This document shows positions 1 to 20,000 of a stretch of DNA of 20,000 bases, piece after piece. The stretch's first letter is position 1, and every line of letters begins with the position of its first letter. The notes under the pieces are model-generated. The model did no database searches. It saw only the letters and a program-made list of their open reading frames with translations, and was not told the DNA's origin. Source of the stretch: an uncultured virus (IMG/VR IMGVR_UViG_3300031994_000074) (lineage: Duplodnaviria > Heunggongvirae > Uroviricota > Caudoviricetes); IMG/VR virus record IMGVR_UViG_3300031994_000074; one strand, 5' to 3'. The translations under genes and the position numbers were made by a program.

Positions 1-38
1 ACGGTACGGGTTGACGCAGTTGAATTGAATTTTGCCAT
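1..38 (-). CDS. 5' end of a gene truncated by the window edge (MAKFNSTASTRT...), candidate Ro60/TROVE (Rsr) protein
   Basis: ATG at 38-36 with AAGGAGG RBS (53-47) overlapping the stop of the upstream gene. The Ro60 identity is inferred from only 12 codons (MxKFN...T) and the nearby Y-RNA-like genes. Confidence 0.5.
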   Translation of the reverse strand, partial: MAKFNSTASTRT

Positions 39-51
39 AATGGTTTCCTCC

Positions 52-786
52 TTAATAGTCGTGAATAGTCAATTTTCTTTCAATCAAATTTTCCTGTGTA
101 TCGCAAATGATATCTTTCGCCAGCTCTGCGTGAGCATCGAAATAATGCATATCTACATTCCGGATTTCATCATTTACAATTGCGGCATATTCATCAATCA
201 GTTTTTCCCATTTTTGATTTTCCGGATCTCGTTTTGCCTTTAGCGCCAGTTGCCGCTCTTCTTCTGTCATGGAAAGTATATCCACGTTAACATCAAAATA
301 CCTGTGAACCATGCAGTGCATGCGAAGAATATGAGATAATCGTTTGCCCGGATTCATGTTCCGTTTCGACAACTGATGAGCCATACCGCCGATAGCCATC
401 ATCATATGATTTGTGTCACAGCGCAGAGCATACGGGCTGCGAAATACGGGTGACAGGATATCGGCATATTTTGCTTCGACTATCCTGTTTCTGGAAGCAA
501 AGCATTCAACACTGTTCGGCGATGTCTTTTTTAAGAGATTCAGAGCAAGACGTATATCCTTGATATTGATATGCCCCAAATCATCTTCCCGTGTGGTGCT
601 GATCGGATCACGCAGCACAGATATTTCCCGCAGAGACGGAAGAACAAAGGTGAACGTGTCAAAATCGCTTGTTTCTGTACCCAACCCATAGTTCTGACTG
701 CCTACCAGCACAGTCATTATGGCATCATAATCTTTTGAGACAGCACAATGGTGGATGTACAGAGCTTCACAGATCTTATCGTCCAT
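52..786 (-). CDS. DNA polymerase beta-superfamily nucleotidyltransferase (RlaP/Nuc-transf-like)
   Basis: 244-aa ORF with GSQNYGL...SDFD (GS-x-DxD) NTase motif, LLKKTSPNSVE segment, and AAAGGAG RBS. Confidence 0.8.
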   Translation of the reverse strand: MDDKICEALYIHHCAVSKDYDAIMTVLVGSQNYGLGTETSDFDTFTFVLPSLREISVLRDPISTTREDDLGHINIKDIRLALNLLKKTSPNSVECFASRNRIVEAKYADILSPVFRSPYALRCDTNHMMMAIGGMAHQLSKRNMNPGKRLSHILRMHCMVHRYFDVNVDILSMTEEERQLALKAKRDPENQKWEKLIDEYAAIVNDEIRNVDMHYFDAHAELAKDIICDTQENLIERKLTIHDY

Positions 787-868
787 TTATGTACTCCTTT
801 CTATTTGATAATAATCGGGTGCAAACTGAAAGAACTTCAAAATTTCACATCCATTCATGTAAAAATAA

Positions 869-956
869 AGAGCATCCGCGATAATTGGCATGGTCGGGTA
901 AGCGTAAGCGAATTAAAAGTTCGATGCATCCGGCCATTGCAATACGCAAATGCTCT
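869..956 (-). ncRNA. Partial tRNA-Lys(UUU)-like RNA lacking a T-arm
   Basis: 12-bp closing stem AGAGCATTTGCG/CGCGGATGCTCT, D-arm-like TGCA-ATGGCCGGA-TGCA, anticodon arm CGAA-CTTTTAA-TTCG. No TTC T-loop. Confidence 0.45.
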
Positions 957-959
957 CAT

Positions 960-1108
960 TGGTGTCCGCGGAACGAATTGAACGTTCTCACACGAGATGC
1001 ATTACTATAGCTGCAAATCGTGTTTTCACCGCGTCCTGGATATCCTCTTTCTTCCCACACAGCGCTATATCGGTTTACTTTGGACACCCATTCTGCCTGA
1101 TCGCGGAC
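960..1108 (-). ncRNA. 149-nt tRNA-like RNA (acceptor stem + T-arm + ACCA, non-canonical interior)
   Basis: Perfect 7-bp stem GTCCGCG/CGCGGAC followed by A-CCA; T-arm GAACG-TTCAATT-CGTTC. No recognisable D or anticodon arm. Confidence 0.6.
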
Positions 1109-1114
1109 AGGTAT

Positions 1115-1286
1115 GACGCAGATAAGGATCGGAAACGGTACGTATGTGCTCTACCAACTGAGCTACCGCATGACTATTATGCTGCCACCCTTACGGTGTG
1201 GCGCAAATACGTCTGTGCAGGCGGGACTCGAACCCGCGGCCGCACGGTTTACCAGCCGAAGTAACCGATTCCTGCAATGCTGCGTC
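1115..1286 (-). ncRNA. YrlA-type Y RNA-like (permuted tRNA mimic), copy 1
   Basis: Terminal stem GACGCAG/CTGCGTC. T-arm GCGGG-TTCGAGT-CCCGC lies upstream of D-arm TAGCTCAGTTGGTAGAGC, the acceptor-like stem is closed internally, and there is no anticodon loop. Confidence 0.75.
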
Positions 1287-1289
1287 AAG

Positions 1290-1362
1290 CGCTCCGGACA
1301 GGGCTTGAACCTGTGACCATCCGCTTAACGGGCGGGCGCTCTACCAACTGAGCTACCGGAGC
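1290..1362 (-). tRNA. tRNA-Asn(GUU), C at position 33, CCA not encoded
   Basis: GCTCCGG/CCGGAGC acceptor, G73, canonical D- and T-arms, anticodon loop CCGTTAA. Confidence 0.85.
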
Positions 1363-1363
1363 A

Positions 1364-1439
1364 TGGGTGCGGGGGAGAGATTTGAACTCTCGACCTCCTG
1401 GGTATGAGCCAGGCCATCTTCCACTGATAATACCCCGCA
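1364..1439 (-). tRNA. tRNA-Met(CAU), initiator-like body
   Basis: TGCGGGG/CCCCGCA acceptor + C-CCA, anticodon arm CCTGG-CTCATAC-CCAGG, T-arm GAGAG-TTCAAAT-CTCTC. Confidence 0.85.
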
Positions 1440-1447
1440 GTATCTTG

Positions 1448-1518
1448 AGCGGATGGTGGGAATCGAACCCGCACGGCCAGTTTGGAAAACTGGCGTTCTG
1501 CCATTAAACTACACCCGC
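1448..1518 (-). tRNA. tRNA-Gly(UCC), CCA not encoded
   Basis: GCGGGTG/CATCCGC acceptor, U73, anticodon arm CCAGT-TTTCCAA-ACTGG, GGTTCGATTCC T-arm. Confidence 0.9.
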
Positions 1519-1522
1519 ATTA

Positions 1523-1662
1523 AGGGGATGCCGGAATTGAACCGGCATTTCGATCAGACCACCCGTACGCAGCGTTGCTGTCCCACTTATCGGCAGTCGC
1601 ATTCATCCATCCACATGCGCGCGCATAGCGGACTTATCGGATTACTAAGACCCTAATCCTCC
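1523..1662 (-). ncRNA. ~140-nt tRNA-like RNA with T-arm and imperfect acceptor stem
   Basis: T-arm GCCGG-TTCAATT-CCGGC followed by ATCCCCT, which pairs with GGAGGAT (one mismatch, followed by TA). Internal repeat CCGATAAGT occurs twice. Confidence 0.45.
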
Positions 1663-1668
1663 ATGTAT

Positions 1669-1779
1669 ATGCCGACCACTCGCGCTCCACCGTCCTATTC
1701 TGTCATCTTACAGGTAATAACGATTTACAGTCTCCCTGATCGTCTGACAGTCATACGCCAAAGCCTTGTTCGTCGGCAT
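1669..1779 (-). ncRNA. Putative structured RNA of unknown family
   Basis: 8-bp terminal inverted repeat ATGCCGAC/GTCGGCAT, internal CTGTCA/TGACAG pairing, located between other RNA genes. Confidence 0.35.
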
Positions 1780-1783
1780 GATT

Positions 1784-1891
1784 GCCAGTCTTTCCCGGCT
1801 GTCATTCGGTATGGCTTACGCCGTCTTTTGCCGATTGTCACGCTTCTTTGACTTTTGCGGGGTTACATTGAAGCGTAGCGCATCGCTCCCC
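1784..1891 (-). ncRNA. Putative structured RNA ending in a TGACA-GCCGG-GAAAGA-CTGGC hairpin
   Basis: Begins directly after the CCA of the 1892-2055 element. Stems ACGCTTC/GAAGCGT and TCGG/CCGA. Carries one copy of the repeated 3' hairpin motif. Confidence 0.4.
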
Positions 1892-2055
1892 TGGTGCACG
1901 GGTAAGGATTTGCACCTCACATGGAAACACAGTTATCACATGTGTGCTTTCTGTCAGCCGTTCCGATGTACCCGGCACTCCAATCAAGGGGCGTTTGTAT
2001 ATCTACAAACGCACTGGCCTATACCCGTCTGCGTCTACCTATTCCGCCACCGTGC
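1892..2055 (-). ncRNA. 164-nt tRNA-like RNA: Leu-type D-arm, 6+6 acceptor/T stems, ACCA end, large structured insert replacing the anticodon arm
   Basis: GCACGG-TGGCGGAATAGGTAGACGC...GTGAGG-TGCAAAT-CCTTAC-CCGTGC-ACCA. Insert contains the perfect hairpin GCGTTTGTA-GATA-TACAAACGC. Confidence 0.7.
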
Positions 2056-2062
2056 ATGTTGT

Positions 2063-2226
2063 GCCGGTCTTTCCCGGCTGCCAGCAGATCGTTTCCAGAC
2101 GGCCTCTTGGTTAATTCTGCACAACCGCAATTACACAGAGCCGCTTGAGGGGGATCGTTCAGGACTTCCTACCCCATCCGACTTCTTCACACCGGACAAT
2201 GCTGTTGCACCATGCGCCGTCTGAAA
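2063..2226 (-). ncRNA. Putative rod-shaped RNA with 3' GCCGG-GAAAGA-CCGGC hairpin
   Basis: 11-bp long-range stem TTTCAGACGGC (2226-2216)/GCCGTCTGGAA (2103-2093), nested TGGT/ACCA and GCAAC/GTTGT pairings. Confidence 0.4.
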
Positions 2227-2314
2227 TCGAATCGCCGGGCTTGGGGACTCGAACCCCGCTTCACATTGCCGCACGCGCCAGCGTGCAAGGTCTGGTGTGG
2301 TGTCCACGGAGAAT

Positions 2315-2690
2315 TGGTGGAGGCGACGGGATTTGAACCCGTGTCCAAATTGCGACAAATACTGAGAATGCTTACACGATAGTCAGTTTAAGGCGATGAC
2401 GCGCACGAAAGGAAGAAGAATTCCTCATGTCCACCACCTGCTTTTTTGTAGGCCTCTCATAGGCTGTCCGGCCGGAAGCAGGAAACCAGGCTTAAACGGT
2501 GCGCCATTCTATCTCTGATCCGCAGGAAGTTACCGAGTGGCAGGTCTTCCGTTTAAGAGCGAGACTGCATCAGGCAGCCTTCAGTTCGCCGTAAGAATAA
2601 TCTTCGTCAGTTCTTTGTTTTGACCCGTAAGGTGGTGTCATACCCGTGTTCTCAGTACCATTCACAACCTGTCGAAACCAATTCACCCCC
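2315..2690 (-). ncRNA. ssrA: tmRNA, tag peptide (A)DEDYSYGELKAA*
   Basis: 5' GGGGGTGAATTGGTTTCGAC; 3' GGGTTCAAATCCCGT-CGCCTCC-ACCA; G3-U70 pair; tag frame 2608-2570 ends GCT GCC TGA. Confidence 0.93.
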
Positions 2691-2906
2691 ATGTGATTGC
2701 CGGTAAACCGCATGGATGTAAACCCGGCTGCTTGCTTTTCCGTGTCGGTTGCCCCGTGGGTCGCCGTTCACCTACCGCTACACTCGGCACAAGATTTTAG
2801 CGCGTTCCTGATGATGAAGTTGTGTAGTTCTGCTCCAACGCTCGGTTTCATTTTTTTCCGTCTTTCCGGAATGCCATATGAAAGTGGTTGGCTGCAATTG
2901 TGCAGC

Positions 2907-2993
2907 TGGTGGGATGAGGTGGAGTCGAACCACCCGAGCCGAATGACAGCAGATTTACAGTCTGCACCGCTACCACTTACGGTATACCATCCC
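2907..2993 (-). tRNA. tRNA-Tyr(GUA)
   Basis: GGGATGG/TCATCCC-ACCA acceptor, anticodon arm GCAGA-CTGTAAA-TCTGC, long variable arm, GGTGG-TTCGACT-CCACC T-arm. Confidence 0.92.
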
Positions 2994-3000
2994 ATGTTTT

Positions 3001-3142
3001 GCAGACAGATAAGAATCGAAGTCGGGCTATCATTGATTTTGCTCTGCCATCTGAGCTACCTGAAACTTCGTTTCAGGATTGGAATCGAACCAATCACACA
3101 AATCTGTCCTTCGAAGTATCCGACCTCTGCAATGCTGTCTGC
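3001..3142 (-). ncRNA. YrlA-type Y RNA-like (permuted tRNA mimic), copy 2
   Basis: Terminal stem GCAGACAG/CTGTCTGC; order is T-arm ATTGG-TTCGATT-CCAAT, then closed acceptor-like hairpin CCTGAAAC-GAA-GTTTCAGG, then D-arm TAGCTCAGATGGCAGAGC. Confidence 0.78.
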
Positions 3143-3148
3143 GTGAAC

Positions 3149-3178
3149 ATAATAACACGAAGCGTGAGCAAGTGTCAA
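3149..3178 (-). promoter_or_regulatory. Sigma-A promoter of the RNA operon
   Basis: TTGACA (3178-3173), 18 nt spacer, TGn-TATTAT (3154-3149). Predicted start site falls at the 5' end of the Y-like RNA (~3142). Confidence 0.75.
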
Positions 3179-3198
3179 TACCAAATTGGTAAAAAGTA

Positions 3199-3227
3199 TT
3201 GATAAAATCTTTCTTTCATTATATAAT
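3199..3227 (+). promoter_or_regulatory. Sigma-A promoter of the small HTH gene
   Basis: TTGATA-N17-TATAAT. Confidence 0.7.
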
Positions 3228-3256
3228 TCAGGCGTGAGCGAAGAAAGGAGTGTTCA

Positions 3257-3448
3257 TTGAATCTTCCCGGGAATCTCAGAAGGATCAGAAAAGAAAGAAA
3301 CATGACCGTATACGAACTGGCAGTTCTTGTCGGAACAACCGAAGCCAGCATCAGCCGGTACGAGACAGGCAAAAGAGAACTGCCTGTAAAGATGGCGAAA
3401 AAGATCGCCGCCGTTCTTGAAACTGAATGGTGGAAACTGTATGACTGA
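3257..3448 (+). CDS. XRE-family helix-turn-helix protein
   Basis: LRRIRKERNMTVYELAVLVGTTEASISRYETGKR HTH_3 signature; TTG start with AAGGAG RBS. Confidence 0.88.
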   Translation: MNLPGNLRRIRKERNMTVYELAVLVGTTEASISRYETGKRELPVKMAKKIAAVLETEWWKLYD

Positions 3449-3478
3449 AAAAACCGCCCTGGAATTGGGCGGATTTTT
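3448..3478. terminator. Intrinsic terminator, likely bidirectional
   Basis: A6-CCGCCC-loop-GGGCGG-ATTTTT directly after the HTH stop codon. Confidence 0.7.
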
Positions 3479-3540
3479 GTTGGTCAGACCCTATTGAAAG
3501 GCGTTCAAGAGTCCTGACTCGCCTTTTTTCTTGCTTTTTT

Positions 3541-3771
3541 GTAATTAGTAGTGTTATTAGTAGAACGCAATTTTTCAAGATTTATCACGATTTATAATCA
3601 GGCGAACACAATATGAAACAACCCGCAAACCTTTACTTTTCAAGGCTTGCGGGCTGTTTTGGTGGTCTGGGTGAGAGGATTCGAACCTCCGGCCTCTTGA
3701 ACCCCATTCAAGAAGAAAACGTTGAAATATAAGGCTTCTCGGTGTTGTTTGTTATTAGTACGTTATTAGTA
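3541..3771. repeat. Integrase arm-type direct repeats GTWATTAGTA flanking the att core
   Basis: Copies at 3541-3550, 3553-3562, 3751-3760 and 3762-3771, two on each side of the core. Confidence 0.75.
3663..3712 (-). mobile_element. attP core: 3' 50 nt of tRNA-Pro(GGG)
   Basis: CTTGA-ATGGGGT-TCAAG anticodon arm, T-arm and CACCCAG-ACCA present; 5' half absent; adjacent to the integrase 3' end. Confidence 0.85.
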
Positions 3772-3792
3772 AATCACGGGCCGTGAGCGGCG

Positions 3793-4899
3793 TTATTCGA
3801 TGGAAGTTGCCACATCGAGGAGGTCGTCCATGTCGGTGGACTGATAATGAGAGCGGGTGAAGGCGTAGTCGGTGTGACCCATGAGACCGGCTTTGGTCTT
3901 GTCGTCACCACCGGCACGTTTCAGCTTGTCGGAATAGGTGTGGCGAGCGGCGTAGGGTGTTTTGTTTTCCGCAATGCCGAGAGACTGCATCATGGGTTTG
4001 AAAATGTGTTTGTTAAAGTATTCGTGATTCATCTGTTTGAAATCTGTCCATTCCGGCGGGGCCTTTCGGTTGAATCGGTATTGGGGGAAGAGCAGGTCGG
4101 TGCCAGGAATGTACAGTCTTTCGCGGATGAGATCAAGAATCTGCGGAGGGATAATCACGATACGGTCTTTCCCGGCTTCGGTCTTGCTGCCGTTGACCAG
4201 GCATTCGATCCCTTCAATGATTCTGTAGTGTTCTTTTTTTAAGGAAAGAAATTCCGTCGGACGGAAGCCGAGGAAGCACAGGGCATAGACGTATTCCGCG
4301 TAGCGGATTTTCCCGATGGCGTCCCGGATCACGTCCACCTCTTTTTCCGTGAGCGGGTCGCGCTGGATGCTTTGACCCTTTCCGATATACAGATTGTCGG
4401 TGATGTCCTGCGCGACGTAGCCGGAATCGACGGCATACGCCCAGAGGAGTCCCGCGACGCACTTCATGTTCTGGTGCGTGCGCTTCCCGGACGGGCAGGC
4501 ATCCATGCATTCTTGCAGGTCCGTCGCGGTGATGTCGCTGATGAAACGGAGATGCAGGCTGGAGAAGTGCTGATAGGCGTATTTGTAGCAGTCCATTGTG
4601 GACGGGACGATGCGCGGGGCGTAGGCTGCTTCCCACAGATCGTAAAGTTCGTGCAGACGGATCTGCTTTTTCTTCTCCGGTCCGTGAAGGAGAAACGGGC
4701 AGTAATTGAGTGCGTCCTTTTTCGTGTGGAAGCCGCCCTTTGTGCGGTAGACGGGGATTTTGTGGGTGCGGTCGGCGGATGGTTTCCAGGCGATGACCAC
4801 AACGGCGGTCCATGTTTTCCCGCGCCGGACGGCCGTGCCGGTGCCGTTTGGACGGGCGCGGGATCGGCGGCTATGCGTATTCTGTGAAGCCCGGGTCAT
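3793..4899 (-). CDS. int: Tyrosine recombinase (phage integrase)
   Basis: GFRPTE (R), GSKTEAG (K), PYAARHTY, LMGH and SHYQ catalytic motifs; N-terminal NGTG...KGGFHTKKDA arm-binding region. Start placed at ATG 4899 with AGGAG RBS. Confidence 0.93.
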   Translation of the reverse strand: MTRASQNTHSRRSRARPNGTGTAVRRGKTWTAVVVIAWKPSADRTHKIPVYRTKGGFHTKKDALNYCPFLLHGPEKKKQIRLHELYDLWEAAYAPRIVPSTMDCYKYAYQHFSSLHLRFISDITATDLQECMDACPSGKRTHQNMKCVAGLLWAYAVDSGYVAQDITDNLYIGKGQSIQRDPLTEKEVDVIRDAIGKIRYAEYVYALCFLGFRPTEFLSLKKEHYRIIEGIECLVNGSKTEAGKDRIVIIPPQILDLIRERLYIPGTDLLFPQYRFNRKAPPEWTDFKQMNHEYFNKHIFKPMMQSLGIAENKTPYAARHTYSDKLKRAGGDDKTKAGLMGHTDYAFTRSHYQSTDMDDLLDVATSIE

Positions 4900-5086
4900 A
4901 AATTTCTCCTTTGCGGATGTGTTCCAGCTCATGCAGATAGGTGCAGGCACGCTGTTCCTGCGGCAGGCGGGCATTCAGAATAATGCACGGTTCAAAGTCG
5001 GAACCGAGACAGCAGAACCCTCGAATGTGCGTAGGCAGATTCAGCAGGACGACCGGGATCTGTTCAACATCATACGGTTTTTTCAT
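4871..5086 (-). CDS. Small ImmA/IrrE-like metallopeptidase (putative anti-repressor)
   Basis: IILNARL...YLHELEHI (HExxH); sits between repressor and integrase. Confidence 0.75.
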   Translation of the reverse strand: MKKPYDVEQIPVVLLNLPTHIRGFCCLGSDFEPCIILNARLPQEQRACTYLHELEHIRKGEIYDPGFTEYA

Positions 5087-5439
5087 TCCGGCTCCCGCTC
5101 CCTTGTGATGGCGTTGACCACGGCGATCACCGCGTCAAGGTCGTTTTCATCCATATAACAGGTGCGGTCAAAGAGCAGCCCAAGCTTCGGATTCTTATGC
5201 AGGGAATCCGCGACGCGCTTGACGAGTTCCCGGTCTGCGCCGTATTCGGAAGAGATGAGCGTGGACAGCGGCACGTTGAAGAAGTCCGCGATCTTTTCTA
5301 TCGTTTCAAAGTCCGGCTCGCGTATCCCGGCTTCGTAATTGCCGATCGTGCTTTGCCCCATATCGAGCGCTTTGGAAAGTTTCCTTTGGGAATATCCGCG
5401 GCTGGTCCGAAGCTGCTTTAACCGTTCTGCAAACGTCAT
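5083..5439 (-). CDS. Phage repressor (XRE HTH, ImmR/CI-like)
   Basis: FAERLKQLR...SQRKLS...STIGNYEAGIREP signature; divergent from the Cro-like gene; ATG 5439 with AAGGGGTG RBS. Confidence 0.9.
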   Translation of the reverse strand: MTFAERLKQLRTSRGYSQRKLSKALDMGQSTIGNYEAGIREPDFETIEKIADFFNVPLSTLISSEYGADRELVKRVADSLHKNPKLGLLFDRTCYMDENDLDAVIAVVNAITREREPE

Positions 5440-5444
5440 AATTT

Positions 5445-5547
5445 TCACCCCTTGTGAACAATATCACACAATTTGTGAAAAAGCAACTATTTTGTAATGA
5501 TTCTGTAACACATATCGCTTGCATATGCTCACAGAAAGTGATAACCT
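5445..5547. promoter_or_regulatory. Lysis/lysogeny switch: divergent promoters and three WCAC-N5-GTGA operators
   Basis: Minus strand TTGCTT(5486-5481)-N17-TATTGT; plus strand TTGCAT(5519-5524)-N17-TAACCT; operators at 5445-5457, 5466-5478 and 5529-5541. Confidence 0.7.
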
Positions 5548-5580
5548 ACACACGAAACCGAGTGAGGGGGTGAGAAAAAA

Positions 5581-5796
5581 GTGGACATGAAGCAGGCCGG
5601 GGAGAAGCTGAAGGAACTGCGCGGATGCAGGACGCAGACGGGCGTGGCGAGAGCAGTCGGGATTACGCCTTCCGCGCTTTCCATGTACGAAAGCGGGGAG
5701 AGGGTTCCGAGGGACGAAGTGAAGGAACGGCTTTGCGCGTACTACCAGGTGCCTGTGGCGTCGGTGTTTTATCCGGGCGCGGCAGAACAGAGTTAA
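5581..5796 (+). CDS. Cro-like XRE HTH protein
   Basis: LKELRG.RTQTGVARAVGITPSALSMYESGERVP; first gene of the rightward operon. Confidence 0.88.
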   Translation: MDMKQAGEKLKELRGCRTQTGVARAVGITPSALSMYESGERVPRDEVKERLCAYYQVPVASVFYPGAAEQS

Positions 5797-5863
5797 TTTT
5801 TTTACCGGTTGCAAACACATAGCGTGAGCGAGTGATTACGGACGCGGCGATGCGGAAAGGAAG

Positions 5864-6058
5864 ATGAAGATGCGGTTTTTGAGCATGTTTGGCGGACGAC
5901 GGGAAGCGGAAGCAATTCAGCAGCCTGCGCCCGTGTTTTTTTCGCCAGAAGAGGAACGGCGGATGACGATCGGATACAAATACGATCCGGGCGATGCCGT
6001 GCAGGACGGCAAAGACGGACCGACGCAGGCCAGGAAGACAGGAGAGATGGACGCATGA
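5864..6058 (+). CDS. Hypothetical protein
   Basis: GAAAGGA RBS; ATGA overlap with the next gene. Confidence 0.55.
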   Translation: MKMRFLSMFGGRREAEAIQQPAPVFFSPEEERRMTIGYKYDPGDAVQDGKDGPTQARKTGEMDA

Positions 6059-6324
6059 CGCTGAAGGAACTGAAAACGAGCGAACAGGCCTTCGTGACCG
6101 TGTACGACGTTGCGCCGATCATCGAATGCGATCCGCAGAAGCTGCGAGACGCGCTGGACATTGACGAGGAACAGCCGATGGAGATGCGGAGATTCCCGTT
6201 TCCGCACTGCAAGGTCGGGCATCGCCGGAAGATCAGCCGGGTCGGATTTCTGCGGTGGATCGACGGGGATCTGAATCCGATGATGATGATTTTCAAAATG
6301 AAGAACGGAGGCGGTGCGGATTGA
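6055..6324 (+). CDS. Putative excisionase-like DNA-binding protein
   Basis: VTVYDVAPII...FPHCKVGHRRKISRVGFLRWI winged-helix/Xis-like pattern; position shortly after cro. Confidence 0.6.
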   Translation: MTLKELKTSEQAFVTVYDVAPIIECDPQKLRDALDIDEEQPMEMRRFPFPHCKVGHRRKISRVGFLRWIDGDLNPMMMIFKMKNGGGAD

Positions 6325-6328
6325 TTGC

Positions 6329-6422
6329 AAAAAGAAAGAACCGCTGACGGGCAAGGTCAGGCGGTTCAGACAAAGATGATACGATACAGGATGATTGTAT
6401 ATCAATCGGAAAGGAATGTCAA
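6329..6422 (-). ncRNA. Antisense promoter, ~60-nt small RNA and intrinsic terminator
   Basis: TTGACA(6422-6417)-N17-TACAAT(6399-6394); GAACCGC/GCGGTTC hairpin (6367-6338) followed by TTTCTTTTT. Confidence 0.6.
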
Positions 6423-6818
6423 ATGGGCAAAGTGACACCACAGATTTTTGACACTGTAAAGACGCTGCTTAACAGTGGCGTGCCTGTCAGCCAAATCTGT
6501 GACATGCTGAAATTAAGCAATGGAGCGATATACACGATCAAGGCGTGCGACGACCTTCAGGAATACAAAGACTACTACAAGGCGTCAAATGACAGAAGCG
6601 TAAGGAAGAAGCAGAAGACGTCGGAACAGAAAGGATCCAAACCCGAACCCGCCCAGCAGGTAGTTGAGCACAGGCAGACGGTCACGATCCAGGCGACGCA
6701 CTACATGATGGAAGAGATGCGGAAGACAAACGAGCTGCTGGAGACGATCTCAAACAAACTGGCGTACATCGTGGACGATCTGTACGGCGTGAAAAAGGCG
6801 GAAAGTTCCGGAGGTTGA
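6423..6818 (+). CDS. Hypothetical protein with N-terminal HTH-like segment
   Basis: VKTLLNSGVPVSQICDMLKLSNGAIYTIK; GAAAGGA RBS. Confidence 0.7.
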   Translation: MGKVTPQIFDTVKTLLNSGVPVSQICDMLKLSNGAIYTIKACDDLQEYKDYYKASNDRSVRKKQKTSEQKGSKPEPAQQVVEHRQTVTIQATHYMMEEMRKTNELLETISNKLAYIVDDLYGVKKAESSGG

Positions 6819-6823
6819 GAAGC

Positions 6824-7345
6824 ATGAAAAGATTTTTTGAAAGCGACGTATGGAAATGGATTCGAACGGCTGGGCAGGTGGCGCTCCTGTTCGCGGCGAT
6901 CCTGGGCGTTCTGTTCCTGCTTCAGAGCATGGGACTGGCGGAGCAGGAGATGGAAGAGCGATTCGTGCTGTGCATGGACCGGGTGAACGTGCGGATGGGT
7001 CCGGGACGGGACACATGCGAGATCGGATGGCTGGAATGCGGCGACCGGGTGTGGGTGGACGGAAAGAAAAAGAACGGCTACGTGCATGTGGTCGGGCTGA
7101 ACATCGAAGCCGGAGAAGGATGGATCCACAAAGGCTATCTGGTGGAGGACGCGCCGGTGTGGATCGGCGCAAGCGGAAGGGTGACAGGCGGCGGCCGGGT
7201 GAAGGCAAGAACCTATGTGGACGGCAAAAAGCGCATGTGGATGAAGGCCGGGGCAAAGGTGAAGATCTACTGGTGGAGTGCCGACTGGTGCCTGACGGAA
7301 TGCGGATATGTGCGGAGCCGGTTTCTTGAGATGGAGGTAGAATGA
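6824..7345 (+). CDS. Membrane-anchored/secreted protein with tandem bacterial SH3-like domains
   Basis: Hydrophobic VALLFAAILGVLFLL; VNVRMGPG...GWIHKGYL and VKART...GYVRSRFL SH3b patterns; GGAGG RBS. Confidence 0.7.
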   Translation: MKRFFESDVWKWIRTAGQVALLFAAILGVLFLLQSMGLAEQEMEERFVLCMDRVNVRMGPGRDTCEIGWLECGDRVWVDGKKKNGYVHVVGLNIEAGEGWIHKGYLVEDAPVWIGASGRVTGGGRVKARTYVDGKKRMWMKAGAKVKIYWWSADWCLTECGYVRSRFLEMEVE

Positions 7346-7346
7346 G

Positions 7347-7568
7347 ATGGAGAACGGATTTATGACCTTCTGCCGCCGGTGCGGACGGCAGATTCTGATG
7401 GTGCGGAACCTGCACACCGGTCAGTGGACGCCGTGCGACACGGCGCCGTGCCGGTTTAAGGAAGGGAAGACGGAGACCTTCATCGACATGAATGGGTACC
7501 TGCGGTCCGGGACGAGGGCGTCGGCCGGGGAGATTGGATACAAGCGGCACGGAGGGTGCATGGCGTGA
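7347..7568 (+). CDS. Small CxxC-containing hypothetical protein
   Basis: CRRCGRQI...GQWTPCD; GGAGG RBS. Confidence 0.7.
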   Translation: MENGFMTFCRRCGRQILMVRNLHTGQWTPCDTAPCRFKEGKTETFIDMNGYLRSGTRASAGEIGYKRHGGCMA

Positions 7569-8065
7569 AGATTATTAAGAAGATGCTGGAGCCGAGCCGG
7601 GAGGACGCGGTGCGGATGACCCGGACGGAGAAGATGGCGATGCTTTCGATGGCCCACGCGGCGACGGTGCTGGACGAGATACGCGGAGAGATGCCTGAAC
7701 GGCTGGACATGGTGGAGGACGGGAAGGCGAGGCTGGCCCGGCTGAGCGAGTCAGTAGACGCGCTGCTGCACGACCTGCGGCTGACGGTGCCGGAGGAACA
7801 GAGGCGGCACCTTCAGAACACGGCGATGGATTACGAGTGCAGACTCGTTCCGAAAGCCACGCCTGGAAGCACGAACGTGATCATGGAGAAGGAAGAGTTC
7901 CGGGATCTGGTGGACTGGGCGAGGACGAAATGCCGGGACTGCGCCGAGAGCGACGAGGAATGCGAGAGGTGCGGGCTATACCGCCTGCTGACGAGCGTGC
8001 TGCCGCTGGACGAGTACCACGGCGGGATGCTGTGCCCATACAACCTTGGAGAATGGGGGAACTGA
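7565..8065 (+). CDS. Hypothetical protein with C-terminal Cys cluster
   Basis: CRDC...CERC...CPY; GTGA overlap with the upstream gene, GGAGGG RBS. Confidence 0.75.
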   Translation: MKIIKKMLEPSREDAVRMTRTEKMAMLSMAHAATVLDEIRGEMPERLDMVEDGKARLARLSESVDALLHDLRLTVPEEQRRHLQNTAMDYECRLVPKATPGSTNVIMEKEEFRDLVDWARTKCRDCAESDEECERCGLYRLLTSVLPLDEYHGGMLCPYNLGEWGN

Positions 8066-8068
8066 ACA

Positions 8069-8314
8069 TTGAATCCTTTCAATCGTGAGCGCAACTCGCA
8101 CTGCCCGTGCAGGGGATGCGAGGAGCGGCACGAGGCGTGCCACGGACACTGCGAACGATACAAAGAATGGAAGGCGGAGCTGGACCGGCTGAACGATAAG
8201 ATCTACCGCGACCGAAAAAGCGCGGACACCATGAGCACGGCCAGCAAACGGAAGATGTGGCGCGACAAGCGCTACGCAAGAAACGTGCGAAGCCGCCCAA
8301 GCGAGGAGCGGTAA
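8069..8314 (+). CDS. Cys/His-rich hypothetical phage protein
   Basis: CPCRGCEERHEACHGHCERYKEWK. Confidence 0.7.
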   Translation: MNPFNRERNSHCPCRGCEERHEACHGHCERYKEWKAELDRLNDKIYRDRKSADTMSTASKRKMWRDKRYARNVRSRPSEER

Positions 8315-8503
8315 TCATACAGGCGAAGGACTTGATCCTGAACATGTTCCTCCACATGTGTTCCCCTCAAAAAATCCCCCTGGATTCTTTGCAGGACTTC
8401 TTCATCAGGCGGACCACATGGAAAGGGGAAATATGCCGCCCGGTCGGGGACAGCCGGGAAGAAAAAATCCCCTTTACCATAAAAGAAAGGCGGTCATGAA
8501 CGG

Positions 8504-8755
8504 ATGGAAAGGCTGAAGGCAGAAAAGTTCCGGGACGGACTCGGCGTGAGTACGATGAAAGTGACTGGGTTCACGGCGGGTGAGCTGAAGGAGCTTGGCA
8601 GTATGGAGCAGAGCGAGATGGAAGAAGCGGTGCTGGACATGCTGGACGCACAGGGCGGCGGACTCGGCACACAATGGAAATGCGGGTATGGCGTTTACCG
8701 GGTATGGTTGCTCGGGGACGCGGTGCTCGTGGAGATCGGGAAGAGCTGTGACTGA
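8504..8755 (+). CDS. Hypothetical protein
   Basis: 83-aa ORF in the operon direction. Confidence 0.6.
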   Translation: MERLKAEKFRDGLGVSTMKVTGFTAGELKELGSMEQSEMEEAVLDMLDAQGGGLGTQWKCGYGVYRVWLLGDAVLVEIGKSCD

Positions 8756-8834
8756 GAAATTTTTTTGTGGCAGGTAAGAACACAAAACGTGAGCGGAAGA
8801 ACGCGAAGGATAAACGAAAAGGGGGTGAACTTAT

Positions 8835-9568
8835 TTGATCGAACCAGGATTTTACAACATGGACTGTATGGAAGCCATGAAGCAGTTCCCGGAAAAATAC
8901 TTTGATCTGGCAGTAGTTGATCCCCCTTATGGAATCAACGTGACCGGCCGACATAAAGCCGGGAAGCTTGTTGGGGGGGGTATAGGCCGTTTGGCGGAGC
9001 AAAGTATTACCATACTTGGCAAGTCGAAAAAAAGAGTGGCTTCCCTAAACCCTATCACCCCTTTGACGATACGACCCCGCCGGACAAAGGGTACTTTGAA
9101 GAGTTGATGCGTGTCAGCAAGCATCAGATTATCTGGGGCGGAAATTTCTTTCTTGAATACTTGGGAAACACAAGCCGGATGATTGTATGGGACAAAAAGC
9201 GGCGCGGCATGGATCAGGCAGATTGCGAAATCGCGTGGACAAGCCTTCCAGGGCAGAATCGAATCTTTGAATACAGATGGAACGGGATGCTGCAAGGTGA
9301 CATGAAAAATAAAGAAAACCGCATTCATCCTACGCAGAAACCTGTTGCATTGTATCAGTGGATTCTGGAGCAGTTCGCAAAGAGCGGAGACAAAATACTT
9401 GATACACATGTTGGGAGCGCATCAAGCCTGATTGCATGTCACCGGGCCGGACTGAAATATTGGGGATTTGAAATTGACAAGTATTATTACAGCATTGCTC
9501 TTGAAAGGTTGAACAGAGAAAAAGCACAAGTGAACATGATGGAGTTGTTAAAAGATGGTGAAATGTGA
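8835..9568 (+). CDS. N4/N6 DNA methyltransferase split by a -1 frameshift (G8 tract 8973-8980)
   Basis: DPPY motif in 8835-9107; HPTQKP and LDTHVGSASS in 9104-9568. The second frame is open from the G tract onward. Confidence 0.8.
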
Positions 9569-10379
9569 ATTATACAACGATTCGTTTCAGAATTGGAAAT
9601 GTTATCCGATTCAGAAAGCACAGTTGATTATTGCAGATATTCCGTACAACCTTGGCGATGCAGCCTACGGAAGCAATCCACAGTGGTACATTGACGGGGA
9701 TAATAAGAACGGTGAAAGCGAATATGCAAAAGCAACCTTCTTCACAAGCGATGGGTATTTCCGAATTAGTGAATACTTTATGTTCTGTTCAAGGCTGATG
9801 AAACCAGAGCCGAAGCAAGGCAAAGGCGGTGCCCCATGCATGATTGTGTTTTGCGCATTTCAGCAACAGGCAGATGTGATTAAATGGGCTGCTGACGCTG
9901 GATTCGGAAAATATATCCCGCTGGTGTTTATCAAGAACTACAGTCCGCAGGTGCTAAAGGCGAACATGAAAATCGTTGGAGCAACAGAACATGCACTCGT
10001 TCTGTACCGTGACAGACTTCCGAAATTCAACAACGACGGTCGGATGATTTTCAACTGGATGGAATGGCAGCGGGACGGGAAAGAGATTCCGAAACTGCAC
10101 ACAACGCAGAAGCCTGTGAACCTGTTAAAAAGGCTTATCGGAATCTTTACAGATGTCGGCGACGTGGTGATTGATCCTGTCGCCGGTAGCGGATCAACAC
10201 TGAGAGCTGCGCGTGAAATGGGTCGGAACAGCTATGGGTTTGAAATAGACAGGAAATTTTACCGAGAAGCCTGTGAAAAAATGCTGAATCCGGACGTAAT
10301 CGGTCAGACGACGATCGAAGATGTTTTGATGGAACAGAAACGTTATGAGCAGATGAGACTTGCGGGGGTGAGCGAATGA
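9555..10379 (+). CDS. N4/N6 DNA methyltransferase (beta class)
   Basis: IIADIPY, HTTQKP, VIDPVAGSGSTL and GFEID motifs. Confidence 0.9.
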   Translation: MVKCELYNDSFQNWKCYPIQKAQLIIADIPYNLGDAAYGSNPQWYIDGDNKNGESEYAKATFFTSDGYFRISEYFMFCSRLMKPEPKQGKGGAPCMIVFCAFQQQADVIKWAADAGFGKYIPLVFIKNYSPQVLKANMKIVGATEHALVLYRDRLPKFNNDGRMIFNWMEWQRDGKEIPKLHTTQKPVNLLKRLIGIFTDVGDVVIDPVAGSGSTLRAAREMGRNSYGFEIDRKFYREACEKMLNPDVIGQTTIEDVLMEQKRYEQMRLAGVSE

Positions 10380-10684
10380 TTCTGTATATTTCCGGGCCGA
10401 TCTCTTCCCGGATGGATACGTACAAGGCGGAGTTTGACGCTGCGGAATCGTATCTCAGCACATGGAAGGGGCATACGGTGCTGAACCCGGCGAGCCATCC
10501 GCAGGGGTTGAAATACGAGGACTACATCCTGATTGATTCGGACATGATCCGGGCGGCGGACGGGATTGTGATGCTGCGCGGGTGGCGGAGCAGCCAGGGC
10601 GCGAAGCGGGAACTGCGGATGGCGCTGAAGCTTGGGAAGAAAGCGTTTTACGGCATTGAAAGCGTGCCGATGGAACAGCACTGA
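10376..10684 (+). CDS. DUF4406-like protein (nucleoside deoxyribosyltransferase-like fold)
   Basis: LYISGPIS...VLNPA...ADGIVMLRGWRSSQGAKRE. Confidence 0.8.
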   Translation: MILYISGPISSRMDTYKAEFDAAESYLSTWKGHTVLNPASHPQGLKYEDYILIDSDMIRAADGIVMLRGWRSSQGAKRELRMALKLGKKAFYGIESVPMEQH

Positions 10685-10712
10685 AACGCTGGGATACGCG
10701 AAGGAGGATAAC

Positions 10713-11156
10713 ATGAGCGGAGGAAGCCTGAATTATTTTTACTCGTATTTGGAGGAACATGCGGAAGATTTTAATGATAAGGAACTGAATGAATTGGTGA
10801 AAGACCTGGCACAGCTGTTCCACGACAGGGAATGGTTTTTGTCCGCGGACACATGCGAAGGGGCCTGGAACGAAGCGCGGGATGCGTTCAAGAAAAAATG
10901 GTTCGGTCCGGGCAGTCAGAAGCTGAGAATGGAACGGATCAACCGGTATCTGGACGAGATTCGGGAGGATCTGATGAAGCAATTCGGCGTATCGGAGCGG
11001 TACTGCCGGAACTGCGGACACTGGACGCAGGAAACGCAGAAAAACTATGAAGAGTACGGAAGCTGCGAACTGATAAAGGGTTGCCTGATGCACCGGAGCG
11101 AGAGCTGCGAGAAGTGGCGTCCGAAGGAGGAATCGGCAGATGATCGGGACGCTTGA
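10713..11156 (+). CDS. Hypothetical protein (MSGGSLNY N-terminus, C-terminal Cys cluster)
   Basis: AAGGAGG RBS before ATG 10713. Confidence 0.75.
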   Translation: MSGGSLNYFYSYLEEHAEDFNDKELNELVKDLAQLFHDREWFLSADTCEGAWNEARDAFKKKWFGPGSQKLRMERINRYLDEIREDLMKQFGVSERYCRNCGHWTQETQKNYEEYGSCELIKGCLMHRSESCEKWRPKEESADDRDA

Positions 11157-11532
11157 ACAGTGCATCCAGGACATGAAGAATGGCGTATACGACCATACAG
11201 TTGACGGAAAGTGCTCGCAGTGCGGAGAGTGCTGCTCAGACTTCCTGCCGATGAGTCAGGCGGAGGTTGCCAGGATTCATGCCTATGTGAAGAAGCACGG
11301 GATCAAACCGCACAGTCACATTCCGCCCACGGCAGCACCGGTTGAGGACTTCACTTGCCCGTTCAGGAATGACACGGAGCGGAAGTGCGACATCTATGAG
11401 GTTCGACCCGCAATCTGCCGGGACTTTCAGTGCGACAAGCCGCGGAAACAGATTGAAGCAGACAAGGCGATGTATCACGGAAAATATGCCGTTGTACGGA
11501 TGCGGAAAGAGTTTGGAGGAAAAGGCAAATGA
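11140..11532 (+). CDS. YkgJ/CxxCxxCC-family cysteine-cluster protein
   Basis: CSQCGECC...CPF...CDIYEVRPAICRDF. Confidence 0.85.
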   Translation: MIGTLEQCIQDMKNGVYDHTVDGKCSQCGECCSDFLPMSQAEVARIHAYVKKHGIKPHSHIPPTAAPVEDFTCPFRNDTERKCDIYEVRPAICRDFQCDKPRKQIEADKAMYHGKYAVVRMRKEFGGKGK

Positions 11533-11969
11533 CAAACTACATCATCGACCCGGATGTGTTTTACTGGATTAATGTGCTCAGCCTTATGCAGACTGCATTT
11601 GCGGTGATTAGCGGATTCACGCTGACAGCATTTATCGCGCTTTTCGTTACGTACATTTATAAGAGGTACGGATTGAGCGAACCAGAAAAGCCGGACAAGG
11701 ATAGTCGATACGACATGGAACGCTATCAGCGGGAAATGCGCAATTATAAGAACGATCTGAATGACCTGCGGATGATTAAGAAGTACATGATGATCACACT
11801 TCTTTCGGGCGGCCTGATGATCCTTGTATCCATATTCATTCCAGGCAAGCAAACCAGTGTGGAAATGCTCATTGCGAGAACGGCAACGTTTGACAACGTT
11901 GACTGGACGGTGCAGCAAGTGAAGGAAGTCATCGACTATATCGTAAGTGCGCTGAATGGAGTTTCGTGA
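11529..11969 (+). CDS. Hypothetical membrane protein (2 TM)
   Basis: Two hydrophobic segments; ATGA overlap with the upstream gene. Confidence 0.75.
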   Translation: MTNYIIDPDVFYWINVLSLMQTAFAVISGFTLTAFIALFVTYIYKRYGLSEPEKPDKDSRYDMERYQREMRNYKNDLNDLRMIKKYMMITLLSGGLMILVSIFIPGKQTSVEMLIARTATFDNVDWTVQQVKEVIDYIVSALNGVS

Positions 11970-11997
11970 TCGAGAGCGCGGAAAAGGAAGGAAACGC

Positions 11998-12369
11998 ATG
12001 AAAACGCTGAGCATAGACACAACAGTGAGGATTCTTGGCGCTGTGTGGACGGTGCGCTCCGCAACGGAAGCGGAAGAACCGCGACTGGATGGAGTAAACG
12101 GGTTTACGGACTGGACGACGCGGACGATCTGCCTGGAAAAAAATACTCAGGGTAATCTCGGCAGCATGGAAACGTACATGAACAAGGTGATCCGGCATGA
12201 AGTGGTTCACGCGTTTATGTTTGAAAGCGGACTTGGCGACTCTTTTGAACACAAGGACTATGGGCAGGAAGAGACAATCGTGGACTGGTTTGCTTTCCAG
12301 ATGGGGAACATCATGAATGTTGTGATGGATATTCAAAACGCGGTGAAATGGGAGGATGCTGAAATGTGA
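11998..12369 (+). CDS. Phage HExxH metallopeptidase-like protein
   Basis: VIRHEVVHAFMFESGL...EETIVDWFA. Confidence 0.7.
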   Translation: MKTLSIDTTVRILGAVWTVRSATEAEEPRLDGVNGFTDWTTRTICLEKNTQGNLGSMETYMNKVIRHEVVHAFMFESGLGDSFEHKDYGQEETIVDWFAFQMGNIMNVVMDIQNAVKWEDAEM

Positions 12370-12578
12370 ATATAAATGATTTTCCACTCGGATTCGCCCC
12401 TGGAAGCGACGAAGCAAAAAATCACGGGATGACCTGTAAAAACTGCCGATGGCGACCGGACGAATTTACATCGGTCTGTGTAAATTCAAGTAGCCCACAC
12501 CGCGCAGATTTTGTTCGGAAGGATGACAGCTGCGAATGGTGGGAGCAGAAAAAGAAGGAGGAGAACAAAAATGACTGA
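12366..12578 (+). CDS. Small Cys-rich hypothetical protein
   Basis: TCKNCRW...CVN...DSCEWWE; GGAGG RBS. Confidence 0.65.
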   Translation: MNINDFPLGFAPGSDEAKNHGMTCKNCRWRPDEFTSVCVNSSSPHRADFVRKDDSCEWWEQKKKEENKND

Positions 12579-13386
12579 GCAGGAATACAACAGCGCGGAA
12601 GGGATTCGCAGGAGCGATCTGTGGCGGATGGAGGACAGCCCGGAGAAGTTCCGGTACTTTCTGGATCACCCGGCGGAGCAGACCCCGGCGCTGGTTTTCG
12701 GCAGCGCGTGCCACAAGTACGTGCTTGAGAAGGATGACTTTGGCAGCGAATATGTGACGGCGCCGAACATCAACCGGCGGACGAACGCCGGAAAGGAAGA
12801 ATGGGAACGGTTCTGTGCGGAGAACGCGGGCAAGACCGTAATCAGCCCAGACGACATACGGGTGATGGCAGAAATGCGTGATGCGCTGATGCGGTGCCCG
12901 CTGGCGAAGAAGCTGCTGTTCGGAAATGGGGAGGTTGAGGTTCCGCTGTTCTGGACCGACAAGGAAACTGGCGAGAAGTGCAAGGCGAAGCTGGACAGGC
13001 TGGTGAAGTACAACCGCCGCCCGTACATTGCGGACTACAAGACCACGATGGCAGCAGACACGTTCCACTTCAACAGTGCCATTTTTAAGATGGGCTACCA
13101 CTTCCAGGCGGGCATGTACAGCGAAGGGTTGAAATCGGTACGGAAGATGCGGAAGCTGCCTGGATTCCTGTTTGTGGCGCAGGAGAAGAAGCCTCCGTAC
13201 AGCGTGAACGTGATCGAAGTCAGTGAGGAAGTCATGAATGCCGGGGTGGCGAAGTTTCACGACCTGCTCGGGAAGTATCACGATTGCATGGAAGCGGATC
13301 TGTGGCCCGGATACATGACGGGGGATGTGCCGAACGACAGCTTTGTGCCGAACTGGATGCAACAGGAAATGGAAGACGAAATCTGA
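12571..13386 (+). CDS. RecE/exonuclease VIII-like PD-(D/E)XK nuclease (DUF3799-like)
   Basis: TPALVFGSACH, E.PLFWTD, KAKLD, ADYKT and GYHFQAGMY motifs; AAGGAGG RBS. Confidence 0.88.
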   Translation: MTEQEYNSAEGIRRSDLWRMEDSPEKFRYFLDHPAEQTPALVFGSACHKYVLEKDDFGSEYVTAPNINRRTNAGKEEWERFCAENAGKTVISPDDIRVMAEMRDALMRCPLAKKLLFGNGEVEVPLFWTDKETGEKCKAKLDRLVKYNRRPYIADYKTTMAADTFHFNSAIFKMGYHFQAGMYSEGLKSVRKMRKLPGFLFVAQEKKPPYSVNVIEVSEEVMNAGVAKFHDLLGKYHDCMEADLWPGYMTGDVPNDSFVPNWMQQEMEDEI

Positions 13387-13401
13387 TAAGGAGGAAGCAA
13401 A

Positions 13402-14049
13402 ATGATTACGAAGGATCTTGAACACATGAGGCCCCTGACCGGAAACGAACCGCTCCCTAGAGACAGCGAATACCTGGGCGCGGACGATCTGGACAGCACC
13501 GTGGAGCCGGTGCTGACGATCAAGCACCTGTACCGGGGGAAGGTTACGCTGTCCCGGGGCAAGGAAGTCAAGAACGTCATCGTCTTCGCGGAGGAAAAGG
13601 CGGCGGGGATTATCGGTGAGGTTCGCCCGATGATTCTGAACAGCACGAACCGGCAGATGCTGAAGAAGCTGTACAAGCAGGTGACAGCGGCGGCGCTTGA
13701 AGGAAAGAAGATCCAGCTGTACATCGAACACAACGTTCGGAACCCCAGCAACGGTGAGATGACCGACGGCATCCGCATCCGGGACGCGATCCCGAAGGAC
13801 GGAAAAGCCAAGGCCGCTCCGAAGTGCGCCGAGTGTGGAAAAGAAATCACGGGGCTTGCCGGATACACGGCGGAGCAGATTGCCGCGACCAATAAGCAGC
13901 GGTACGGAAAGTGCCTGTGCGTCGAATGCGGAAAAAAGCGGAAGGCGGAGATCGAGGCGGAACAGACGGCGCAGAACGCGGCAGCGGCAGAACCGAATGA
14001 AGGCGACGGGAACGACGTGTCAGCGGAACTGCTGGCCGGGATGAAGTGA
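13402..14049 (+). CDS. Recombination-module protein with C-terminal zinc ribbon
   Basis: Lies between the exonuclease and SSB; YLGADDL, MILNSTN, DGIRIR; CAECG...CVEC. Confidence 0.7.
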   Translation: MITKDLEHMRPLTGNEPLPRDSEYLGADDLDSTVEPVLTIKHLYRGKVTLSRGKEVKNVIVFAEEKAAGIIGEVRPMILNSTNRQMLKKLYKQVTAAALEGKKIQLYIEHNVRNPSNGEMTDGIRIRDAIPKDGKAKAAPKCAECGKEITGLAGYTAEQIAATNKQRYGKCLCVECGKKRKAEIEAEQTAQNAAAAEPNEGDGNDVSAELLAGMK

Positions 14050-14065
14050 GAAGGAGTGAACGGAA

Positions 14066-14476
14066 ATGGCTGTAAATCATACCGTATTACAGGGACGCAT
14101 GGTGGCTGACCCGGAACTGAATGATACGAACAACGGCACGAAGGTCGCAAACTTCCGGGTCGCATGGAGCGAGAAGTACAAGGAACGGGAAACAAAGTGC
14201 TTCCTGGAGTGCAAGGCGTTCAGCAGTACGGCTGAGTTTGTGTGCAATTACTTCCGCAAAGGGCAGGAACTTACTGTTGAAGGCAAACTGACCACGGAAG
14301 AATGGACAACGCAGGACGGGCAGAAACGGAGCAAGAACGTACTTGTTGCGGATCGTGTACATTTCTGCGGGAAAAAGCAGGACGGGAACGACGCAGGAAA
14401 CTCTGAACCGGCACAGACGGCTCCGGCGGCAGCAAGTGCGGCGATTCCGGTGGATTGGGATGAACTGCCCTTCTAA
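14066..14476 (+). CDS. ssb: Single-stranded DNA-binding protein
   Basis: NHTVLQGRMVADPEL...FRKGQELTVEGKL; acidic DELPF tail. Confidence 0.95.
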   Translation: MAVNHTVLQGRMVADPELNDTNNGTKVANFRVAWSEKYKERETKCFLECKAFSSTAEFVCNYFRKGQELTVEGKLTTEEWTTQDGQKRSKNVLVADRVHFCGKKQDGNDAGNSEPAQTAPAAASAAIPVDWDELPF

Positions 14477-14505
14477 AAAGGAGAACTATCAAAAGGAGAA
14501 GGGGC

Positions 14506-15039
14506 ATGAGACACTGCGAAAATTGCAGGTATCTTTCATCCACAGGCGGTGAATATCCGGAAACGTATTGTCCTCTTGTTTCGGAAGATGATCCGAAATT
14601 CGAGGATGACGGGGAAGGATGCGGGTGCCTCTACAATCTGCGGACGCTGAAGAAACTGGCGCGAGAACGGGATGAAGCAGAATACCGTGAGTATATCGGA
14701 TATGACGATTTCATGCTTGTCAACGGCATCGACATGACAGAAGAGGATAATAAGAAACTGAAGCAGATTGTCCTGGTCATGATGCATACCATCGGGATGT
14801 GGCCGGAAGGACTGCGGCATCCGTACAAACGTCACGGAAAGATTTTTTACAGGCCGTACCGTAATTATTTTAATACTGCACCAAATTGCGGCGGTTATTG
14901 GATGTGGGAACGGATGCAAAAGGCGGGTCACGCAGAGGTCGCAAAAAGCGGTAAAGGAGAGTTCTGGCACCTGACCAGGCGCGGACTGGATTGGCTTGAG
15001 CTGAAACTGGACATGAAGATCTATGACGAGGAAGATTAG
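14506..15039 (+). CDS. Hypothetical protein
   Basis: N-terminal CENC...C...GC; C-terminal HTIG...RPYRNYF...WHLTRRG. Confidence 0.75.
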   Translation: MRHCENCRYLSSTGGEYPETYCPLVSEDDPKFEDDGEGCGCLYNLRTLKKLARERDEAEYREYIGYDDFMLVNGIDMTEEDNKKLKQIVLVMMHTIGMWPEGLRHPYKRHGKIFYRPYRNYFNTAPNCGGYWMWERMQKAGHAEVAKSGKGEFWHLTRRGLDWLELKLDMKIYDEED

Positions 15040-15050
15040 GAGAGCGAACA

Positions 15051-15461
15051 ATGGACGCAAAAGAAAGGCTGTATAGCGCGGCGACGCAAGAATTCGATCA
15101 GTGCGTTGAAAGATACATGAATAAAATCAAGAATTGTTTGTGGGGAATGATCTGCCATGCTTACAATGAAGGCCTGAAAGACGGCATCATTAAAGAGAAG
15201 AAAAAGGAACGAGAACAAAAGCAGGAGGTAAGCATCGGGGATGTGTTTATTTCCTTTCCACGAGACGAATTGATGGTTGTGACCGGATTCTCCGGAACGG
15301 AGGACGCGCTGATGCTTTTCCAGGACGGACACACAGAATGCTACGCGCTGGAGACCCTGGATGGAGAATGTGACTGTATGCGCACAAAACAAAAGTTCGA
15401 CATCCGGGAGAAATTCAATGAAATGAGGGAGAATCATGGGAAGAAATTTTCTGGAAGGTGA
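15051..15461 (+). CDS. Hypothetical protein
   Basis: AGGAG RBS; fits the operon packing. Confidence 0.7.
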   Translation: MDAKERLYSAATQEFDQCVERYMNKIKNCLWGMICHAYNEGLKDGIIKEKKKEREQKQEVSIGDVFISFPRDELMVVTGFSGTEDALMLFQDGHTECYALETLDGECDCMRTKQKFDIREKFNEMRENHGKKFSGR

Positions 15462-15645
15462 GTACATTATCTACCAGAACGTCGACAGGTACGAAATCGG
15501 GAAGATTAAGCGGATCGTGAATGACGGAGCATTCGTATGGTACCACAGCGGAGTCACTGCCGCTAAGACGCCGTTTGACTGTATGCATAAACTGAAAAAC
15601 GGGTATGTTATTGGCGAAACAAGCCTTGGCGGAAGCATGACATAA
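15436..15645 (+). CDS. Hypothetical protein
   Basis: GAGGGAG RBS; overlaps the upstream gene. Confidence 0.65.
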   Translation: MGRNFLEGEYIIYQNVDRYEIGKIKRIVNDGAFVWYHSGVTAAKTPFDCMHKLKNGYVIGETSLGGSMT

Positions 15646-15658
15646 GGAGGAAACAGCT

Positions 15659-16005
15659 ATGAAAATCAGGCCCGGCATGGAAGAAAAGATCAGGAAGGGT
15701 ACAACAAGAACCTTGACCCATACGGCCATGCCGTATACACCTTTGCGGAGCGCTGGGCTGGGCTGATGGAGAAGGAAATCGAGGAATGCGGAGGACCGAC
15801 GGCAGCAGCGATTGCAAACTTTGAAAAGCGCGGAGATGAAGCGGACACGGAGGGCATCACCGGCTTCATGTACGGATGCGCGGTCAGCATTCTTTCTGAT
15901 TGCTGGGAATACGGCGAAATCCTCCGGAAATGGCACAACAAGGAGTATGGTTATGAAGGAGATGGCGTTGTGAACCCGGCAATCCTGACCGTATCCGCAA
16001 AATAA
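15659..16005 (+). pseudogene. Hypothetical protein with an apparent frameshift near 15685-15690
   Basis: Strong AAGGAGG RBS and ATG 15659 (MKIRPGMEEK) are out of frame with the open frame QEGYNKNLDPYG...AILTVSAK* ending at 16005. Confidence 0.55.
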
Positions 16006-16124
16006 TGAGTTGTTTTGATTCTGAACTTTCTTTTTTTGCAGTATACAAACACGATACGTGAGCGGTATAATACAGTACGCACACGACAGAACAAACGAAT
16101 AGACATAGACGGAGATGTGGTGGA

Positions 16125-16592
16125 ATGAGCGGCAGGGCAGGTTCGAACCGGGTGGGAAAAAGCAACAAGGAAATCGGAAACCGGTTTGAAAGCGAAATGA
16201 GCAAAATCCTTGGGGAAAACGGATTCTGGTGTCATGTGATGCAGCAGAACAAGGCAGGGCAGCCCGCCGATCTGATCGCCGTGAAGGGCAGATACCATGT
16301 GCTGATTGACTGCAAGGATATGAGCCACGACCGGTTCGAGTTTTACAGGGTGGAGGAGAATCAGCGGCTTGCCATGCAACGATTTTATGAGCGCGGCGGA
16401 CATGGCGGCTGGTTTGCACTGAAGCTGCCGGACGGGGAAATCCGGATGCTGAGCTTTGCGAGGATTCTCTTTCTTGAGCGCGAGGGACGGAAGTCTGTCG
16501 GCGGGGCGCTCCTGACGGAATGGACATGGACGCTGCAAGATTGGCTTAACGCTGCGAACGGGAGAGCTTTTGATGAAAACAACGATCAGTAA
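16125..16592 (+). CDS. Holliday junction resolvase-like PD-(D/E)XK nuclease
   Basis: GNRFE...PADLIA...LIDCK...ENQ. Confidence 0.75.
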   Translation: MSGRAGSNRVGKSNKEIGNRFESEMSKILGENGFWCHVMQQNKAGQPADLIAVKGRYHVLIDCKDMSHDRFEFYRVEENQRLAMQRFYERGGHGGWFALKLPDGEIRMLSFARILFLEREGRKSVGGALLTEWTWTLQDWLNAANGRAFDENNDQ

Positions 16593-17985
16593 CATGATCC
16601 GGGTGGAGGATCCGGATGCGGCGGTGCGTGAATACGCGGATACGCTGCGGCTGCCGAACCCGGAATACGAGAAAAAGCAGCGAATGGGATTCTGCACGCG
16701 ATGGACGCCAAAGGAAATCCGCTTGTTTGAGCGGGACGGGAACGCGATGATATTTCCATTCGGGCTGATGAAAGAGCTTTGGCCGATAGTGCGGCGGGGA
16801 GAATGGAATCTGGACTTCCGGCAGGACGAGACGGTGGAGTACGGGGACACCGATATAGGTCTATACGATTATCAACAGGTCGCCGTACAGAAGATGATCG
16901 AAGCAAAGTACGGGATTCTGAAAGCCGGTTGCGGAAGCGGAAAGACTCAATGTGCGATAGCCATTATCAAAGCGTTGCGGAAGAAAACGCTTTGGCTGTG
17001 CAACAAACACGACCTGCTGAAACAGAGTATCGACAGGGCAAAGATGTATATCGACCCGTCGCTGTTCGGCATTATCGCAGCCGGAAAGATCAACATTGGA
17101 ACCGGCATCACGTTCGCAACCGTACAGACGCTTGCCAAATCTGACCTGGCACGATTCCGGCATTGCTGGGATGTGATTATCGTTGACGAATGCCATGCCG
17201 TAAGTTCTTCGGCGTCCACAGTCACGATGTATCAACGGGTGCTGAATAATTTGGCGGCGCGTCACGTATTTGGCCTGACTGCCACTCCACATCGAGGAGA
17301 CGGGCTGATTAAGGCGACATACTCACTGATTGGGGAAGTGGCGTATGAAATACCGAAAGAAGCGACTGCAAGCAAAACAACGCCGGTAAAAATCCGGACG
17401 GTTGAAACCGGAACGGAGCTGTCCGAAGAATGCTTGAACGAAGACGGGACGCTTGACGTGATTAAACTGATTACCTTCCTGACAAACGATTGCGAGCGGA
17501 ACAAGCTGATCGCAAAGTGCATCATGGACGCGAAAGATCACAGCTGCATGATCCTTTCTAACCGGCTGGACCAGCTCAAAGCCATTCGGAACCTTCTGCC
17601 GTATGAAATGCAGCAACAGTCCGTATACATCGACGGAAAAATGACGAGCAAGACCGCAAAGGAAGAACGCGAACAGGCCATGAAACAGATGCGGAGCGGG
17701 GAAAAGAAATACTTTTTTGGATCTTTCCAGATCGCTCGTGAAGGACTCGATATCCCCCGTCTCGACCGGCTGTTTATGGCTTCCCCCGTGAAGGATGAGG
17801 CGATTGTGGAGCAGAGCGTAGGCAGAATCCGCAGGACGCACGAAAGCAAGAAGGACGTACCGGTTGTGTATGACTTTAAGGACAAGAACATAGGGAAATG
17901 CGTCCGGTGGTACAAGGAACGATGCAAAGTGTACCGGAGCATTGAAGCAGAGTTTGAAAAGGGTTTTCTTGGAACGCTGTGTTAA
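16573..17985 (+). CDS. Superfamily 2 (DExH) helicase
   Basis: GCGSGKT, IVDECH, GLTATP, EGLDIP and QSVGRIRR motifs. Confidence 0.93.
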   Translation: MKTTISNMIRVEDPDAAVREYADTLRLPNPEYEKKQRMGFCTRWTPKEIRLFERDGNAMIFPFGLMKELWPIVRRGEWNLDFRQDETVEYGDTDIGLYDYQQVAVQKMIEAKYGILKAGCGSGKTQCAIAIIKALRKKTLWLCNKHDLLKQSIDRAKMYIDPSLFGIIAAGKINIGTGITFATVQTLAKSDLARFRHCWDVIIVDECHAVSSSASTVTMYQRVLNNLAARHVFGLTATPHRGDGLIKATYSLIGEVAYEIPKEATASKTTPVKIRTVETGTELSEECLNEDGTLDVIKLITFLTNDCERNKLIAKCIMDAKDHSCMILSNRLDQLKAIRNLLPYEMQQQSVYIDGKMTSKTAKEEREQAMKQMRSGEKKYFFGSFQIAREGLDIPRLDRLFMASPVKDEAIVEQSVGRIRRTHESKKDVPVVYDFKDKNIGKCVRWYKERCKVYRSIEAEFEKGFLGTLC

Positions 17986-18032
17986 AAGCGGCCCATTGCG
18001 GAATATGCATGTGAGCATTGGGGGAAACGTGA

Positions 18033-18242
18033 ATGAGAACCACGAAGAAGGATTTGTCTGAACTGAAGCCGTTTGAAAAGCACGGGACATGCGAATTGTG
18101 CGGAAGTCATAACGCCGAACTGCACGTACTGATTCTGCCGGACTGGACTGGGTGGGCATGTAATGAGTGCCGCGAGCAGATGCAGATGTGCTATCTTCGG
18201 CAAATTCAGTCGGCTGCTGGACATTCGGAGCCGGAAGAATAG
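18033..18242 (+). CDS. Small zinc-finger hypothetical protein
   Basis: CELC...CNEC. Confidence 0.65.
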   Translation: MRTTKKDLSELKPFEKHGTCELCGSHNAELHVLILPDWTGWACNECREQMQMCYLRQIQSAAGHSEPEE

Positions 18243-18251
18243 GAGGACGGA

Positions 18252-18443
18252 ATGAGAGTTACGAAACCGGGAGAGATCGTGAAATTCATTTGCAGGGCGT
18301 GCGGATGCGAGTTTGTTGCTGGGATCAACGCCGCAAAGACCAATGACAAAGGAGAAAACTACTACTGCCATTGTCCGACGTGCGGGAGCGAATGCCATGC
18401 GGACGTGAACAAAAGAAGCAAGGGGGAATGGTTTGTTGGATAA
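18252..18443 (+). CDS. Small zinc-ribbon protein
   Basis: CRACGCEF...CPTCG; AGGAGG RBS. Confidence 0.75.
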   Translation: MRVTKPGEIVKFICRACGCEFVAGINAAKTNDKGENYYCHCPTCGSECHADVNKRSKGEWFVG

Positions 18444-18690
18444 CAGCAATCAGAAAAGCAACAAAGAACCGGAGCAAAAGGCAGTAAACGATCAGGAGAA
18501 AACAGTACCTTCGTCCGATATCCTGAACAGTCTGAAAGCGGAGTTGTTTGACCCGGAACTGGCGGAAAAGTATCAGAAAGCGCAGGAGGCGGCACAGGCG
18601 TTCTTTGCGATATATACAGAACTGCAGCGGGCCGGGTTCACGAAGCAGGAAGCGTATGGGATGGTCATTGCCATGTGCGGAGGGAAATGA
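18433..18690 (+). CDS. Hypothetical protein
   Basis: Helical ...LQRAGFTKQEAY; fits the operon packing. Confidence 0.6.
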   Translation: MLDNSNQKSNKEPEQKAVNDQEKTVPSSDILNSLKAELFDPELAEKYQKAQEAAQAFFAIYTELQRAGFTKQEAYGMVIAMCGGK

Positions 18691-18707
18691 AATGGGGTGA
18701 GAGCGAT

Positions 18708-19175
18708 ATGACGTACGGCGAACTGTACAATTATGTCAGGAAACAGATGGAAGGATTTTCTGGGGAACAGATTGACGACTGGCGCCCTGCGGCTGGTTTC
18801 TACATTGATGACATTGTAAAGACCGACGCGGACGGTTCTATGGTTCCTAATGGCATCCGGCTGTGGCTGACGAACGGTGATTCGGTCATCTATGCTTTTA
18901 CGGGGAAGACCTTGAAAGGCACGTCGCAGGCAAAAACAAACAACACGGGATCAGGCGATGCCAAAGCGCCGGATCACGCATCGAAGAAACCGCCGCTTGG
19001 GTGCAAACCATACTATATCCACATTGCTGCACGCATCCAGGAACTGTGTGAGGCGATTGAAAGGAACACGGTGGAGAAGAACAGGCACAACAAGATCCGG
19101 CTGTGGCTGAAGGAGATATGGCTTCTGAACGAAGTGGACCTGGAGATGCAGCGCGAGGAGAAAAGCAAGGCCTGA
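18708..19175 (+). CDS. Hypothetical protein
   Basis: IDDWRP...GIRLWLTNGDSVIY and KPPLG.KP segments; start position uncertain (18687 or 18708). Confidence 0.7.
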   Translation: MTYGELYNYVRKQMEGFSGEQIDDWRPAAGFYIDDIVKTDADGSMVPNGIRLWLTNGDSVIYAFTGKTLKGTSQAKTNNTGSGDAKAPDHASKKPPLGCKPYYIHIAARIQELCEAIERNTVEKNRHNKIRLWLKEIWLLNEVDLEMQREEKSKA

Positions 19176-19188
19176 AAAGAGGACAAAG

Positions 19189-19485
19189 ATGGACATTTTC
19201 AAGAAGTTCCGTAAGAAACAGAAAGAACCGCCCGGACCGCTGGATAACGCCATCTTTTGTATGAACTATTACAACAGGACGATTAAGGATAAGGCGGTTC
19301 CGTGCCCGATACACGGGGCAGATCCAATTGTGCTGATAGACATTACGAAAAGTCCGCATGAGGGAATAGTTATGTGTCGTACGTCTGAGTGCGAGATAGG
19401 TACGATTACCGGAAATCCATATGAAGTGGAAAAACAGTGGAATGAAAGGTGCAGCGAATATGAGGAAGTCAGTGCTCAACGTTGA
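19189..19485 (+). CDS. Hypothetical protein with Lar-like zinc pattern
   Basis: PCPIHG...CRTSEC...KQWNER; GAGG RBS. Confidence 0.65.
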   Translation: MDIFKKFRKKQKEPPGPLDNAIFCMNYYNRTIKDKAVPCPIHGADPIVLIDITKSPHEGIVMCRTSECEIGTITGNPYEVEKQWNERCSEYEEVSAQR

Positions 19486-19563
19486 AGCGACAGCCGCAGA
19501 GATTGTGGAAGTCGCCGCAAAGATCGCCTGGCGCGGCGCGTTCCTGACTGGAGGCTTCTGACC

Positions 19564-19998
19564 GTGGACGTTCAGTACATTGCGGAACGGATCCGGGAAG
19601 AGGTGCCTGCGCTGGAGGCGGCCAGGATGCTCGGGCTTGACGTGGACGGACATGGGCGGTGCGCGTGTCCGTTTCACCACGGGCAGGACCGGAACATGCG
19701 CATTTATCCCGGGGACCGTGGATGCTACTGTTTCGTATGCCATGCGTTCGGCGGAACGATTGACCTGGTGAAGCAAGTGAACGGATGCGGGTTCATGGAC
19801 GCGGTGCGGTGGATTGAGGACACGTTTCGGCTTGGGCTTGACCTGGACGAAAATAACTGGCGGTCGCGGGAACGAAACGCGGCGAGATACGCAAGGCGGA
19901 ACGGAGGCGGACGTGGCAATGCCGAGAGAAAGCATCGCGGAGCGCATGAAGCAGGCGGTGTACCACAGCGAGAGCGAGACGCGGCGACGGGAGTATGA
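19564..19998 (+). CDS. CHC2 zinc-finger protein (primase zinc-binding domain)
   Basis: CPFHHGQDRNM...CYCFVCHAFGGTIDLVKQ; GGAGG RBS. Confidence 0.85.
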   Translation: MDVQYIAERIREEVPALEAARMLGLDVDGHGRCACPFHHGQDRNMRIYPGDRGCYCFVCHAFGGTIDLVKQVNGCGFMDAVRWIEDTFRLGLDLDENNWRSRERNAARYARRNGGGRGNAERKHRGAHEAGGVPQRERDAATGV

Positions 19999-20000
19999 GC

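Follow-up and report, generated by a model that had tools for sequence, protein, structure and literature searches.

Why would a temperate phage keep, beside its attachment site, a dense array of structured RNAs followed by genes for an RlaP-family nucleotidyltransferase and a Ro60 protein? We addressed this question in a 20,000-nt stretch of DNA from an uncultured Caudoviricetes virus (IMG/VR record IMGVR_UViG_3300031994_000074; the window) and established the parts, order, conservation and phage location of the operon, which is confirmed as a real feature adjoining attP of a temperate rumen phage. The operon runs on the minus strand from a promoter (3178-3149) through ~2.3 kb of RNA elements to the RlaP gene and the start of the Ro60 gene. 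The RNA stretch contains four tRNAs, a full tmRNA, three Y RNAs and at least five other structured RNAs, and conserved ORFs are absent from it on the minus strand. T-arm-like hairpins are concentrated there, with 10 of the 13 minus-strand ones falling within 860-3150. A sequence-only reading had proposed this kind of parts list, with a single promoter ahead of it and a link to Ro60 and RlaP, and our analysis supports it in these respects. The operon is bordered by the following elements:

3149..3178, minus strand: sigma-70-type promoter of the RNA operon (TTGACA, 18-nt spacer, TG extension, TATTAT; 11 of 12 matches)
3199..3448, plus strand: divergent promoter (3199-3227) and gene for a 63-aa HTH_3/XRE regulator (3257-3448; Pfam HTH_3, 51.6 bits; PHROG transcriptional regulators)
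3541..3771, no strand assigned: attP, with a tRNA 3'-end fragment (~3706-3660) and paired GTTATTAGTA arm-type repeats on both sides
3793..4974, minus strand: tyrosine integrase (Pfam Phage_integrase; phrog_1, 135 bits)

The near-consensus promoter holds a GCTCACGCTTCGTGTT box in its spacer, and this box recurs near the phage early region. The small regulator gene beside it lies on the plus strand, divergent from the operon, which corrects its earlier description; a bidirectional terminator (3454-3472) is found next to this gene. A single promoter and a single terminator frame the RNA array. Contigs from a sheep-gut RNA library were letter-identical to window positions 2047-2179, 2151-2301 and 2377-2740, a weak hint of expression, as these are assembled contigs, which establish neither transcription nor its strand nor processing.

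The window also encodes a CI-like repressor and phage replication genes. In the related contig L005, the order is int-attP-HTH-promoter-Y-tmRNA-E5-tRNA-Y-...-RlaP-Ro60 (E5 is a structured RNA described below), and the attP core is different. Since an intact attP and an integrase adjoin the module, and since L005 keeps the order next to another core, the module is phage-borne. Upstream of RlaP, tmRNA, tRNAs and Y RNAs are present in L004, L005 and L008, and the tRNA sets are Tyr, Gly, Met and Asn in the window, Asn and Gln in L005, and Met, Asn and Trp in L008. Conservation in related phage contigs was found in L004/L005 and L002/L008; L002, like L003, belongs to a viral-contig collection. The claim that such a module is unusual for a temperate phage was overstated: L005 has the same int-attP-operon layout, and Ro60 homologues occur in 367 isolated-phage records, all of them distant (<60% identity; at most 33.5% among the matches listed).

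The conventional tRNA genes, the tmRNA and the spacer between them were mapped as follows:

2907..2993, minus strand: tRNA-Tyr (GTA), class II, with encoded CCA (ARAGORN; Rfam tRNA, 31 bits against a cut-off of 29)
2691..2906, minus strand: E3, a structured spacer (blastn map; fold; compensatory changes relative to L005 read by eye)
2315..2690, minus strand: tmRNA (ARAGORN; Rfam, 97.5 bits against a cut-off of 47)
1447..1518, minus strand: tRNA-Gly (TCC) (ARAGORN and Rfam, 62.2 bits)
1364..1439, minus strand: tRNA-Met (CAT) (ARAGORN and Rfam, 51.9 bits)
1289..1362, minus strand: tRNA-Asn (GTT) (ARAGORN and Rfam, 65.3 bits)

ARAGORN and Rfam concur on all five genes, as had been proposed. The tmRNA encodes the tag DEDYSYGELKAA, which is identical in L004 and L005. 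It has a T arm, pairs G3 with U70 and ends in CCA, and it would be of alanine identity. E3 consists of a hairpin after tRNA-Tyr, a sub-element conserved with L005 (2854-2769) and a conserved tmRNA leader (2737-2691).

Three further elements belong to the Y RNAs, which in bacteria and phages are described as sitting near Ro60 (PMC4201824). They were scored with the Rfam YrlA model and with R2, a clade-specific Y RNA model:

3001..3142, minus strand: Y RNA 1, YrlA-like (full-length Rfam YrlA match at 3013-3114, 35 bits, below the cut-off of 69; R2, 108.7 bits; stem covariation)
1115..1286, minus strand: Y RNA 2, YrlA-like, with a long acceptor-like insert (full-length Rfam YrlA match at 1116-1268, 31.7 bits, below the same cut-off; R2, 121 bits)
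861..955, minus strand: Y RNA 3, short (955-870; R2, 24.3 bits, E = 2e-4)

In Y RNA 1, a terminal stem leads through a conserved internal loop (CATTGCAG / TTCTTATC) to a second stem, beyond which come the T arm, a closed hairpin resembling an acceptor stem, and finally the D arm. The two "permuted tRNA mimics" recognized earlier both exist, as YrlA-like RNAs with a permuted tRNA-like domain; the element at 955-870, previously taken for a hairpin, is instead a third Y RNA, with an 11-bp closing stem followed by CTTTATTTTT. This short RNA probably doubles as an operon terminator or attenuator, and its region is 92% identical in L002 and L008 as opposed to 69% for the adjoining coding sequence. 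The Y RNA structure had 95.9% of its cells paired, whereas shuffles reached 70.7%; compensatory changes were present at 14 of its 19 pairs.

The remaining RNAs fall outside these classes (R1 is the model of the E5 family):

2061..2311, minus strand: E5, an unclassified conserved structured RNA (R1, 131.2 bits)
1892..2055, minus strand: E6, a tRNA-Leu-like shell (fold; five family members with a covarying acceptor stem)
1783..1892, minus strand: E7a, a weak, divergent E5-like element with the same GAAAGA hairpin at its end (R1, 19.2 bits, E = 0.0066)
1668..1778, minus strand: E7b, a rod-like hairpin RNA (conserved in L006, 78.6% identity over 103 nt)
1519..1660, minus strand: E7c, a possible tRNA-like RNA (single sequence; acceptor pairs read by eye)
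960..1108, minus strand: E10, a cloverleaf-like RNA (z-score -3.84; 8 compensatory pairs in 3 sequences)

E5 begins 3 nt past the tmRNA CCA with CUCCGUGGACAC, continues through an insert with T-loop hairpins and a core whose invariant loop is UAGGAAGUCCUGAACGA, and closes with the 3' hairpin CAGCCGGGAAAGACCGGCA. Its covariation is strong (18 of 24 pairs compensatory). It has no Rfam match, and the family was found in at least 26 further viral contigs and in none of the 156 cellular genomes searched. E6 and E10 are tRNA-shaped shells carrying foreign inserts. In E6, which retains the acceptor stem, D arm, T arm and ACCA, an insert of ~100 nt replaces the anticodon and variable region. ARAGORN did not call E6, and Rfam gave no match in 1892-2032; a weak Rfam tmRNA_permuted match (2033-2346; 23 bits against a cut-off of 47) covers its first 23 bases (2033-2055). 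E10 was called as a tRNA by neither ARAGORN nor Rfam. Its acceptor stem is 7 bp long, its D region is oversized and its anticodon-like arm is long; a T arm and a terminal ACCA complete the cloverleaf-like shape. Four of the 28 predicted pairs of E7b are compensatory. E7c has a 7-bp T arm (1548-1528) and six of seven acceptor pairs but lacks CCA, and no homologue was found. On the evidence above, E5, E6, E7b and E10 are real RNA genes. The earlier expectation of at least four noncanonical tRNA-like RNAs is borne out by E10 (covariation), E6 (five family members), E7c (a single sequence, by eye) and a T-loop hairpin inside E5.

Engineered tRNA scaffolds serve RNA expression, and phage T4 tRNA clusters hold tRNA-flanked stable RNAs. 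Similarly, E6 and E10 keep the acceptor stem and T arm (E6 also the D arm), with the anticodon region swapped for another structure, and E5 has tRNA-like units on both sides that would set its ends. What differs is that E5, E6 and E10 are natural and conserved in uncultured phages.

Two protein-coding genes follow the RNAs:

52..786, minus strand: RlaP-family Pol-beta nucleotidyltransferase, 244 aa (Pfam PF10127, 30.8 bits against a cut-off of 23; phrog_388)
1..37, minus strand: start of the Ro60 (TROVE) gene, cut by the window end (identity with the L004 protein start)

The RlaP assignment, above the Pfam cut-off, agrees with the GS-x-DxD nucleotidyltransferase noted before; its motif reads G29-S30...D41-x-D43, and GS...DxD is invariant in the alignment. 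The Ro60 gene begins 14 nt past the RlaP stop, with GGAGG within the gap. Although the window holds only 12 of its codons, MAKFNSTASTRT, these are identical to the start of the L004 2111-3544 product, a 477-aa TROVE+vWA_Ro60 protein (TROVE, 124.2 bits), and DNA identity with L004 is 85% over window positions 1145-1. Hence the "probable Ro60" of the sequence-only reading, to be sought to the left of the contig, was found in a relative. Beyond Ro60, L004 shows only one 141-aa ORF, which is unassigned. The 20-kb window contains no RNA ligase, SmpB, PNPase or further repair partner, and a nuclease target was not found in it. The RlaP contigs L006 and L007 contain neither Ro60 nor tRNAs.

We next compared the operon with known systems. 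The rsr-yrlBA-rtcBA locus of Salmonella Typhimurium, with its YrlA RNAs (Rfam RF02553), is described as having Y RNAs beside a Ro60 gene in an RNA-repair neighborhood; at least one of them possesses both the T and D arms along with a closed stem of acceptor type, and a shorter paralogue accompanies it (Chen et al. 2014, PMC4201824). In contrast, the window module is phage-borne, its Y RNAs are interleaved with true tRNAs, a tmRNA and other RNAs, and the partner enzyme is RlaP, with RtcB and RtcA not seen; relative to YrlA, its sub-threshold Y RNAs have their own conserved motifs, YATTGCAG, GGATACTTCG and CGATTCTTATC. Closer in Y RNA type (R2 up to 101 bits) are arrays in rumen and gut Clostridia (loci L134-L164), in which the same type lies directly upstream of Ro60 in the same orientation in 30 of 31 loci and seven arrays include a tRNA. 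However, all 31 loci lack a tmRNA, a clear E5 match and any RlaP gene within 6 kb, the best R1 match being weak (L137; 14.8 bits, E = 0.094). Among phages, tRNA sets, tmRNA and often a Ro60 homologue are described, as here, for mycobacteriophages (PMC5966550) and for Ro60/TROVE actinophages and jumbo phages (PMC7824862); according to the latter source, jumbo phages carry RlaP and TROVE, and RlaP is common in those having RNA ligases. Whereas jumbo phages have large genomes, the window belongs to a temperate, integrase-bearing rumen phage with one promoter-to-terminator unit of ~3.2 kb.

What might the operon do? The reading we favor, with somewhat better than even confidence, is a phage-borne accessory operon beside attP whose RNAs, together with RlaP and Ro60, would keep translation running under RNA attack. 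The strong sigma-70 promoter, on which the divergent HTH regulator and/or the phage repressor probably acts through the shared box, would yield one long noncoding transcript. tRNA-shaped units punctuate this transcript, so host tRNA-processing enzymes could cut out separate RNAs, with RNase P acting at 5' ends and trimming at the acceptor 3' ends. The products would be four tRNAs, the tmRNA, three Y RNAs, E5, the tRNA-scaffolded E6, E10 and perhaps E7c. Because a U-tract closes the last Y RNA, expression of RlaP and Ro60 would depend on read-through or on a separate weak promoter. By analogy with other family members, Ro60 would bind the Y RNAs at their conserved stem and loop, the tRNA-like domain of these RNAs may recruit a partner, and the particle would handle misfolded or damaged structured RNA. 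RlaP, described as attaching one or two NMPs to damaged RNA 3' ends (bioRxiv 10.64898/2025.12.29.696909), would do so here, while the extra tRNAs would replace cleaved host tRNAs and the tmRNA would free stalled ribosomes, the net effect being maintained translation in infection or in the lysogen. Phage tRNAs are described as evading tRNA-cleaving defenses (PMC10264068, PMC11555353, PMC11464382), and such published work on RlaP, Ro60/Y RNA and phage tRNAs makes it plausible that the module combines repair, rescue and decoy functions to counter tRNA-targeting defenses, although the window yielded no ligase, SmpB or nuclease target. Further points against the favored reading are that RlaP and Ro60 also occur separately, as in the 31 Clostridia loci and in L006 and L007, and that the Y RNAs fall short of the Rfam YrlA cut-off.

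The operon could instead be a lysogenic-conversion (moron) module, expressed from the prophage and aiding the rumen host under stress as cellular Ro60/Y RNA does, rather than a weapon of lytic growth. We regard this as unlikely but credible: the operon sits at the prophage end beside attP with its own sigma-70 promoter, terminator and dedicated small regulator, Ro60 with Y RNA arrays is normal on related Clostridia chromosomes and, weakly, the exact-match RNA contigs come from the gut, but the recurrence of the spacer box near the early region would fit repression in the lysogen, and additional tRNAs with a tmRNA would be more typical of lytic-phase needs (in part from PMC5966550). Functional coupling could also be absent altogether, with RNAs having simply accumulated at a tolerant site next to attP because tRNA-like genes recombine easily, each acting alone or some being decaying copies. 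The variable tRNA content of the window, L005 and L008, the presence of E5 and E6 in contigs whose tRNA arrays have no Ro60 close by, and the degenerate E5 copy E7a are all consistent with this account. It is nevertheless improbable given that L005 retains the order Y-tmRNA-E5-...-Y-E10-shortY-RlaP-Ro60, that the short Y RNA before RlaP is better conserved (92%) than coding DNA (69%), and that the array lies between a single promoter and a single terminator. Finally, prophages often integrate next to tRNA or tmRNA genes and the array lies outside int, past the att core, but its being host chromosome flanking a prophage is highly improbable, as arm-type repeats flank the core on both sides as in an un-integrated attP, the L005 core differs between the same flanking DNA, relatives are viral contigs, and E5 is confined to viral contigs in our searches.

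Separate descriptions exist of phage tmRNAs, of RlaP and of Ro60 accompanied by Y RNAs in phages; their combination in one operon with unclassified RNAs, which we did not find described in the literature, is present in about three rumen phage lineages. The operon, which we favor as a keeper of translation under RNA attack, is an RNA care module of a known kind with an unusually rich set of parts.

The RNA operon on the minus strand of this phage is real and was for the most part correctly interpreted by the sequence-only reading. Its main parts are each of a known kind; what is new is their combination, together with three unclassified structured RNAs (E5, E6 and E10). The promoter proposed at 3178-3149 holds up well, matching the consensus at 11 of 12 positions and carrying a TG extension. 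A divergent plus-strand promoter (3199-3227), also with 11 of 12 matches, serves a gene missing from the earlier layout, which encodes a 63-aa HTH_3 protein (3257-3448). Within the spacer of the operon promoter lies a 16-mer, GCTCACGCTTCGTGTT (3169-3154). A second copy, with two changes, is found in the early region at 5829-5814, downstream of a small plus-strand gene for a Cro-like HTH protein (approximately 5589-5796, in ORF 5581-5796). Both sites (3154-3169 and 5814-5829) conform to the pattern GCTCACGCT(T/A)(C/T)GTGTT, and the 8-mer core of the box occurs again upstream of the HTH gene, at 3239-3232. The box may be a shared operator, and its recurrence suggests repressor control of the operon promoter, albeit with weak statistics: 30 one-mismatch matches were observed against an expectation of 18.6, a count that was also attained in 3 of 200 shuffles.

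ARAGORN and Rfam agreed on all four tRNAs (Tyr, Gly, Met and Asn) and on a complete tmRNA, as the sequence-only reading had claimed. The tmRNA (2315-2690) scored 97.5 bits against a gathering score of 47 for RF00023. It has a T arm, a CCA end and a G3-U70 pair, the last read off the Rfam alignment. Its tag frame, according to ARAGORN, is DEDYSYGELKAA; the tag terminus is ...LKAA, and the tag is identical in the related contigs L004 and L005. The usual terminus of tmRNA tags is ...ALAA instead.

The two elements described earlier as permuted tRNA mimics proved to be full-length matches to YrlA (RF02553), albeit below its gathering score of 69. The first of these Y RNAs, Y1 (3142-3001), scored 35 bits at 3013-3114 and the second, Y2 (1286-1115), 31.7 bits at 1116-1268, with both matches spanning model positions 1-114. 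Their tRNA-like domains match that of YrlA, both in the Rfam alignment and on direct reading. Alignment of Y1 and Y2 with their counterparts in L005 and in another related contig, L008, revealed a common design: a terminal stem of 7 to 8 bp, an invariant ATTGCA facing TTATC, a second stem of 7 bp, and then GGATACTTCG. The long forms add a T arm, a closed acceptor-like hairpin and a D arm, in that order. The two stems flanking the invariant ATTGCA/TTATC comprise 14 pairs, 10 of them compensatory, and the conserved loop in this end-pairing stem is the predicted binding site of Ro60. Over the whole alignment of eight sequences, 95.9% of the cells were paired, as opposed to 70.7% after shuffling and no more than 49% with slid partners, and compensatory changes were found in 14 of 19 pairs.

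A covariance model built from this alignment (R2) gave Y1 a score of 108.7 bits and Y2 one of 121 bits, and further detected a third, short Y RNA, Y3 (873-951, 24.3 bits, E of 2e-4), the terminus of which is an 11-bp stem followed by CTTTATTTTT. Y3 is 92% identical to its counterparts in L008 and in a further relative, L002; the figure for the adjoining RlaP coding DNA is 69%. It has no tRNA-like domain and in this respect resembles YrlB. Y3 and Y2 lie approximately 0.83 kb and 1.08 kb, respectively, upstream of the start of the probable Ro60 gene (position 37).

The Pol-beta nucleotidyltransferase of the sequence-only reading (ORF 52-786) belongs to the RlaP family, with a score of 30.8 bits against the Pfam PF10127 gathering score of 23. 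The residues of its GS...DxD motif (G29, S30, D41 and D43) are invariant in three sequences. No solved relative of this protein was detected by sequence or profile search. The next gene begins 14 nt past the RlaP stop codon with MAKFNSTASTRT, is preceded by GGAGG, and is cut by the end of the window after 12 codons. A search of viral contigs for the exact 38-mer at the left end gave no match, and the relatives L004 and L005 were used in place of a leftward extension. In L004, a 477-aa protein begins with these 12 residues and contains a TROVE domain (124.2 bits) as well as a vWA_Ro60 domain (42.8 bits); the DNA of L004 is 85% identical to the window across 1145-1. Ro60 relatives with 59-68% identity are found in genome bins of rumen Clostridia (Ruminococcus, Acutalibacteraceae and Oscillospiraceae).

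The gene content marks the window as early-region DNA from a temperate phage. PHROG and Pfam scans identified the following genes.

3793-4974, minus strand: tyrosine integrase
5083-5448, minus strand: CI-like HTH repressor
plus strand: DNA methyltransferases, an exonuclease VIII-like gene, SSB, Holliday-junction resolvase, helicase and primase

Among the plus-strand genes, the adjacent ORFs 8835-9107, 9104-9568 and 9555-10379 all match DNA methyltransferase PHROGs, and the first two resemble a single methyltransferase gene split in two. A satellite element is a possible alternative to the temperate phage, because the 20 kb contain no structural genes. The window is present almost completely in public sheep-gut metagenome runs, which are a possible source of it, and another sheep-gut sample contains a close relative, pieces of which differ by 2 to 12 positions per 250-560 nt. 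A megablast search against isolated phages returned a single match, a tRNA-like stretch of 67 nt.

Between the integrase and the RNA array sits a tRNA 3'-end fragment (approximately 3706-3660), with the paired 10-mer GTTATTAGTA on either side, at 3541-3562 and 3751-3771. This is the arrangement of an un-integrated attP. The layout of L005 is the same, but the tRNA-like core of its attP is different:

L005, in order: integrase, arm repeats, core, arm repeats, HTH gene, promoter, Y RNA, tmRNA, E5, tRNA, Y RNA, tRNA, short Y RNA, E10, short Y RNA, RlaP, Ro60

The operon is kept in a related phage contig. Since host DNA beside two different integration sites would differ, the RNA array is, on this comparison, phage DNA that moves with the phage.

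We evaluated how specific this coupling is in 31 Clostridia genome loci with Ro60. Y RNA arrays with one to nine R2 matches were found directly upstream of Ro60 in 30 of them, and by this count a Y RNA array ahead of Ro60 is the rule in related Clostridia. A tRNA was present within 1 kb upstream of Ro60 in 7 of the 31 loci, RlaP within 6 kb in none, and tmRNA in none. RlaP followed by Ro60 was confined to L004, L005 and L002, to which the window can be added by extension, and the combination of tmRNA, tRNAs and Y RNAs upstream of RlaP in L004, L005 and L008. Because L004 and L005 are near-identical and L002 is similar to L008, the RlaP-linked RNA module represents about three lineages. Two other contigs with RlaP (L006 and L007, 57-58% identity) contained none of the partners Ro60, tmRNA, tRNA and Y RNA. 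In L001 and L010, RlaP is found together with an E6-type RNA and tRNAs, and a protein scan, which of these two covered L001, identified an Rnl-type RNA ligase.

Several of these loci have features of their own. In L001 (7073-10004, the contig of L009), tRNAs are followed by the Rnl-type ligase (PHA02142 OB fold plus RNA_ligase) and then by a 571-aa protein with a weak match to Pfam RdRP (PF05183, 25.7 bits). The array of L008 (340-1480) is denser than that of the window and consists of tmRNA, tRNA-Met, Y RNA, tRNA-Asn, Y RNA, tRNA-Trp, two Y RNAs, an E10 homologue, an 80-nt acceptor-stem RNA with an ACCA end (1304-1383), a short Y RNA and RlaP. In L137, approximately eight Y RNA matches, an E6-type RNA, a weak E5 match and 13 tRNAs lie upstream of Ro60 (1438-4349); this locus, from a Bacteroidales bin, is probably a phage contig misplaced in a genome bin.

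The best-supported new element of the operon is E5 (2311-2061). It starts three bases past the CCA of the tmRNA with CUCCGUGGACAC, and continues with an insert containing T-loop hairpins. The invariant loop UAGGAAGUCCUGAACGA belongs to the core that comes next, some 110 nt in length, and the hairpin CAGCCGGGAAAGACCGGCA closes the element directly before E6. In all of the first 10 examples, E5 followed a tRNA-like or tmRNA 3' end; in these 10 sequences 94.1% of the cells were paired, as opposed to 86.0% in shuffles, with six compensatory pairs. To find further copies, we scanned viral contigs with a 17-mer in place of a 15-mer, for which chance matches had predominated among the matches listed. 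Of the resulting 28 loci, 26 had a full-length match to R1, the covariance model for E5 (46.6-134.5 bits), and the other two were chance matches. ARAGORN placed a tRNA within 700 nt in 15 of the 28 loci, and the strict pattern of the 5' dodecamer was present in 15. An alignment of 32 distinct sequences, which was fitted to R1 and is biased toward its structure, had compensatory changes in 18 of 24 pairs and 95.1% paired cells, as opposed to 77.3%. A weak second copy, E7a, is found at 1892-1783 (19.2 bits).

E5 had no match in Rfam 15 at gathering score. At E values up to 5, the only minus-strand model overlapping 2311-2061 was tmRNA_permuted (2033-2346, 23 bits versus 47, E of 0.055, partial model span), which we read as spill-over since the match extends into the 3' end of the tmRNA (2315-2346). 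Homologues in L004, L005 and the sources of L001 to L003 had no Rfam match at an E value of 0.01. E5 was also not matched among isolated phages, nor found by R1 in 156 cellular genomes (5 host-like and 151 sampled from one order, with strict filters). No Rfam model backs an identity of E5 as an RNase P-like RNA or as a self-cleaving ribozyme of the hammerhead, HDV-like or hatchet type. A hairpin of the form CAGCC(G/C)GGAAAGAC(C/G)GGCA occurs at 1777-1795 and 2062-2080 in the window and in the loci L118 and L124. It lies approximately 5 nt ahead of the 5' ends of tRNA-like genes, also away from full E5 copies, and could be a processing or spacer signal in its own right.

Of the T-arm-like hairpins found on the minus strand of the window, 13 in number, 10 fall within 860-3150, and four of these 10 are outside every called tRNA, tmRNA or Y RNA. 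Neither ARAGORN nor the Rfam tRNA model called E6, E10 or E7c. The folds of E6 and E10 have inserts where the anticodon arm would be. E6 (2055-1892) has a tRNA-Leu-like acceptor stem, a D arm (TGGCGGAATAGGTAGACGC), a T arm (GTGAGGTGCAAATCCTTAC) and A73-CCA, and its fold places about 100 nt of other structure where the anticodon and variable arms belong. This shell is kept in four further members (one in L001, two in L010 and one in L137), with covarying acceptor stems, a common U-C mismatch at 7:66 and inserts of approximately 60 to 190 nt. An intron-containing tRNA-Leu was rejected, as no anticodon-stem halves were found to flank an intron. E10 (1108-960) folds into a cloverleaf (z-score of -3.84) in which the acceptor stem has 7 bp, the D region is oversized and the anticodon-like arm is long; a T arm and an ACCA end complete it. 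Across E10 and its counterparts from L005 and L008, compensatory changes occur in 8 of 34 predicted pairs, two of them in the acceptor stem. E7b (1778-1668), a rod-like hairpin, is conserved in L006 and has four compensatory pairs. E7c (approximately 1660-1519) is a single sequence, for which no homologue was found, with a 7-bp T arm and six of seven acceptor pairs.

Contigs of a sheep-gut RNA library are identical to the window at 2047-2179, 2151-2301 and 2377-2740, and one spans the junction of E5 and E6. They are the sole hint of expression and may reflect DNA carry-over. Among the filtered assembled contigs of three RNA-library runs, hardly any fell on the protein-coding flanks: none covered 3007-3507 or 3842-5000, and 1-1002 had only single bins of low depth (about 1). 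Since the contigs are assembled and a filter removes records, missing coverage, including that of Y1 (3007-3173), proves nothing and is not usable as absence. The many apparent splice joints at 1922/2031 arise from tRNAs of other organisms with the same 21-22-nt ends as E6.

Y RNAs, which are tRNA mimics, are encoded beside Ro60 in over 250 bacteria and phages, and a Y RNA of Deinococcus is the tether between Ro60 and PNPase (PMC4201824). RlaP extends damaged RNA at its 3'-OH by one or two nucleotides and, after repair, can make a tRNA chargeable again; the nucleotide addition is known only from enzymes of Pseudomonas (bioRxiv 10.64898/2025.12.29.696909). Jumbo phages count RlaP and TROVE proteins among their RNA-repair functions (PMC7824862), mycobacteriophage tRNA arrays contain tmRNA genes (PMC5966550), and phage tRNAs allow escape from tRNA-cleaving defences (PMC10264068, PMC11555353, PMC11464382, PMC13096335, PMC12851939). 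Combining these published roles, we slightly favor sustained translation during RNA damage as the most likely role of the operon. In such a mechanism, tRNA enzymes would process the transcript, Ro60 would bind the Y RNAs, RlaP would act on RNA, and the tmRNA would rescue ribosomes using the SmpB of the host.

More doubtful, in our estimate, is the idea that tRNA-shaped shells and tRNA-flanked spacers allow the phage to produce a whole series of stable non-coding RNAs. E5 would then be a new phage-specific class of functional RNA excised from tRNA arrays, and its invariant 16-17-nt loop and 5' dodecamer would bind a conserved target, either of the host or of the phage. As natural tRNA scaffolds, E6 and E10 would serve as decoys or cargo carriers, and E6 may still be chargeable because of its tRNA-Leu-like shell and A73-CCA end. 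The short Y RNA before RlaP and Ro60 would act as a Ro60-sensing attenuator that tunes the level of its own proteins. The combined operon was not found in our literature search, which did not extend to the supplementary tables of PMC4201824 on phage YrlA RNAs. Nor did we find a description of a phage strategy of tRNA-shaped shells or tRNA-flanked spacers, or anything relevant on phage-encoded tmRNA together with Y RNA.

By tying Ro60 and Y RNAs to tmRNA, tRNAs and an RNA-end-repair enzyme, this compact phage operon forms a small clonable unit. Ro60 and Y RNAs are conserved in organisms as distant as bacteria and humans, yet their bacterial roles are only partly known. The unit allows one to test how its parts cooperate under RNA damage, such as that inflicted by the recently described tRNA-cleaving defence systems. 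The operon also provides candidates for new RNA classes: E5, with strong covariation, a presence in at least 26 viral contigs and no Rfam family, and the natural tRNA-scaffolded E6 and E10. These would interest RNA biologists whatever the answer for Ro60.
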